A stretch of DNA of 64,000 nucleotides, taken from positions 448,001 to 512,000 of the forward strand of contig CAWBNQ010000005.1 of assembly GCA_963790205.1 (NCBI GenBank). Reading direction: 5' to 3'. Under the pieces are notes generated by a model. It ran no database searches and was not told the DNA's origin. It was given only the letters and a program-made list of their open reading frames with translations. Origin of the DNA: Nitrospirota bacterium. Lineage in GTDB: Bacteria > Nitrospirota > UBA9217. Below are positions 1-64,000 of the stretch, piece by piece. The translations under genes were made by a program, and so were the position numbers. The first letter of the stretch is position 1, and the number at the start of each line of letters is the position of its first letter.

Positions 1-6
1 CTGCCG

Positions 7-1242
7 TTATTCGTATCTCAACACTTCCACCGGGTCCTGCTTTGCCGCCTGCCAGGACGGATACAGCGTGGCGAGGAAGCTGATCCCCAGCGCCGTCACG
101 CAGATAAAAAGGATATCAAGGCCGGTGATCGACAGCGGCAAATGGCTCACCTGGTACACGTCCTTCGGCAGGGAGATCACCCCCGTCCGGGTAATGACAG
201 CGACGGCCCCGTAGCCGATCAAGGCGCCGAGCGCCGTCCCTACGGACCCGATCACGAGCCCCGCGAACATGAAGATGCGCATGATGCTCCGGGAAGCCGC
301 GCCCATCGACTTGAGGATGGCTATCTCGCGGTTTTTTTCCATAACGATCATCGTGAGCGTGCCGACGATATTGAAGGACGCAACGATGATGATGACGACC
401 AGGATGAGGGACATGCCGATCTTTTCGAGCTTAAGCGCTGAAAAGAAATTCTTGTTCATCTCTATCCAGTTTCTCGTATAATAGGGATAACCGATGACCG
501 AACGGATTTCATCCGCTATCCTGTCGGCATGATAGATCTCGTCCACCCGCCCTTCGATGCCGCTCACCCGGCCGGGCATATCGAAGAACTTCTGGGCCTC
601 AGGCAGCGAAATGTAAGCGAAACCCGTGTTGTAGTCGTACATGCCGGCGTCGAAGATGCCGACCAGCTCGAACTTTCTCATCTTCGGGACCATGCCGATG
701 GCCGTTTCTTCGCCGATAGGATTTACCATCGTGATCGTATCGCCGAGCTCGGCGCCGAACTTGCGCGCGAGGTCCACGCCGATTACGATTCCCGGCAGCT
801 TTCTTCCCGGCGCCTCGAGCTCGCGGATCGATCCCTCGATGGTGTTCTTCTCCAGACTCGTTACCTTGCCTTCGGCCACGGGGTCGATCCCCCGGACCAC
901 AACGCCCTGCACGCGGTCCCTGCTCGTGAGCATGGCCTGGTTGATGGTGAACGGCGTCGTGGCGACCACATGGGGGACCCGGTCGATCTTTGCCTGCAGC
1001 GCCTTTTCGTCCTTGACGCCGACGCCGCTGTACTCCATGACGACAATATGCGGTATGGCGGAGAGGATCTTGTCACGGAAGTAGCCCTGGAACCCGGTCA
1101 TGACCGAAAGCGTGATGATGGAGGTGGCCACGCCGATGAGGACGCCGGCGATGGAGATAAAGGTGTTGAGCGATACGGTGCCATATCGTCTTTTGGTCTT
1201 CAAATAGCGAAGGCTGATGAATATTTCGTAGGGGATTTTCAT
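7..1242 (-). CDS. lolE: Lipoprotein-releasing ABC transporter permease LolC/LolE
   Basis: 411 aa; N-terminal FISLRYL...ISIAGVLIGVA...SVMTGF and C-terminal LATLYPSWQAAKQDPVEVLRYE are typical of LolC/E; downstream of lysS. Confidence 0.9.
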   Translation of the reverse strand: MKIPYEIFISLRYLKTKRRYGTVSLNTFISIAGVLIGVATSIITLSVMTGFQGYFRDKILSAIPHIVVMEYSGVGVKDEKALQAKIDRVPHVVATTPFTINQAMLTSRDRVQGVVVRGIDPVAEGKVTSLEKNTIEGSIRELEAPGRKLPGIVIGVDLARKFGAELGDTITMVNPIGEETAIGMVPKMRKFELVGIFDAGMYDYNTGFAYISLPEAQKFFDMPGRVSGIEGRVDEIYHADRIADEIRSVIGYPYYTRNWIEMNKNFFSALKLEKIGMSLILVVIIIVASFNIVGTLTMIVMEKNREIAILKSMGAASRSIMRIFMFAGLVIGSVGTALGALIGYGAVAVITRTGVISLPKDVYQVSHLPLSITGLDILFICVTALGISFLATLYPSWQAAKQDPVEVLRYE

Positions 1243-1250
1243 ATCATGGT

Positions 1251-1350
1251 AAACGGTAGACAGCAGGCTGTAGACAGGGGGGGGAGAAGCGAAAAAGGCG
1301 AAAGATTCTTTCTCTTTCCCCGACTGCTGTATGCTGTCTACTGGCTGCTG
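1251..1350. repeat. Heptamer-based inverted repeat (AGACAGY / RCTGTCT units)
   Basis: Left arm aaacggt agacagc aggctgt agacagg; right arm ccgactg ctgtatg ctgtcta ctggctg; same family as 61929-62020. Confidence 0.7.
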
Positions 1351-1354
1351 GTTA

Positions 1355-2833
1355 TTACTTCTCCTTCTTCATCTGCGGGAACAGGATCACATCGCGGATA
1401 GAACTCGATCCGGTGAGAAGCATCACGAGCCGGTCGATGCCGATCCCCTCGCCAGCCGCAGGCGGCATGCCGTACTCGAGCGCGCGTATGAAGTCTTCGT
1501 CCATCTGGTGCGCTTCTTCATCGCCGGCTTCGCGCTCCGTGACCTGCTTAAGAAAGCGATCCTTCTGGTCGACCGGGTCGTTCAGCTCAGAGAAGGCGTT
1601 TGCAAGCTCCCTGCCCGCGACGAACAGCTCGAAGCGCTCTACGTAATCGGGGTTATCATCACGCTTTTTCGATAGCGGCGAGATGTCCGTCGGGTAGTCG
1701 ATGATGAACGTGGGTTGGACCAGCTTCGTCTCGACGACGGCCTCGAAGATCTCGTTCAGGAGTTTCCCGAGGGGTTCGCCGCCCTTCAAGCCCGACCCCA
1801 GTTTGCCGGCGTATTCCCGTGCTTTTTCGGCGTTCGTGAGGACTTCCTCGGGCACGCCTGCTGCCCGCAGAGAGTCGATGTAGGTGATCCTCTTCCACGG
1901 CGGGGCGAGATTTATCGTATGCCCCTCGTAGGTCACTTCCGTCGCACCCAGGACTTCCCCGGCCACGGTGCTGATCATCTGCTCTGTCATGTTCATGAGG
2001 TCCCGGTAGTCCGCATAGGCCGTATAGAATTCGAGCATGGTGAACTCAGGGTTATGCCGAGTGGAGATACCTTCGTTCCTGAAATTCCGGTTGATCTCAT
2101 ACACCCGCTCAAAACCGCCGACCAGAAGGCGCTTAAGGTAGAGCTCCGGCGCGATGCGGAGGTAGAGGTCCATGTCGAGGGCGTTGTGATGGGTCGTGAA
2201 CGGCTTGGCCGTGGCCCCGCCCGGGATGGTCTGCATCATCGGGGTCTCGACCTCGAGGTAGCCGCGGGCATTCAGAAAGCTGCGGATGGCCTGTACGATC
2301 TTCGTGCGCAGCATGAAGACGTTCTTGACTTCTGGATTAACGATCAGGTCCACGTACCGCTGGCGGTAGCGAAGCTCGACATCGGTAAGACCGTGCCATT
2401 TTTCCGGCAGAGGACGGAGCGATTTCGAAAGGAGCGTAAAGTCCTCGACCTCGATCGTCAGTTCGTTCGTCCTGGTGCGGAACAGGAAGCCCTTGACGCC
2501 GATGAAATCTCCGATATCGATCTTCTTGAAAAGCGCGTACCGGTCATCTCCAAGCGTGTTCTTCTGAAAATAGAGCTGGGTCCTTCCCGAGCCGTCCTGA
2601 ATGTGGCTGAAACAGGCCTTTCCGAAGCTCCGCATGGCCACGATCCGTCCCGCGACAGTGACTTCGACCCGCTTTTTTTCAAGATCCTCCTTGCTCGCGT
2701 TCCCGTACTGATCGATCAGGCCCTGCGCCGATGCCGACACCTCGAACCTGCCGGCGTAGGGCTTTATGCCCATCGCGCTGATCTCAGCGAGCTTTTTGAA
2801 CCGCTGCTGGATCAGCTCGTTGTAATCGTCCAT
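1355..2833 (-). CDS. lysS: Lysine--tRNA ligase (class II)
   Basis: RPLPEKWHGLTDVELRYRQRYVDL, FRNEGISTRHNPEFTMLE and YGMPPAAGEGIGIDRL motifs. Confidence 0.98.
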   Translation of the reverse strand: MDDYNELIQQRFKKLAEISAMGIKPYAGRFEVSASAQGLIDQYGNASKEDLEKKRVEVTVAGRIVAMRSFGKACFSHIQDGSGRTQLYFQKNTLGDDRYALFKKIDIGDFIGVKGFLFRTRTNELTIEVEDFTLLSKSLRPLPEKWHGLTDVELRYRQRYVDLIVNPEVKNVFMLRTKIVQAIRSFLNARGYLEVETPMMQTIPGGATAKPFTTHHNALDMDLYLRIAPELYLKRLLVGGFERVYEINRNFRNEGISTRHNPEFTMLEFYTAYADYRDLMNMTEQMISTVAGEVLGATEVTYEGHTINLAPPWKRITYIDSLRAAGVPEEVLTNAEKAREYAGKLGSGLKGGEPLGKLLNEIFEAVVETKLVQPTFIIDYPTDISPLSKKRDDNPDYVERFELFVAGRELANAFSELNDPVDQKDRFLKQVTEREAGDEEAHQMDEDFIRALEYGMPPAAGEGIGIDRLVMLLTGSSSIRDVILFPQMKKEK

Positions 2834-2955
2834 GAATGTCCCCTTTACTTCGTTGACCGGATTGAAGGAATTGTCAGTGCAACCGATGACGAACGCGTGT
2901 CCTCATCGAACCAGAAACATCTTGAAAATTATGGCGTGAAACAGAACCAAGGCGG

Positions 2956-2985
2956 ATTATACTGATTAGGCATGAGACCTGTCAA
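2956..2985 (-). promoter_or_regulatory. Sigma70 promoter of lysS
   Basis: Minus strand TTGACA-N18-TATAAT, both hexamers perfect, about 120 nt upstream of the ATG. Confidence 0.75.
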
Positions 2986-2995
2986 GAATAAACGG

Positions 2996-3880
2996 TCAAC
3001 CCGCCAGCAGGCCAAGCACTTCCAGATATTTCTCGCTCGTTTTTTTCACCACGTCATCAGGCAGCACCGGGGCGGGCGGTTTCTGGTCCCAGGAAAGAGA
3101 GAGGAGATAGTCCCGGACGAACTGCTTGTCAAAGCTCTTTTGCGCGACTCCCACCGTATATCCGCTCATGGGCCAGAACCGGGAAGAATCCGGCGTAAGC
3201 ACTTCGTCGATCAGGATGACTTCGCCGTTGTATATTCCGAATTCGAGCTTGGTGTCGGCGATGATGATGCCCTTCGGTTCGGCGATCGCGCACGCTTTTT
3301 TGTAAACAGCGAGCGTAGAGGCCTTTATTGTGTCCGCGGTATCCTTGCCCACGAGTTTGACGACAGTGTCGAAATCGATGTTCACGTCATGTTCTCCGAC
3401 CTCCTCCTTGGTAGAGGGAGTGAAAATCGGTTCAGGCAGACGGGACGCTTCGGTCAGCCCTGCCGGAAGTTTAATGCCGCTTACCGATCCGGTCGAGCGA
3501 TACTCCTTCAGTCCTGAACCGGAGAGATAGCCGCGGACAATACACTCCACGGGGAGCGGCTGCGACTTCCTGACGAGCATGCTCCTGCCTTCGAGGAGCA
3601 CGGCGTGAGGCCTGCATGCGGCCGGGAAATCCTTCACGTCCGTCGAGATCAGATGGTTCTTCACGATGCTTTCGGTCTGCAAAAACCAGAACTTCGATAT
3701 CTGGGTAAGGACCCTGCCCTTTTCCGGGACCGCGTTCGGGAGCACCACGTCGAAAGCGGAGATCCTGTCCGTGGCCACGATCAGGAGCGTATCGCCGAGG
3801 TCATAGATATCGCGTACTTTGCCCCGTTTCGGCGGTTTTAATCCTGCAAGGTTCGTCTCAAGCACCAGCGATGTTTTCAT
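2996..3880 (-). CDS. purC: SAICAR synthetase
   Basis: [26 protein letters not shown] and [12 protein letters not shown]; start placed at ATG 3880 (MKTSLV) behind AGAGGAG; overlaps the upstream gene by 23 bp. Confidence 0.96.
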
Positions 3881-5207
3881 CTTCTCCTCTTTCCAGATCT
3901 TCCTGCGCATGATTCTCCGGCGACAGTTTCAGGATCCTGACGCGGGCAATGCGGTTTTTCCTCAGCCGAAGCACGGTAAACATAAGGTCGGTATAGCGTA
4001 TCTGGTCGCCTTCCGCGGGAAGTCTCCCGAAAAGACCGAGCACAAAACCGCCGACGGTCTCGAATTCGTCCTCGGGAAGTTTCACGCCGAGACGCTCATT
4101 CACCTTCCCGATATCCGTCTTGCCGTCCACAATGTATCGGTTCGCCGCGATCTCTTCGATCTCGCGGAGCACCTTTTCCTGCTCGTCCCGGATGTCACCG
4201 ACGATCTCTTCGATAAGATCCTCCATGGTAACGAGCCCGTCGGTGCCGCCGTATTCGTCCATGACGAGCGCCAGATGAACGCGCTTTTCCCGCATCTCTT
4301 TGAGCAGTACGCTCACGTTCTTGTTCGGCGGAACGATGTAAGGTTTGCGGAGCACGCTGTCAAGCTTGAACGGCTTGTCTGCGATGTGGAGCGGCAGGAT
4401 GTCTTTAAGATATACCATGCCGATAATATTGTCGATGGTTCCCGAATACACCGGCAGGCGCGAGAACCCTTTCTTATTCATAATACGAAGAATCTCATCG
4501 AGACTGGTCGTCATTTCGACCGCTATGATATCGGTCCGGGGGATCATCACCTCCTTCACAACCGTGTCCGTAAACCGGAAAACGCTGTGAATCAAATCCT
4601 CTTCAGACGGCTCGAATACGCCGCGTTTGCGCCCCTCACGAATGAGGTATTTGACCTCGTCTTCGGAGATAAAGCCCGACTCCTGCGCTTTTCCCAGATT
4701 AAACAATCGCAGCACGGCATTACTGGAGACATTGAGAATCCTGAGCACCAGAAAAAGCAGCCTTGACAGCACTTCGACCGGCGCCGAAGTAAAAAAGGCA
4801 ATCTTTTCAGAATGCCTGATGGCAAGTGATTTTGGGACCAGTTCTCCGATCACGATAGTAACGTAGGTAATTCCGCCGACCATCAAAGTCAGAGCTAGCG
4901 GTTCTGCCGCCTTTTGAATAAAAGCTACGGGAATCGAAGCAAGAATCGGCATGAGGTATTTTACGGCAATGACACCGCCGATGGCGGCTGCAAGCGTGCT
5001 GACCAAGGTCACCCCGATTTGCACCGTGCTGAGGAATCGTTCGGGTTCCTCCTGCAGTTTCTGTACTCTCTTTGCGACAGCGCTCCCGCTCTTCACGAGG
5101 TGCCGAACTCTGCTCTTTCGCAGAGAGATAAGCGACAACTCGGAAGCAGCAAAAAAACCGTTCACGATGATAAGGAGAAAGATAAGGAGAATATCAGGTA
5201 GTAGCAT
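3858..5207 (-). CDS. Hemolysin/CorC-family protein (DUF21 + CBS pair + CorC_HlyC)
   Basis: [35 protein letters not shown] and [23 protein letters not shown]. Confidence 0.92.
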
Positions 5208-5233
5208 AGGTGATCATAAATTCCAACGCTCAA

Positions 5234-5333
5234 TTGAAGTTCCCTGCGGCAAATGAAAGTTCATACAGATACCTACAGGAAATTTCGGCTCTCACGGTAA
5301 GAGCATAATGGTATTCGCTCATTCCAGAATTAA
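5234..5333 (+). mobile_element. Degenerate copy of the TTGAA...TTCAA mini-element
   Basis: TTGAAGTTCCCTGCGGCAAATGAAAGTTCATACAGATACC...CGCTCATTCCAGAATTAA aligns by eye with 48105-48223 and 52494-52564. Confidence 0.65.
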
Positions 5334-5439
5334 CACAGCTCAATAAGCTCAAAATTCAAAGTGTAAAAATTAGATTGTCCGTATTCCGTAAAGTGGGATA
5401 TTTATATTTATCCGGAATGCAAGACCCGGGTCATTTTAT

Positions 5440-6909
5440 TTAGAAACCGTATTCTTTCCACCGTGCTTCCACCTTCTGCTGGACATCAGGGTCCATCTTG
5501 ATTTCGTCCGGCCAGGGGCGCGTGAACCCTTCACCCGGCCCTTTGCGCGTCGCGTCGATCCCCATCTTGCCGCCAAACCCGATCTGCGGGCAGGAGTGGT
5601 CGAGGATATCGAGCGGCCCGTCGGCGATCACCACGTCGCGCTGCGGGTCCACATGGTTCATCACTTTCCAGGTCACTTCGGAGTAATCGTGGATGTTCAC
5701 GTCCTCATCACAGACAATGACGAACTTAGACAGCATGAGCATGCCCGTGCCCCAGACCGTGTTGATCACCTTCTTGCCGTGGCCTGGGAAACGCTTTCTG
5801 ATCTTGACAATGACATTGTTATGGAACACGCCTTCGACGGGCATGTCCATATCCAGGATGTCGGGCGCCACCATCTGGAGGAGCGGCAGGAATATCCGTT
5901 CCGTGGCTTTGCCGAGGTAAGCGTCCTCCTGCGGCGGACGGCCAACAAGGGTGGCGGGATAGAGGGCGTCTTTCCGGTGCGTGATCGCCGTGATGTGAAA
6001 TACCGGATACTCCGCCGCTTCCGAATAGTATCCCGTATGGTCTCCGAAAGGCCCCTCCACCCTGCGCTCGCCCGGATCGACGAATCCTTCGAGAACGAAC
6101 TCCGCTTCGGCCGGCACCCGTATGTCTACGGTTTTGCACGGGACAACTTCGAGCGGCTTGTTTCTTAAAAATCCGGCAAAGAGAAACTCGCCGATGGCGG
6201 GCGGAAGAGGCGCCGTCGATGCATAAATGATAGCGGGGTCGCCCCCGATTGCAACAGCCACTTCCATGCGCTTTCCCGCGGCCTCATAATGCTGGTAGTG
6301 GCGCGCTCCGTCCTTGTGCTTGTGCCAGTGCATGCCCGTGGTCTGATGGTCGAAGACCTGCATCCGATACATGCCGACGTTCGTAATTTTCGTTACCGGA
6401 TCGACGCTGCATACCATGGGGAGTGTGATAAACCGTCCGCCGTCCGCAGGCCAGCATTTCAGCACGGGGATTTTGGAAAGGTCGACCTGTTTGCCGGTGA
6501 GCACGACCTCCTGGCAGGGGCCCTTTTTTACGGTCTTGGGGAAATAATTGGCAAGCTCCGCAAGCTTCGGCAGCATCTGGAGTTTGTCCATGATCCCGGC
6601 GCCGGGTCCCGGGAACAGGTTAACCGGATCGACGATTTCCTTGATACGCCTGCCGATCTCATCAAGACTATCTACCTCGAGCGCCAAACAAATGCGCTTC
6701 AGGGAGCCGAAAGCATTGGTCAGGACCGGGAAGACCGAATCTTTCACGCGCTCGAACAAAAGGGCCTTGTTCTCGGCCCCCTTCTGTTTCGAGACCCGGT
6801 CCGTGATCTCTGCAATCTCAAGTTCGGCATCCACTTCCGCCTTGACCCTGATGAGTTCACCCTGCTTTTCCAGAAGAGCGATTAAATCTCTGATATTTTC
6901 ATAGGCCAT
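5440..6909 (-). CDS. ubiD: UbiD-family decarboxylase, menaquinone (futalosine pathway) type
   Basis: WPADGGRFITLP, NVGMYRMQV, EGPFGDHTGYY and MGIDATRK. Confidence 0.9.
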   Translation of the reverse strand: MAYENIRDLIALLEKQGELIRVKAEVDAELEIAEITDRVSKQKGAENKALLFERVKDSVFPVLTNAFGSLKRICLALEVDSLDEIGRRIKEIVDPVNLFPGPGAGIMDKLQMLPKLAELANYFPKTVKKGPCQEVVLTGKQVDLSKIPVLKCWPADGGRFITLPMVCSVDPVTKITNVGMYRMQVFDHQTTGMHWHKHKDGARHYQHYEAAGKRMEVAVAIGGDPAIIYASTAPLPPAIGEFLFAGFLRNKPLEVVPCKTVDIRVPAEAEFVLEGFVDPGERRVEGPFGDHTGYYSEAAEYPVFHITAITHRKDALYPATLVGRPPQEDAYLGKATERIFLPLLQMVAPDILDMDMPVEGVFHNNVIVKIRKRFPGHGKKVINTVWGTGMLMLSKFVIVCDEDVNIHDYSEVTWKVMNHVDPQRDVVIADGPLDILDHSCPQIGFGGKMGIDATRKGPGEGFTRPWPDEIKMDPDVQQKVEARWKEYGF

Positions 6910-6918
6910 AAGTTTAAA

Positions 6919-6947
6919 ATTGTAGCGGAATTATGCCGGATTTGCAA
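6919..6947 (-). promoter_or_regulatory. Sigma70 promoter of ubiD (leaderless or very short leader)
   Basis: TTGCAA-N17-TACAAT with the -10 only 9 nt before the ATG; no Shine-Dalgarno. Confidence 0.55.
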
Positions 6948-6976
6948 TGAAAAAACTCGCAGGCGCAGGGACAGGG

Positions 6977-8338
6977 TTATGAGGACCCATATTTTTGCAG
7001 TCGGTGCCTGAAAGACCTGAACGAGAGGCCCAGAAGCTTTGCTGCTTCGGTTTTCACTCCACCGGCCTTGTCCAGCGCTTTTTGGAGGAGGGCTTTTTCG
7101 GCGTTTTCGAGCAACGCTTCGAGATCGAGCCCTGCATCGGGGATATCCGAGGGGATGAGTTCAGCGCCGGGTTGCAGGTTTTTCACCGAATCCGGCACGT
7201 GTTCGAGATGGATGGTATCGCCGGATGCCAGGATCATGAGCCGTTCGATGGTATTTTCGAGCTCGCGGACATTGCCGGCCCAGCGATAGCTCATAAGCAT
7301 CTTCAAGGCATCGGGAGCTATTTTCTTCTGTCCCTTTCCTGATGAGAACTTATTAAGGAAAAAATCGACCAGCACCGGGATATCTTCTTTCCGGTCTCGA
7401 AGCGCGGGAAGATGTATCTGTATCACGTTCAGGCGGTAATAGAGATCCTCCCGGAAGACGCCTTTCGAGACTTCAGCGAGGAGATCCTTGTTGCTCGCCG
7501 CGATCACCCGGACATCTACCTTAATTTCGGTCGTCCCCCCCAACCGCATAAACTCTCGTTCCTGGAGCACGCGCAATAATTTTATCTGCAGCGCCGGCGT
7601 AGTCGCGCTTATCTCATCGAGAAAAATAGTCCCGCTGTTCGCCGCCTCGAAAAGCCCCTGCTTGTTCGCCACGGCGCCGGTAAATGCCCCTTTCATGTAG
7701 CCGAAGAGCTCACTCTCAAGCAGCGTCTCGGGCAAGGCCCCGCAGTTGACCGTTACAAAGGGTTTGTCTTTTCTCGTGCTGTTGAAATGGATGGCCCTCG
7801 CCACGAGTTCCTTGCCCGTTCCGCTTTCCCCCGTGATGAGGACGGTACTCCTCGTATCGGCAACCTGGCGAATAAGCGAAAAAACCCTCTGCATGGGTTC
7901 GCTTGTGCCGATGAAGTTCTCGAACCCCGCCCGTGACTCGATTTCCCTCCGGAGGAGGATATTCTCTTTTCTGAGGTGGCCTTTTTCGAGCGCCTTCTGG
8001 ATTATGAGTTTAATCTCATCTACTTTGAACGGTTTGGTAATATAATCATAGGCGCCGAGTTTCATAGCTTCAACAGCGGTCTCCGCCGTCGCAAAGGCGG
8101 TGACCATGATCACGACAGTCTCGGGGGCGACCTCTTTGACCGCTTTCAGCACGTCGATACCGTTCAGCCCCGGCATCTTAACGTCACTGATCACCAGGTC
8201 AAAAATCTCCGTGTAAACGGCCTTGAGCGCATCAGTGCCGTTTTCAGCGGCCACCACGTCATGACCCTCTTTTTTCAGCATGATCGAGAGAAAATCCCGC
8301 ATGCTCTGTTCGTCATCGATAACGAGAATTTTACTCAC
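6977..8338 (-). CDS. pilR: Sigma54-dependent response regulator, PilR type
   Basis: Receiver domain, GESGTGKE, GAFTGA and C-terminal HTH LSFRSFRHRLQKY; in the pilBTCSR block. Confidence 0.88.
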   Translation of the reverse strand: MSKILVIDDEQSMRDFLSIMLKKEGHDVVAAENGTDALKAVYTEIFDLVISDVKMPGLNGIDVLKAVKEVAPETVVIMVTAFATAETAVEAMKLGAYDYITKPFKVDEIKLIIQKALEKGHLRKENILLRREIESRAGFENFIGTSEPMQRVFSLIRQVADTRSTVLITGESGTGKELVARAIHFNSTRKDKPFVTVNCGALPETLLESELFGYMKGAFTGAVANKQGLFEAANSGTIFLDEISATTPALQIKLLRVLQEREFMRLGGTTEIKVDVRVIAASNKDLLAEVSKGVFREDLYYRLNVIQIHLPALRDRKEDIPVLVDFFLNKFSSGKGQKKIAPDALKMLMSYRWAGNVRELENTIERLMILASGDTIHLEHVPDSVKNLQPGAELIPSDIPDAGLDLEALLENAEKALLQKALDKAGGVKTEAAKLLGLSFRSFRHRLQKYGSS

Positions 8339-8351
8339 GACACCGCCTTCA

Positions 8352-10046
8352 TTATGAAACGATTCGAGGCCTGATCCATGCGTTCACGATCTCCGGGTGA
8401 GTTGAGCCATCGATCATGGGGATCAGAATTCGAAATTTCGTCCCCCGTCCTTCTTCCGCTGCCACGGCGATGGTGCCGCCATGGTCTTCAATAATCCGGT
8501 AAGCGATCGCAAGCCCCAGGCCCGTACCGCCGATCTTGGTCGTAAAAAACGGATCGAATATTTTAGCTAGGTGTTCAGGGGAGATGCCCTGACCGGTATC
8601 TGCTATGATGATCTCACACCATGCGGAGTCCTCATCATCATGCGAAACGGGATTCGCGCTGATCGTCATCTTCCCGCCGTTCGGCATTGCCTGACAGGAG
8701 TTGATCAGAAAATTCCAGAACACCTGGCGCATCCTCCGGGCATCTCCCCGCATAATGATCATCGGGTCTACGTTGCAGCTGATGCTTATATTGTCCACGA
8801 ATTCCTTGCTGTTCTTTAAAAGGGTAATCGTTTCGTCGAGCACTGAAGAGAGGACGATCCGGTCGTCTTGCGTGGTTTTCGGCCGCGCGTATTCCAAAAA
8901 ATCGGTGATGATGGTATTGAGACGGTCGGTCTCACGCACCACGATATCCATGAGATGCCTGTTATCGCCCTTGAGATCGAGTTCCCCTTGAAGGACCTGG
9001 ATCGAACCGCTCAACGAAGCAAGCGGGTTTCTGATTTCATGAGCGATGCCGGCCGCAAGGCTTCCCACCGTGGCGAGCCGCTCCTGCCTTCGGACACGAT
9101 CCTCCATTTGCACCATCGTGGTGATGTCCTGAAAGATAAGAATGATGCCCCGGACTTGATTCTTTTCGTCCTTGAGCAGCGAAGCGGACATGCCCAGTAT
9201 AGCCGTATTCCCGTCTTTTTTTATTATCTGCCCGTCAAAACGAAAGGGGTTCTCTTTCAAATCTTCGGTGTGGCCAAAGAGCCCCCTGATGCTGTTCCCG
9301 AAAACGTCCTGAAGGCGGCCCCTGATCTCAGCGTAACTGTAACCCGTGATATGCTCTGCTGCCGGATTCCATGAGGTAATATGGCCTTCGAGGTCCATCG
9401 TGAGAATACCGCTCCCGATACTCTTCAAAATATGCTCTTGAAGAGCGCGAAGGTCATTAAAGTCCATGCTCTTCTCGCGCAGTTCCTGGCGCGTTTTGCG
9501 GAGACGTTCGGAGAGATAACCGCTCAAAAAAGCGACCGTATAAAAGGAAAGAATGTTAATAAAAACCAGGTACAGCACCTGCATCGCGGTAAAGTTGAGG
9601 CTTCGAACAAAACCGAGAACATTATAATACTGCATGTCCAGCATGCCGCCATACAGGATGCTGGCGAGCGAGGCAGCAAGGTATCCTCCCCGGCGATAGA
9701 GGATGATGCTTGCCGAAATGATCGTCAGATGATAGAGGAGCGAGAGGCCGCTGTCGATGCCACCGGTGAGGCGAACAAGAAAAGTCACCAGAAAGATATC
9801 GCCCGCGACCTGGAGGTAGGCGAAAAACGTCACATTATCGATTCGTTGCAGCAGGTACCAATAAATGCCCGTCAGGACATAAACGAAGAGAACAAAATAA
9901 TAAAGAAAGATCGTGCGAAACGGATATAATCTATATTCATGCTGAAAAAAAATCAAAGTCCCGAGCAGAAAGGTGATCAGAACAAGTCTGCTCACCATCA
10001 ACCATTTTACTCTGACATGATATTCCCCTTTTGAAAACTCTTGCAT
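8352..10046 (-). CDS. pilS: Sensor histidine kinase, PilS type
   Basis: About 6 TM N-terminus, PAS domain, AHEIRNPL H-box and FDPFFTTK..GTGLGL. Confidence 0.88.
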   Translation of the reverse strand: MQEFSKGEYHVRVKWLMVSRLVLITFLLGTLIFFQHEYRLYPFRTIFLYYFVLFVYVLTGIYWYLLQRIDNVTFFAYLQVAGDIFLVTFLVRLTGGIDSGLSLLYHLTIISASIILYRRGGYLAASLASILYGGMLDMQYYNVLGFVRSLNFTAMQVLYLVFINILSFYTVAFLSGYLSERLRKTRQELREKSMDFNDLRALQEHILKSIGSGILTMDLEGHITSWNPAAEHITGYSYAEIRGRLQDVFGNSIRGLFGHTEDLKENPFRFDGQIIKKDGNTAILGMSASLLKDEKNQVRGIILIFQDITTMVQMEDRVRRQERLATVGSLAAGIAHEIRNPLASLSGSIQVLQGELDLKGDNRHLMDIVVRETDRLNTIITDFLEYARPKTTQDDRIVLSSVLDETITLLKNSKEFVDNISISCNVDPMIIMRGDARRMRQVFWNFLINSCQAMPNGGKMTISANPVSHDDEDSAWCEIIIADTGQGISPEHLAKIFDPFFTTKIGGTGLGLAIAYRIIEDHGGTIAVAAEEGRGTKFRILIPMIDGSTHPEIVNAWIRPRIVS

Positions 10047-10054
10047 CGCGTATA

Positions 10055-11263
10055 TTATTTTATGGTCGACCCCATCTGGAATATGGGCATGTACATAGCC
10101 ACGATCACGAAACCGACGGTAGTGCCTAAAAAGATCATGAGCATCGGTTCAAGCAAAGAAGTAAGGGTTGCCACTGCTGTATCAACCTCATCATCATAAA
10201 AATCCGCTATCTTGGAGAGCATATTGTCAAGCGCGCCCGTGGCTTCACCGACCGAAATCATTTGAGTAACCATGGGAGGAAAGACCTTGGACTTCGTGAG
10301 AGGCTCCGCAAGGGTCTTGCCTTCGCTCACACTTTGTCTGGTCGTAAGAATAGCTTCCTCTACAACCTTGTTGCCGGCTGTACGCGCCACAATCAGCAAC
10401 CCTTCCAGAATAGGCACACCACTCGTCATCAGGGTGCCGAGGGTCCGCGTAAACTTGGCAACCGAGACCTTTCTAATCAGGTCGCCCGCAACGGGCAGAT
10501 TCAACGCAATGGCATCAGTCACTTGTAAACCTTTTAGGGTTTTTCTCCATTGCTTCACGCCGACGATGGAACCCACAAGAACGACTAAAACGCTCAACCC
10601 TCCCCAACCTTTCAGAAAGTTACTCAGTATGATCACGATGCGGGTCGGCAAAGGCAGCGCCTGCCCCGCCTCGGCAAACATGGCTGCCAGCATGGGGACC
10701 ACAATAACAAGCAGGAGGGCCACCACGGCAACGGCCACAAAAAGAATAACCGCCGGGTAGATCATCGCGGATTTGATCTGTTTCTTTATCTTTGCGAACT
10801 TTTCCATGTAAGTGGCCAATCTCTGGAGAATCGTGTCCAGAATCCCGCCAGCTTCCCCTGCCGCCACCATGTTCACATAGAGATTGTCGAAGACCTTGGG
10901 GTGCTTCTTAAGCGCCTCCGCAAAGGTGGACCCGCTTTCAACATCGGTCCTTACCTGGACCACGGTCTTTGCAAGGGTCGCGTTTTCCGTCTGGGCGCCG
11001 AGGATATCAAGGCACTGTACCAGCGGCAAACCTGCATCGATCATGGTGGCCAACTGCCGCGTAAAAATAACAACATCCTTATCAGTTACCTTCGGCGCTC
11101 CAAAACTTAACTTTATCTCCTTCGCTTTTGCCGACACATTCATCGGGAGAATATTCTGTTTGCGAAGAAGCGCAAGGACTTCTTCCTTGTTGCTGGCTGA
11201 AAGTTCGCCTTTCTGGACTGCTCCCTGGCGTGTTTTTCCTTCCCATATAAATACGGTTGCCAT
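10055..11263 (-). CDS. pilC: Type IV pilus platform protein
   Basis: FTRQLATMIDAGLPL, AGEAGGILD and GEATGALDNML. Confidence 0.95.
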   Translation of the reverse strand: MATVFIWEGKTRQGAVQKGELSASNKEEVLALLRKQNILPMNVSAKAKEIKLSFGAPKVTDKDVVIFTRQLATMIDAGLPLVQCLDILGAQTENATLAKTVVQVRTDVESGSTFAEALKKHPKVFDNLYVNMVAAGEAGGILDTILQRLATYMEKFAKIKKQIKSAMIYPAVILFVAVAVVALLLVIVVPMLAAMFAEAGQALPLPTRIVIILSNFLKGWGGLSVLVVLVGSIVGVKQWRKTLKGLQVTDAIALNLPVAGDLIRKVSVAKFTRTLGTLMTSGVPILEGLLIVARTAGNKVVEEAILTTRQSVSEGKTLAEPLTKSKVFPPMVTQMISVGEATGALDNMLSKIADFYDDEVDTAVATLTSLLEPMLMIFLGTTVGFVIVAMYMPIFQMGSTIK

Positions 11264-11297
11264 GTTCACCTCACCACTGATCTATAAAATAGCAGTT

Positions 11298-12401
11298 TTA
11301 GCGGTAATCCTTTTGAACGGTTTGGCTGCCGGCGAGCCCTGACCTTCCGAGCATCTGGATGAGCTCTTCTACAACCGAGGACCGTCCGATGCAATCGTCG
11401 TAGGAAATCAATTTTCTGACATAGAGATCGTACAGGCTCTGGTTCAACGTCTGCATGCCGAACTTGGACTGGCCGGTCTGCATCGTCGAATAAATTTGAT
11501 GAATCTTGTCTTCCCGTATGAGATTACGGATAGCGGAGTTCGGTACCAGTACTTCAAGTGCGAGCATGCGCCCGCCGCCGATTTTCGGTATAAGCTGCTG
11601 GGACATGATGCCTTCGAGGACGAACGATAATTGCGCCCGTACCTGCGATTGCTGGTGGGGCGGAAAGACATCGATAATACGGTTCATGGTCTGTGCGGCT
11701 GAGTTGGTATGAAGCGTAGCAAAGGTCAGGTGGCCGGTTTCAGCAATGGTCAGGGCCGCTTCAATGGTCTCAAGGTCCCTCATTTCACCCACCAGCACCA
11801 CATCGGGGTCCTGGCGCAGAATATATTTAAGCGCATCCTTGAACGACTTCGTGTCCGCATTTACTTCACGTTGGTTCACCAGACACTTTTTATGAGGATG
11901 GAGGTATTCTATAGGATCTTCGACCGTTATAATATGCTCCTGCCGCTCACTGTTGATCTTGTCGATCATCGAGGCAAGAGTGGTGGATTTGCCGCTGCCC
12001 GTGGGCCCGGTGACGAGCACAAGGCCCCGCGGTTTGTTGCACAGATCAGAAACGACCTCCGGCAAACCGAGTTCTTTAAATGTTTTTATTTTGAATGGAA
12101 TGGTCCTGATGGCCGCTGCAACGGCCCCGCGCTGCATGAAGATATTCGCGCGAAACCGGGACAGGTTCTTGACGCCGAACGAAAGATCGAGCTCGTTATT
12201 TTCCTCGAATTTGTGCTTCTGCGCATCGGTCAGGATGCTGTAACAGAGGTCCTTGGTTTGAGTTCCGCTCAGCGGCTCCAGCCCGGGGATTGGCTTCATC
12301 TTGCCGTCGACCCGTATGGACGGCGCTATTCCCGTCGTGACATGAAGATCGGATGCGCCTTTTTCTATCATGTACTTGAGCAGATCGTGCAAATTAGCCA
12401 T
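11298..12401 (-). CDS. pilT: Type IV pilus retraction ATPase
   Basis: GPTGSGKSTT, LRQDPD and AIRNLIRE. Confidence 0.97.
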   Translation of the reverse strand: MANLHDLLKYMIEKGASDLHVTTGIAPSIRVDGKMKPIPGLEPLSGTQTKDLCYSILTDAQKHKFEENNELDLSFGVKNLSRFRANIFMQRGAVAAAIRTIPFKIKTFKELGLPEVVSDLCNKPRGLVLVTGPTGSGKSTTLASMIDKINSERQEHIITVEDPIEYLHPHKKCLVNQREVNADTKSFKDALKYILRQDPDVVLVGEMRDLETIEAALTIAETGHLTFATLHTNSAAQTMNRIIDVFPPHQQSQVRAQLSFVLEGIMSQQLIPKIGGGRMLALEVLVPNSAIRNLIREDKIHQIYSTMQTGQSKFGMQTLNQSLYDLYVRKLISYDDCIGRSSVVEELIQMLGRSGLAGSQTVQKDYR

Positions 12402-12440
12402 GGGAAGAACCCCTCACCTCTGAGATTGACGCTTTCATTG

Positions 12441-14291
12441 TTAGTTCGTCTGGTTGTCAGGGAATGTATTTTCGACTACTTCTTCGAGTGACGTCAATCC
12501 GGCTTTCACTTTCAGCAGCCCGCTCGCCCGGAGCGTTTTCATCCCCCCGGTGATGGCCTGCTTTTTAATATCAAAGACCGACGCTCCCTGCAGGATCAAT
12601 TCCTTGATCTCATCTTTGATCGGCATCACCTCGTAGAGCGCGACCCTGCCTTTGTATCCGGTCTTATTGCAGACATCGCAGCCTGTGCCTTTGTAGCTTA
12701 CGATCGTAGGGGCTTCTTCCGGCGTAAATCCGGCATCAATAAATATTTGGGCCGGAACTTTCTCCGGTTGTTTGCAGTTTTGACAGGCCCTGCGGACAAG
12801 CCGCTGGGCAACAATCAGAATAACTGCAGAAGACACGAGGAACGGCTCAACTCCCATATTGAGCATGCGGTTGATCGTGCTCGGGGCGTCGTTTGTATGG
12901 AGCGTCGTGAGCACGAGATGCCCCGTGAGCGCGGCCTTCACCCCGATCTCCGCCGTTTCATAGTCTCGTGTCTCTCCCACCATGATGATATCCGGGTCCT
13001 GGCGAAGAAAGGAGCGCAGTGCGGCGGCAAAGTTGAGGCCGATCTCGTCCTTCATCTGCACCTGATTGATTCCCATCAGATTGAATTCGACCGGGTCCTC
13101 GGCGGTCATGATATTTTCGGAATCCGTGTTCAGCTCGGAGAGCGCCGAGTACAGGGTCGTCGTCTTTCCGCTTCCCGTGGGGCCCGTCACCAAAACCATG
13201 CCGAAGGGCCTGCCCAGGGCATCTTTAAAATCCTTCAGCTGGTCCTCATCGAACCCAAGCTTTGTCATGTCGAGCTGCAGGTTCGACTTGTCGAGCAGCC
13301 GCATGACGATCTTTTCTCCGAAGAGGGTGGGGAGGACCGAAACCCGGAAGTCCATGACCTTGTTTTTGCCCATCTTCATCTTGATCCTGCCGTCCTGGGG
13401 AAGACGCCGCTCGGCGATATCGAGCGACGCCATGATCTTGCAACGGGAAATAATGGCATTCCTGATCTTAAGCGGAAGCCCCATCACGGTATTCAGAACT
13501 CCGTCAAGGCGGTACCGGACCCTGAACTTTTTTTCATAGGGCTCGATGTGAATATCGCTCACTCCCATATTTGCCGCTCGGAGCAGAATCCCGTTTACGA
13601 GCTTGACGATCGGCGCCTCAACCTCGGCCGAAAGCTTGTCAAGACCTTCCTCTTCAACGAGTTCGAGCGTATCTACCGCGCCATGGACGAGTTGGTCGAA
13701 GTCTTCAACGTCCACGATCCCGCCGGTGTCGATATCGTCAACAAAGGTATCTTCGGCATCTTCATCGAAAGCATAGTCCTTTGCATCAAGACTGATTTTT
13801 TTGTCTGCTTTCGAGGCGGCCCCGCTTCCGCCCACCCCTTTGGCCGTAACCAGGGACTTGGCGGCGCCGTAATATTTTTTGATCGCGTCGATGATCGCGC
13901 CCTCGGTGGCTACCACGGCTTCGACGTTGTAGCCGGTCATGAACTTGATATCGTCGATAGCGAAAATATTGGAGGGGTCCACCATGGCAATGGTGATCGT
14001 AGCGCCGGCCCGGTTGATCGGCATGATCCGGTATTTCTGGGCAACATCAGCGGGAATATGTTTGATCACGGCCGGGTTGATTTCGAATTTGCTCAAGTCT
14101 ACATAGGGGACTCCGTACTGCTTGCTCAGAAAAGTCATCAACTTGTCTTCCGGGACAAAACCGAGCTTTACCAGCAGGGAACCCAAGCGTCCCCCCTCGG
14201 CTTTTTGAGCAGCAAGCGCCTTTTTGAGCTGTTCATCTGTAATCAGGCCCGACGACACCAGCATTGCGCCGAGCCTTCCTGACATGGCCAT
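12441..14291 (-). CDS. pilB: Type IV pilus extension ATPase with MshEN domain
   Basis: RRLPQDGR, GPTGSGKTTT, tetra-Cys CQNC...CDVC and tandem N-terminal RLG repeats. Confidence 0.96.
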   Translation of the reverse strand: MAMSGRLGAMLVSSGLITDEQLKKALAAQKAEGGRLGSLLVKLGFVPEDKLMTFLSKQYGVPYVDLSKFEINPAVIKHIPADVAQKYRIMPINRAGATITIAMVDPSNIFAIDDIKFMTGYNVEAVVATEGAIIDAIKKYYGAAKSLVTAKGVGGSGAASKADKKISLDAKDYAFDEDAEDTFVDDIDTGGIVDVEDFDQLVHGAVDTLELVEEEGLDKLSAEVEAPIVKLVNGILLRAANMGVSDIHIEPYEKKFRVRYRLDGVLNTVMGLPLKIRNAIISRCKIMASLDIAERRLPQDGRIKMKMGKNKVMDFRVSVLPTLFGEKIVMRLLDKSNLQLDMTKLGFDEDQLKDFKDALGRPFGMVLVTGPTGSGKTTTLYSALSELNTDSENIMTAEDPVEFNLMGINQVQMKDEIGLNFAAALRSFLRQDPDIIMVGETRDYETAEIGVKAALTGHLVLTTLHTNDAPSTINRMLNMGVEPFLVSSAVILIVAQRLVRRACQNCKQPEKVPAQIFIDAGFTPEEAPTIVSYKGTGCDVCNKTGYKGRVALYEVMPIKDEIKELILQGASVFDIKKQAITGGMKTLRASGLLKVKAGLTSLEEVVENTFPDNQTN

Positions 14292-14325
14292 GGGGAACTC
14301 CTTGAAAAAAGTCTAAATGTAATTA

Positions 14326-14354
14326 ATATTACTTTAATACTACCAGTATGTCAA
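14326..14354 (-). promoter_or_regulatory. Sigma70 promoter of the pilB operon
   Basis: TTGACA-N17-TAATAT. Confidence 0.65.
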
Positions 14355-14382
14355 GAACAGACCGGGTGCTTTTGACCCCTGT

Positions 14383-15234
14383 TCACCGGATGCCGATCTG
14401 CCTCATAAGCGCGCTTTTCATGACAGAAACCGGCGCCTTATCCCCCGTCCAAATCTCGAAAGCAATCACTCCCTGGAACAGAAGCATGCCGAGACCGGCA
14501 AGTCTTTTTGCCTTCCGGGCTTTCGCAGCCTTGAGAAAGTGCGTTTCAGGCGGATTATAGACCAGATCGCAGACCAATTGGTGTTTGTGAATGCAGTCGC
14601 CAGGCAGCGGCAGCGGATCACTTCTCTTCAAACCGAGCGGTGTAGCATTGATCAGGCAGCCGGCCCCGGCAGCGTGAGCGGCGAGCGCCTCTCGGTCTAT
14701 TGTTCCGGTGTCAACACCGGTTTTTTCTTTGATATCCTGCGCGAGAAGGTCGGCTTTTTGCATATCGATATCGCAAATAATAATTTTTTTAGCGCCTGCC
14801 AGTGCAAGACTAAATCCGACTGCACGGGCCGCACCGCCTGATCCGATAAAAAGAAATTTCTCCCCGCGAGGGTCAAATTTTGCCTGTTCCTTCAGCGAAC
14901 GCAAAAAACCCCTGCCGTCGGTATTGTGACCGATCAATCTCCCCTCCTTCACTTCGATGGTGTTGACCGCACCAATGAGCTGCGCTTCTTCGGAGAGGTC
15001 GTCGAGGTAGGGTATGATCTTCTCTTTGTGAGGCACCGTGATATTCAACCCGCAGAGACCGAGGGGGATCAATGCCTTGGCCGCATCGACGAGATGGTCG
15101 GGATGAACTGCGAATGGCACATAGCATGCATCCATGCCAAGCTTTTTAAATGCCGCGTTATGCATTCCCGGAGAAAAGGTGTGCTCCACCGGATATCCGA
15201 ATATTCCGTATATCTTCGTTTTTCCCGAAATCAT
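14383..15234 (-). CDS. aroE: Shikimate dehydrogenase
   Basis: HTFSPGMHN, NITVPHKE, GAVNT, NTDG and GSGGAARA. Confidence 0.96.
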   Translation of the reverse strand: MISGKTKIYGIFGYPVEHTFSPGMHNAAFKKLGMDACYVPFAVHPDHLVDAAKALIPLGLCGLNITVPHKEKIIPYLDDLSEEAQLIGAVNTIEVKEGRLIGHNTDGRGFLRSLKEQAKFDPRGEKFLFIGSGGAARAVGFSLALAGAKKIIICDIDMQKADLLAQDIKEKTGVDTGTIDREALAAHAAGAGCLINATPLGLKRSDPLPLPGDCIHKHQLVCDLVYNPPETHFLKAAKARKAKRLAGLGMLLFQGVIAFEIWTGDKAPVSVMKSALMRQIGIR

Positions 15235-16526
15235 TGTTTGGCCCTCCCTTTCCCGCGCAACACTGCTATGAGATCCCTGAAGCCATCCACCCTGAAAACC
15301 TTCGTCTTCAGATGTCGCGCCAGCTCTTCAACACTCATATCGTCGAGGAATATATCCCCGTCTTCTTTCAGTGCGCTTGACGGGATCAGCACCATATCAC
15401 CAAGCGGTTTTCCCTTGAGCGCATGCAGAATATCTCCGCCGGTCAACAACCCGGTTACCGTGACGGAAGGGCCGAAAAATCTGTTTTTCACGGTGATCTG
15501 CTTCACCGACGCCCCTTTCATCCCCCGGAGACGCTTCAGAACGTTGCTCAGGATTTTACTGAACGAAACACCGGTAACCACCGTTGCCCTGACCGGAGCG
15601 ATCGTTGCGGGAAGCCGGGTGCGGGAGACCTCTCCCATAAAGGTCGCGACCAGCCCCACTCCGTTCTCGATCTGGGGAAAATCCTCGTAAAATGAGGAAG
15701 GCGGGAATTGTTCGTTCGCTTTGATGTAGAATTCGTCGGAAGCGAAAACGAGACGGGTCCCAAACCGCTTTTTAAACCTTCTCGCAAGCGGCTCGATGAG
15801 CTCAAGCACAGCACGCGCTTCCTGCCGCGAAAATGTCCTGAGCGGGAACAAGTCTCCTCTGAACCTCGTAATCCCGACGGGGACGACCGCAATGGAACAG
15901 ACGGCCGGAAAAAGCCCGGCGAGATCGGCAATCGTCCGTTTCAGGTGTTCCTCGTCGTTTATCCCGGGACATAAAACGACCTGAGTATGCATCTTGATTC
16001 CGCCTGAGGCAAGCCGTTTCAAGCTCTCCAGAATATCGGGAGCTTTTGTATTACGCAGCAGGGAAGCCCGGAGACCGGCATCGGTCGTATGAACAGAAAT
16101 ATAGAGGGGGCTCAGCCGCAGCCTGAATATCCGTTCCCAGTCGGATTCTGAAAGCGCGCCGAGAGTTATGAAATTCCCGTGTAAAAAGGAAGCGCGGAAA
16201 TCATCGTCTTTTACATACAAGGTTTTACGGCAGCCGGGAGGCATCTGATCAACGAAGCAGAAAATGCACTTATTGCGGCATCGCTTGATGCGGAGCGGAG
16301 CAAAGTCAAGCCCCAGATTGTCGTCAGGTTCCTTGCTGACCTTTAGTTTTATTATGCTGCCGGTTTTTTTTTGTACTGCAAGAGAGAGTCGCTCATCAGC
16401 CGCGAAAAATCTGAAATCGATAACATCGTGGATCTCTTCCCCGTTTATGGAAACGACCGCGTCTCCCGGTTTCAATCCCAGCCGCGACGCCGTACTTCCC
16501 GGCAGGACGTTGATAATCTCAAGCAA
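15231..16526 (-). CDS. PDZ + putative radical SAM (DUF512 family) Fe-S protein
   Basis: CRNKCIFC (CxxxCxxC) followed by FVDQMP, LYVKDDD and QIENGVG; TTG start directly after the upstream TGA. Confidence 0.85.
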   Translation of the reverse strand: MLEIINVLPGSTASRLGLKPGDAVVSINGEEIHDVIDFRFFAADERLSLAVQKKTGSIIKLKVSKEPDDNLGLDFAPLRIKRCRNKCIFCFVDQMPPGCRKTLYVKDDDFRASFLHGNFITLGALSESDWERIFRLRLSPLYISVHTTDAGLRASLLRNTKAPDILESLKRLASGGIKMHTQVVLCPGINDEEHLKRTIADLAGLFPAVCSIAVVPVGITRFRGDLFPLRTFSRQEARAVLELIEPLARRFKKRFGTRLVFASDEFYIKANEQFPPSSFYEDFPQIENGVGLVATFMGEVSRTRLPATIAPVRATVVTGVSFSKILSNVLKRLRGMKGASVKQITVKNRFFGPSVTVTGLLTGGDILHALKGKPLGDMVLIPSSALKEDGDIFLDDMSVEELARHLKTKVFRVDGFRDLIAVLRGKGRAKQ

Positions 16527-16961
16527 TCATCCGCTCCTCTTGGACGCGAACATAAAATCGACATAGCCGACGATCTGCGTCCTCGCCTCATCGGAAACCT
16601 GCCTGAATTTTCTCAGTACCTGGATTTCGTCGGAACTCACGATTTTCTCGAGATAGTTACACTGCTCTTCCGAAAGCGGAAATTTCCGCTTTCCTCGCCT
16701 GAATTTCGACTGCGAGGGAGAAAGGAAAAAACCTTTCACCTCAGCGGGGACCTTCTCCTGGTGCGCTGACAGGATCAAGACCGATTTGTCCAGGCCCAGT
16801 TTGTTCGCAATCATCATGAGGGTTTTATCCTTCGGTATATGCCCCTTATTAATAGTGACCCGCAGGAGTTCAGGACTTATCCCGAGGATCTTTGATGCAT
16901 CTTTCAGATTGCGAAAACCTTTTTTTTCAAGCGCCTGCCTGATCATATCGGATATTTTCAT
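16527..16961 (-). CDS. Putative HTH (Xre-like) transcriptional regulator
   Basis: 144 aa; NLKDASKILGISPELLRVTINKGHIP is helix-turn-helix-like; SD GGGAGG. Confidence 0.65.
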   Translation of the reverse strand: MKISDMIRQALEKKGFRNLKDASKILGISPELLRVTINKGHIPKDKTLMMIANKLGLDKSVLILSAHQEKVPAEVKGFFLSPSQSKFRRGKRKFPLSEEQCNYLEKIVSSDEIQVLRKFRQVSDEARTQIVGYVDFMFASKRSG

Positions 16962-17010
16962 TATAGTTTGCCTCCCTCAATATACATGAGCGACACTCGA
17001 ATTCATACTA

Positions 17011-18212
17011 GTACATTGTCAAATTAGTTCTTGCTAGTTAATGCTTTTCATGGCATACTCTTCCGTAAGGAGGTGTCCATGAGCCAAAAACAGTTTCTGG
17101 TCCAACTGAACGAACAGGAACGTCACCGGTTGCAACAGATCGTGCGGTCAGGCAAACACAAAGCGCGCAAAATCGCCCGATGCCGCGTCTTATTACTGGC
17201 TGATGGACCCACGGGCAAGACAGATCAAGAGATCTCCGATGCCTTGAACATCTGCCTGGCCACGATATTCAATATCAGGCGGCGTTACTCTCAGGAGGGA
17301 TTAGAACGCGCCATAGGTGAAGGGGCACGTTCCGGTCAGCCTCCGAAATTCAAAGGGAGAGCCTCAGCCAAGATCACGGCGATAGCTTGCAGCACTCCGC
17401 CGGACGGTCAAGCCCGCTGGACTTTGCGATTATTGGCTGATCGCATTGTAGAACTCAAGATCGTCGAGTCCATATCGCATCAAAGCGTAAGTAACATTCT
17501 AAAAAAAACGAACTCAAACCGCACTTAAAGAAACAATGGTGCATAGGGCTGATCACGGCTGAGTATCTCTGGCGCATGGAACAGGTTTTGGATATTTATG
17601 AACGCCCGTATGATCCGGATTATCCCGTTGTCTGTTTTGACGAACGGCCCTGTCAGCTCTTGGGCGATGTCCTGATGCCGATCCCCATGAAGCCTGGTCG
17701 GGTGGAGCGTCAGGATTATGAGTATAAGCGCAACGGAACCTGCGTGGTACTCATGGCCGTTGAACCGTTAGCCGGTCGCCGTGTTATAACAGTTACAGAA
17801 CGGAGAACCAAAAAAGATTACGCCGAATTTATGAAGGCATTAGCGGCGTCGTATCCGGAAGCCGAAAAAATCGTTCTGGTTCAGGACAACCTGAACACGC
17901 ATAATCCTTCATCGTTCTATGAAGCCTTTCCAGCCGCCGAAGCGTTTGCTTTGGCGCAGCGCTTTGAAATGGTTTATACGCCCAAGAAAGCCAGTTGGCT
18001 GAACATGGCCGAGATTGAATTGTCAGCTCTATCCAAGCAATGCCTGGACAGACGCATTGCCGAGATGAAGACGTTAGCCGCACAAGTAGGCAGCTGGACA
18101 AAACAGCGCAACCGGCTCAAAGCAGGCATTTCCTGGAACTTTACAAAGAACGATGCTCGAAACAAATTGAGCCGGCACTACGATACTATTAATAATTAAG
18201 TTTACAATGTAC
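17011..18212 (+). mobile_element. IS630-family insertion sequence, 1202 bp
   Basis: Terminal IRs GTACATTGTCAAATTAGTT / GTACATTGTAAACTTAATT (16/19 match); TA duplication at 17009-17010 and 18213-18214; empty site CTAG. Confidence 0.93.
17079..18199 (+). CDS. IS630 transposase, two ORFs joined by a -1 frameshift
   Basis: OrfA (ATG 17079, SD AAGGAGG, HTH, ARWTLRLLA) ends at 17528; A8C at 17501-17509; the -1 frame reads KKNELKPHLKKQWC into the DDE domain (CFDE, QDNLNTH, SWLNMAEIE). Confidence 0.92.
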
Positions 18213-18263
18213 TAGTTATTGCCTCGCTGCCCGTTTCTTCTGACGAGTTCAATATTCCCCGAA

Positions 18264-18800
18264 TTACCCGACCATCTTAATGCCTCTCAAAACGTACTGC
18301 ATGCCGGATGCTATCGTGACACCGGCCGTGGCCCACTGCAGAACGGTCATGATCCCCATTTCAGCCCCATAGTTCATCAGAACCAGTGACAGCGTCACCA
18401 CGATAAGCTGCATAAGCGTCGTCAGCTTACCGATCAAAGACGGCTGGATCTTCAGCGTATGGGTCATGACATAAATGATCAGGCTGCCCATGGCAAGAAT
18501 CGCATCCCTGCTCACCACAATGATGACCAGCCATACCGGCAATTTTCCGAGAAACACCAGAGTTACAAAAGCCGAAAGGATAAGCAGCTTGTCGGCCATA
18601 GGATCAAGGAACGCGCCCAGCTCTGTCTTCTTCCCCGTAAGCCGGGCGATCATGCCGTCAAGCGCATCGGTTACGCCGGCTACCACAAAGACCAGGAGAG
18701 CCTCCCGGTAGTATCCGTAGATCATAAGGTTTATAAAAAACGGAATCAGTATCACCCTGAAGAGGGTGATATAATTGGGCAGGTTCACGGCTAACTCCAT
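18264..18800 (-). CDS. pgsA: CDP-alcohol phosphatidyltransferase (PgsA-like)
   Basis: NLPNYITLFR and TDALDGMIAR...GAFLDPMADK; start is ATG 18800 or GTG 18788; the longer ORF call runs through the tRNA and is not credible. Confidence 0.85.
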   Translation of the reverse strand: MELAVNLPNYITLFRVILIPFFINLMIYGYYREALLVFVVAGVTDALDGMIARLTGKKTELGAFLDPMADKLLILSAFVTLVFLGKLPVWLVIIVVSRDAILAMGSLIIYVMTHTLKIQPSLIGKLTTLMQLIVVTLSLVLMNYGAEMGIMTVLQWATAGVTIASGMQYVLRGIKMVG

Positions 18801-18952
18801 CGTAGTGACGAACAAAAAATATGGTACAATGATAACATATTTACTTGTATAGTCAACCTTTTTCTTTTTGGTTTTCTGGGATTCTCGTGTTTCATGAATA
18901 GGTTGATTGACGGAAAAGCAGAAAAGCATATGAGCAGAACGATACACGAGAG

Positions 18953-19027
18953 TGGAGCCGGCGAGTGGGATTGAACCACCGACCTGCTGATTACGAATCA
19001 GCTGCTCTACCACTGAGCTACGCCGGC
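18953..19027 (-). tRNA. tRNA-Thr(CGT)
   Basis: GCCGGCGTAGCTCAGTGGTAGAGCAGCTGATT-CGT-AATCAGCAGGTCGGTGGTTCAATCCCACTCGCCGGCTCCA; cloverleaf with encoded CCA. Confidence 0.97.
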
Positions 19028-19063
19028 ACTGAACAGATTACGGCAGGTTGCAGGAGACCGTTG

Positions 19064-19093
19064 TTTATACAATAATTCAGCTTAGTATGTCAA
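19064..19093 (-). promoter_or_regulatory. Sigma70 promoter of tRNA-Thr
   Basis: TTGACA-N18-TATAAA. Confidence 0.65.
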
Positions 19094-19206
19094 GGTTATT
19101 TTACCTTCTGCTCTTGCGGCGCTGGAATAAAGACGGGAATGCAAAGAGAGAGTGCTGCCTACATGATCGGTTTCAGTGACGGCATGGTCCTCGACACTCG
19201 ATAGAA

Positions 19207-19512
19207 TCAAGTCGCGAGGCCGGGGGAACCGTGTGAACGGATGCCCTTCGGATTGTCAGGATGGTTCGGATTCTCCGCTACCCTGCCGATGGCCTCGACC
19301 ACCGCAGTTTCAACCATGAGCCATGGAGAACCGGTTTCCATCTTTTCTTCCTTGTCGACGTAATAGTGAGGAGGCAAATAGTTCAACGCTATGGCCGTGA
19401 TGTCGTTCATGCACCTTGGACAAGAACAGACATTGGAGTATCGTTCTTTTAAAAATCTGTCCATGACGGCTGTGACGCGTTCATAGTTCGCATTTTTTAC
19501 GCTAAAATCCAT
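19207..19512 (-). CDS. ComFB-family protein
   Basis: KNANYERV, CSCPRCMNDITAIALNYLPPHY and AIGRVAENPNH match the ComFB pattern. Confidence 0.85.
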   Translation of the reverse strand: MDFSVKNANYERVTAVMDRFLKERYSNVCSCPRCMNDITAIALNYLPPHYYVDKEEKMETGSPWLMVETAVVEAIGRVAENPNHPDNPKGIRSHGSPGLAT

Positions 19513-19542
19513 ATCCCCTCACAAAACCATTTTATCATAAAA

Positions 19543-19568
19543 TAATATTTTTTTGCAAAAAAATATTA
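19543..19568. promoter_or_regulatory. Perfect 26-bp palindrome upstream of the ComFB-like gene
   Basis: TAATATTTTTTTGCAAAAAAATATTA. Confidence 0.5.
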
Positions 19569-19759
19569 GATAATGGTCAACAAATAAGCGCATGCGCATA
19601 ATGATTGATTTACCTGTGACTCGATGCGAAATCAATAGGGGCGCTGTGCGAGGGGATCAATGTGAACTGGGTCCACCGGACCTTCTCCCCCGTAGATCAG
19701 ACCATAACAGTTGTTTATCCCGTTGTTTTTTATTCATGATTGGTTTATACTCGTCGATT

Positions 19760-22453
19760 ATGAACATGATTGGCAGCGAAAGCGGCCCTCATAAGCCCGA
19801 GCTCTATGTTATAGACGGGAATTCCTATATCTACCGCGCTTTTTATGCGATCAGGAACCTGTCCACGTCTTCCGGTCTGCCCACGAACGCCGTGTTCGGC
19901 TTCGTGAATATGCTTCTGAAAGTAATCAAGGAAAAGTCGCCGGATATGGTCGCTATCGCCTTTGATCCTAAAGGTCCTACCCGCAGACATACCGAGTTCC
20001 AAGACTATAAGGCGCACCGGCCGCCCATGCCCCGGGACCTCATTCCGCAGATACCCTATATCCACAAACTCGTCGAGGCCTTTCGCATCCCTGTCTTCAT
20101 CCAGGAAGGCCAGGAGGCAGATGATGTGATTGCCACGCTGGCACGCAGGGCCGAGTCGGCCGGCATCGAGGTCACGGTCGTCACCGGCGACAAGGACCTT
20201 CTCCAGCTCGTGGGCACGAACATCAAGGTCTACGACACGCTCAAGGAGAAAGTTTACGGGCCCAAAGACGTCGAGGAGCGGTTCGGCGTACCGCCGGAGG
20301 GCATGGTCGAGATCATGGGGCTTATGGGAGACGCGTCAGACAATATACCGGGCGTGCCTGGGGTCGGCGAGAAGACCGCCCGGACGCTCATTCAGGAGTT
20401 CGGTACCATCGACAATCTGCTTGCACACGCGCACGCGATCACAAAACCCAAGCTCAGACAGTCGCTCATGGAGAATGCGCACTTGGCGCGTCTGAGCCGT
20501 GACCTTGCCCGGCTTCACAACGACGTGCCGATCCAGGTCGATTACGATGCCCTCAAAGTCAAGGAACCGGACAGTTCCGTCCTGCTCGCGCTTTTGCGCA
20601 AACTCGAGTTCCCCTCACTGCTCAGATATGTGACTCAGGAACCGGAGAAAGAAAAGCACTACGTTACCGTGCTCGATGAGTCGCAGTTGCTAAACCTGGT
20701 AGACGCTCTTTCAACGGCCGGGGAATTCTGTTTCGATACCGAGACGACGTCTCTCGACCCCATGCAAGCGGATCTTGTCGGCATTTCCTTTTCTGTCAAA
20801 CCCCATGATGCATTTTATCTACCAATCGGCCACGCCTACCCGGAAGCGCCGAAGCAGATCAGCCTGGAACACGTTCTGACAGCTCTCACGCCTGTCTTCG
20901 CGGACCCCGCGATCAGAAAGATCGGCCAGAACATGAAATACGACCTGCTCGTGCTGGGTCATTACGGCATGGAGGTAAAAGGCGTATATTTCGACACCAT
21001 GATTGCCTCCTACCTCCTGAACCCGGGCAGGCCTTCTCAGGGTCTTGATGCCCTGGCACTCGAGTTTTTGAACTACAAAACTACGACCTACGCCGACGTA
21101 ACGGGCTCCGGGAAAAAGCAGATCGATTTTCATGAAGTCGACATCAAAACAGCCGCGGATTATTCGGGTGAGGACGCCGACGTCGCACTCAGGCTGAAAC
21201 AGCTCCTGGCGCCAAAACTCAAGGAGCAGAACCTCGAGAAGCTCTTCCATGACATGGAGATGCCGCTCATGGAGGTCCTTGTCGATATGGAGCGGACGGG
21301 CGTAAAGATCGACGCCGGATTTTTAGCAGTGTTGTCGAAACGCCTCGAAAAGGAGACTGCGAAAATCATCGAAACCATATACGAGCTTGCCGGGACAGAG
21401 TTCAACATCAACTCGACGAAGCAGCTCGCGGACATCCTGTTCGGGAAGCTCCAGCTCACGCCGACCAAAAGGACCAAGACGGGCTTTTCCACGAACGTCG
21501 ATGTGCTCGAGGAACTGGCACACCTTCATCCCTTGCCTGCTGAGATCCTGAAATACCGCACGCTCTCCAAGCTCAAATCGACCTATATCGACGCCCTTCC
21601 GGCCATGATCAATCCGAGGACGGGCAGGCTCCACACCTCGTTCAATCAGGCCGTGACCGCCACCGGCAGGCTGTCAAGCAGCGACCCCAACCTCCAGAAC
21701 ATCCCCATCCGCACCGAGGTGGGAAGGGAGATCAGGCAGGCGTTTATTGCCGAGAGCGGGGCAAGCCTCCTCTCCGCCGATTACTCGCAGATCGAGCTTC
21801 GTGTTCTTGCGCACATGAGCGCTGATCCGGGTCTCATCCAGACCTTTATCGAGAACCAGGACGTCCATACACGCACCGCGTCGGAGATCTTCGGACTCCC
21901 CCCGGACGAGATAACGCCTGAGATGCGGCGCAAGGCAAAGGCCGTGAACTTCGGCATCGTTTACGGCATCTCCGCCTTCGGACTTGCCCAGGACATCGGC
22001 GTATCGAACTCCGAGGCAAAGCGCTACATCGATAGCTATTTCTCCCGTTATCCCAGGGTGCGGGAATTTATCGATACAACCGTTCAGAACGCCAAGGTAA
22101 ACGGCTACGTAATGACGTTATTCGGAAGACGGCGTTTCATCCCCGAGCTCTCATCGTCGGCTGTTGCGGTCCGAAACTTCGGCGAGCGCACCGCAGTGAA
22201 CACTCCCATCCAGGGTACGGCCGCCGACCTCATCAAGCTCGCAATGATCCATATTCAGCAGCGGCTCTTCCGAGAAAAGCTGCGATCAAAGATGATCCTG
22301 CAGGTGCATGATGAACTGGTGTTCGAGGTGCGCGATGACGAGATCGGACTCATGAAAAAGCTCGTGCGAGAAGAGATGGAGGGCGTGGTCCAGCTCGCCG
22401 TGCCTGTCCGTGTGGACATGAGCGTAGGCAAAAACTGGGATGAGGCGCACTGA
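19760..22453 (+). CDS. polA: DNA polymerase I
   Basis: IDGNSYIYRAFYA (5' nuclease), FDTETTSLD (Exo I), SADYSQIELR, KAVNFGIVYG and LQVHDEL; start probably ATG 19760 or 19766 rather than 19592. Confidence 0.97.
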   Translation: MNMIGSESGPHKPELYVIDGNSYIYRAFYAIRNLSTSSGLPTNAVFGFVNMLLKVIKEKSPDMVAIAFDPKGPTRRHTEFQDYKAHRPPMPRDLIPQIPYIHKLVEAFRIPVFIQEGQEADDVIATLARRAESAGIEVTVVTGDKDLLQLVGTNIKVYDTLKEKVYGPKDVEERFGVPPEGMVEIMGLMGDASDNIPGVPGVGEKTARTLIQEFGTIDNLLAHAHAITKPKLRQSLMENAHLARLSRDLARLHNDVPIQVDYDALKVKEPDSSVLLALLRKLEFPSLLRYVTQEPEKEKHYVTVLDESQLLNLVDALSTAGEFCFDTETTSLDPMQADLVGISFSVKPHDAFYLPIGHAYPEAPKQISLEHVLTALTPVFADPAIRKIGQNMKYDLLVLGHYGMEVKGVYFDTMIASYLLNPGRPSQGLDALALEFLNYKTTTYADVTGSGKKQIDFHEVDIKTAADYSGEDADVALRLKQLLAPKLKEQNLEKLFHDMEMPLMEVLVDMERTGVKIDAGFLAVLSKRLEKETAKIIETIYELAGTEFNINSTKQLADILFGKLQLTPTKRTKTGFSTNVDVLEELAHLHPLPAEILKYRTLSKLKSTYIDALPAMINPRTGRLHTSFNQAVTATGRLSSSDPNLQNIPIRTEVGREIRQAFIAESGASLLSADYSQIELRVLAHMSADPGLIQTFIENQDVHTRTASEIFGLPPDEITPEMRRKAKAVNFGIVYGISAFGLAQDIGVSNSEAKRYIDSYFSRYPRVREFIDTTVQNAKVNGYVMTLFGRRRFIPELSSSAVAVRNFGERTAVNTPIQGTAADLIKLAMIHIQQRLFREKLRSKMILQVHDELVFEVRDDEIGLMKKLVREEMEGVVQLAVPVRVDMSVGKNWDEAH

Positions 22454-22523
22454 AGCAGCAGAGGGCAAAGCCGGGACCTCCAAGCTTATACTTTATACAT
22501 CCTGCGCTCTGCTCTTTTCGTCC

Positions 22524-25500
22524 CTATTTGAACTCAAACCGGTATTTAATATCCGCTCCCGTATTCCCCACTTCGGTCCGTTCTCCCACAAGGGAGAAAT
22601 GTCTGGTCAAGACATACTCGATGTTGAAAATCTGATCAGGCGTGCTCGCCCCCACATTTGAAGAATAAGTAACGTAGAGCCTGTCCTGGACAAGCTCCTT
22701 TCCCACTGTTACCCGCGGCACGGACGTGTCGCGGGTGCTCACGTAAGGATCGACCTGGAAACGGTCGAGCCCGGTCAGGCTCCGCGCGCGGCTCTCGAAC
22801 ATGTCCTGGAACTGTCCGGTGGCGAAAGAGGCCGCTTCGCTCATACCCACTCCGGATTCCCTGCCTTTCAGCTCAGTGCTGGTCCTTCCCAGCGCAAGGA
22901 GCGAAAGGATGTCCGAATCGGGCAATGACGGGTCCGACAGGAGCGTTACAACAGCCCGATCCGCGGTACCGGAAACCGCCAGCCGGATTCTATAGTCACG
23001 CACTTGGATCTCTGCCTGAATGTCCAGAACGGGATTCATGCGGTTCGGGTCCACGAAATCCGCTGACGCGCTGAGGATCCTGAATTCGTTTTTCCGGAAG
23101 TACACCAGGCCCTGCCGGGCCTCGACCCTGCCCAGGAGTTGCGGATGATTCACCGTGCCGCGGAGGAACATATCCACGTCCAGGGGTATTTTGGCAAGGT
23201 TGTTCTGGAGCAGAATACTGTCCTTGCCATGAAACCGAATGTTGATCTGCGTATCTCCGATCCAGGCGACTTCCGTCTTTTTTTTCTGATACAGCCCCTT
23301 CCCGATATCAACGAGCATGCTCTTCCACTCAACCCGTTTGTCATACCGGGCGCGTTTGATCATCACATCGCCGGTCAGGGACTGCTCCGAGGCACCGCCG
23401 TCATAATAAAGGTCGCCGGACAGGGTCGAGGTAAGGCCTTCAGGATAGCGGACCGTCACGTTCTCGAATGAGGTCTTCAGAGAAAAATCCTGGAGAGCAA
23501 GGCCGGCAAGCTGCGCCCATCCTGATGCGCTCAGGGTGCCGCCGCCTGCCTCGCCGGTCAGGGAGTCGACAACGATCCTGTTCTGGCCGAAGGTGAGCTT
23601 TCCCTGCAAGGCGGTAAATTTTTGAGGAATGTCCTTTATCTTGACCTCTCCGTTCTTGATGCGCAGTTCCCCTCCAATCTCGGGGCTCTTCCATGCATCC
23701 TGGACCGTGAGCTTCACCTCGGCGGTCCCGTCTCCATGCTCGACTTCACGATACAGGATACGGAGAAGTGAAAGGTGTGCCGTGCCGGTGAACGAGAAAT
23801 CCAGGTCCTTCATGAGTCTCGCGCCACCGGTGACGGCGAGTCTTGTACCGGGGCCCTTGAAGTTAAGCGCGGAGATACTGAGCCGGCCCGCCCGGACGGC
23901 AACGGCCGCCTCGCCGTCATTATCGATCCGGTAGTCACCCATCACGAGACTGAGCCGTTTGAACGACGCAGTGCCGAAAAGTGTGGCGAGGTCCGTACCG
24001 TTGCCCCGTGCGAACAGACTGCCGTCCGCGCTCAAGCGGGTGCGTCCAAAGAGGTCCTTTTTCCCCAACGCGACAAAGGGATCGATTGTGTCGGAGTTTA
24101 TCGTTGCCTGCACGCTCCAGCCATAGGGTTTGCTCAGACCCAGTTGGGCCGTCATAACCGCCCGGTCATCTGCAAGCTGCGTCCTGCAGCTGAGCACGCC
24201 GTCGGCGATCTCAAGTTCCGCCGTGAGGCTGCCCAGAGTGGTTTGATTGTAGAAGAACTCATCCGTATCGAACGATGCCGTCACGCGGGGATGAGAGAAG
24301 CTTCCTGATGATACGATATCGAGGTTGAAGTGTCCATCAACGGGCATGCCGGCCAGATGGTCGATTTCGCCGAGCTTAACGCCGCTGCTCTCGACATGCG
24401 CAGAATAGCTGCCGTCGAAACCTATCCACCCGGTGCCTTGCACGGCGCCGCTCCCTTTGGTCAAATGAACTTGTGGAAAGGAGATCCTGTCTCTGGTGAG
24501 AGAAGCGGTGATCGTACCCCGATTAAAAGATTCTCCGTAAGCGCTGCCGGACTCGATTGTGAGTCTGCCGCTCCCGGTAAAGTCTTGCCGGGTACCGTTG
24601 AACGTCAATTCCCCGGTGGACGGCAGGTGAAGCGGGATCGGCTTATAAAAAAGGGCCACGATGTTTCCCACCTCCGCCTGGATGACCTTGAGCCGGGCCG
24701 CGAAGAGCGGCTCCTTGTTCATAAGGTCAACGGACCCGTCGAACAGGTAGCGGGATGTCTGCTGGTGGATATCTGCGGATATGAGACTGATCTTTTTGTC
24801 GCGATACTGGAGCCTTCCTTCTGCCTTATCGAACAAGACACCGCGAATGGTCAGCGGTCCTGCCGATACAACACCGTCGAAAAGGGGCGCTTCGAACGCG
24901 CCGGTAAGATATCCTTTGACGCTGATCCTGCCTTCAAGCGGCATTGACGTCAGAAACGAGAGGGTCCGGCCCATATCATTGGACCCGGCCGTCAGTTCTG
25001 CGTCGAATCCGCGCTGAGGATCGGCCCGCCCTCTAATTCGGACCGACAGGTCGCCGGCCAGGATATCGAAGCGTTTTATATCCAGTCCCCGCTCGCTGTA
25101 GCCAAGGGCCGCATTGATGCTCTCGACGATGATGCTCGTATTGCCGCGGGTAAGCTTCCATTTCTCGCCGGTAAGCATCAAACTCTTATTTCCGTAGCCG
25201 AAGGACAGGACGGCATCCTGAAGCTGCATCCCCTGATACGAAATGCCGGAGAATTTGAGCGTCCCCTCGATGGATGGATTCAGCATATGCCCGCGGACGG
25301 ATACCGAAGCATCGACGTGCGGTCCCTGTTCTTTTTTGACGGGCTTCAGGAAATCGGTAAATCTTCCCAGCGTCTGCGGACCGGACCGTACCTTGAGCCG
25401 AAGATTCAACAATGCATCCGGCAGGGGCCCTATGTCGCCTGAGAGCGAAATTGCCGTGTCCGCGGACGTGAGCTCCGTAGAATCCAGGTAAAGCCGGCCA

Positions 25501-26150
25501 TTCTCATACCGGACAGCCGCCCTTAAAAAACCTGACAGCTCTGGATACGCAGGGGCAGTCATGTGAATAACAGAATTTTTAAGGGCGACCTTCATGCTGT
25601 CGCCCCCCAAACTGATCGCCGTGCTTACTTGAAGCTGCGACACTTCCACATGCGTCGATGTCAGGCCATCATCATAGGAAATTCCGCCCTGGTTGACGGT
25701 AACGGTGCGCAGGACGAGCCTGAAGTCCGAGGGAGCCTCGGCCTGCACGCGACCGATATTTTTTTTGATCCGGTCGACGATCGGAGTGATATTAAACGCA
25801 CCATCCATTGTCCGCTCGACGAAAAGGCGGGGTTCGAAAATCGAGATCGAGGACAGTCTGATCTTTTTCAAGACGAGCGGCAGGGGGTCGATATACACCT
25901 TGATTTTTCGAATTGCCACAGTCTGCCTACCCCGCTCGTCGAGGAGAGAAATGTCCCGTGCTTCAAGATACATGGGTATGAAATTTGCTTGCACCCATCC
26001 GATTTCTACATCACTGCCAAGCACCGCTTTGAGACGGGCAACAACCAGGGGCCTGATCCGAAGCGCAAAAGAATCGCTCTGAACGTAGAACTCGACCGTT
26101 GCGAGCAGAACAAAAATGACAGTTGATATGATGATAATAAACTTCTTCAT
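22524..26150 (-). CDS. tamB: Translocation/assembly module TamB (AsmA-like) protein
   Basis: About 1200 aa, N-terminal anchor, beta-rich; C-terminal LSDPSLPDSDILSLL, VTVGKEL and ADIKYRFEFK. Confidence 0.8.
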   Translation of the reverse strand: MKKFIIIISTVIFVLLATVEFYVQSDSFALRIRPLVVARLKAVLGSDVEIGWVQANFIPMYLEARDISLLDERGRQTVAIRKIKVYIDPLPLVLKKIRLSSISIFEPRLFVERTMDGAFNITPIVDRIKKNIGRVQAEAPSDFRLVLRTVTVNQGGISYDDGLTSTHVEVSQLQVSTAISLGGDSMKVALKNSVIHMTAPAYPELSGFLRAAVRYENGRLYLDSTELTSADTAISLSGDIGPLPDALLNLRLKVRSGPQTLGRFTDFLKPVKKEQGPHVDASVSVRGHMLNPSIEGTLKFSGISYQGMQLQDAVLSFGYGNKSLMLTGEKWKLTRGNTSIIVESINAALGYSERGLDIKRFDILAGDLSVRIRGRADPQRGFDAELTAGSNDMGRTLSFLTSMPLEGRISVKGYLTGAFEAPLFDGVVSAGPLTIRGVLFDKAEGRLQYRDKKISLISADIHQQTSRYLFDGSVDLMNKEPLFAARLKVIQAEVGNIVALFYKPIPLHLPSTGELTFNGTRQDFTGSGRLTIESGSAYGESFNRGTITASLTRDRISFPQVHLTKGSGAVQGTGWIGFDGSYSAHVESSGVKLGEIDHLAGMPVDGHFNLDIVSSGSFSHPRVTASFDTDEFFYNQTTLGSLTAELEIADGVLSCRTQLADDRAVMTAQLGLSKPYGWSVQATINSDTIDPFVALGKKDLFGRTRLSADGSLFARGNGTDLATLFGTASFKRLSLVMGDYRIDNDGEAAVAVRAGRLSISALNFKGPGTRLAVTGGARLMKDLDFSFTGTAHLSLLRILYREVEHGDGTAEVKLTVQDAWKSPEIGGELRIKNGEVKIKDIPQKFTALQGKLTFGQNRIVVDSLTGEAGGGTLSASGWAQLAGLALQDFSLKTSFENVTVRYPEGLTSTLSGDLYYDGGASEQSLTGDVMIKRARYDKRVEWKSMLVDIGKGLYQKKKTEVAWIGDTQINIRFHGKDSILLQNNLAKIPLDVDMFLRGTVNHPQLLGRVEARQGLVYFRKNEFRILSASADFVDPNRMNPVLDIQAEIQVRDYRIRLAVSGTADRAVVTLLSDPSLPDSDILSLLALGRTSTELKGRESGVGMSEAASFATGQFQDMFESRARSLTGLDRFQVDPYVSTRDTSVPRVTVGKELVQDRLYVTYSSNVGASTPDQIFNIEYVLTRHFSLVGERTEVGNTGADIKYRFEFK

Positions 26151-26231
26151 AAAAATCAAACGCTACGTAATAAACAAATATCCCTTCTCCTTAATTTTAC
26201 GTCCCTCGCCCTCTCAATCCTCTTCATGTCT

Positions 26232-28871
26232 TTATTCTATCACCTTGAGTATCGTTTCCTTGATCTTGTGGAGCCTATCGCTATCAAGAATCTTCTGACG
26301 CAGCAGGTCTGTTACGTAGAAGGAATCCATGACCCGCACACCTTCAGTTACGATCTTGGCGGAACCGATGTCGAGGTTGAGGTCGTACAGGGTCTTCGTC
26401 ACCCGGTACAGGAAGCCGACCATGTCTCGCGCCGTAATATCAACGATGGTAAATGAGTCCGAAGTCTCGTTGTCGAACTCCACGGACGGAGTTACCGCGA
26501 CCGGGGCCTGTCTCACGGATATGTACACACCCGGTTCAGGAGGCCCGGTCTTGCTCATGAGTGCCGTCCTGAGCTCGTTCCGCACGCTCTCCCATGCGTC
26601 ATCATACGCGTAGATGTTGCCGTCAGAATCGGTGACCTGAAAAGTATCGATCATGACTCCGTTCTTTGAGGTATAGACCTGCGCTCGTAGAATGTTCAGG
26701 TTCTTCGCCGCAATCGTGCCGGCGGTCCGGTAAAACATGCCGTAGGCATCGTAGGCGCAGACCGTAAGCTCTGTATAGCCCTTCTCGGGATAGTGGCAAT
26801 ACCGGATCACGAGTTGTTCATCGGGGAGCCGTTTCATCATCCCCATGTGATCGATCACCTTGTGCGCAGAAGTATAAAGGATATACTGTTCGGGCATTGC
26901 CACAAGAAAAGAATCGATTTCCTGCAGCGTAAACAGCTCCTCGGCGGCGTTCCTGATCCTGACCGATGCCGCGATCAACCGGGCCTGCATTTCTTCCCCT
27001 GCCTGAGCGCTCGTTTCGAGGTAATTGAGAGTTTTCAAATAAAGGTCTTGAAGAAGCACCGCCTTCCACTGTGTCCATGCTGTAGGATTTACCGCCGAGA
27101 TGTCCGCGTAGGTGAGCAGGTAGAGCATGGCAAGGTTATCGCGGTCCCACACCACCCGTGAAAAATCCGCGATCACCTTCCTGTCGGTCAGTTCTCTGCG
27201 CTGGGACAAGCTCGACATGAGGAGGTGATTCCGGATAAGGAACAATACCCGTTCACGGTCCTCGCCGCCGACTCCAAGCCGGGCGAGTATCTTTTCCGCC
27301 AGCTCGGCCCCATGGCGTTCGTGCTCTGCCCGGTAGGCCTTACCCAGATCATGGAGCAATGCCGCGAGAATCAATATCCACCGTTTTTTTATCCCGGTAA
27401 AAGCATCACGAAGCATAGCGAGCGCGGGAAATTGGCCTGACCACAAATCCTGAAGCTTCCGGATGGCAAGCAGGATATGTTCATCAACAGTGTACAGGTG
27501 ATAATAGTCGTGCCGGGCCAGCGCCTGAATGGCCCTGAACTCGGGCAAATATCGACCGAGGAAGCGCACCTTCTTCATAAGATCGAGCGTTTCCGAAAGA
27601 TTGTCGGGTTTGTTCAGGATAGAGAGAAAAGCAGCGGCGGCAGAGGGATCGCGCCGTCCTCCGTCTCCGATCCGGCATTCCCGAATCTGGGACATGAGCT
27701 TACCGGAAAAAACCGCGTGACGTGACTGTGCAATTTCGAAGGCAGCCATGATGAACGACGTATCTCCTCCACAGTCATTCCCCGACGACGGGACGAGGGT
27801 CCTGCCGACGAGGGAGAACGGACCCAGGGACAGCGTCCGTTCGAACCAACGGCGCTCGGGCTTGGGGAGCACTGACTCGGCGACAACGTGCAAAAACTCA
27901 CTGATGTTCCGCGCGTGCAGAAAATAGGCTTTCATGAACCGCTCCACGGCAAGCAAGTGCGCCGAGTCGCGATAGTTGAAATCCCCGGCCGCCCGTTCCT
28001 GGAGTTCAAAGGTGAGGTGGTCGTTCTTACGGCCCGAAAGGTAATGGAGCTCATTCCGCACGCTCCAGAGAAAGTTCCGCGATCTCAGCACTACCGCGTG
28101 TTGTCCTTCGGAGATAACGCCGTGCGCAACCAGGTCCCCGAGCGACCCGATCCTGAAGCGTACGCAAGCGATCCAGAAGGCGGTATGAAAGTCCCTGAGC
28201 CCGCCGGCTCCCTCCTTGATGTTCGGTTCCCGAAGGTAGATGGAGCCGCCGTATTTCTGGCGTGTTGCGTTCCGCTCGGCAATTTTTTCGTTGATGAAAG
28301 CAGGGGGCTTCCAGTAGAAGACCTCGCTCTGCATAATCTTGAGGAACGACTGGTAGAGGGCCGGATCGCCGGCGATCAGGCGGGATTCTATGAGGGACGT
28401 CCGGATTTTGATGTCCTGCCGCCCGAGCGTCAGGCACTCTTTCCCCGTCCTCACGCTGTAGCCGACATCAAGGCCGGCGTCCCAGAGCAGGTAGAGGAGC
28501 TCCGGCGCGCGCTTGCGGTCCGCCTCGTCTCTGCAGAGGAGCATGATGTCGATATCGGAATGAGGATTCAGCTCTCCCCTGCCGTACCCCCCGACCGCGA
28601 GGAGTGCCGGCATGGGACTGGGACCGGCCGACGCCAGACAATGGTGCGCCTCGCGAAGGGTCCGGTCGATGAGAGCGGTGCGCCGCTGCACGACCTCGTT
28701 GCCGGGTGCGCCGGCAAAGTGCGACTCCCTGATAACGGCGTTTTCTTGTTCGAGATACGCCTTAAGGCCGCCGTCAAAAGATGGTGATAATGGTCGGTTC
28801 AATGATTTCACTGTAGTAAAACTGAAGGGATGAGAACAAACAGCTAAACACGGGACCTCAGAGCTGTCCAT
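26232..28871 (-). CDS. glnD: [Protein-PII] uridylyltransferase
   Basis: AVGGYGRGELNPHSDID, EPNIKEGAGGLRD, YHLYTVDEH, LLHDLGK and two ACT domains; start uncertain. Confidence 0.95.
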   Translation of the reverse strand: MDSSEVPCLAVCSHPFSFTTVKSLNRPLSPSFDGGLKAYLEQENAVIRESHFAGAPGNEVVQRRTALIDRTLREAHHCLASAGPSPMPALLAVGGYGRGELNPHSDIDIMLLCRDEADRKRAPELLYLLWDAGLDVGYSVRTGKECLTLGRQDIKIRTSLIESRLIAGDPALYQSFLKIMQSEVFYWKPPAFINEKIAERNATRQKYGGSIYLREPNIKEGAGGLRDFHTAFWIACVRFRIGSLGDLVAHGVISEGQHAVVLRSRNFLWSVRNELHYLSGRKNDHLTFELQERAAGDFNYRDSAHLLAVERFMKAYFLHARNISEFLHVVAESVLPKPERRWFERTLSLGPFSLVGRTLVPSSGNDCGGDTSFIMAAFEIAQSRHAVFSGKLMSQIRECRIGDGGRRDPSAAAAFLSILNKPDNLSETLDLMKKVRFLGRYLPEFRAIQALARHDYYHLYTVDEHILLAIRKLQDLWSGQFPALAMLRDAFTGIKKRWILILAALLHDLGKAYRAEHERHGAELAEKILARLGVGGEDRERVLFLIRNHLLMSSLSQRRELTDRKVIADFSRVVWDRDNLAMLYLLTYADISAVNPTAWTQWKAVLLQDLYLKTLNYLETSAQAGEEMQARLIAASVRIRNAAEELFTLQEIDSFLVAMPEQYILYTSAHKVIDHMGMMKRLPDEQLVIRYCHYPEKGYTELTVCAYDAYGMFYRTAGTIAAKNLNILRAQVYTSKNGVMIDTFQVTDSDGNIYAYDDAWESVRNELRTALMSKTGPPEPGVYISVRQAPVAVTPSVEFDNETSDSFTIVDITARDMVGFLYRVTKTLYDLNLDIGSAKIVTEGVRVMDSFYVTDLLRQKILDSDRLHKIKETILKVIE

Positions 28872-28905
28872 TGAGAGACAGCAGCAGGAAACGCGCGGTA
28901 TTGAG

Positions 28906-29349
28906 TCAATGTCGCGCCTCGGGGACCACCTCTTTCATGCCCTTAAAGCTGATTGCCTTGATCTCGTCCAGGGTCAGCATAAAGCTGCCGAAACCCGCTT
29001 CTCCGTAGCACCGGGAGTCCGCATCGACGTCAAATGCCACATCGCTTCCATCCGCGAGATGCGCGGTAAGTCGTACTTTTTTTTCCTTCTTCTCGCCCAC
29101 CGTCACTTCCTTTATCCGGTCAAAGGGCAGGTTCACCTCGGCCAATCCCATGTATCCCGAAAAACGTATCCTCCCCTCCCAGCTGAACTTCTCGCCGCTG
29201 ATCTTGTTACCCGATGCATCGGTCACCACGACGGTGAAATTCTTGTCGACCCGGGGCGCCCGTTCGAATCCGCCGCCCTTCCCGCCCATGGCTGTGAGCA
29301 AAACAAACAAGGACAGCACAAGAACCACGGTTGAAGCTCTCTTCAGCAT
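28906..29349 (-). CDS. Hypothetical exported protein
   Basis: Signal-peptide-like N-terminus; SD AAAGGAG; beta-rich, 147 aa. Confidence 0.7.
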   Translation of the reverse strand: MLKRASTVVLVLSLFVLLTAMGGKGGGFERAPRVDKNFTVVVTDASGNKISGEKFSWEGRIRFSGYMGLAEVNLPFDRIKEVTVGEKKEKKVRLTAHLADGSDVAFDVDADSRCYGEAGFGSFMLTLDEIKAISFKGMKEVVPEARH

Positions 29350-29603
29350 GATCGAACTCCTTTCGGGATCAGAAGGTCACTGATATCTGCCTGTAATGAA
29401 CAAGATTACCATATTGACACCGTGCTTTCAAGAAAAAAGCTTGCCCCATGGCAGTGACAAGATTATACTGACGCGTATCAACCCTGCCGCAAGAAACCGC
29501 ACCAGTAAGACGATGGCCGTTGTCGTTTATCGTCGTCCGGCCACGGAGCTTGCAAATGATCATGGGTTTGTGTAAGGTCGCACAGAATGCGAGGTATGCG
29601 GAA

Positions 29604-30377
29604 ATGACCGATAACCTGATGAAGCTCGTTGATCTCATGGCCACGCTCCGCGGGCCCGATGGCTGCCCTTGGGACAAAAAACAGACCGCCGACTCGCTCA
29701 AACCGTTCCTGATCGAGGAGTGCTACGAAGTGGTCGACACGCTCGACGAGGGCGATCCCGGCAAGATGAAGGAAGAGCTCGGAGACCTCCTGTTCCAGAT
29801 CATCTTCCACGCCAGGATCGCCGAGGAAAAAGGCCAGTTCACGATCTGGGACGTCATCTCTACCAATGTCGAAAAGATGGTCCGCCGCCATCCTCATGTG
29901 TTTGGTGATGAGAAGCTCTCGACGGACAAGGAAGTTCTCGCGAACTGGGAAGAGATCAAGAAAAAAGAAAAAGGCAACGAAGACCGTAAGTCCATCCTCG
30001 AGGGCGTGCCCCGGAGCATGCCCTCGCTCATTCGCGCTCACCGGCTCCAGGAACGCGCCGCACGCGTGGGCTTCGACTGGAAGCACCTCAACGAAACCCT
30101 GCCCAAGCTCGATGAGGAGATAGCTGAATTTAAGGAATCGCTCAAGACCGAGGACGCGGCAAAAATAGAAGAAGAACTGGGCGATATTTTCTTTATGCTC
30201 GTTAACATCTCCCGCTTTTTGGATGTAGACCCCGAAGAGGCGCTGAGGAAGACCATCAGCAAGTTCATTCACCGTTTCCGGTACATCGAAGAAAGCGCCG
30301 CAGAGGCTGGCAAATCGTTAACTGACATGACGCTCGATGAAATGGAGAAGTTGTGGCAGGAGGCAAAGAGGAAATGA
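29604..30377 (+). CDS. mazG: Nucleoside triphosphate pyrophosphohydrolase
   Basis: LRGPDGCPWDKKQT, EELGDLLFQ, RRHPHVF and VGFDW; start ATG 29604. Confidence 0.95.
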   Translation: MTDNLMKLVDLMATLRGPDGCPWDKKQTADSLKPFLIEECYEVVDTLDEGDPGKMKEELGDLLFQIIFHARIAEEKGQFTIWDVISTNVEKMVRRHPHVFGDEKLSTDKEVLANWEEIKKKEKGNEDRKSILEGVPRSMPSLIRAHRLQERAARVGFDWKHLNETLPKLDEEIAEFKESLKTEDAAKIEEELGDIFFMLVNISRFLDVDPEEALRKTISKFIHRFRYIEESAAEAGKSLTDMTLDEMEKLWQEAKRK

Positions 30378-30476
30378 ACCACGCTACGGCGAGGTTCTTT
30401 CGAGAGCATAAGTTGAGAGTATAAGTTGAAGCATCGGAGATATATTCAGCCGTAAAAAAGTCGGGCAAAAGAATCA

Positions 30477-30498
30477 GGCCGGGCTTAACAACCCGGCC
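30477..30498. terminator. Hairpin between convergent mazG and lpdA
   Basis: GGCCGGG-CTTAACAA-CCCGGCC. Confidence 0.5.
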
Positions 30499-30537
30499 GT
30501 TTATATCCTTACGGTGATCATGCGGTTCAGGTGATTT

Positions 30538-31938
30538 TTATTCCCCCAGCTGCGGCAAATGGATCGCCATTCTATAAACGTCCTCAGCTGCCTCCATCAC
30601 TGCTTCAGCAAGCGTGGGATGGGCATGGATCATATGTCCGAGGTCTTTGACGGTAGCGCCGATCTTCATGGCCAACGCGCCTTCGTGGACTATGTCCGTA
30701 GCGTGCGCACCGCAGATATGCATGCCAAGGACCTTGTCGGTGGCCTCATCGGCGATCACTTTCACCATGCCGGTAATTTCACCCATGGCGTGCGCTTTCC
30801 CTAAGGCCCGGTACGGGAACCGTCCAACCCTGATTTTGATCCCCTTCTCAACAGCCTCTTTCTCCCGCAGTCCCACGCTGCCAATCTCGGGCATGGTGAA
30901 TATGCCGGAGGGGATGACGGCATAATCCATTCTTTCGTCTCCGCCGAGGGCGTTTTCCACGGACACCAGCCCTTGGTGCGAGGCAACATGCGCGAGCAGG
31001 ATTTTGCCGGTCACGTCACCGATAGCGTAGATGCCGGGAAGGCTGGTCTCCATCTTCTCGTTCACGATGATCTCTCCGCGCCTGCCCTTGGCTATGCCGA
31101 CGGTCTCAAGTCCCATGTTCTCGGAGTTCATGCTGCGGCCGATGGACATGAGCACCATCTCGGCTTTGACCTGCCGGCCTCCGCTGAGGGTCGCGACCAT
31201 CATGTCTTCTGCAACCTTCTCTACCCTTTCGATTTTTACGTTCGCCATAAGCTTGATCCCGGCCTTCTTAAACTCACGCTCGATAATGGCGGACATCTCC
31301 TCGTCCTCGGTTGACAAGGCATGGGGCATCATCTCGACCATCGTCACTTCTGCGCCGAAAGCCCGATAGATGAAAGCGAATTCGGAACCGATCACTCCTG
31401 CGCCGATGATGAGAAGGCTCTTCGGGACCTCCTTGAGCTGCACCGCATCATCGCTCGTAATGACGCTCTCTCCGTCAAAAGGGATCCCGGGGATCTTCGC
31501 CGGTTTAGACCCGGTGGCAATGATGATCCTGTCCGATTTTACGTCAATCGTCGTTCCGTCCTTCTGCGCGACCCGGACCACGTCCGGCGAGAGCAACGAG
31601 CCGCGGCCCTCTATCAAAGAGACCCTCCAGCTTTTGAACAAGCTCTTGATTCCTTTCACCTGGGTTGAGACAATCTTGTCCTTGCGCTCCCTGATCCTCG
31701 AAAGGTTGTATGAAACGTCTCCGGTGATTTCAAGTCCGAACTCCGCAGCCCGATGCGCATGCACAAGCGCCTCTGCCGAGGCGATCAGGGTCTTGGTCGG
31801 GATGCAGCCCCGGTTCAGACAGGTGCCGCCCACTTCAGCGTCTTCCACGACCGTCACCCGAGCGCCTTTCTGCGCCGCGCGGATCGCAGCCACGTATCCC
31901 CCCGGTCCAGCGCCTATAATCGTAAGTTTTAAGGACAT
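30538..31938 (-). CDS. lpdA: Dihydrolipoyl dehydrogenase
   Basis: GAGPGGYVAAIRAAQ, GGTCLNRGCIPTK and HAHPTLAE; start ATG 31938. Confidence 0.96.
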   Translation of the reverse strand: MSLKLTIIGAGPGGYVAAIRAAQKGARVTVVEDAEVGGTCLNRGCIPTKTLIASAEALVHAHRAAEFGLEITGDVSYNLSRIRERKDKIVSTQVKGIKSLFKSWRVSLIEGRGSLLSPDVVRVAQKDGTTIDVKSDRIIIATGSKPAKIPGIPFDGESVITSDDAVQLKEVPKSLLIIGAGVIGSEFAFIYRAFGAEVTMVEMMPHALSTEDEEMSAIIEREFKKAGIKLMANVKIERVEKVAEDMMVATLSGGRQVKAEMVLMSIGRSMNSENMGLETVGIAKGRRGEIIVNEKMETSLPGIYAIGDVTGKILLAHVASHQGLVSVENALGGDERMDYAVIPSGIFTMPEIGSVGLREKEAVEKGIKIRVGRFPYRALGKAHAMGEITGMVKVIADEATDKVLGMHICGAHATDIVHEGALAMKIGATVKDLGHMIHAHPTLAEAVMEAAEDVYRMAIHLPQLGE

Positions 31939-31998
31939 GATATGTTTCCCCTTCTCTAAGAGAAATGACGTGTGCACCAGTCACTGAGGACGCTTTAA

Positions 31999-32100
31999 AA
32001 GTTCAAAATACAAATCCAAATGTCAAATCAAACTGTCAAAAACCGCAAAAGATAATACCTGGAATTTCAACATTGATTTTTGGTAATTGATTTGAACTTG
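31999..32100. repeat. Degenerate short-period AT-rich inverted repeat
   Basis: aagttcaaaatacaaatccaaatgtcaaatcaaactgtcaaaa ... ttgatttttggtaattgatttgaacttg. Confidence 0.5.
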
Positions 32101-32195
32101 CAATGAATCGTCTTTCTGGGTATCTGCGGGCCTGTTAAAAAAATGATTTCTAACAAGGGTGAATCTCCGTGGCAAATTTTGAACTATTAAAAGCG

Positions 32196-32225
32196 AAAAA
32201 AAGGGAGAGTAAATACTCTCCCTTT
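32196..32225 (-). terminator. Intrinsic terminator after gcvH
   Basis: AAAGGGAGAGT/ACTCTCCCTTT stem, with a U7 tract on the minus strand. Confidence 0.8.
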
Positions 32226-32264
32226 CGATCGCTTCTCAATCCCCGGATCCGCCGCGCCTCTTTT

Positions 32265-32654
32265 CTACTTTCCCTCTTCTTCCTTCAGAAACTTTTCATA
32301 CTCCGCCTTGCTCATCAGATCGTTCAGCTCAGAGGCGTCGCTCAGGTCAAGCACGACAAGCCATCCATTTCCGTAAGGGTCTTCATTTATAATTTCCGGG
32401 GAATCAGCAAGGTCCTCATTCACCTCGACGATCGTACCCGATACCGGACTGACCACGGGAGAGGTTGCCTTGGTGGACTCGATTTCCGACAATTCGGAGT
32501 CGGCATCAACTTCTGTATCGATCTCCGGGAGGTCTACATAGACGATATCCCCAAGCTGCTGTTGCGCATAGTCACTGATGCCGATCGTCGCCCTTTTACC
32601 TTCGACGCGAACCCAGGCGTGCTCTCTATGATACTTTATGTCATCAGGATTCAT
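32265..32654 (-). CDS. gcvH: Glycine cleavage system H protein
   Basis: GISDYAQQQLGDIVYV, lipoyl site IESTKAT and INEDPYGNGWL; SD GGAGG; start ATG 32654. Confidence 0.95.
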   Translation of the reverse strand: MNPDDIKYHREHAWVRVEGKRATIGISDYAQQQLGDIVYVDLPEIDTEVDADSELSEIESTKATSPVVSPVSGTIVEVNEDLADSPEIINEDPYGNGWLVVLDLSDASELNDLMSKAEYEKFLKEEEGK

Positions 32655-32770
32655 ATGTATAACCTCCGGAATAAGATACTGCTTCATGTTGAAGAGTGAA
32701 TTTGTTTTTAGCTTAAGCGCAGTATTTTGTCAAGCAAAAAAAATTAATAACACAATAATACCATGAACAT

Positions 32771-32801
32771 AAAAAAAGGGATGCGGAAATCGCATCCCTT
32801 T
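32771..32801 (-). terminator. Intrinsic terminator after rnfB
   Basis: AAAGGGATGCG-GAAAT-CGCATCCCTTT, with a U7 tract on the minus strand. Confidence 0.8.
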
Positions 32802-32877
32802 ACAAATTACCGTTCGATTATTTATTGGCAGAAAACAGGATTAATCACGTGCCGGATCGACAACCAGGCGCGTGTCG

Positions 32878-34041
32878 CTAAGCCCCAACCGCTTCCTGAA
32901 CTTTTTCTGACTTCTTTTTATTGATACCGGCAGCAACCGGTACCATGTCTATCGCTTTCTTTGGGCACCGCGACTCGCACATGCGGCACCCGATACACTT
33001 GTCCTGATTGACGGTATGCACCGATCTCATTTCACCTGAGATAGCGTTCACCGGACAGACCTTTTCACAGACGTCGATTCCCGCGCACTTCGCTGGATCG
33101 ATATATGCCTTGGGGCGTGCCGGGATGTAGTCCCTGATGGCATTCGTCGGGCATTTCCTGACGCATAAGCCGCACACGATGCACCTGTCGTGATCGATCC
33201 GGGCAAGGTTGTTGTCAATCTTGATGGCATCGACCGGGCAGGTCCTGACGCAGATGCCGCAGGCGATGCAGCCGACCTGGCATTTCTTCTTGGTATCGAC
33301 GCCCTTGTCTCTGCTGTGGCAGCTGATGACCACTGCCTTGGAGGCCAGCGCAAGCTCGATCACCTGCTTCGGGCAGGCCGCAACACACTTCCCGCAGGCA
33401 GTGCACTTGTCGGGGTTGATGAGCGGCAAATTGTCCTTGCTCATGGTGATCGCGTCAAAGGGACATGCGCGCATGCAGGTGCCGAAGCCCAGACAGCCGT
33501 ACTCGCAGGCTTTGTCCCCGCCCGCGGCGAGCACCGCAGCAGTGCAGTCTTGAACGCCGGTGTAGATGAATTTTCGCTGGCTCAAAGAAGTCCCGCCCTG
33601 GCAGAAAACCCGGGCGATCTTCGGTTCCACCTTCTCGGCCTTCTTGCCCGTGATCACGGCGATCTTTTCAGCGACGGGAGATTTTCCGGGAGCGCACATG
33701 CTCGCTGCCACATCGGGGTTCCCCACGACCGCCTCGGCATAGCCCATGCAGCCCGCGAACCCGCAGGCCCCGCAGTTGGCGCCAGGCAGGGTTTCCCGCA
33801 CCTGCTCGACCTTCGGGTCTACTTTGACCACGAAGCGCGCCGCTACAATGGCGAGCGCTATCCCGAAGACGATGCCAAGCGCAGCCAGCACTATCAGCGT
33901 CGTATACACTGTGGACACGGGGACATTTCCGGTCGTCTCCACAGCTCCGCCGGCCTCAGCAAGCGGGACCAGCTTGTTTGCGATCAAGTGCAATGCATGG
34001 GAAAAAATCTGTGCAAGAATACTGGTCATTTGTTCATACAT
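32878..34041 (-). CDS. rnfB: Rnf complex subunit B (polyferredoxin)
   Basis: LPGANCGACGFAGC, CEYGCLGFGTCMRACP and multiple CxxCxxCxxxCP motifs. Confidence 0.93.
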   Translation of the reverse strand: MYEQMTSILAQIFSHALHLIANKLVPLAEAGGAVETTGNVPVSTVYTTLIVLAALGIVFGIALAIVAARFVVKVDPKVEQVRETLPGANCGACGFAGCMGYAEAVVGNPDVAASMCAPGKSPVAEKIAVITGKKAEKVEPKIARVFCQGGTSLSQRKFIYTGVQDCTAAVLAAGGDKACEYGCLGFGTCMRACPFDAITMSKDNLPLINPDKCTACGKCVAACPKQVIELALASKAVVISCHSRDKGVDTKKKCQVGCIACGICVRTCPVDAIKIDNNLARIDHDRCIVCGLCVRKCPTNAIRDYIPARPKAYIDPAKCAGIDVCEKVCPVNAISGEMRSVHTVNQDKCIGCRMCESRCPKKAIDMVPVAAGINKKKSEKVQEAVGA

Positions 34042-34076
34042 GGCTTTGTACCTTCAGTAGTAATGATTTGGAGCAA

Positions 34077-34153
34077 GGCAACCGTGTTGCCGTTTGGACC
34101 ACAAGGAACCATGTTCCCGCTCAGAGTCACGCCGACATGGTCGGCTCGGTCCA
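34077..34153 (-). other. Structured rnfA-rnfB intergenic element
   Basis: Three perfect hairpins with 3-nt loops; two are enclosed by TGGACC/GGTCCA. Confidence 0.5.
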
Positions 34154-34156
34154 CGT

Positions 34157-34741
34157 TTACAACGTGATCATACCAGAGAAGCCCAGAAACGCCAGGGCGA
34201 TCAGGCCGGTCAACACGAAGGAGATCGGCAGCCCCTGGAAAGACTTGGGAACGTCTGCAAGCTCCAGCTTCTCCCTGATGCTCGCCATGATGATGAGCGC
34301 CAGGCTGAAACCGAGGCCCGACCCAAGCGCCATGGCCATGCTTTCGAATAAGGTGTAATTTTCATCGGCGTTGAGAAGCGGCACGGCCAGGATGACGCAG
34401 TTCGTAACAATCAGCGCAAGGTAGATGCCCAGCTTGTAGTACAATGCCGGCACGACTTTCTTCATGATCGTGTCGGCAGCCTGCACGAATGCGGCGATCA
34501 CGCCGATGAAAATAACGATCTTTAAGAATTCGAGATGATAGGGAATCATGACATAATTATAGATGACCCAGTTGAGGGCCGATTCTACGAGCATGACGGC
34601 CGTGAATGTGAAACTCATCCCGATTGCCGTCTCCATCCTCTTGGTGACGCCGAAAAAGATGCAAAGGCCCAAATAGCGCGTAAAAACAAAATTATTGATA
34701 AGTGCCGATGCGATAAATATGGTGAGAACGTGCTGCAACAT
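34157..34741 (-). CDS. rnfA: Rnf complex subunit A
   Basis: NNFVFTRYLGLCIF, LGIYLALIVTNC and LAFLGFSG; start ATG 34741 behind GGAGG. Confidence 0.93.
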   Translation of the reverse strand: MLQHVLTIFIASALINNFVFTRYLGLCIFFGVTKRMETAIGMSFTFTAVMLVESALNWVIYNYVMIPYHLEFLKIVIFIGVIAAFVQAADTIMKKVVPALYYKLGIYLALIVTNCVILAVPLLNADENYTLFESMAMALGSGLGFSLALIIMASIREKLELADVPKSFQGLPISFVLTGLIALAFLGFSGMITL

Positions 34742-34761
34742 AAGAACCTCCGGATACCTCA

Positions 34762-34810
34762 ATGCGGAATTAAAACAATTCCGAAATATGCAATCTACAA
34801 TCCGAAATTT
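34762..34810. repeat. Heptamer repeat (TCCGMAA family)
   Basis: tgcggaatt ... tccgaaa tatgcaa tctacaa tccgaaa. Confidence 0.6.
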
Positions 34811-35443
34811 TTAATGATGTCCGCCGCCGCCCCCGCCCGTTCCGCCGAAGAATTTACGGTCCATCCAGTTGAGCCCGCCCATCATGAGCCCCATGGCGAA
34901 GAAGCCGCCCGTCGGCATGATCGCGATGAGAAGCGGCTTTCCGGGCAGGATCTGGGCGCCCCACAGCGAGCCTTTACCCAGGAATTCCCTGAACACTCCC
35001 AGTAACATCAGGGCAAGGAGAAAACCGACGCCCATTCCAACGCCGTCAACGAAGGATGGAATGAGCTTGTTCTTGCTTGCGAACATCTCGGCCCGGGAAA
35101 GAATGATGGCAAAAGCGACGATCAACATGATGTAAAGACCCATGTCCTTGTACACCGCCCGCTCGTTCGCCGACATCCACAGATCTATCACCGTAACCCA
35201 GGTCGCGGTGATGAACACGTAGGAAGGAATGCGGACTTTCGGATTTATGAAGTTCCTCAACAGAGAAACCGTAACGTTCGTCATGGTCATGACGAAGAGA
35301 ACGGCGACACCCATCAGGAAGCCGTTTTTCACGCCGGAGGTCACCGCAACGGCGGGGCAGAGCGAAAGCGCGAGCCGGAAAACCGGATTCTCGCCGAACA
35401 CGCCATTCTTGAAGAGCGTACCCAAGCTTACGTTATTGCTCAC
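34811..35443 (-). CDS. rnfE: Rnf complex subunit E
   Basis: ENPVFRLALSLCPAVAVT, KVRIP and FREFLGKG. Confidence 0.93.
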   Translation of the reverse strand: MSNNVSLGTLFKNGVFGENPVFRLALSLCPAVAVTSGVKNGFLMGVAVLFVMTMTNVTVSLLRNFINPKVRIPSYVFITATWVTVIDLWMSANERAVYKDMGLYIMLIVAFAIILSRAEMFASKNKLIPSFVDGVGMGVGFLLALMLLGVFREFLGKGSLWGAQILPGKPLLIAIMPTGGFFAMGLMMGGLNWMDRKFFGGTGGGGGGHH

Positions 35444-36033
35444 TTCGCCACCCCCTGTGCAACAGCGGTCTTGATGCCTGCGCCGTACTTGTCAACGAGC
35501 AGCTGCACGGCGTCCTTCACTCCGTTCGTCACGCCGCGGCTCGAATACGTGGCCCCGGACACGGCCTGGATGTTTTCCTTGGTCTCGCCCTTGATAAGAA
35601 CGATCTGCGGAAGCGACTTGCCTTTGAACTGGTCGAGAAAGCTTTTTTCCAGGACCTGGTCGCCCAGGCCGGGCGTCTCGTTCATATCAAGAACCTTGAC
35701 ATCGCTGATTTTCATGTCGGGACCGAGCGCGACAAGCATCTTGATATAGCTCGAATATCCTTTCCCCGTTGTTTCTGCGATATCGGCTATCGGGATCCCG
35801 CCGGCAGTCGCCTGGTAATATTCATGTTCTTTGTTGTCGGCTGCTTTCCACGTGCCGGCCGGTTTGATGGGATCGGTTGCCGTTGGCGCCATCTCCTTCA
35901 GCGCCTCTTCCTTTTCCTTCTTTTCCGCCTGGACCCGGATGGGGTGGGTATATTGATAGGTCACGGCCATGATGACACCTGCCACGACGAAAATTACCAC
36001 CAGAGGAAGCGTTATCTTTATTATATCCTTCAT
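35440..36033 (-). CDS. rnfG: Rnf complex subunit G
   Basis: ETPGLG and FMN attachment motif SGATYSS. Confidence 0.93.
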   Translation of the reverse strand: MKDIIKITLPLVVIFVVAGVIMAVTYQYTHPIRVQAEKKEKEEALKEMAPTATDPIKPAGTWKAADNKEHEYYQATAGGIPIADIAETTGKGYSSYIKMLVALGPDMKISDVKVLDMNETPGLGDQVLEKSFLDQFKGKSLPQIVLIKGETKENIQAVSGATYSSRGVTNGVKDAVQLLVDKYGAGIKTAVAQGVAK

Positions 36034-37061
36034 TTCTTCACCGCCTTTGCCTCGGCTTTGCCGAACACAGGGCTTTTCATTCCCCGGTCAAGAAGCGGGG
36101 CGAAGCAGTTCATGAGGAGAATGGCGAACATCACGCCCTCGGGGTAGCCGCCTTTTAAGCGGATCAACGTCGTCAGGATGCCCGCGCAGACGCCGAATAC
36201 GACCTGGGCGCTCCTCACCGAGGGTCCGGTGACGTAATCGGTCGCCATGTAGAACGCGCCGAGAATGAGGCCGCCCGACATCATGTGAAGGATCGGGTCG
36301 CCGGTCATGAGACCCTCTTTGCCGCCGAAGATCCAGGTGAGGATGCCGACCGTTGCGATGAACGAGATGGGAATGTGCCAGGTGATGTACCGTTTCAGCA
36401 TCAGGAACGTCGCGCCCAGAAGGAGCGCGATGACGGACGTTTCACCGAGAGAGCCGGCGCGGTTCCCGAGGAACAGGTCCCGGTACAGGGCCCCCTGGCT
36501 ATGGTACACTTCAAGGAGCTTCGACATCCCTTCTTCCTTCAGGAGGACGAGCGGCGTGGCCGTGGTCTTGGCATCAATCGCCATGAACGAGGTCACCGGC
36601 GCAACAAAGGTGGTCATGATCTTGGCGAAGCTGACCAGGACGAACGCCCTGCCGATGAGGGCAGGATTGAAGATATTGAAGCCCAGCCCTCCGAAGAGCT
36701 GCTTGGCGATGACAACGGCCACGACGGACGCGACAGCAGGGATGTACAGCGGCGCATTGGCCGGGAGGTTCATGGCAAGGAGCAGTCCTGTCAGAAACGC
36801 GCTGCCGTCGGAGAGGGTAATGGGTTTTTTCAGCATCCATTGTACGAGCGCCTCGGATGCAAGGGACGTCGCAAGGCAGACGAGAATGACCATGATAGCC
36901 GGCATGCCGAAATAATACACCGACATGAGCGTTGCCGGCAAAAGCGCTCCGCTCACGGTCCACATGATCTTGGCCGTGCTCTCCACGTCGTGCATGTGGG
37001 GCCCGATCGAAACAATCAGTTTCGGCGGTTCTTTTGGCTGTGCCTGTACGGATGCTTCCAT
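36030..37061 (-). CDS. rnfD: Rnf complex subunit D
   Basis: KQLFGGLGFNIFNPAL, TTATPL, GSLGETS and MATDYVT. Confidence 0.95.
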   Translation of the reverse strand: MEASVQAQPKEPPKLIVSIGPHMHDVESTAKIMWTVSGALLPATLMSVYYFGMPAIMVILVCLATSLASEALVQWMLKKPITLSDGSAFLTGLLLAMNLPANAPLYIPAVASVVAVVIAKQLFGGLGFNIFNPALIGRAFVLVSFAKIMTTFVAPVTSFMAIDAKTTATPLVLLKEEGMSKLLEVYHSQGALYRDLFLGNRAGSLGETSVIALLLGATFLMLKRYITWHIPISFIATVGILTWIFGGKEGLMTGDPILHMMSGGLILGAFYMATDYVTGPSVRSAQVVFGVCAGILTTLIRLKGGYPEGVMFAILLMNCFAPLLDRGMKSPVFGKAEAKAVKK

Positions 37062-37079
37062 TCGTTTATCCCTCGATAT

Positions 37080-37152
37080 TCAGATGTCAGATGTAGGATG
37101 TCAGACGTTCAGAATTTGTTCTACTCAGTCTGAACTTTGTACTTTGAACTTA
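37080..37152. repeat. Heptamer repeats between rnfC and rnfD
   Basis: cagatgt cagatgt aggatgt cagacgt ... tgaactt tgtactt tgaactt. Confidence 0.65.
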
Positions 37153-38484
37153 ATTCTTTTTCTTCGCCAGCTCTTTCTTCGCTTTTTTCACCCATTGAAC
37201 CATGGGGCGGTTCGCCGGGCAGACGAAGGTGCAGGAGCCGCACTCAAAACAGTCCATCAGATTATACGCCTTGGCGTCTTCGTAATGGCCCTTCTCGATG
37301 TACAGCCCAATATAGGAAGGCTGAAGCTTCATGGGGCATGCATCGATGCATCTGCCGCACCGGATGCAGGGCCCATAAGGCTTGGTGCTCACCTCGTTCT
37401 TCGGCAGGACGGTGATACCTGAAGTGCCTTTGATGACCGGCACGTCAAGCGTGTACTGGCTCATGCCCATCATGGGCCCGCCGGCGATCACCTTGGCTGC
37501 CGCATCGGTGAGTCCGCCCGCTTCGTCGATGAGCTGGGAAAAGGGTGTCCCGATCCTGGCTACAAAGTTCTTCGGCTCCTTGACGCCCCTGCCGGTCACC
37601 GTGACATAGCGCTCGATAAGAGGCCTGCCGTAGCGGACCGCAGTAGAGATCGCTTCAGCCGTACCCACGTTCTGGACGACCACACCTACATCCATGGGCA
37701 GGGAACCCGCAGGTACGGTCCTGTTGGCAATGGCTTTAATAAGCATTTTTTCCGCGCCCTGCGGGTACTTCACCTTGACCGGCCATACTTTGATTTCCGG
37801 GGACCCGGCCGCCGCCTTGGTCATGGTTTCAATGGCGTCGGGCTTGTTGTTTTCTATACCGATATAGCCCTTCTGGACACCGAGGATCCTCATGAGAATT
37901 TTGAGGCCTTCAATGATTTCTTTCGGCCGCTCAAGCATGAGCCGATGGTCCGAAGTCAGGTAGGGCTCACATTCGGCGCCGTTCAGGATCACGACGTCGA
38001 TCGGCTTTTCTTTGGGTGGAGCGAGCTTCACGTGCGTGGGGAACGTGGCCCCGCCCATGCCGACTATGCCGGCATCCTGCACGATCTTCTTGAGTTCATC
38101 GGGACTCAACAGATTGTAATCGGTATTTTCCTTCAGCCCTGCGATCCACTCGTCTTTGCCGTCGCTTTCGATCACGACAGCCGGAACATTTATGCCGAGC
38201 GAGTGCGGGAAACTCCCCAGAGCGGTCACCTTGCCGGATATTGAGGCATGGACCGGAGCGGAAACAAAACCGGTGGTTTCACCGATCTTTTCTCCTTTTT
38301 TAACTTCCTGCCCTATGACGACGAGCGGCTTGGTAGGTGCTCCGATGTGTTGGCTTAAGGGGATGACGGCTCTCTTGGGGATTGCTGCGGGGACGGTCGG
38401 TTTGTGTGCTGAGAGATGTTTGTTACCAGCGGGATGCACACCCCCGCTGAACGTATCGTGTGCCTTTATCGTTGTGGCTTCCAT
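37150..38484 (-). CDS. rnfC: Rnf complex subunit C
   Basis: GIVGMGGATFPTHVK, NGAECEPYLTSD, KYPQGAEK and two 4Fe-4S motifs. Confidence 0.96.
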   Translation of the reverse strand: MEATTIKAHDTFSGGVHPAGNKHLSAHKPTVPAAIPKRAVIPLSQHIGAPTKPLVVIGQEVKKGEKIGETTGFVSAPVHASISGKVTALGSFPHSLGINVPAVVIESDGKDEWIAGLKENTDYNLLSPDELKKIVQDAGIVGMGGATFPTHVKLAPPKEKPIDVVILNGAECEPYLTSDHRLMLERPKEIIEGLKILMRILGVQKGYIGIENNKPDAIETMTKAAAGSPEIKVWPVKVKYPQGAEKMLIKAIANRTVPAGSLPMDVGVVVQNVGTAEAISTAVRYGRPLIERYVTVTGRGVKEPKNFVARIGTPFSQLIDEAGGLTDAAAKVIAGGPMMGMSQYTLDVPVIKGTSGITVLPKNEVSTKPYGPCIRCGRCIDACPMKLQPSYIGLYIEKGHYEDAKAYNLMDCFECGSCTFVCPANRPMVQWVKKAKKELAKKKN

Positions 38485-38503
38485 TCTGTCTCACCTGCCA
38501 TAG

Positions 38504-38526
38504 GTTATAAACATCGTAATTATAAC
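38504..38526. promoter_or_regulatory. Candidate operator in the rnf leader
   Basis: GTTATAA-N9-TTATAAC between the promoter and the rnfC start. Confidence 0.5.
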
Positions 38527-38551
38527 TTGAGAATTTCTAAAAGCCGCTGAG

Positions 38552-38580
38552 TTTATAGCAGAATGAAGCGGAAGTGTCAA
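38552..38580 (-). promoter_or_regulatory. Sigma70 promoter of the rnf operon
   Basis: TTGACA-N17-TATAAA with extended TG. Confidence 0.72.
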
Positions 38581-38707
38581 GCAATTTTTTGTTAACTACT
38601 CTGCGCGCACCATCCTTGCGGATACAATGATAAACGACCGGGAAGATCATCAGCGTATCAGCGTCAACACCCTGATTATTCTTTGCCTGCTCGTGGTATA
38701 GTGCAGA

Positions 38708-38751
38708 AAGGGGGGGGAGAAGCGATGATACATCGCTTCTCCCCCCCCCTT
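38708..38751 (-). terminator. Long hairpin / probable terminator after nifU
   Basis: GGGGGGGGAGAAGCGATG-ATA-CATCGCTTCTCCCCCCCC, an 18-bp stem. Confidence 0.65.
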
Positions 38752-38822
38752 CATTCATTGAGGATTGTTATGTTCGGGCCGGGGGGAAAAGGTTGCTGTT
38801 TCTGAATTGCGAATTGTCCGGC

Positions 38823-39047
38823 TTATGCCACTTGGACCACTTCCTTGACATCGGGGACTTCTTGTTTCAGCATTTTCTCAACACCCATCTTGAGTGTCAT
38901 CGTGGACATGGGGCAGGACCCGCAGGCGCCTTTGAGCCTGACTTTCACAACCCCGTTCTCTTCGACGCTCACCAGCTCGATATCGCCGCCATCCCTCTGG
39001 AGTGCGGGCCGTACTTTTTTGAGCGCTTCGATAACTTGTTCTTTCAT
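38823..39047 (-). CDS. NifU/NfuA C-terminal-domain Fe-S carrier protein
   Basis: [14 protein letters not shown] and [17 protein letters not shown]. Confidence 0.93.
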
Positions 39048-39125
39048 GTCGTTTTCTCCTTGGCTTGCAGGGAAATTTTAATGTTTTTATTATACATCTT
39101 TTTACCCCTCTTTAATAGTTTTTTC

Positions 39126-39141
39126 TATGACCTGAATCATA
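39126..39141. promoter_or_regulatory. Crp/Fnr-type box TATGA-N6-TCATA
   Basis: TATGACCTGAATCATA in the nifU/crcB divergent spacer; same motif as 62509 and 62544. Confidence 0.6.
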
Positions 39142-39240
39142 TGCGCATAAAACCCGAACGCCAATTTTCATTGACTTGCTCGGCGTCTTTTGATATGTAT
39201 AGGGACGACATCCACACAAAAATGTACCAATAATTACCGA

Positions 39241-39615
39241 ATGGCCAATATTTTTATAATAGGTATGGGGGGGTTCATCGGGGCCGTTACCCGATACGGC
39301 GTTGCGGTCTGGATCGGCCAGCGGTGGGGCCGGAGCTTTCCCCTCGGCACGTTCCTCATTAACGTGAGCGGCAGTTTTCTCATCGGTTTGCTTATGACCC
39401 TTTTCACAGAACGATTCATGGTGAACCCGCAGTGGAGGCTGCTGCTCGTCGTAGGTTTCCTCGGAGCCTACACCACGTTTTCAACCTTTGAGTATGAAAC
39501 CGGCGCACTCTTGAAGGACAGCGAATGGCTGATCGCGGGAGTGAACGTCGTGTGCAGCGTCATCGGCGGATTTATCGCACTCAAGCTCGGCGAAGTTATC
39601 GCAAAAAGCATCTAG
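39241..39615 (+). CDS. crcB: Fluoride efflux channel Fluc/CrcB
   Basis: GGFIGAVTRY, FPLGTFLINVSGSF and GFLGAYTTFSTF. Confidence 0.95.
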   Translation: MANIFIIGMGGFIGAVTRYGVAVWIGQRWGRSFPLGTFLINVSGSFLIGLLMTLFTERFMVNPQWRLLLVVGFLGAYTTFSTFEYETGALLKDSEWLIAGVNVVCSVIGGFIALKLGEVIAKSI

Positions 39616-39625
39616 AGGAGACGAT

Positions 39626-39965
39626 ATGGTCAAGAGCGGACCCGCAAAAAAACTTACCATCTATGTGGACGAGGCGGACAAGTTCCACGGCAAGCCGGTC
39701 TATGAAGTGCTTCTGGACATCTTCTTTAAAAGGAAGATCGCCGGCGCGAGCGTGTTTCGCGGCATCGAGGGCTACGGGAGCGACGGCGTCTTTCACTACG
39801 GCGAAGATCCTCGAGCTGTCCACGACCCTGCCGGTCAAGATCGAAGTGGTGGACTCTGAAGAGATGATCAACGACGTTCTGGATGACGTCGTCTCGATCG
39901 TTGAACAAGGGCTCATCGAAGTGAGCGATACAAACGTCGTCAAGTGCTGTGTGAGGAAGAAGTAA
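39626..39965 (+). CDS. DUF190-family (PII-like) protein, frameshifted at about 39797
   Basis: The 5' frame KLTIYVDEADK...GASVFRGIEGYG continues in the +1 frame as TAKILELSTTLPVKIEVVD; usual crcB neighbour. Confidence 0.85.
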
Positions 39966-39990
39966 GACCTCGCCTTGTTCCTTTTGCTGC

Positions 39991-40608
39991 ATGACGGATA
40001 CTATGACTATTCAGTCTCTGGATGCGCAACTCCTGCTCTTCGTCAATCACAACATCGCTAATCCCATTTTCGACGTCCTGATGCCCGCGCTCACCCTACG
40101 CGGGTATCTCCTCGTCATCCCTTTTCTCCTTGCCATGTTCCTGCGCGGCGCGAAGCAAAAGAACGACCGGGGCAAAACATATCTTGCCGCGGCAATCTGG
40201 ACATTCTTGATCGCCTGCTGTGCCGTGTATCTGGCGGGATTCGTGGAGGACTGGATGAAAGACGCGGTAGCGCGCGTGAGGCCGTGTCGCGCGCTGGAAG
40301 GAATCAGGCTCATCCTCCCCTGCCCGAAATCATTTTCCATGCCTTCGGGCCATGCGATCAGCTCGTTCGCATTCGCCGTGCCGATCTTTTATCTGACCCG
40401 GCAATATATTGCCCGAGCCTGGCGACTGTATCCGCTGGTTCTTGCGTCGATGGTTGCTTTTTCAAGGATCTATCTGGGGGTCCACTATCCTACGGACGTG
40501 CTTGTCGGTGCGGCTCTGGGGGGAGGGATCGGTCTCTGCCTGTCCGTTCTCTACCAGGTGATCGCTACAGAAGAGTTCATGAACGAAAGAAAATCAATAG
40601 ATAATTGA
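39991..40608 (+). CDS. PAP2-family phosphatase
   Basis: KDAVARVRP, SMPSGHA and SRIYLGVHYPTD. Confidence 0.92.
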   Translation: MTDTMTIQSLDAQLLLFVNHNIANPIFDVLMPALTLRGYLLVIPFLLAMFLRGAKQKNDRGKTYLAAAIWTFLIACCAVYLAGFVEDWMKDAVARVRPCRALEGIRLILPCPKSFSMPSGHAISSFAFAVPIFYLTRQYIARAWRLYPLVLASMVAFSRIYLGVHYPTDVLVGAALGGGIGLCLSVLYQVIATEEFMNERKSIDN

Positions 40609-40639
40609 ATCCCTTCCTCACTTCTGGTCCCTGCTGCAC

Positions 40640-40670
40640 CCATTCCGCAATCCGAATTCCGAATTCGAAA
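40640..40670. repeat. Heptamer repeat (TCCGMAA/T family)
   Basis: tccgcaa tccgaat tccgaat tcgaaa, directly downstream of pcm. Confidence 0.6.
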
Positions 40671-41315
40671 CTATTCCTTCCACCCGTGGTTGCCGATGAG
40701 AGGGACGAATACACAGGGGATGCTTTTCTGTGTTACGGTTCCTTCCGCGGTCTTGACCAGCTTCAGGAGTGACTGCCCGAACCGCTCTCCAACGGGGATC
40801 ACCATCCTGCCGCCTTCTTTCAACTGCTCCACGAGCATCGCCGGTATCTCGGGCGCACCGGCAGTGACCATGATGGCGTCAAAAGGCGCCATTTCCTTCC
40901 ATCCGTAGGTGCCGTCGTAAACCTTGATCGCCACGTTCTGGTATCCCAACCGGTCAAGCGTGGCCCTGGCCTTTTCCGCGATGGTTTTGATGCGTTCCAC
41001 GGTATAAACCTTGCTGCACAGCTCGGCGAGGACAGCCGCCTGGTAGCCCGACCCTGTGCCGATCTCGAGCACACGCTCAGTACCGGTGAGGCCGAGGAGT
41101 TCGCTCATAATCGCCACCATATAAGGCTGGGACATGGTCTGGCCCTCGCCGATGGGAAGGGCGTTATCGGCATAGGCCATACCGCGGATGGCCTCGGGCA
41201 GGAACTCATGGCGCGGTACTCGACGCATGGCGGCGAGAACGCGTTCGTCTTTGATGCCGCGGCCGACGATCTGATCGTCCACCATGCGGCGGCGCTCCTT
41301 CTCCTCGTTCGTCAC
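40671..41315 (-). CDS. pcm: Protein-L-isoaspartate O-methyltransferase
   Basis: VPRHEF, GQTMSQPY, VLEIGTGSGYQAA and FVPLIG. Confidence 0.96.
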   Translation of the reverse strand: MTNEEKERRRMVDDQIVGRGIKDERVLAAMRRVPRHEFLPEAIRGMAYADNALPIGEGQTMSQPYMVAIMSELLGLTGTERVLEIGTGSGYQAAVLAELCSKVYTVERIKTIAEKARATLDRLGYQNVAIKVYDGTYGWKEMAPFDAIMVTAGAPEIPAMLVEQLKEGGRMVIPVGERFGQSLLKLVKTAEGTVTQKSIPCVFVPLIGNHGWKE

Positions 41316-42082
41316 TCCCCGCGTACCGTCGATAGCACGTAGGACATATTTTCAAGCGGTTTCAGTCTGTCGAAGGATGAATAATCGGTAAAATCGAGAT
41401 GGAGGGGCGTGACGGAGATCATCTTGCGGTCAACGGCATCGAGGTCCGTCCCCTCTTCCCGCTCCCAGTCCGGTTCTCCCCCGCCGATCCAGTAGTATTT
41501 CTTGCCGCGCGGGTCGACGCGCTCCACCGTCATCTGATGGTAAATGCGTTTGCCCAGTCGGGTGATGCGCGTTCCCTGGATCTCTGAGAGCGGAACATTC
41601 GGGACATTGACATTCAGGAGCGTACCTGCAGGTATTCCTAGTTCGAAGATCTGAACGGCCGTACGGAAGGCCACTTCGGCAGCTTCGGCAAATTTGAAAT
41701 TCTCACGCGCCGCGAGCGAAACAGCGAAGGACGAAATGCCGAGCAATATGCCCTCGATGGCGCCGGCAACAGTCCCTGAATAGGTTACGTCGTCCCCCAG
41801 GTTCGGCCCCTTGTTGATGCCCGAAACCACGAGTTTCGGCACCTCTTTGAGCAGCCCCTTCACCGCGATGTTCACGCAGTCCGTGGGCGTACCGTTGACA
41901 CTGTATACGGATTCTTTTATTTCCTCGATGAGGAGCGGCCGGTGCAGGGTCATGGAATGGCCTGCCGCGCTCCGCTCGCGGTCAGGGGCCACAATCACGA
42001 CCTCATCGAGTTCGCGAAGCCGCCTGGCTAGTATTTGAATACCGGGGGAATAGACCCCGTCGTCATTGGTTACGAGAATCAT
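41312..42082 (-). CDS. surE: 5'/3'-nucleotidase SurE
   Basis: MILVTNDDG, GTPTDCV, SGINKGPNLG and YSGTV; start ATG 42082. Confidence 0.96.
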   Translation of the reverse strand: MILVTNDDGVYSPGIQILARRLRELDEVVIVAPDRERSAAGHSMTLHRPLLIEEIKESVYSVNGTPTDCVNIAVKGLLKEVPKLVVSGINKGPNLGDDVTYSGTVAGAIEGILLGISSFAVSLAARENFKFAEAAEVAFRTAVQIFELGIPAGTLLNVNVPNVPLSEIQGTRITRLGKRIYHQMTVERVDPRGKKYYWIGGGEPDWEREEGTDLDAVDRKMISVTPLHLDFTDYSSFDRLKPLENMSYVLSTVRGE

Positions 42083-42129
42083 ACAGAATATACCGTTCAA
42101 ACCCTAAAAAATACCGTCACGGGCGGTCT

Positions 42130-42981
42130 CTACTTTTTCTTTTTCAGCTCGGTACCGATTGCCTGATCAAGTTCCTGAAGACTACGAAGTTGAACAAGTT
42201 TCCCATTCACGAACACCGTGGGTGTACCGGGAACCCCTGCCTGGCTGCCTTCATTCATGTCTCTGTAGATGATGCTTTGCAGTGCCGGATCGTTCATGTC
42301 GCGGTTGAACGTCTCCATGTTCAGTTTTAGTTCCCGTGCGATTTCCTGGATTTTTTCGTCGCTGAGACTGTTCTGCTCCTCGAATAGTTTATGATGAAAC
42401 TCGCGGAATTTCCCCTGTCGGGCTGCCGCCAAGGCGGCCGTTGCGGCCTTGCGGGCATACGGATGCATGGGGAGCGGGAAATTCTTGAACACCAGCTTTA
42501 CATCCTTTTTGTATTTTTCCAGCAACTGCTGGAGGGGCGGCTCAAGCCGCGCACAGTATGGTCATTGGTAATCGCTGAATACCACAAGCGTGACCGGCGC
42601 GTTCTTCGGGCCTTCGAACGGCAATCCTTCCAAAGAAAAATGCTGGACAGTTTCCAATTGAATGATCTTCAGGGTCTTTTCCGCGCTGCTTGATACAAGC
42701 AGTGTGTTGTCCGGCGCGGAATAGGTCAGCCGGTCGAAGGTCTTATCAACAGGGATCCGGCTCATCACCTTGTCATCAGCGATGGAATAGACGAGGATTT
42801 CTCCGGACGTGAGAACGTATATCCATTTGCCGTCTGCCGATGGCGCAACATCAGTCGGCGCTGCTTCAAGCTTCAGCTGTTTTTTGACGGTCCACTCTAT
42901 TTCGGCAAAAACAGAGTGCGGTGTAAAAAACGTGATTGAAAACAGAGCCAAAAGTATCCCTGCAAGCGTTCCTCTTCTCAT
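42130..42981 (-). CDS. Secreted DsbA/thioredoxin-fold selenoprotein (283 aa, Sec at UGA 42564-42562)
   Basis: ORFs 42562-42981 and 42130-42525 are in frame; readthrough gives VVFSDYQ-U-PYCARLEP...VFKNFPLPMH...GVPGTPTVFVNG; hairpins follow the UGA. Confidence 0.88.
42518..42550 (-). promoter_or_regulatory. Candidate bacterial SECIS
   Basis: GCGGC-UUGA-GCCGC at +12 to +25 and UCCAGC-AGUU-GCUGGA at +29 to +44 after the UGA. Confidence 0.55.
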
Positions 42982-43026
42982 GAGACGTGTCTCCTTATCA
43001 TGAAGTTATTCTTTTCTGGATATTCC

Positions 43027-43057
43027 AAAAAAAAGGCCCGGAGGGTGTCCGGGCCTT
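43027..43057 (-). terminator. Intrinsic terminator after tRNA-Pro
   Basis: AAGGCCCGGA-CACCC-TCCGGGCCTTTTTTTT. Confidence 0.85.
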
Positions 43058-43065
43058 GTGAAAAA

Positions 43066-43142
43066 TGGTCGGGGCGAGCCGATTTGAACGGCCGACCACT
43101 CGCACCCCAAGCGAGTACGCTACCAGACTGCGCCACGCCCCG
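43066..43142 (-). tRNA. tRNA-Pro(GGG)
   Basis: CGGGGCGTGGCGCAGTCTGGTAGCGTACTCGCTT-GGG-GTGCGAGTGGTCGGCCGTTCAAATCGGCTCGCCCCGACCA. Confidence 0.97.
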
Positions 43143-43241
43143 ATGTGTAACTATAGAATGATGAGAATACATTGAAGATGGGATGTTGAGATAAAAACAA
43201 TCCGCATCCTTTTCATCTTCCTCTATTCCCGGCTTCGTACG

Positions 43242-43568
43242 CTACTTCAGTATCTCCAGTATTTCCCTCAGCTCCTTCTTGGCCGACTCTATGACGGCCT
43301 CGACATCCTCTTCACCCTTTCCGTTCAGTTTCTTTCGTGCCCCGGAGATCGTATATCCTTCTTTATAAAGCAGACTTTTTATCCGGAGGATATGGTCTAA
43401 GTCTTTTTTTTTGTAAAGGCGCTGCCCTGACCTGCCCTTGTCCGGCCTGAGCTGCGGGAATTCGGTTTCCCAATAGCGGAGCACATAAGGCTCCAACTCC
43501 GTAAGCCGGCTTATTTCACCGATCCGATAAAAAAGCTTACTCAGTGGCTGTGGGGGTTTCAATGACAT
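43242..43568 (-). CDS. MerR-family regulator (ihfA-associated)
   Basis: KLFYRIGEIS, YVLRYWETEFPQL and GYTISGA. Confidence 0.92.
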   Translation of the reverse strand: MSLKPPQPLSKLFYRIGEISRLTELEPYVLRYWETEFPQLRPDKGRSGQRLYKKKDLDHILRIKSLLYKEGYTISGARKKLNGKGEEDVEAVIESAKKELREILEILK

Positions 43569-43830
43569 GTTCTTTGAAAATCATGCTCGGTCTGAAACTG
43601 ACAACTTTCCTCGGGGTGATCTCTATCTCCTGGCCCGTCTTGGGATTGCGGCCTTTTCTCGAGTTTTTCTTCCTGACCACGAAGTTTCCGAAACCGGAAA
43701 GTTTGACGGTTTCACCCTGTCTCAGTGTCTCTTTGATTAAATCCAGAATCATCTCTACCAGCTCTTCTGCATCCTGCTTCGGAAGGCCAACCTTGTCGAA
43801 AACTTCCGAGATGATATCTGCTTTAGTCAT
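43537..43830 (-). CDS. ihfA: Integration host factor subunit alpha
   Basis: MTKADI, VKLSGFGNF and GRNPKTG; ihfA-merR-tRNA-Pro synteny. Confidence 0.92.
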   Translation of the reverse strand: MTKADIISEVFDKVGLPKQDAEELVEMILDLIKETLRQGETVKLSGFGNFVVRKKNSRKGRNPKTGQEIEITPRKVVSFRPSMIFKEHVIETPTATE

Positions 43831-43852
43831 AGACACCTCCTCTACGTTGCAT

Positions 43853-43882
43853 ACTATAGAGCATAAGCACTTCCCATGTCAA
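43853..43882 (-). promoter_or_regulatory. Sigma70 promoter of ihfA
   Basis: TTGACA-N18-TATAGT. Confidence 0.65.
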
Positions 43883-43936
43883 GGCAAATTTCTTCTATGC
43901 CCCTGAAATCACGATGATATATATTATCGAGAACCA

Positions 43937-43950
43937 TTGATGATAATCAA
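43937..43950. promoter_or_regulatory. FNR-type box
   Basis: TTGAT-GATA-ATCAA, an exact TTGAT-N4-ATCAA match. Confidence 0.55.
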
Positions 43951-43959
43951 AGGACATAT

Positions 43960-43988
43960 TTGACAATAACCCGTTTTACGGTTACCAT
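43960..43988 (+). promoter_or_regulatory. Sigma70 promoter of the transglutaminase-ABC operon
   Basis: TTGACA-N17-TACCAT. Confidence 0.6.
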
Positions 43989-44052
43989 TACGAAAGAATT
44001 TTGCATGACCATACGACTAGTGGCCCGGAGAAAAGTTCCTCCTGTGCCGGTT

Positions 44053-45504
44053 ATGATACAAAAACTGATCAAACTGACAATCCTTATCTGCTGGCTCGTG
44101 ATGCTCGGTCTGCTTGTCGAGCGCACGTACCTCCGGCCCTCAACGGTTATTGCGCTCGACGTGATTACCGAGGAAGGCGTGCGCACCGGGGACGAATGGG
44201 CCGGGATCTACCAGCAAGGCCGGAAGATCGGATACGCGCATAGCAGCGTGATGCGCGAAGCGGACACCTACCACCTTCTGGAAGAGTCCGAACTCGACCT
44301 TCTCGTCCTGGGCTCGGTGCAGCATGTCAAGACGGTCACCAACAGCTATACGACTAAAAACTTTCTGTTGAAGTACTTCAACTTCAGCATGCAGTCCGCG
44401 ACGAGTTCCATGGAGATCAAGGGTGCGGTGATCGGCAACAAGCTCGTCCTGGATATCCTTACCGCGGGGCAGACGCGAAAGGAGCGCATACCGCTGAAGG
44501 AGCCTCCTTATCTTGCGCCGAACATCAAGCCCGCCCTCGTCCTGCTCGGTCTGGAGCCGGGCAGGAAATACCGTTTCCCCCTGTTCAATCCCGCTACGAT
44601 GAGCACGGAAGATGCCACCGTATCCGTGGAGGCAAAGGAACACATCAAGGTCGGCGATTCGGAACAAACCGTCTATAAATTGAAGGAAACTTTTCAGGGC
44701 CTGGAGGCCTTTTCCTGGATCACGGAAGACGGGGACACGATCAAGGAAGAAAGTCCCCTCGGTTACGTGCTTTTGAAGGAGACCATGGTTGAGGCCATGA
44801 AGCGCGATAAGCGGGGCCCCGCCGTGGACATCATTTCTCTCGTAATGATCCCATCAAACCACATCGACAACTCCGCCCAGACACGATACCTCAAAGCGAA
44901 GCTCACGGGCGCGCCGATGCAGACATTCGATCTTGACGGGGATCGACAGGCTTATAAGGGGAACATCGTCGAAGTTCGCGTTCATGAGGAGACGGCCTCA
45001 TACCGTCTGCCCTATGCAGGAAAAGACCGGGATGAATCGCTCCAGCCCACGGCGCTCATCCAAAGCGATGACAAGCGGATAAAAGATCAAGCGATCAAGA
45101 TACTTTCAGGAGAAAAAGATGCGCGAGAGGCGGCGAGGAAGTTGAATGAATGGGTGTACAATGCACTCGAAAAAAAGCCTGTTGTGAGCATCCCGAGCGC
45201 CCTAGAGGTCCTGAACCAGCGCGTGGGTGATTGCAACGAGCACACCACGCTCTATACGGCGCTTGCGCGCGCTGCCGGCCTGCCGACGCGCATGGCCGCG
45301 GGCATCGTGTACCTGCGGAACGGGTTTTATTACCACGCCTGGCCCGAGGTCTGGCTGGGTCAGTGGACTGCGGTCGACCCCACGTTCAATCAATTCCCCG
45401 CCGATGCCACGCACATCCGGTTGGTCACGGGGAATATCGACAGACAATCCGATATTCTGAAACTCGTCGGGAAACTGAACGTGGAGGTACTGGAGTACAG
45501 ATAA
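44053..45504 (+). CDS. Membrane-anchored transglutaminase-like protein
   Basis: N-terminal TM; Cys-His-Asp triad in GDCNEH...ARAAGLPTR, YHAWPEV and VDPT; start probably ATG 44053. Confidence 0.88.
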   Translation: MIQKLIKLTILICWLVMLGLLVERTYLRPSTVIALDVITEEGVRTGDEWAGIYQQGRKIGYAHSSVMREADTYHLLEESELDLLVLGSVQHVKTVTNSYTTKNFLLKYFNFSMQSATSSMEIKGAVIGNKLVLDILTAGQTRKERIPLKEPPYLAPNIKPALVLLGLEPGRKYRFPLFNPATMSTEDATVSVEAKEHIKVGDSEQTVYKLKETFQGLEAFSWITEDGDTIKEESPLGYVLLKETMVEAMKRDKRGPAVDIISLVMIPSNHIDNSAQTRYLKAKLTGAPMQTFDLDGDRQAYKGNIVEVRVHEETASYRLPYAGKDRDESLQPTALIQSDDKRIKDQAIKILSGEKDAREAARKLNEWVYNALEKKPVVSIPSALEVLNQRVGDCNEHTTLYTALARAAGLPTRMAAGIVYLRNGFYYHAWPEVWLGQWTAVDPTFNQFPADATHIRLVTGNIDRQSDILKLVGKLNVEVLEYR

Positions 45505-45525
45505 AGCGATAAAATGCGGAATTTC

Positions 45526-45583
45526 GTAGGGGCAACCCTTTGTGGTTGCCCTGATTCGGGCCGCCACACAGGGCCGCCCCTAC
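45526..45583. repeat. Inverted REP doublet (GTAG family)
   Basis: GTAGGGGCAACCCTTTGTGGTTGCCC followed by the reverse complement of GTAGGGGCGGCCCTGTGTGGCGGCCC. Confidence 0.75.
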
Positions 45584-45608
45584 ATGTTCATCCGTGAATA
45601 CGCACCCT

Positions 45609-46337
45609 ATGATCAAACTCAACAACCTCAAAAAGCTCTACGGCAAGCTCACAGCCGTGAACGGCATCAACCTCGAAGTGGCCCAAGGGGAGGTCTTCGG
45701 CTTTCTCGGGCCGAATGGCGCGGGTAAGACCACGACCATTAAGATGATGGCGGGCCTGCTCCAGCCCACGAGCGGCAGGGCTCTGATCGGCGGGTATGAT
45801 GTCCAGCAGGAGCCGCTCAAGGCAAAGTTCATCACCGGTTTCATTCCGGACCGGCCTTTCCTGTACGAAAAGCTTACGGCAACGGAATTCATGCACTTTG
45901 TTGCAAAGCTCTATGATATGAACGATCCGAAGACACGGATCAGCGAACTTCTTGGTCTCTTCGGATTAAGCGAATGGGCCGATGAACTGGTCGAGAACTT
46001 CTCTCACGGCATGAAACAGCGGCTTGTCATGGCCTCCTCCCTGCTCCACAAACCGCAGGTGCTTGTCGTGGACGAGCCCATGGTAGGCCTTGATCCGCGC
46101 GGCGCACGGCTCGTGAAGGACATCTTCAAGGACCTTGCGTCAAACGGCGTGACCATCTTTATGTCCACGCACACTCTTGAGATCGTAGAGCAGATGTGCA
46201 CGCGTGTTGCGATCATTCATAAAGGCGACATCATCGCCGAGGGCAGCGTCGAAGACCTCGGCCGCATGGCCCGCATGCCGAACAGCCATCTGGAGTCCAT
46301 ATTCCTCAGGCTGACGGGAGGGGATGAGGCTGTATAA
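45609..46337 (+). CDS. ABC transporter ATP-binding protein
   Basis: GPNGAGKTT, FSHGMKQ, VVDEP and STH. Confidence 0.93.
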   Translation: MIKLNNLKKLYGKLTAVNGINLEVAQGEVFGFLGPNGAGKTTTIKMMAGLLQPTSGRALIGGYDVQQEPLKAKFITGFIPDRPFLYEKLTATEFMHFVAKLYDMNDPKTRISELLGLFGLSEWADELVENFSHGMKQRLVMASSLLHKPQVLVVDEPMVGLDPRGARLVKDIFKDLASNGVTIFMSTHTLEIVEQMCTRVAIIHKGDIIAEGSVEDLGRMARMPNSHLESIFLRLTGGDEAV

Positions 46338-46412
46338 TCAAATACGAGAGCATCAGCGAAAAATATGAAGCTTCAAACAAAGACCCCTAATCATTTTTCA
46401 TAAAAAAATCCT

Positions 46413-48101
46413 ATGCTCTTGCTTCTTACCCCGCGATATGATGCAATAAAGAACCGCCTCGCCCGTCTTGCTCCCGGCGACGGCCTGAAGACGGCGGTGC
46501 TGGGCCTGCTTGGCCTCGCTTTCTGGGTCTTCCTGTTCGGCATTTCATTCAGAGTCCTCACCTATTTCAGGACCATTGAAGGGCTCGGCGATCTGCTGGC
46601 GCTCCGGCTGCTGTCGATGATACTGTTGACTTTTTTTTCCATTCTCGTCTTCAGCAATATCGTCACGTCGCTCTCGACATTCTACCTCTCAGGAGAACTC
46701 GAACTCCTGCTTTCCGCGCCGGTTACGCTAGAGAACATCTATCGGGCGAAATTTATCGAGACCATTGTAGATTCCTCATGGATGACGCTCATCTACGGCC
46801 TCCCGGTGTTCATCGCCTATGGCGCGGCGTTCAAGGCCTCGTTCGCGTACTATCTGGGGCTGATTCTCACGTTCATCCCCTTTTTGATCATCCCGGCCGG
46901 CATGGGCATCCTCGTGACCATGCTGCTCGTGAACGCCTTTCCCGCGCGCAGGGCAAAGGACATCCTCGTGCTCCTGGGCCTTCTGTTCTTCGTTGCCATG
47001 TATATCTTGTTTCGGATGCTCCAGCCCGAGAAACTCGTGGACCCCGACACGTTCCCGACGCTGGTGCAATATCTGACGGCCCTGCGCAGCCCGGTGTCTC
47101 CGCTCCTGCCAAGCTCCTGGGCAACGGAGACGCTCTCGCCCCTCCTTCGGGCCGTCAAGGGAGAGACACTGTTCTATCTCCTCATGCTCTGGAGCACCGC
47201 CGGCGCAGGTATCGTGATCGGCGAATGGGTCTGCGAAAGGATTTACTACCCGGGCTGGTCACGCTCGCAGGAAGGCAAAAAATCCCCGATCTCGCGTTCG
47301 CGCGCTGCGGACCTATTCTTCAGAGCAATCTCCCTTCCCTTTCAAGGCAAGATGCGCGCTATCGTGCTGAAGGACGTAAAGCTCTTTTTCCGCGACACGT
47401 CCCAGTGGTCCCAGCTCTTTCTTCTGTTTGCGCTTATGGTCGTTTATATCTACAGCTTCAAGCTCCTGCCTTTGGAACGCGCCGCCATGCCGAGCTTTTA
47501 TCTCCAGAACCTCATCGCCTTTTTGAACCTCGGCATGGTCGGGTTCGTAACAACGGCCGTTGCCGTCCGGTTCGTGTTCCCTGCCGTAAGCCTCGAGGGA
47601 GCATCGTTCTGGATCATCCGGTCCGCACCGCTTTCGATTCGTGATTTCCTCTGGGCAAAGTTCTGGAGCAGCCTGCTCCCGCTCCTCGTGCTCGCTGAAG
47701 CGCTTATCGTGCTCTCGAACACCCTCCTCAAGGTAACGCCTTTCATGATGGGACTCGGGATCGTCACGGTCTTCATGATGACCTTCGGCATTACCTCGCT
47801 CGGCGTGGGCCTTGGCGCCATCTTTCCCAAGTTCAAGCACGAGAACGTGGCCCAGATCCCGACGGGCTTCGGAGGCATTGTCTACATGCTCATGACCATG
47901 CTCTTTATCGGCGTTGTGATCATTCTGGAGGCCTGGCCCGCATACCGCATCTTCACGGCCCAGACCTTCGGAGGACACATCTCTTCATCCGGATGGATTT
48001 TGATAGCGGTCTCTTTCCTCCTGGTGACGGCCGTCAATGTTCTGGCGCTGTTTTTACCGATGAATATAGGCCTGAAACGTCTTAAACAGCGGGAAATATA
48101 G
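46413..48101 (+). CDS. Putative ABC transporter permease
   Basis: 562 aa, about 12 hydrophobic segments, KDVKLFFRD and SLEGASFWIIRSAP. Confidence 0.82.
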   Translation: MLLLLTPRYDAIKNRLARLAPGDGLKTAVLGLLGLAFWVFLFGISFRVLTYFRTIEGLGDLLALRLLSMILLTFFSILVFSNIVTSLSTFYLSGELELLLSAPVTLENIYRAKFIETIVDSSWMTLIYGLPVFIAYGAAFKASFAYYLGLILTFIPFLIIPAGMGILVTMLLVNAFPARRAKDILVLLGLLFFVAMYILFRMLQPEKLVDPDTFPTLVQYLTALRSPVSPLLPSSWATETLSPLLRAVKGETLFYLLMLWSTAGAGIVIGEWVCERIYYPGWSRSQEGKKSPISRSRAADLFFRAISLPFQGKMRAIVLKDVKLFFRDTSQWSQLFLLFALMVVYIYSFKLLPLERAAMPSFYLQNLIAFLNLGMVGFVTTAVAVRFVFPAVSLEGASFWIIRSAPLSIRDFLWAKFWSSLLPLLVLAEALIVLSNTLLKVTPFMMGLGIVTVFMMTFGITSLGVGLGAIFPKFKHENVAQIPTGFGGIVYMLMTMLFIGVVIILEAWPAYRIFTAQTFGGHISSSGWILIAVSFLLVTAVNVLALFLPMNIGLKRLKQREI

Positions 48102-48104
48102 CCA

Positions 48105-48223
48105 TTGAGATCCCTGCGGCAAATGAAGGTTCGTATAGGCATCTGCATGGGTTGAAATGATGATCGTATTCGCCCTCATTCCCCGCAGTTTGCTGCGGGG
48201 AATGCACTCACTCCAGAATTCAA
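48105..48223 (+). mobile_element. TTGA...TTCAA palindromic mini-element (IS200/IS605-like non-autonomous candidate)
   Basis: CCCTGCGGCAAATGAAGGTTCGTATAGGCATC; hairpin CATTCCCCGCAG-TTTG-CTGCGGGGAATG; ends ACTCCAGAATTCAA. Confidence 0.7.
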
Positions 48224-48226
48224 AGA

Positions 48227-48241
48227 CCACAATATATTGTA
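48227..48241. promoter_or_regulatory. NrdR-box-like palindrome upstream of smc
   Basis: CCACAATATATTGTA matches acaCwAtATaTwGtg at 13/15. Confidence 0.5.
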
Positions 48242-48281
48242 TACGCTATTAAAATAAATACCTTACCTTGTTATTTTTCAC

Positions 48282-48310
48282 TTTACAAACCCCCTTTCTT
48301 ATGCTATAAC
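48282..48310 (+). promoter_or_regulatory. Sigma70 promoter of smc
   Basis: TTTACA-N17-TATAAC with extended TG. Confidence 0.6.
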
Positions 48311-48436
48311 CCTGCCAGCATTCTCCAGACCGGGTTTCGAGGCCTCAATCTGCGCAACGTCGTCTTTCCATTGTTCATCATTGCATCTGTTGGCTTGCGA
48401 ATTTGAACTCTTGTTTTCCTAATAGTAAGGAGGCCT

Positions 48437-51400
48437 ATGCAGCTTAAAACCCTCGAAATGATCGGCTTTAAATCCTTCTGTGACAAAACAACGGTCACAT
48501 TTCAGCCCGGCGTCACTGCCGTGGTGGGGCCGAACGGGTGCGGCAAGAGCAACATCTCCGATGCCATCCGCTGGGTACTGGGCGAGCAGAGCGCAAAACA
48601 TCTCCGCGGGGACAAGATGGAGGATGTGATCTTCAACGGGAGCGAGAGCCGCAAGCCCCTGGGCATGGCCGAAGTCATCCTCAGGCTTACGAACATCGGA
48701 GGAAACCTTTCATCCGAGTTCGGGCAGTACCAGGAGATCGAGATTACCCGCCGGCTTTACCGCTCCGGAGAGAGCGAATACCTCATCAACAAGATCCCCT
48801 GCCGCCTGAAGGACATCCGCGATCTCATGATGGACGCCGGCGTCGGCGCCAAAATTCACGCCATCATCGAACAGGACAAAGTGGACCAGATTCTCTCATC
48901 CAAACCGCAGGACCGCCGATTCCTGTTCGAGGAAGTAGCCGGCGTGATGAAGTACAAGGCGCGGCGGCAGGAGGCCCTCTCCAAGCTCGAATCGACCCAA
49001 CAGAACCAGCTCCGCGTGAACGATATCATCATTGAGGTCAAGCGCCAGGTCAACTCACTCGACCGCCAGGCAAAAAAAGCGGAGCGCTTCCAGAAGCTCC
49101 GGGCCGAAATGAAAGACCTCGACTTTAGGCTTGCCTCGGTCGATTACTCAAACCTCGGCCTCGAATGGACGACCTCATCCGAAGAGTTCAAAAAACTGGA
49201 AGACGAAGTGACGGAACTGCATGCGTCCCTCGGCAGGATCGAGTCGACTATCGAGGAAACCAGGGCCGACGCCCTGTCCGCTGAACATGAGCTTTCAATG
49301 CTCCAGCACAAGATCCACGAGACCGAGACCGCGCTCAGCCGCGCCGAACACCGCGTAGAGATGTCCAAAAGCCAGATCGCATCGCTCACGGAGCAGCGGG
49401 GCCGCGACCTGGCCGACAGGGAATATCTAAAACAGGAAACAACACGGGTGGCCGAGCAGAAGGTGCGGCATGAGGAAGAATCCCGGGTGCTGTCAGCCTC
49501 GATCAATGAGAAGAACACCGTACTCGGTGACCGGGCTGCAACCCTGGAATCCCTCTCGCAGGCGCTCAAGGAAAAGGAAGCTTCGCTCGAGGAAACGCGA
49601 ACCGGGATCCTGAACGCAATGACGGCATCAGCGGCGGAGAAAAACACTTTATCCAACCTCCGGTCTCGCATCTCGCAGATAGACGAACAAGATGAGCGGG
49701 GAATGGCGGAAAAGCAGGACCTGGAACGGAAACTCCAGGAAAGCACCGCGCTCCTCGCGGCCAAAGAGCGCGAGCTTGAAGAAATAACAGCGCGAACAAA
49801 CGCGGCCCGGGAAGAGCGCATGCAGGTTATGGAGCGGCTGGAGCAGGCGCTCGCGAAGAAAAAGTCGCTCGAAAACGCAACCAATGAAAGCAGAAACAGG
49901 CTCGCCGGCCAGAACTCCCGCCTTCGCTCCCTGATCGAGCTGGAGCAGAGCCTCGAAGGCTATCAAAAGGGCGTGAGGACCGTCATGTCCGCGCGCAAGG
50001 AAGCTTCTGCGGAAGAACACCTGGGGACCATTCATGGGCTCGTTGCGGACATGATCGAGACCGAGCCGCGGTATGAGGTTGCGATCGAGGCCGTGCTCGG
50101 AGACCGGCTCCAGTACGTGGTCGTGGATTCCCAGCATGATTCTCTCAAAGCCATCGACTATCTCAAGACCAAAAGCGGCGGACGGAGCACCTTCGTGCCG
50201 AAGACCCCGCGCGAAATGAAATCCGAGCCCTTTATAAAGAACGGCCATGCCGGCGTCATCGGCTCTGCGCTCAACATCGTGCGCTACAAGGACAACTACA
50301 GCAGCGTGGCCCAATATCTGCTGGGCGATGTGGTCGTTGTGGACACCATGGATACCGCCCTTTACTTGTGGCACAAGGAGGGTTTCAACAAGACCGTCGT
50401 CACCCTTTCCGGAGAGATCGTCGATCCCTGGGGCGCGGTCACCGGCGGAGCTGTTGAAGCCGTCGGCACCGGCATGCTCACCAAGCGTCGCGAGATCAAG
50501 GACCTGGAGCACGAAGTGGCCGACCTTACCGTAGCGATCGCGCGGCTCGAAGCGGAGCTCTCGTCGGCCGACGCCGCGATAGAATCGGACAAAAGGATCG
50601 AGGCAGAACTCGCGCAGCAGATCCACCGCATGGAGATCGAGTTCGTCAACAAGGAGAAGGATCGCACGACGGTCGGCGACGAAATCGGCCGCGCTCAGGA
50701 ACGCACCAGGGCCCTCGATACCGAGGCGGCAGAACGCGCATCACAGCGGCGGGAGCTGAATGCAGGGATCGAGCGCGCTTCGGAAGTGCTTCACGGGCTG
50801 GAGGCCGGACACACGAACGCACAGGCAAATATCGAGTCGCTGCAGGTAGAGCTTTCGCTCAAAAAGGAAGAGCTGGAGATCGCGCGCGCTGCGATCACCG
50901 AGATCCGGATGGAAATCACCGCACTTCAGGAAAAACAGGCTGCGGCCTCCAGAAACGCCGAGACACTCATCCGTGCCGAATCGGAATTGGGCGAGCGACT
51001 TGCGAAACGCGAGTCTGAAATCACCGATATTGCAACGAAGCTGACCGGGCTTGAATCCGCCATCACGGAAGCCGAGACCGAGATCAGGGGCCATATCGAA
51101 ATACTCGATGCTGAGCGCCGCGTCCTCGTCTCGAAGCAGGAGGCGCACACGACCAAGACGCACGTGCTCCATGCTGCCGAGGAACAGGCCCGGCTGATGC
51201 ATCATGACATTGACGCCGCCCAGAAACGTCTCTCTGCCAATGAGGTCAAACGCACCGAGCTCCGCATGAAGATCGAACACTTGAAAGACACCGTGTGGAC
51301 CACCTATCACACGGAGCTCGAGGCTGTTGTCCAGGAACTGGGGCAATTCGAGATAAACACTCGAGGAATCGAAGGCCCGGCTCGACGAGCTGCGCCAGAA

Positions 51401-52019
51401 GATAGACCAGATGGGGCCGATCAATGTCGATGCGCTGCAGGAGTACAACGAGCTCAAGGAACGCTACGACCTCCTCTCCGCGCAGCAAAACGACATCAAC
51501 GAGTCGATCAACAACCTCAAGGCGACCATCGCCAAGCTCGACGGCGAGACCAAGGAGCTGTTCAGCGAGGCCTTTAACGCCATCCAGGAAAAGTTCAAGG
51601 AGGTCTTCTCCCTTCTCTTCGAGGGCGGCAGGGCCGAGCTCGTGCTCCTCGATGAATCGAACATCCTCGAATCGGGCATCGAGATCATCGCCCAGCCCCG
51701 GGGCAAGAAGTTTCAGAGCATCACGCTCCTGTCCGGCGGCGAGCGCGCGCTCACGGCCATCGCCCTCCTCTTCGCGGCCTTCCTGGTAAAGCCAAGCCCC
51801 TTCTGCATGCTCGACGAGGTTGACGCCCCGCTCGACGAGGCGAATGTGACGCGCTTCACCCGGCTCATCCGTGAGATGAGCAACCGCTCGCAGTTCATCA
51901 CGATTACGCACAACAAGCGGACCATGGAGATGGCCGACGCGCTCTATGGCATCACCATGGAAGAACCCGGATGCTCCCGCGTGGTATCGGTCAAGCTGCG
52001 GGAGCCGGCCATGGCGTAA
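48437..52019 (+). CDS. smc: Chromosome segregation protein SMC, frameshifted at about 51360
   Basis: GPNGCGKSN, hinge and coiled coils in the first frame; LSGGE, LDEVDAPLD and ITHNK in the +1 frame. Confidence 0.95.
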
Positions 52020-52090
52020 CCCTCAATTTCCGCTTTCCAGAATGCATGCCCTGTGATATCCTGCTGAACATGGCTCCCGTGGCATGTAGC

Positions 52091-52769
52091 ATGACGGGAA
52101 AGACATTTCCCCTGCTCCTCCTCATTGTCGTTCTCTTGCTCCTGCGGCCTCTAACGCCATACAGTGAAACGATTGAGGTCGCCTCCGGTAGCGAGCCGCC
52201 GCCCCCTGCCGAACAGTTCAAGCGGCTCGAGATCGTGTTCGAACCGATGCTTACTACACGGACCTCGAACGCATTGTCGCGCTCACAAAAAAGCCGATAC
52301 CTCACGTGGGGGAAAAAGCCAAAACGGATATTCACGATCGACGGCAGGAGCTTGAATGGAAGAAACTGAGCTGGAGCTTTCGTATCGGTAAACTTCACGA
52401 CAACCCGGATATTACGGAAATCGTGTATCTCTCGTTCAGGAGAAGCAGGCTTTATTAAGCCCGGGGAGCCTTCCCTCTTCAACAACAGCGGCTTTGAATT
52501 CTGGAGTAAGCGCATTCCCCGCGGATGCCTATACGAACCTTCATTTGCTGCGGGGCAGCTTCAATATCCCTACGACATGGACTGGAAGAATCTCAAGCCC
52601 ATCAGACACTATTTTTATGTAGATAAAAAATGGCCCTTCGAAAACAAACAGATGGCTTTTTCGCTTGCCCTGGGATTTGTGTGGGAATCCGCCCATAAAT
52701 ATACCGGAGAACTTGCCTCCCCGGGGAGCAACTTCCAGCTTATTTTAAGACCGAATATCGAGTTCTCAG
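52091..52769 (+). pseudogene. Decayed exported / outer-membrane protein gene
   Basis: Signal peptide; frameshifts near 52246 and 52455; 66-bp element insertion at 52499-52564; C-terminal FQLILRPNIEF. Confidence 0.6.
52494..52564 (-). mobile_element. Minimal copy of the TTGAA...TTCAA mini-element
   Basis: TTGAAGCTGCCCCGCAGCAAATGAAGGTTCGTATAGGCATCCGCGGGGAATGCGCTTACTCCAGAATTCAA. Confidence 0.75.
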
Positions 52770-52771
52770 GA

Positions 52772-53941
52772 TCACTGTTTCCCACCCGCCACGGACAGGA
52801 CGATTTGTTCCCGGGTGACCGTATCCGGCGAAACCGTACTCACATCGTAACCGGGAGAAGGGAAACCAGGAGAAGGGAAACCGGGAAGCGCGGTCATATC
52901 GCGGACCGCCGATTCCTTGCCCGGTGAACAGACGATCGCCCTGATCTGATCGCCCTGTTTAACGACCGTGATCTGATCGATCGGCTGATCGGCCTTGTCC
53001 GGCACAGCCGCTTCCAGGTGGTTCATTTCCTCCTGCATTTTTTTATCCAGGGTGGTCTGGATGGTCCAGCCCCCTCGATATATCCTCTCGTCCCCGAACA
53101 ATCTGACCAGGATCTGTTCAAGGGCATATTGATAGCAGGGTCTCCCATTCGTTGCGTTCAGCACAGACAAATCAAATCTGTTTGAATTCTCCTGCCTGAG
53201 GGGTAAGGGTGATTTTATGGACGCATCATAGACCTCGGGAGTAATCAGTTTTGCCTGAAGCATATTGGACAGGACGCGTTCCTGCCGGTCCTTTGCCTTG
53301 TCCGGCCTCTTGAAGGGATTGTAGTAACGCGGGTTCGGGAGCATGCCTGCAAGCAAAGCGGCCTCTCCCGGCGTCAGTTCGCTGGAATGCTTGTCGAAAT
53401 AGAAACGGCTTGCAGCTTCAATACCGTAGATATTATTTCCCCACTCGACCGCATTCATGTATATTTCAAGGATCTTCCGCTTCGTCAGCAGTTCTTCCGC
53501 CCTCCGTGCCAGGAAATATTCACGGAGTTTGCGGCTGATGGTTTTTTCCTTGGACAGGAGGACGTTCTTTATCATCTGCTGGGTGATGGTGCTTCCGCCG
53601 CGTGCGAACCGCCTTTTCTCCACATCGTGAACGAGCGCGTCCCACGTCGCCTTGTAGTTAACGCCGTGGTGCTCGAAAAAGGTGTCGTCTTCAGCGGTCA
53701 CCACTGCCTGGACGACGATCTCGGGAAGAGAGGACACGGGGACCCATATCCTGAATTTACGGTCTGAGTACTCGGTCAGAATAGTACCGTCCCGATCCAG
53801 CACCTCGGAAGCAGCTGCGGGCCGGTAGTGTTTCAGGATTGATACGTCGGGAAGATTGGAAAGGATCCGGATCACCCAGAGCGTAACTATAAGAACGCAG
53901 AGCGCGAAGATGCCGAGCCCCGCTAAAATTACTTTTTTCAT
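52772..53941 (-). CDS. Peptidoglycan transglycosylase (GT51) without transpeptidase domain
   Basis: AEDDTFFEHHG, GGSTITQQ, RKLRE, KILEIYMN and YGIEAAS. Confidence 0.88.
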   Translation of the reverse strand: MKKVILAGLGIFALCVLIVTLWVIRILSNLPDVSILKHYRPAAASEVLDRDGTILTEYSDRKFRIWVPVSSLPEIVVQAVVTAEDDTFFEHHGVNYKATWDALVHDVEKRRFARGGSTITQQMIKNVLLSKEKTISRKLREYFLARRAEELLTKRKILEIYMNAVEWGNNIYGIEAASRFYFDKHSSELTPGEAALLAGMLPNPRYYNPFKRPDKAKDRQERVLSNMLQAKLITPEVYDASIKSPLPLRQENSNRFDLSVLNATNGRPCYQYALEQILVRLFGDERIYRGGWTIQTTLDKKMQEEMNHLEAAVPDKADQPIDQITVVKQGDQIRAIVCSPGKESAVRDMTALPGFPSPGFPSPGYDVSTVSPDTVTREQIVLSVAGGKQ

Positions 53942-53952
53942 GGCAAGCACTT

Positions 53953-54047
53953 ACCGCAAAGCCACGAAGACCACGAAGAACTTACAAAAAAAACGAACAA
54001 CCGGCGGTGTAAAGTCTTTCTTTGTCAGCCTCGCGCGCTTCGTGGTG
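53953..54047. repeat. Nonamer-based inverted repeat
   Basis: gccacgaag accacgaag ... ctcgcgcg cttcgtggtg. Confidence 0.55.
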
Positions 54048-54101
54048 AAAAAATCCTCGTTATGTGAACTGCATCAGCTAAGGAATGTCGACGAATAAGC
54101 T

Positions 54102-54671
54102 TTATTGGTGATCAATCATGTCCCTGATGGCTTTTACATTCGCGGGATTTGACCAGTCCGCCGGCCCGATCACCTTGTAGCGAACGATGCCGCTGCGGTC
54201 GAGAAGGTACGTTTCGGGAAATTTGAACGTGCCGTAGGATTTGGCAACCGACCCTCCGGGGTCCAACAGCACGGGCAGGGTCAGCCTGTTTCTTTGCAGA
54301 AAGGAGGCCACCGCTTCCGCCCCTCCTTCGTCCACGCTCACGGCCAGAAGCTCAAAGTCCTTGCCGGCTAAACTGCGGTACATACGCTCGAGGGCCGGCA
54401 ACTCTTCAACGCAGGGCGGACACCACGTGGCCCAGAAATGCACCATCACGACCTTCCCGCGATAATCCGCCAGCCCCTCCTGTTTCCCGTCCAGGGCAGA
54501 AAGGCGGAATTCCGGCGCTCGATCGCCTTCCTGGATGATCTTTTTTGCCCGTGGTCCTTCCTTCGCGACGAGAAGCAGGAACAACAACCCCGCAGCGACG
54601 ACAAGGATCGCCAGGATGATGCCTCTTTTAGCCGCTGTACCGATCGTTCCTGTTCCCGGCCGTTGATCCAT
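54102..54671 (-). CDS. TlpA/ResA-family thiol:disulfide oxidoreductase
   Basis: TM anchor, HFWATWCPPCVEE and FPETY; start 54671 or 54728. Confidence 0.92.
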   Translation of the reverse strand: MDQRPGTGTIGTAAKRGIILAILVVAAGLLFLLLVAKEGPRAKKIIQEGDRAPEFRLSALDGKQEGLADYRGKVVMVHFWATWCPPCVEELPALERMYRSLAGKDFELLAVSVDEGGAEAVASFLQRNRLTLPVLLDPGGSVAKSYGTFKFPETYLLDRSGIVRYKVIGPADWSNPANVKAIRDMIDHQ

Positions 54672-54833
54672 CACCGTAACCCCCTCAGCCCTCTTCAAGT
54701 CGAAGCGCGGAGATTCGCTTCGATGCACAACTGGAAAATTATACCTTTTTCCCTGCGGCAGAGCAAGCCATTTTAACCGCGCGGTCTCTTTTTAGTTTGA
54801 AAATGCAAGGCAGTCTGATATAATAACTCCGTT

Positions 54834-56654
54834 ATGATCCACGAGATAAAGCTCAACGGGAAAGCCAATGAAAAGCTGGATTACTATGTGACCATCACCG
54901 GCGCGGACCTGAGCGGCAGATATTTCTACGAATGCCTTCCCGATGGCGACCGTTTTTTTTCAGGCGGCAACGAATTCGTGATCCGGCACGACGGCGTGCG
55001 CTATATGGGCACCGGCGGAAGCCTCTGCGAATACATGTTCGGCGTGGACCTGCCGCTCAAAGACCTCCTGCGGAAAGACGTCTCCAACCGCCTGGTCATG
55101 TACGGCGCCTTCTACGACAAGACCGACAACATAGCCTTCACGAACAACACCGCGGGCAGGGAGTCCTTCGACCAGGTGTTCCTCTCGGGCAACGCCGTTT
55201 CCAATTATTATTTCTTCGTTCACTCCACGCAAAAATCGGAAATCAGGGACCTGCAGCGGGAAATTCTGAAGACCATCGGCAAACAGGTCAAACGAAGCGA
55301 TACCGTCGGGGCCGTCGATGACAGCCGGCTCTGCCGCGAGATCTTCGACGCCATGGGGGACCCCAAAGCGCTGATTTTTCTCTTCCGGCTGGTGAACAGG
55401 CACAACGAGGAATATTTTCAGACCTTCAACAAGCTCTACATCGAACAGAAGGCCATCTCGGCCGAAGGCAATGCCGTCATGGAGGCCCTGGCGAAAAAAT
55501 ACAATATTATTCCCTACCAGCAAGAACGCATCAAGATAGACGGGATGTATAAATTACCGGAGAACAAGAAGATCGTCGATGAATACAAAGATATTTTGAT
55601 CGCCGTCTCGGACAAGGGCGAAGTCAACCCGTCGGAGCTCGCCAAGTTGTCTCGGCTCAGAACCCTCAGCCTCCGGCTCAACATCCCCCATACGCTCTTC
55701 GATACCCTCGATGAACTGCTCCTGAAGGACATGAACATCGTAGAGGTTGAGGAGCCGGATTACATCAGGGACACCCGCGCGATCTTCGAAGGTCTTTTCT
55801 TCAGGGCGGACAAGATCAGGGGGCATGTCTCATCTGAAGACCTCATTAAACTTCTCAAGGCCAAGCAGAAATCCACCACGCACCGCGATCCGGCCTTCGA
55901 GAGTCTGCTCCTCGACACGGTGCGGGCCTGTGATGAGCACGCCCGGGACACGAACGACACGACCGTGCTTGAGGCCATGAGCCACATCCTCACCTATTTC
56001 GACCGCTACGACAGCGCCGCAACCACGATCAACAACCTTGCGTTCATGGAGAACTCCATCCTGAGTGAAGACCAGATCAGGAGCCTTTCCGGCAACAAAG
56101 AGATCTTCGACAAAATACATCAGGACCTGTTTCGCGAGCTCTTTATGGACTACCTCCGGGACAACCGGTATCTCACGCGCTACGGCCGCAAGAAGGTAGA
56201 CACCCTTCACCGTGGCCTCCTGCAGATCAAGAGCGGCGATATGACATACCGGGAACTATCCGCCATCCTCATGACGATCAACGAGGACGACCAGCTCTAT
56301 ACGGCCATCCACCGCTATATCAAGGACCGGTTCAAGAGCATTTACGCGGAACTGAACTCGAAAGAGGACCAGGAGATATTCATCCAGGACCTCAACCGTG
56401 AGATACAGTCCAAGGGAATCGTCGAGGGGCCGATACCGCACGGCGTTTTCGAAGAGATCATCCTCGACATTCGCAAAGAGTCCTTTTACCTCAACAACCT
56501 CCTGCCGCACATTATCGTGTCCCGTGACAGCAGGGTACGCGAGGATTTCCTCCTGAACAGCGGTCTCGACCGGTTTTATGTTGAGGAACTCGAACGGGAC
56601 TACTTCGACATGAACAGGATCGAGATGAACATCCTCGAGGAGATCAGGAAATAG
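54834..56654 (+). CDS. Conserved hypothetical protein resembling the TIGR04442 family
   Basis: 606 aa; RFFSGGNE, GTGGSLCEYMFG, NRLVMYGA, YQQERIKID and REDFLLNSGLDRF; family recalled from motifs, not searched. Confidence 0.75.
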   Translation: MIHEIKLNGKANEKLDYYVTITGADLSGRYFYECLPDGDRFFSGGNEFVIRHDGVRYMGTGGSLCEYMFGVDLPLKDLLRKDVSNRLVMYGAFYDKTDNIAFTNNTAGRESFDQVFLSGNAVSNYYFFVHSTQKSEIRDLQREILKTIGKQVKRSDTVGAVDDSRLCREIFDAMGDPKALIFLFRLVNRHNEEYFQTFNKLYIEQKAISAEGNAVMEALAKKYNIIPYQQERIKIDGMYKLPENKKIVDEYKDILIAVSDKGEVNPSELAKLSRLRTLSLRLNIPHTLFDTLDELLLKDMNIVEVEEPDYIRDTRAIFEGLFFRADKIRGHVSSEDLIKLLKAKQKSTTHRDPAFESLLLDTVRACDEHARDTNDTTVLEAMSHILTYFDRYDSAATTINNLAFMENSILSEDQIRSLSGNKEIFDKIHQDLFRELFMDYLRDNRYLTRYGRKKVDTLHRGLLQIKSGDMTYRELSAILMTINEDDQLYTAIHRYIKDRFKSIYAELNSKEDQEIFIQDLNREIQSKGIVEGPIPHGVFEEIILDIRKESFYLNNLLPHIIVSRDSRVREDFLLNSGLDRFYVEELERDYFDMNRIEMNILEEIRK

Positions 56655-56656
56655 CC

Positions 56657-57829
56657 ATGTTCAGGATGCGCATATTGGACCGGTATATTTTCCGTGAAAT
56701 ACTCACGCCGTTTTTTCTCAGCCTCGCCGCGCTTACCCTGGTGTTGTTTCTCCAGAGAATGTTCAGGCTTGCCGAGCTCGTTGTCTCCAAAGGGGCCACC
56801 GTGTCGTCAACAGCCAGGCTGTTCGCGTACATCATGCCGAGCTTTCTGGTCCTTACCGTTCCCATGTCGTTTCTCGTGGGAACGCTGACGGCTTTTACCC
56901 AGCTCTGTTCGGACTCGGAAGTGACCGCCATGAAGGCTTCCCGCATCAGCCTCTATAATATGATCCGTCCGGTCATGCTCTTCGCTGTTCTCGCGTTCAC
57001 GTTCACGGCGCTGACCTCACTGATTGTCGCTCCCGCGGCCAATCATGCGCTCAAGGTACAACTGTTCAATATGGTCAAATCGCGCGCGATGGTCGGCATT
57101 GAGCCCGGCGTGTTCAGCAACACCTTTGACGGCATGGTAATCTACGTGGACAAGATGGAGTCGCTCGACGATATGAAGGGCATTTTCATTTCCGACGAAC
57201 GGTCCGCCAAAGAGCCCTATGCCATTGTCGCGCAACGCGGCAGGCTCATCGCCGATCCCGAGTCGCTCAACGTTACCCTTGCGATGAGTCAGGGTGCGAT
57301 CCACACTTTTCCCCGGGATGAGCAGTCGTATTCGACCATGGACTTTGATTCCGGCAACCTCTACCTGGACATCAGCCATGCCTTGGTTCAAAGAGGGTCT
57401 TCAGATACCGACTTCGACGAGATCGGCAGCCTCGAGTTGTTCCATGAATTGAAACGCGCGAGGGCCGAGGGGAAACCCACCATCGACATCGAGAGCGAAC
57501 TCCATAAACGCCTGTCGATCCCCTTCGTCTGCCTGATCTTCGGGCTGATCGGCGCACCACTCGGCATTCGACGGAGCCGCTCGGGCAAGTCCGCGGGGAT
57601 CAGTGTGGCGCTGCTGGTCTTCCTGGTCTATTATATGGTCCTTGCGGCGGGGACAAATCTTTCCGACACGGGAAAACTTTCACCCGCCATTGCCTACTGG
57701 CTGCCGAATGTCCTGATGACGGCTGCAGCGGGAATGCTCGTCTACATGAAGGGACACGAGAAGGATTTTAATGTTTTCCGCCCCCTGGTAGAATGGTATC
57801 ACCGTCTCAGGACAAGGAACCGGGTGTAA
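56657..57829 (+). CDS. lptF: LPS export ABC permease LptF
   Basis: ILDRYIFRE, SDSEVTAMKAS and ELHKRLSIP. Confidence 0.9.
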   Translation: MFRMRILDRYIFREILTPFFLSLAALTLVLFLQRMFRLAELVVSKGATVSSTARLFAYIMPSFLVLTVPMSFLVGTLTAFTQLCSDSEVTAMKASRISLYNMIRPVMLFAVLAFTFTALTSLIVAPAANHALKVQLFNMVKSRAMVGIEPGVFSNTFDGMVIYVDKMESLDDMKGIFISDERSAKEPYAIVAQRGRLIADPESLNVTLAMSQGAIHTFPRDEQSYSTMDFDSGNLYLDISHALVQRGSSDTDFDEIGSLELFHELKRARAEGKPTIDIESELHKRLSIPFVCLIFGLIGAPLGIRRSRSGKSAGISVALLVFLVYYMVLAAGTNLSDTGKLSPAIAYWLPNVLMTAAAGMLVYMKGHEKDFNVFRPLVEWYHRLRTRNRV

Positions 57830-57842
57830 TCAAAAAACAGCC

Positions 57843-58928
57843 ATGAGGATACTCAGCAAACACATATTCGGCGAATTTATTCGCATCTTTCTCGCCGTTC
57901 TGATCGGCATCCTTGTCGTTTACCTATGCATGGACTTTCTCCAGAAGGCGGACCGGTTCATCAAGTACAAGGCGAACATCGCCCAAATCGCCGTCTATTT
58001 TCTGTACAGCCTGCCCGGCATGGCCGCCTCTTCCCTGCCGATCGCCGCGCTCATGGCCTCGCTCCTGTCGCTCGGGAACCTGTCCCGCTATAGCGAGATC
58101 ATCGCCATGCGTGCAAGCGGCGTCAGCTTGGCCGCAATCATTGCTCCAGTCCTCACCGCCGGTCTTTTAATATCTGCTATAGGTTTTTTCAACAATGAAT
58201 ACATCATGCCGGTCTATACGGCGCGCGCCAACTTCATCAAGAACGTCGAGATCGAAAAGAAACAGCAGCATGCCGTATTCCAGCAGCGAAAGCTGTGGTT
58301 ACGGGGACCGGATAACAGCATTGCCAATATCGACCTGATTTCGCCCGATCGCAATGAAATGATCGGCGTCAGCGTCTTTAAATTGACCCCTGACTTCACG
58401 GTGCGGGAGCGAATCAAGGCGGACAGTCTCCTGTGGGAAAACGGTGCGTGGAGATTCAAACATGGCCGGAAATTCGTATTCAACGGCGACACGGTGCAGG
58501 TCAGTTCGGCGGATGGAGAGATATTCAATATCGTCGACAGCCCCGATGATCTCGGCATGATTGCAAAAAGCTCGGAAGAGATGAATTTTATGGAACTGTG
58601 GGATTACGTGAAAAGACTGAAAATGAGCGGATATGAAGCGGCGCGTTACGAAGTGGACCTCTACAGCAAGTTGTCGTTCCCGCTTTCGAGCCTTCTCATG
58701 GTCCTGATCGCTACGCCGCTTTCGCTCCAGAAGGTCCGGAGCGGCGGGACCGGCAAGGGGATCGCGCTCGCCGTGCTCATTGCGTTCATCTACTGGGGGC
58801 TGGTGAGCGTCGGTACCGCGCTCGGCCGCTCGGGCGCGCTGCCTCCCTTGGGCGCAGCGTGGATCGCGAACGTCCTTTTCGCCTCAGCTTCGCTCTTTAT
58901 CCTGTTCAGAATGCAGAAAACAAACTGA
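57843..58928 (+). CDS. lptG: LPS export ABC permease LptG
   Basis: LSRYSEIIAMRASG, KLSFPL and AAWIAN; tandem with lptF. Confidence 0.9.
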   Translation: MRILSKHIFGEFIRIFLAVLIGILVVYLCMDFLQKADRFIKYKANIAQIAVYFLYSLPGMAASSLPIAALMASLLSLGNLSRYSEIIAMRASGVSLAAIIAPVLTAGLLISAIGFFNNEYIMPVYTARANFIKNVEIEKKQQHAVFQQRKLWLRGPDNSIANIDLISPDRNEMIGVSVFKLTPDFTVRERIKADSLLWENGAWRFKHGRKFVFNGDTVQVSSADGEIFNIVDSPDDLGMIAKSSEEMNFMELWDYVKRLKMSGYEAARYEVDLYSKLSFPLSSLLMVLIATPLSLQKVRSGGTGKGIALAVLIAFIYWGLVSVGTALGRSGALPPLGAAWIANVLFASASLFILFRMQKTN

Positions 58929-58951
58929 TATGAGCGACCCTTCTCGTTGAA

Positions 58952-59311
58952 ATGAATAAGATATTTTTTTCACAACGCATTCTCGACAGCCTGACCGATG
59001 AAGGCAAAATCAAGCTCGACAGGAACAGTATCACGCTGCTCACTCCTGACAGACCCTCCTTCGAACTGGAGCCTGCATACCGGTTCGTCAGGACATCGGA
59101 CGGGGGCCCGGACCCGCATGGCCTTGTGGGCCGGATAAAATATGAGAAGGAGGTGAAGGCGTTGAACGCCGAGGTCTATCTGAACTCCGTCATTTACGGG
59201 GAAACCGCCTACGAGATAGAGACTGGCTTCATCGGAGAGAAAAAGGAGCTCCTTGACCGGCTCTCGGATACCGAGCTTCTCGCCCGGTTCCTCCTTGACA
59301 CGCTGCTCTAG
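58952..59311 (+). CDS. Hypothetical protein
   Basis: 119 aa ORF within the operon; DPHGLVGRIK and AEVYLNSVIYGE. Confidence 0.7.
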   Translation: MNKIFFSQRILDSLTDEGKIKLDRNSITLLTPDRPSFELEPAYRFVRTSDGGPDPHGLVGRIKYEKEVKALNAEVYLNSVIYGETAYEIETGFIGEKKELLDRLSDTELLARFLLDTLL

Positions 59312-59314
59312 CAC

Positions 59315-59995
59315 ATGCTGAAAAAAATAATTAAAATTCTGCTCGGCGTGGCGCTGCTTCCCTTCTGCGCGGGCTTTACCTGGCAGTTCGGCGCATCCGT
59401 TTTCAGCGTGGCCTACAAACCGGACCTGCCTTATTATTTCCTTGCCGGCGGCCTGACCTATCTAAGCGTGCACCTCCTCTTCAAAAAGCCGATTCTCACC
59501 TACGTTTTCGGCCATGAGCTTACCCACGCATTCTTTGCCGTGCTTTTCGGCGGCTCGGTAAAGTCCTTTCAGGCCAGCGAACGGGGAGGGCGGGTGACCT
59601 TGACGAAGTCCAACTTCATCATCACCCTGGCACCCTACTTTTTTCCGCTGTACACGTTCGTAGCGCTCATCTTCTACGGGCTCGCGTCCGCGGCGGATGT
59701 CCGGTGGGCCGCCGGATGGAGCATCTTTTTTGCGGGCGCCACTTTTTCATTTCACCTCATCCTGACGTTCTTTTTTTTGCAGACCGATCAGAGCGACATC
59801 AAGGAGCACGGAGCCGTCTTTTCCTATCCGCTCATTTATCTTTTCAATATCATGTTTGCGGCCTTCCTCGTCCATGCGCTCCTCTCGAAAAACACGGGCT
59901 TCCTCGGCTTCCTCAGAGGTGGTATAATGAAAAGTGTTCTGATGACATCGCGGATTATCGGCAAGCTCTACGAAACCGCGCGGAGCATGATGTGA
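59315..59995 (+). CDS. Membrane metallopeptidase, M50B-like
   Basis: HELTH zinc motif next to TM segments; ITLAPYFFP. Confidence 0.72.
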   Translation: MLKKIIKILLGVALLPFCAGFTWQFGASVFSVAYKPDLPYYFLAGGLTYLSVHLLFKKPILTYVFGHELTHAFFAVLFGGSVKSFQASERGGRVTLTKSNFIITLAPYFFPLYTFVALIFYGLASAADVRWAAGWSIFFAGATFSFHLILTFFFLQTDQSDIKEHGAVFSYPLIYLFNIMFAAFLVHALLSKNTGFLGFLRGGIMKSVLMTSRIIGKLYETARSMM

Positions 59996-60013
59996 GACGG
60001 CAAAATCAAGATT

Positions 60014-60077
60014 CACCACAGAGAGCACAGAGGTAAAGCTTTTAAAAACTAAATTTTTTCTCTGAGTCCTCTGTGGT
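60014..60077. repeat. Nonamer-based inverted repeat
   Basis: accacagag agcacagag ... ctctgagtc ctctgtggt. Confidence 0.7.
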
Positions 60078-60135
60078 AGCTTTGGCTTTTCTTTTCTTTA
60101 CTTAACCAGATAGGAACGCAATAGGCGGCCATTGT

Positions 60136-60750
60136 ATGATCATTGTCGGACTTACCGGCGGCATTGCCAGCGGGAAAAGCCTCGTAGCGAAGGTCCTCAA
60201 GGACCTTGGCGCGCACCTTATCGACGCTGACAAGATCGTTCATGAGCTTTTGGAACCGGGTCAGCAGGCATGGGGAGAGGTGCTTGCGTACTTCGGCACC
60301 GGGATCGAGCTCCCCGGCGGGACCATTGACCGCAGAAAGCTGGGAGATATTGTGTTCGGCGATCCCGGGAAAAGGGCATGGCTCAATCGCTGTCTTCATC
60401 CGAAAGTGTTCGAGGTCTTCACGACACAGATCAGGCACCTGAGCTCCAGGCAGCCGGATGTCATCGTGGTGTTTGACGCGGCTCTGCTCATAGAAACAGG
60501 CTACCATAAAAAGATGGACAAGGTCATTGTGGTCTACGCAGATGAAGAGCAGCAGTTAAAACGCCTCATGGAACGGGACCGCTTCACCCATGACCAGGCC
60601 ATGGCCCGGATCCGGAGCCAGATGCCGCTTGGCGAAAAGAGGCCGCACGCGGACTACGTGATAGAAAACACGGGAAACCGGGAAGAGACCGAGCGCCAGA
60701 CCCGCGAGATCTTCGAGCTCCTGAAAAGAAATACGAAAGAACAGAGGTGA
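60136..60750 (+). CDS. coaE: Dephospho-CoA kinase
   Basis: GLTGGIASGKS, IDAD, LHP and RIRSQMP. Confidence 0.96.
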   Translation: MIIVGLTGGIASGKSLVAKVLKDLGAHLIDADKIVHELLEPGQQAWGEVLAYFGTGIELPGGTIDRRKLGDIVFGDPGKRAWLNRCLHPKVFEVFTTQIRHLSSRQPDVIVVFDAALLIETGYHKKMDKVIVVYADEEQQLKRLMERDRFTHDQAMARIRSQMPLGEKRPHADYVIENTGNREETERQTREIFELLKRNTKEQR

Positions 60751-61244
60751 AACCCGCCTTCAGAATCATACCGATGACCTCCGCCCACCGTGGGGCATGC
60801 AACGAAATCGTCAGCCTGTCCGAGCCCTGGGTAACGCTCGGCGAAGGGGTCGATTTCAAGACTTACATCACCCTGAAACAGGCCTATGTCTGCACCGTAC
60901 TGAATGTCGGAAAAACAGAGGTCTCCGGGTTCGTAATCTTCACCGCAGACCCGGTGTTCGCCCGCGGCGGGTATCTCCGTGCCATAGGCGTCGCACCGGC
61001 CATGCGCAGGCACGGCATCGGCAGGAAACTCCTCGCCTTTACGGAAAGCAGGATCGCGCGCCGCTGCGATAATATATTTCTCTGCGTTTCGTCATTTAAC
61101 CGCTCCGCGCAGTCCTTTTACAGAAAACTCGGTTACCGGAGGGTGGGCAAGCTGCCCGGCTTGCTCGTGCCGGGAAAAGCAGAATATATTTTTTGGAAGC
61201 GTTTGCGGCCCGCCGGCCGAAAACAGGGAAAGGCAAAACCGTGA
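60747..61244 (+). CDS. GNAT-family acetyltransferase
   Basis: VAPAMRRHGIGRKLL and NRSAQSFYRKLGY. Confidence 0.9.
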   Translation: MKPAFRIIPMTSAHRGACNEIVSLSEPWVTLGEGVDFKTYITLKQAYVCTVLNVGKTEVSGFVIFTADPVFARGGYLRAIGVAPAMRRHGIGRKLLAFTESRIARRCDNIFLCVSSFNRSAQSFYRKLGYRRVGKLPGLLVPGKAEYIFWKRLRPAGRKQGKAKP

Positions 61245-61919
61245 CCATAAAGGACCTAAAAAAAATCGACCTCTTTAAAAATCTTTCCGACGATGAACTT
61301 AAGGAACTCGAGCCATACCTCGTAACGTCGTCGTACCGAAAAAAAGAGGACATCTTCTCCGAAGGAGACCCGCCCGAGTGGTTCTTTATCGTTTCAAAGG
61401 GCAAGGTGAAGATCACCAAGCTTTCCCATGAAGGCAAGGAGATCATCCTCGAGATCATCTCCCCCACCGATATTTTCGGCGGCGTTGCCGTGATCCGGGG
61501 GTTCCCCTACCCCGCGAATGCGGTCGCCATGGAGGACACCGAGGTGCTGAAGATCTCGCGCAAGAACCTGATGCGCCTGGTGGACCGCTTTCCAAACCTC
61601 ATGTACTGCATCGCCCTCCAGCTCGGGGACCGGATGAAGAGCTCCTACGACTCGCTCAAGAACATCGCCCTGGAGCGCGTGGAAGCCAGGATCGCGGCCC
61701 TGCTGCTCAAGCTGTCGAAAAAGGTCGGCGTGGACACCGGCAAAGGGACCCTGATCGACATGCGGCTCACCAAGCAGGACGTGGCCGACATGGTCGGCAC
61801 GACGGTCGAGACCTCGATCAGGACCTTCAGCAAATTCAAAAAAGAGGGGCTCGTGGCCGTTGCTGGACGGCAAGTTCGTCATCAAGGACCGGGAAGGACT
61901 GGCGGAGCTTTCGTCGTGA
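61241..61919 (+). CDS. Crp/Fnr-family regulator (HcpR/DNR-like), probable frameshift at about 61863
   Basis: cNMP fold IFSEGD...GKVKITK, YPANAVA and HTH LTKQDVADMVGTTVETSIR; natural tail DGKFVIKDREGLAELSS lies in the +1 frame, while the uncorrected ORF ends at 61930. Confidence 0.9.
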
Positions 61920-61928
61920 TCAGAAAAT

Positions 61929-62020
61929 AGTAGACTGTAGGCAGTAAACAGTAGACAGGATGGACAGCTATTAAGGCATGCCCTCCCCGTCTACCGTCTA
62001 CAGTATGCTGTTTACTGTTG
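61929..62020. repeat. Heptamer-based inverted repeat
   Basis: agtagac tgtaggc agtaaac agtagac ... ccgtcta ccgtcta cagtatg ctgttta. Confidence 0.7.
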
Positions 62021-62033
62021 TACCAGCACCGCT

Positions 62034-62447
62034 TCAATGCGCTTGTTCCACCTTGCTGAGCAGCGTCATCAGCATGTTATAGAAGAAGAGAAATATGGCC
62101 AGTGCCTGTACAATGCCGAAGGCCAAGGTCAGCATCCGGTACAGGCTGTCCGGGTAAAAGACATTCACGCAGAAGAACGCCAACATGCCCACGAGCGATA
62201 TGTTCGCCAGCCAGAACTGTGTCTCCCCGATCTTGTTGCTGTACAAGGGCCTGCCCATAAACCGCGGCAGGATATGGTAGCCCACGCCGTAGATCATCAT
62301 CGAGACCCAGCCGAGCATGTTGAGATGTGAGTGCACGAATTTGATCGCCATCATGTTCGGATTGCCGAGCATAACGAGCCCTAAGACCGTCGAGATGCCG
62401 AGGTACACGATGCTCATCACGATAAAACCCTTCACGAACTTGTCCAT
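62034..62447 (-). CDS. Small 4-TM protein resembling a fragment of heme-copper oxidase subunit I / NnrS
   Basis: FVHSHLNMLGWVSMMIYGVGYHILPRF; SD AGGAGG. Confidence 0.75.
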   Translation of the reverse strand: MDKFVKGFIVMSIVYLGISTVLGLVMLGNPNMMAIKFVHSHLNMLGWVSMMIYGVGYHILPRFMGRPLYSNKIGETQFWLANISLVGMLAFFCVNVFYPDSLYRMLTLAFGIVQALAIFLFFYNMLMTLLSKVEQAH

Positions 62448-62508
62448 GGAAAATTCCCTCCTGTAGTTGTAAGATAGGTATAGTATAGAACAAACAGCCG
62501 CCGAACGC

Positions 62509-62524
62509 TATGACCTGCCTCATA
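62509..62524. promoter_or_regulatory. Crp/Fnr box 1
   Basis: TATGA-CCTGCC-TCATA; the -10 TATACT (62487-62482, minus strand) places it at about -41.5. Confidence 0.75.
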
Positions 62525-62543
62525 CGGGATCAAAAAGAGTGAG

Positions 62544-62559
62544 TATGATACACGTCATA
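62544..62559. promoter_or_regulatory. Crp/Fnr box 2
   Basis: TATGA-TACACG-TCATA; the -10 TGcTATAGT (62581-62586) places it at about -41.5. Confidence 0.75.
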
Positions 62560-62615
62560 ACCGCGATGCGGCTTATCTGCTATAGTAGAATCAATAAAAT
62601 ATCAAGGAGGCCACA

Positions 62616-62828
62616 ATGATAGCGGAAAAAAAGAAAATAACGAAAGACTCGATCATCGGAGACGTGATAAAGATGAGCCCGAAAGCAAAAGAGGTCATCC
62701 AGAAGTACTTCGGGAACGGGTGCTTCACCTGCCCCGGGATCAATATGGAGTCCATCTCCTTCGGCTCAATGATGCACAATCTCGACCCGAACAAGATCGT
62801 CGACGAGATCAACGCGCTGGAGGGCTAA
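62616..62828 (+). CDS. DUF1858-like small CxxC protein
   Basis: ITKDSIIGDVI, CFTCPG and ESISFGSMMHNLD; SD AAGGAGG. Confidence 0.82.
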   Translation: MIAEKKKITKDSIIGDVIKMSPKAKEVIQKYFGNGCFTCPGINMESISFGSMMHNLDPNKIVDEINALEG

Positions 62829-62829
62829 C

Positions 62830-62967
62830 ATGGCCACGAAAGAGCTTAAATGTTTTGTTTGCGGGGCAAATGACAAGGACAGGGTTTACCTGCCCTGCTT
62901 TCACGAAGGAAAAGAAAAGGTCGTCTGCACCCGCTGCCTCCCCATGCTCATCCACGGGGCGCATTGA
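62830..62967 (+). CDS. 45-aa Cys-rich small protein (not in the ORF track)
   Basis: MATKELKCFVCGANDKDRVYLPCFHEGKEKVVCTRCLPMLIHGAH; SD GGAGG; starts 1 nt after the upstream stop. Confidence 0.8.
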   Translation: MATKELKCFVCGANDKDRVYLPCFHEGKEKVVCTRCLPMLIHGAH

Positions 62968-62971
62968 TAAA

Positions 62972-63070
62972 CCTCGACGGACGACGGACGATTGTTCGCT
63001 TCGCTCACTCGGACGATGGACGTGAACAGCCAAGCGCTTTCGTCCGTCGTCTCTCGTCCTTCGTCTCTCT
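62972..63070. repeat. Heptamer-based inverted repeat (GGACGAY family)
   Basis: cgacgga cgacgga cga...ggacgat ggacg ... tcgtccg tcgtctc tcgtcct tcgtctc. Confidence 0.7.
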
Positions 63071-63130
63071 TCCCTTGCAGCCAGTATAAAAAGTGTAGAA
63101 TTTCAGGGCCGATATTGGTAAACTACCGTC

Positions 63131-63823
63131 ATGAACAGAGAACTGGCAATTGTACTTCTCAGCGGCGGGATGGACAGCTGCGTCACTGCCGCCATCGCGA
63201 ATACAGAGTATCGGCTCGCGTTTCTCCATGTGAACTACGGCCAGAGGACCGAAGCGCGCGAACTTCAAGCGTTCAACGAGGTTGCGGACCATTACAAAGT
63301 TAAGAACCGCCTCGTGGTGAGCATAGAACACTTGAAAGTCATCGGCGGCTCCGCCCTGACGGACACAAACATCCCCGTCCCTGAAGCTGACGCCCCTCAA
63401 TCGGCAATCCAAAATCTACAATCCGCAATTCCATCGACTTACGTTCCCTTCCGAAACGCCCACCTGCTCTCGATCGCAACTTCCTGGGCAGAGGTGATCG
63501 GAGCCAGGAAGATATTCATCGGCGCCGTTGAAGAGGACAGCTCAGGCTACCCCGATTGCCGCGAGACCTTTTATCAGGCCTTCAACAAAGTCATCGAAAT
63601 GGGAACAAAACCGGAGACACGGGTCGAGATCGTCACGCCGCTCATTCACATGAAAAAAGGAGAGATCGTGAAACGGGGCGTCGAGCTCGGCGCGCCGCTC
63701 CGCATCACCTGGAGCTGCTATCAGAACAGCGAAAAGGCCTGCGGCAGGTGCGAGAGCTGCGCATTGCGATTGAAGGGGTTCAAAGAGGCCGGTGTGAAGG
63801 ACCCGATACCGTATGAGGGATAA
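63131..63823 (+). CDS. queC: 7-cyano-7-deazaguanine synthase
   Basis: [30 protein letters not shown] and [10 protein letters not shown]. Confidence 0.97.
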
Positions 63824-63894
63824 ATAAACACATTAAAATCCTGCGAGAGTCCACCGTTCAGAATAATTCCATTCCAGGTTTCATCTGCCACTAT

Positions 63895-63999
63895 TTACTT
63901 TGCTAAAGCGAAATAATTATCAAGTACCGGTTGAAACATGCTATCGAAGTTTTCGTTTAAATCGGCGGGATCGTTAGTCCACTTCGGACACCACGTTAT
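63895..63999 (-). CDS. Possible 3' end of a gene entering from beyond the window
   Basis: Open frame ITWCPKWTNDPADLNENFDSMFQPVLDNYFALAK* in lower-GC sequence. Confidence 0.3.
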   Translation of the reverse strand: MTWCPKWTNDPADLNENFDSMFQPVLDNYFALAK

Positions 64000-64000
64000 A

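Follow-up and report, generated by a model that had tools for sequence, protein, structure and literature searches.

A probable selenocysteine-containing ScsC-type oxidoreductase with a two-blade propeller fragment predicted to form a ring

Our analysis of 64,000 nt of DNA from a Nitrospirota bacterium (assembly GCA_963790205.1, contig CAWBNQ010000005.1, positions 448,001 to 512,000; hereafter the window) points to a likely exported ScsC-type oxidoreductase that would carry selenocysteine (Sec) in its active site and two blades of a beta-propeller in front of its catalytic domain. Judged from structural models, the propeller fragment would join three or four chains in a ring, and the assembly would act as a disulfide isomerase or reductase; for this complete reading we see the balance as even. 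We lean slightly towards the proposition that a natural two-blade fragment closes a homo-oligomeric ring by strand exchange between chains, with three or four Sec sites, in a family where Sec and Cys appear to have been swapped repeatedly in Sec-capable genomes.

The gene and its surroundings

The initial annotation described a hidden selenoprotein gene, split in the ORF track by a TGA on the first Cys of a thioredoxin CxxC, and this description holds (Table 1). The sole in-frame TGA is codon 140, within FSDYQ-U-PYC, and an ORF finder (table 11) cuts the gene into pieces of 139 and 131 aa; 3' of the TGA, the frame stays open through FPLPMH (residues 168-173) and GTPT (residues 252-255). Residues 140 and 143 are the only Cys/Sec residues in the protein.

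Table 1. Positions, in the window, of the gene, its parts and the elements next to it.
Feature	Position	Strand	Remarks
Whole gene	42130..42981	minus	283 codons + TAG, ATG at 42981, single TGA read through
Likely Sec-pathway signal peptide	42904..42981	minus	residues 1-26, inferred cleavage after VFA, no lipobox Cys
Two-blade YVTN/YncE-like beta-propeller fragment	42643..42903	minus	residues 27-113, strand order d-abcd-abc
N-terminal outer strand	42862..42903	minus	residues 27-40, unpaired in both monomer models (DSSP)
DsbA-fold catalytic domain, ScsC/alpha-DsbA2/BdbD type	42133..42636	minus	residues 116-283
In-frame TGA	42562..42564	minus	codon 140, position 1 of U-P-Y-C active site
Hairpin 1, loop UUGA	42537..42550	minus	conserved, covarying in TGA relatives, weaker than hairpin 2
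Hairpin 2, predicted SECIS	42518..42533	minus	6-bp stem, loop AGUU, -8.7 kcal/mol
GTPT	42217..42228	minus	Thr before predicted cis-proline
Shine-Dalgarno-like AAGGAG	42990..42996	minus	read from sequence, shortly 5' of ATG
Terminator-like hairpin	43033..43057	minus	between tRNA-Pro and gene; consensus match only

The placement of the gene between tRNA-Pro and surE was also correct: a tRNA-Pro(ggg) lies upstream at 43066-43142 and surE (Pfam SurE) lies directly downstream, its start 30 nt further on. No sigma-70 consensus promoter was found for the gene. This context is not conserved, though, as neither clustering across 107 loci nor a Pfam scan of 81 of the 155 flanking ORFs returned a conserved neighbourhood; surE adjoins the gene in three close relatives, and a PhoH-like gene and other neighbours occur in single lineages. 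The neighbours thus being local, we rejected a functional link to surE or tRNA-Pro. The lack of a conserved neighbour fits a general envelope enzyme and points to no substrate.

At the Desulfobulbales-type loci (L047, L051, L053, L057, L062 and L064) the gene lies directly 5' of the PhoH-like gene. On the minus strand of the window, surE and an L-isoaspartate methyltransferase-like gene, the latter named from its translation, form a downstream pair at 40671-42100, and Rnf-like electron-transport genes, also named from translations, occupy 35440-38484. As to expression, what turned up were scattered RNA contigs of relatives, all in one metatranscriptome.

Very probable decoding of the TGA as selenocysteine

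The genome that holds the gene (4.34 Mb, 98% complete) has the selABCD set that the initial annotation had expected elsewhere in it. Adjacent selA and selB genes are on contig C8 and selD, with a TGA of its own, is on C2, all three over their cut-offs, and tRNA-Sec(UCA) is encoded twice, by genes that differ from each other and each pass the Rfam cut-off. The combination that marks a SelB-decoded selenoprotein, a UGA aligned with the Cys of homologues together with selA, selB, selC and selD, is therefore found here. One tRNA-Sec copy (C8:121701-121799, L006) is near selAB; the other (C1:656899-656993, L007) has a weakly paired variable arm and lies 3' of a gene that we take to resemble the selenium-metabolism gene yedF. 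On contig C5, at position 203803 (minus strand), a further in-frame TGA in a GrdB-like context (PG-U-GIC) probably belongs to another selenoprotein.

Among 23 other genomes with the TGA form, selA is present in 19 (6 of 8, one frameshifted, and 13 of 15). The four TGA-form genomes without selA have selB in one case, tRNA-Sec and a TGA-containing selD in another and only the TGA-containing selD in a third, while the fourth, 63% complete, has none of selB, tRNA-Sec and TGA-containing selD. As many as 32 of 33 carriers of a stop-free gene have selA, so loss of the machinery does not by itself explain the Cys forms.

Relatives with Cys and with TGA at this position, which the initial annotation had proposed to look for, were both found at full length. 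Full-length TGA orthologues, 55-69% identical, occur in 7 of 36 genomes of the same family, and across the phylum the TGA is kept in 9 of 9 full-length places (8 of 251 genomes, including the one studied here), with one TGA each. Of 401 genomes from the phylum that includes Desulfurivibrio, 57 gave matches, in 59 places; after nine were left out as catalytic-domain-only or partial, the 50 retained places comprised 15 with TGA and 35 stop-free, and the stop-free loci that could be read (n=18) have TGC or TGT at the Sec column. The position of the TGA is shared by 60 distinct relatives and invariably falls in the column of the catalytic Cys. Reads with TGC or TGT had been named as counting against a selenoprotein; assembled contigs that span the codon, from two public runs of different studies (X1, possibly the source sample, and X4), keep the TGA unchanged. 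The public runs that hold the gene best are peat metagenomes, and a database protein labelled Nitrospiraceae is 62% identical. Near-identical copies of the gene, both with the TGA, lie about 3 kb apart in one genome (G014:C30:32247-33065 and 35427-36245; L120 and L010), with an RHS-domain ORF upstream of one of them.

In protein databases the Sec form is held as truncated proteins of about 140 aa, mostly unnamed or hypothetical, and of 120 short database entries that carry this N-domain, 119 stop immediately ahead of the Sec codon. The 120 database homologues have Cys (88), Trp (30, as WPYC) or Ser (2) at the Sec column. When metagenomes were searched with a pattern allowing TGA or TGG, TGA was found in 122/122 of the matches listed and TGG in 0/122. 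Judging the 30 Trp entries by these pattern matches, we take it as probable that each stems from a TGA translated with a different code; a genuine Trp variant was set aside as improbable on this ground. The N-domain is present in 40 of the 122 listed matches. The other 82 (L151-L272), UP[YF]C matches that lack this N-domain or are incomplete, fall into several groups with downstream hairpins of their own, that is, other DsbA-like selenoprotein subfamilies. Two full-length homologues, P0049 and P0067, have SPYC, with one Cys only, and may be chaperones or single-Cys variants. A quick tree of 88 sequences needs 11 changes between Sec and Cys, at least three of which are forced by well-supported branches.

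Both hairpins that had been noted after the UGA were recovered, the second with its AGUU loop beginning 34 nt after the UGA, as described. The bSECIS consensus, in the portion of PMC13188914 available, comprises a loop of 3-9 nt with G within its initial two positions, a stem of 4-16 bp, a spacing of 16-37 nt and an MFE of -7.5 or lower, and hairpin 2 agrees with the consensus given there in full. All six of its pairs are formed in 56 of 60 TGA relatives against 3 of 44 Cys relatives, counts that come from related sequences and hence are not independent; under synonymous recoding, full pairing would be expected in 1.4 of 60. Overall, 98.9% of its cells are paired, the loop G is invariant, and one pair flips between C-G (36) and G-C (24), altering an amino acid too. 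Hairpin 1 is fully paired in 35 of 60 TGA and 2 of 44 Cys relatives (83.7% of cells paired), covaries at two pairs and has its G at loop position 3. Taking the two hairpins together, none of 500 shuffles attained the observed covariation, and pairing fell from 92% to 33-45% in slid controls. SelB, we infer, binds the AGUU hairpin, leading to insertion of Sec, and we hold it to be almost certain, from the genomic evidence, that the TGA encodes Sec. Three Cys-form genes (L039, L127 and L135) retain a fully paired SECIS-like hairpin, possibly marking recent changes from Sec to Cys.

Probable export and the catalytic domain

A likely signal peptide, in line with the one assigned to the protein earlier, lies at residues 1-26, with a hydropathy peak of 2.7 and a conserved mature start, and 107 of 120 homologues have a hydrophobic stretch within their first 40 aa. 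The protein is thus very probably exported, as far as can be told from sequence.

The catalytic domain matches Pfam Thioredoxin_4 (E 1.9e-27) and DSBA (E 2.1e-25), and the AlphaFold2 model of the full protein, with U modelled as C, has a pLDDT of 93.4. Its best structural matches are 3gyk, Caulobacter ScsC, Wolbachia alpha-DsbA2, BdbD and Proteus ScsC (Z 21.6-23.2), with Z 22.9 to 7rgv, 22.6 to 6eez, 22.6 to BdbD and 21.3 to the monomeric ScsC of Salmonella. The earlier call of a DsbA domain was therefore right as to fold, but the structural matches place it in the ScsC/alpha-DsbA2/BdbD type and not in that of E. coli DsbA. Just ahead of the cis-Pro, 97 of 121 sequences have Thr, 10 have Ile and one has Val, with 13 unparsed. 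No NCBIfam model reached its cut-off for the protein or for the Cys homologue P0008; NF041057 (Rcas_1661 thioredoxin-like (seleno)lipoprotein) scored 73 bits against a cut-off of 190, and 56 for the Cys homologue, and the lipobox cysteine of that family is lacking in the protein. Taken together, the Sec machinery, the TGA relatives, the hairpin, the signal peptide and the DsbA fold support the exported Sec-dependent oxidoreductase that the initial annotation had implied.

The propeller fragment and a predicted ring

The roughly 90-aa segment before the DsbA domain, earlier described as beta-propeller-like, proved to match the propellers 1l0q and YncE over two blades. A profile of this N-domain hit 1l0q with E 1.1e-38. 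Foldseek likewise put 1l0q first (TM 0.76, rmsd 1.8) and also listed Pizza2, Bagel2 and Cake2, all with E above 0.001; YncE aligned with Z 9.8 (rmsd 2.1, 83 aligned, model range 2-85) and the designed Pizza2 with Z 9.2 (77 of 89 residues, rmsd 2.1). The profile matched no second gene in the genome, and when it was run against 1.84 billion representatives the best 150 were only large multi-repeat propeller proteins, with no added family members.

Folded alone, the N-domain gave a model (pLDDT 92.7) with seven paired strands, abcd and abc, preceded by an extended, unpaired segment that has a pLDDT of about 91 and a conserved hydrophobic pattern. It is all-beta in both models, and in almost every one of 92 sequences both faces of its core strands are hydrophobic. 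A complete ring within one chain was not seen, there being two blades only. In superpositions with closed propellers, the first strand falls on the outer strand of the preceding blade, and the last blade is without exactly that strand; since the one fits the slot missing in the other, chains could assemble head to tail into a ring. Mean-field DCA (327 sequences, Meff 185) gave 0.88 for the diagonal between the N-terminal and the last strand, where known neighbouring strands gave 0.6-1.4, which makes the score uninformative about the pairing between chains. The closest solved propellers are, we take it, mostly seven-bladed, and a seven-bladed ring is not exactly reproducible by two-blade units, which counts against the ring reading. 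On the models we nevertheless regard a homo-oligomeric ring as fairly likely. Two-blade pieces of seven-bladed WD40 propellers form eight-bladed tetramers, according to the part of PMC6805158 at hand, which favours a tetramer over a trimer here.

Proposed mechanism and alternatives

In the mechanism that we propose, the TGA would be read as Sec through SelB at the AGUU hairpin and the signal peptide would send the chain to the periplasm. Each chain would contribute two blades, its N-terminal strand completing the three-stranded blade of the next chain, and the ring would close as an eight-blade propeller (tetramer) or a six-blade one (trimer), with the catalytic heads attached. By analogy with ScsC, a CcdA/DsbD-type membrane protein would keep the oligomer reduced, and the Sec selenolate would attack wrong or oxidised disulfides of envelope proteins, to be resolved by Cys143.

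By the same analogy, the reductase/isomerase direction seems to us quite probable. Neither Pfam (0 matches each for DsbB and VKOR) nor tblastn with the VKOR-like and DsbB genes of relatives found these oxidases in the 98%-complete genome, and four DsbD_TM matches, CcdA-sized in appearance, are present; the two observations together favour a reductase or isomerase. Sec, moreover, lowers redox potential and so favours reduction. These same points weigh against the exported selenoprotein, mono- or oligomeric, working instead as a DsbA/BdbD-like dithiol oxidase that is reoxidised by an undetected partner or by small oxidants, a role that we consider unlikely, judging by analogy, even though the scores of BdbD and of monomeric Salmonella ScsC match those of the isomerases, a distinct DsbC-like gene is present in the genome, and one group of Cys-form carriers (5 genomes) has strong VKOR matches. 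Among 30 carrier genomes, DsbB was matched in 4 and VKOR in 9 (7 over the cut-off), either of them in 11 and neither in 19. Where DsbB does occur in two relatives, its gene adjoins a different DsbA gene (read directly for one), and the VKOR that was read is fused to a DsbA domain of its own (L277, in the Cys-form carrier G280). No multidomain partner of the ScsB/DsbD type and no scs neighbours were seen in the genome. Besides the DsbC-like gene, the genome has a second, propeller-less DsbA-like TGA gene, so that an isomerase role is not required of the gene studied here. Removal of the trimerisation domain of PmScsC abolishes isomerase activity and yields an oxidase (PMC5524982, partial text). 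ScsC proteins in cells, in the portion of PMC11634996 available, have both oxidase and reductase activity whatever their oligomeric state, and for this reason the call on direction is not a firm one.

The two blades might, alternatively, be a docking module that completes the propeller of a partner or binds a specific substrate, with no homo-ring being formed. Their exposed hydrophobic faces in the models do need some partner, which need not be another copy of the same chain, but the d-abcd-abc order is self-complementary, no neighbouring gene is conserved and no second N-domain match exists in the genome, making docking an improbable choice. We are more doubtful still about an oligomeric or monomeric protein for metal handling, of Cu(I) as in ScsC, or a reductase reserved for a single client in the periplasm (apocytochromes or selenoenzymes, for instance), either of which would have little general isomerase activity. 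This reading could draw on the binding of Cu(I) by CcScsC (PMC8900818, as far as its available text goes) and on the position of the propeller-less TGA paralogue just 5' of a cytochrome c peroxidase-like gene (motif), and yet no scs, copper or cytochrome-maturation context recurs in the 81 neighbour ORFs. Gene callers do split the gene, as they would if the TGA were a true stop or an error and the locus a pseudogene or two separate genes; such a split would run through the middle of the active site and break up the thioredoxin fold, and with 60 relatives keeping the TGA and a hairpin that covaries despite amino-acid changes we find this hardly credible. The propeller-less paralogue (UPHC, short; C14:84713-85366) is of a type frequent within the same family, and its hairpin is a different one. 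This genome also carries, at C3:129288-131752, a cytoplasmic DsbA-like (CTWC) gene in three near-identical tandem copies, of which the first is truncated.

Relation to known proteins

UxxC selenoproteins of DsbA-like and DsbG-like kinds have had a place in catalogues since 2006 or earlier (PMC1794560 and PMC13188914, both from partial texts), in line with the initial annotation, which had also held the architecture to be unfamiliar. For the Sec form this second point needs refining. Supplement file 1 of deep-Sep (PMC12013277, seen in part) has six 'DsbG-like' sequences, Thioredoxin_4 with UxxC, a combination that is found in our protein as well, and four of the six, one of them from Desulfosarcina ovata oXyS1, share by eye the signal peptide, the two-blade segment and UPYC. 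With Sec members, judged by eye, already predicted in that supplement, as far as it was available, as 'DsbG-like protein', the selenoprotein itself is not new. The class label is generic, and our protein falls outside NF041057, the lipoprotein family that serves as the label's reference model. The claim of an unfamiliar architecture so far stands for the propeller module: in a literature search with most subscription papers outside its range, no account of a DsbA/ScsC protein with a propeller fragment came up. A check of PMC13188914, PMC13326102 and PMC12013277 (main texts) and of the deep-Sep supplements did not turn up the word 'propeller', and the one paper found to join the terms DsbA, propeller and oligomer concerns, in its available part, DsbI, a DsbB-type protein (PMC7089426). 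The two-blade module and its predicted role in an oligomeric ring thus appear to be undescribed so far for an ScsC-type enzyme.

Whether a Dsb enzyme works as an oxidase or an isomerase is believed to depend on its oligomeric state. The N-terminal modules described in the papers considered are helical stalks (ScsC) and DsbC-type dimer domains, and a propeller ring would, if true, be a third solution and a new oligomerisation scaffold for periplasmic disulfide isomerases, in anaerobes that mostly have no DsbB or VKOR matches. It would likewise be a natural instance of an oligomeric two-blade propeller fused to an enzyme, and would show in a living organism the fragment-oligomer stage that has been suggested for the evolution of propellers. 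Sec and Cys versions that match each other exist in Sec-capable genomes, including cultured Desulfosarcina, Desulfomarina and Desulfurivibrio, which makes the benefit of Sec in an exported enzyme testable.

The nearest relatives in catalytic fold are the trimeric ScsC proteins of Proteus mirabilis (4xvw) and Caulobacter (7rgv) and Wolbachia alpha-DsbA2 (6eez; Z 21.6-22.9, rmsd 1.8-2.1), which also share a CxxC-type site, a Thr before the cis-Pro (its cis geometry being inferred) and an N-terminal extension. That extension is alpha-helical in ScsC and alpha-DsbA2 (PMC8900818, in the part available), whereas here it is a beta-propeller fragment. At about 25% identity, those proteins use Cys where ours would use Sec, and no scs neighbours were seen around ours. 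YVTN/YncE beta-propellers (1l0q, 3vgz) have the same blade pattern and fold, but with a whole propeller per chain instead of two blades. The two-blade oligomers compared here are engineered or lectins, RSL being a natural lectin with a two-blade oligomeric propeller. Designed Pizza2, Cake2 and Bagel2 and the WD40 two-blade tetramers (PMC6805158, partial text) are likewise built on a two-blade unit, while the unit described here occurs naturally in fusion with an enzyme, consists of two unlike blades and has an assembly that is predicted.
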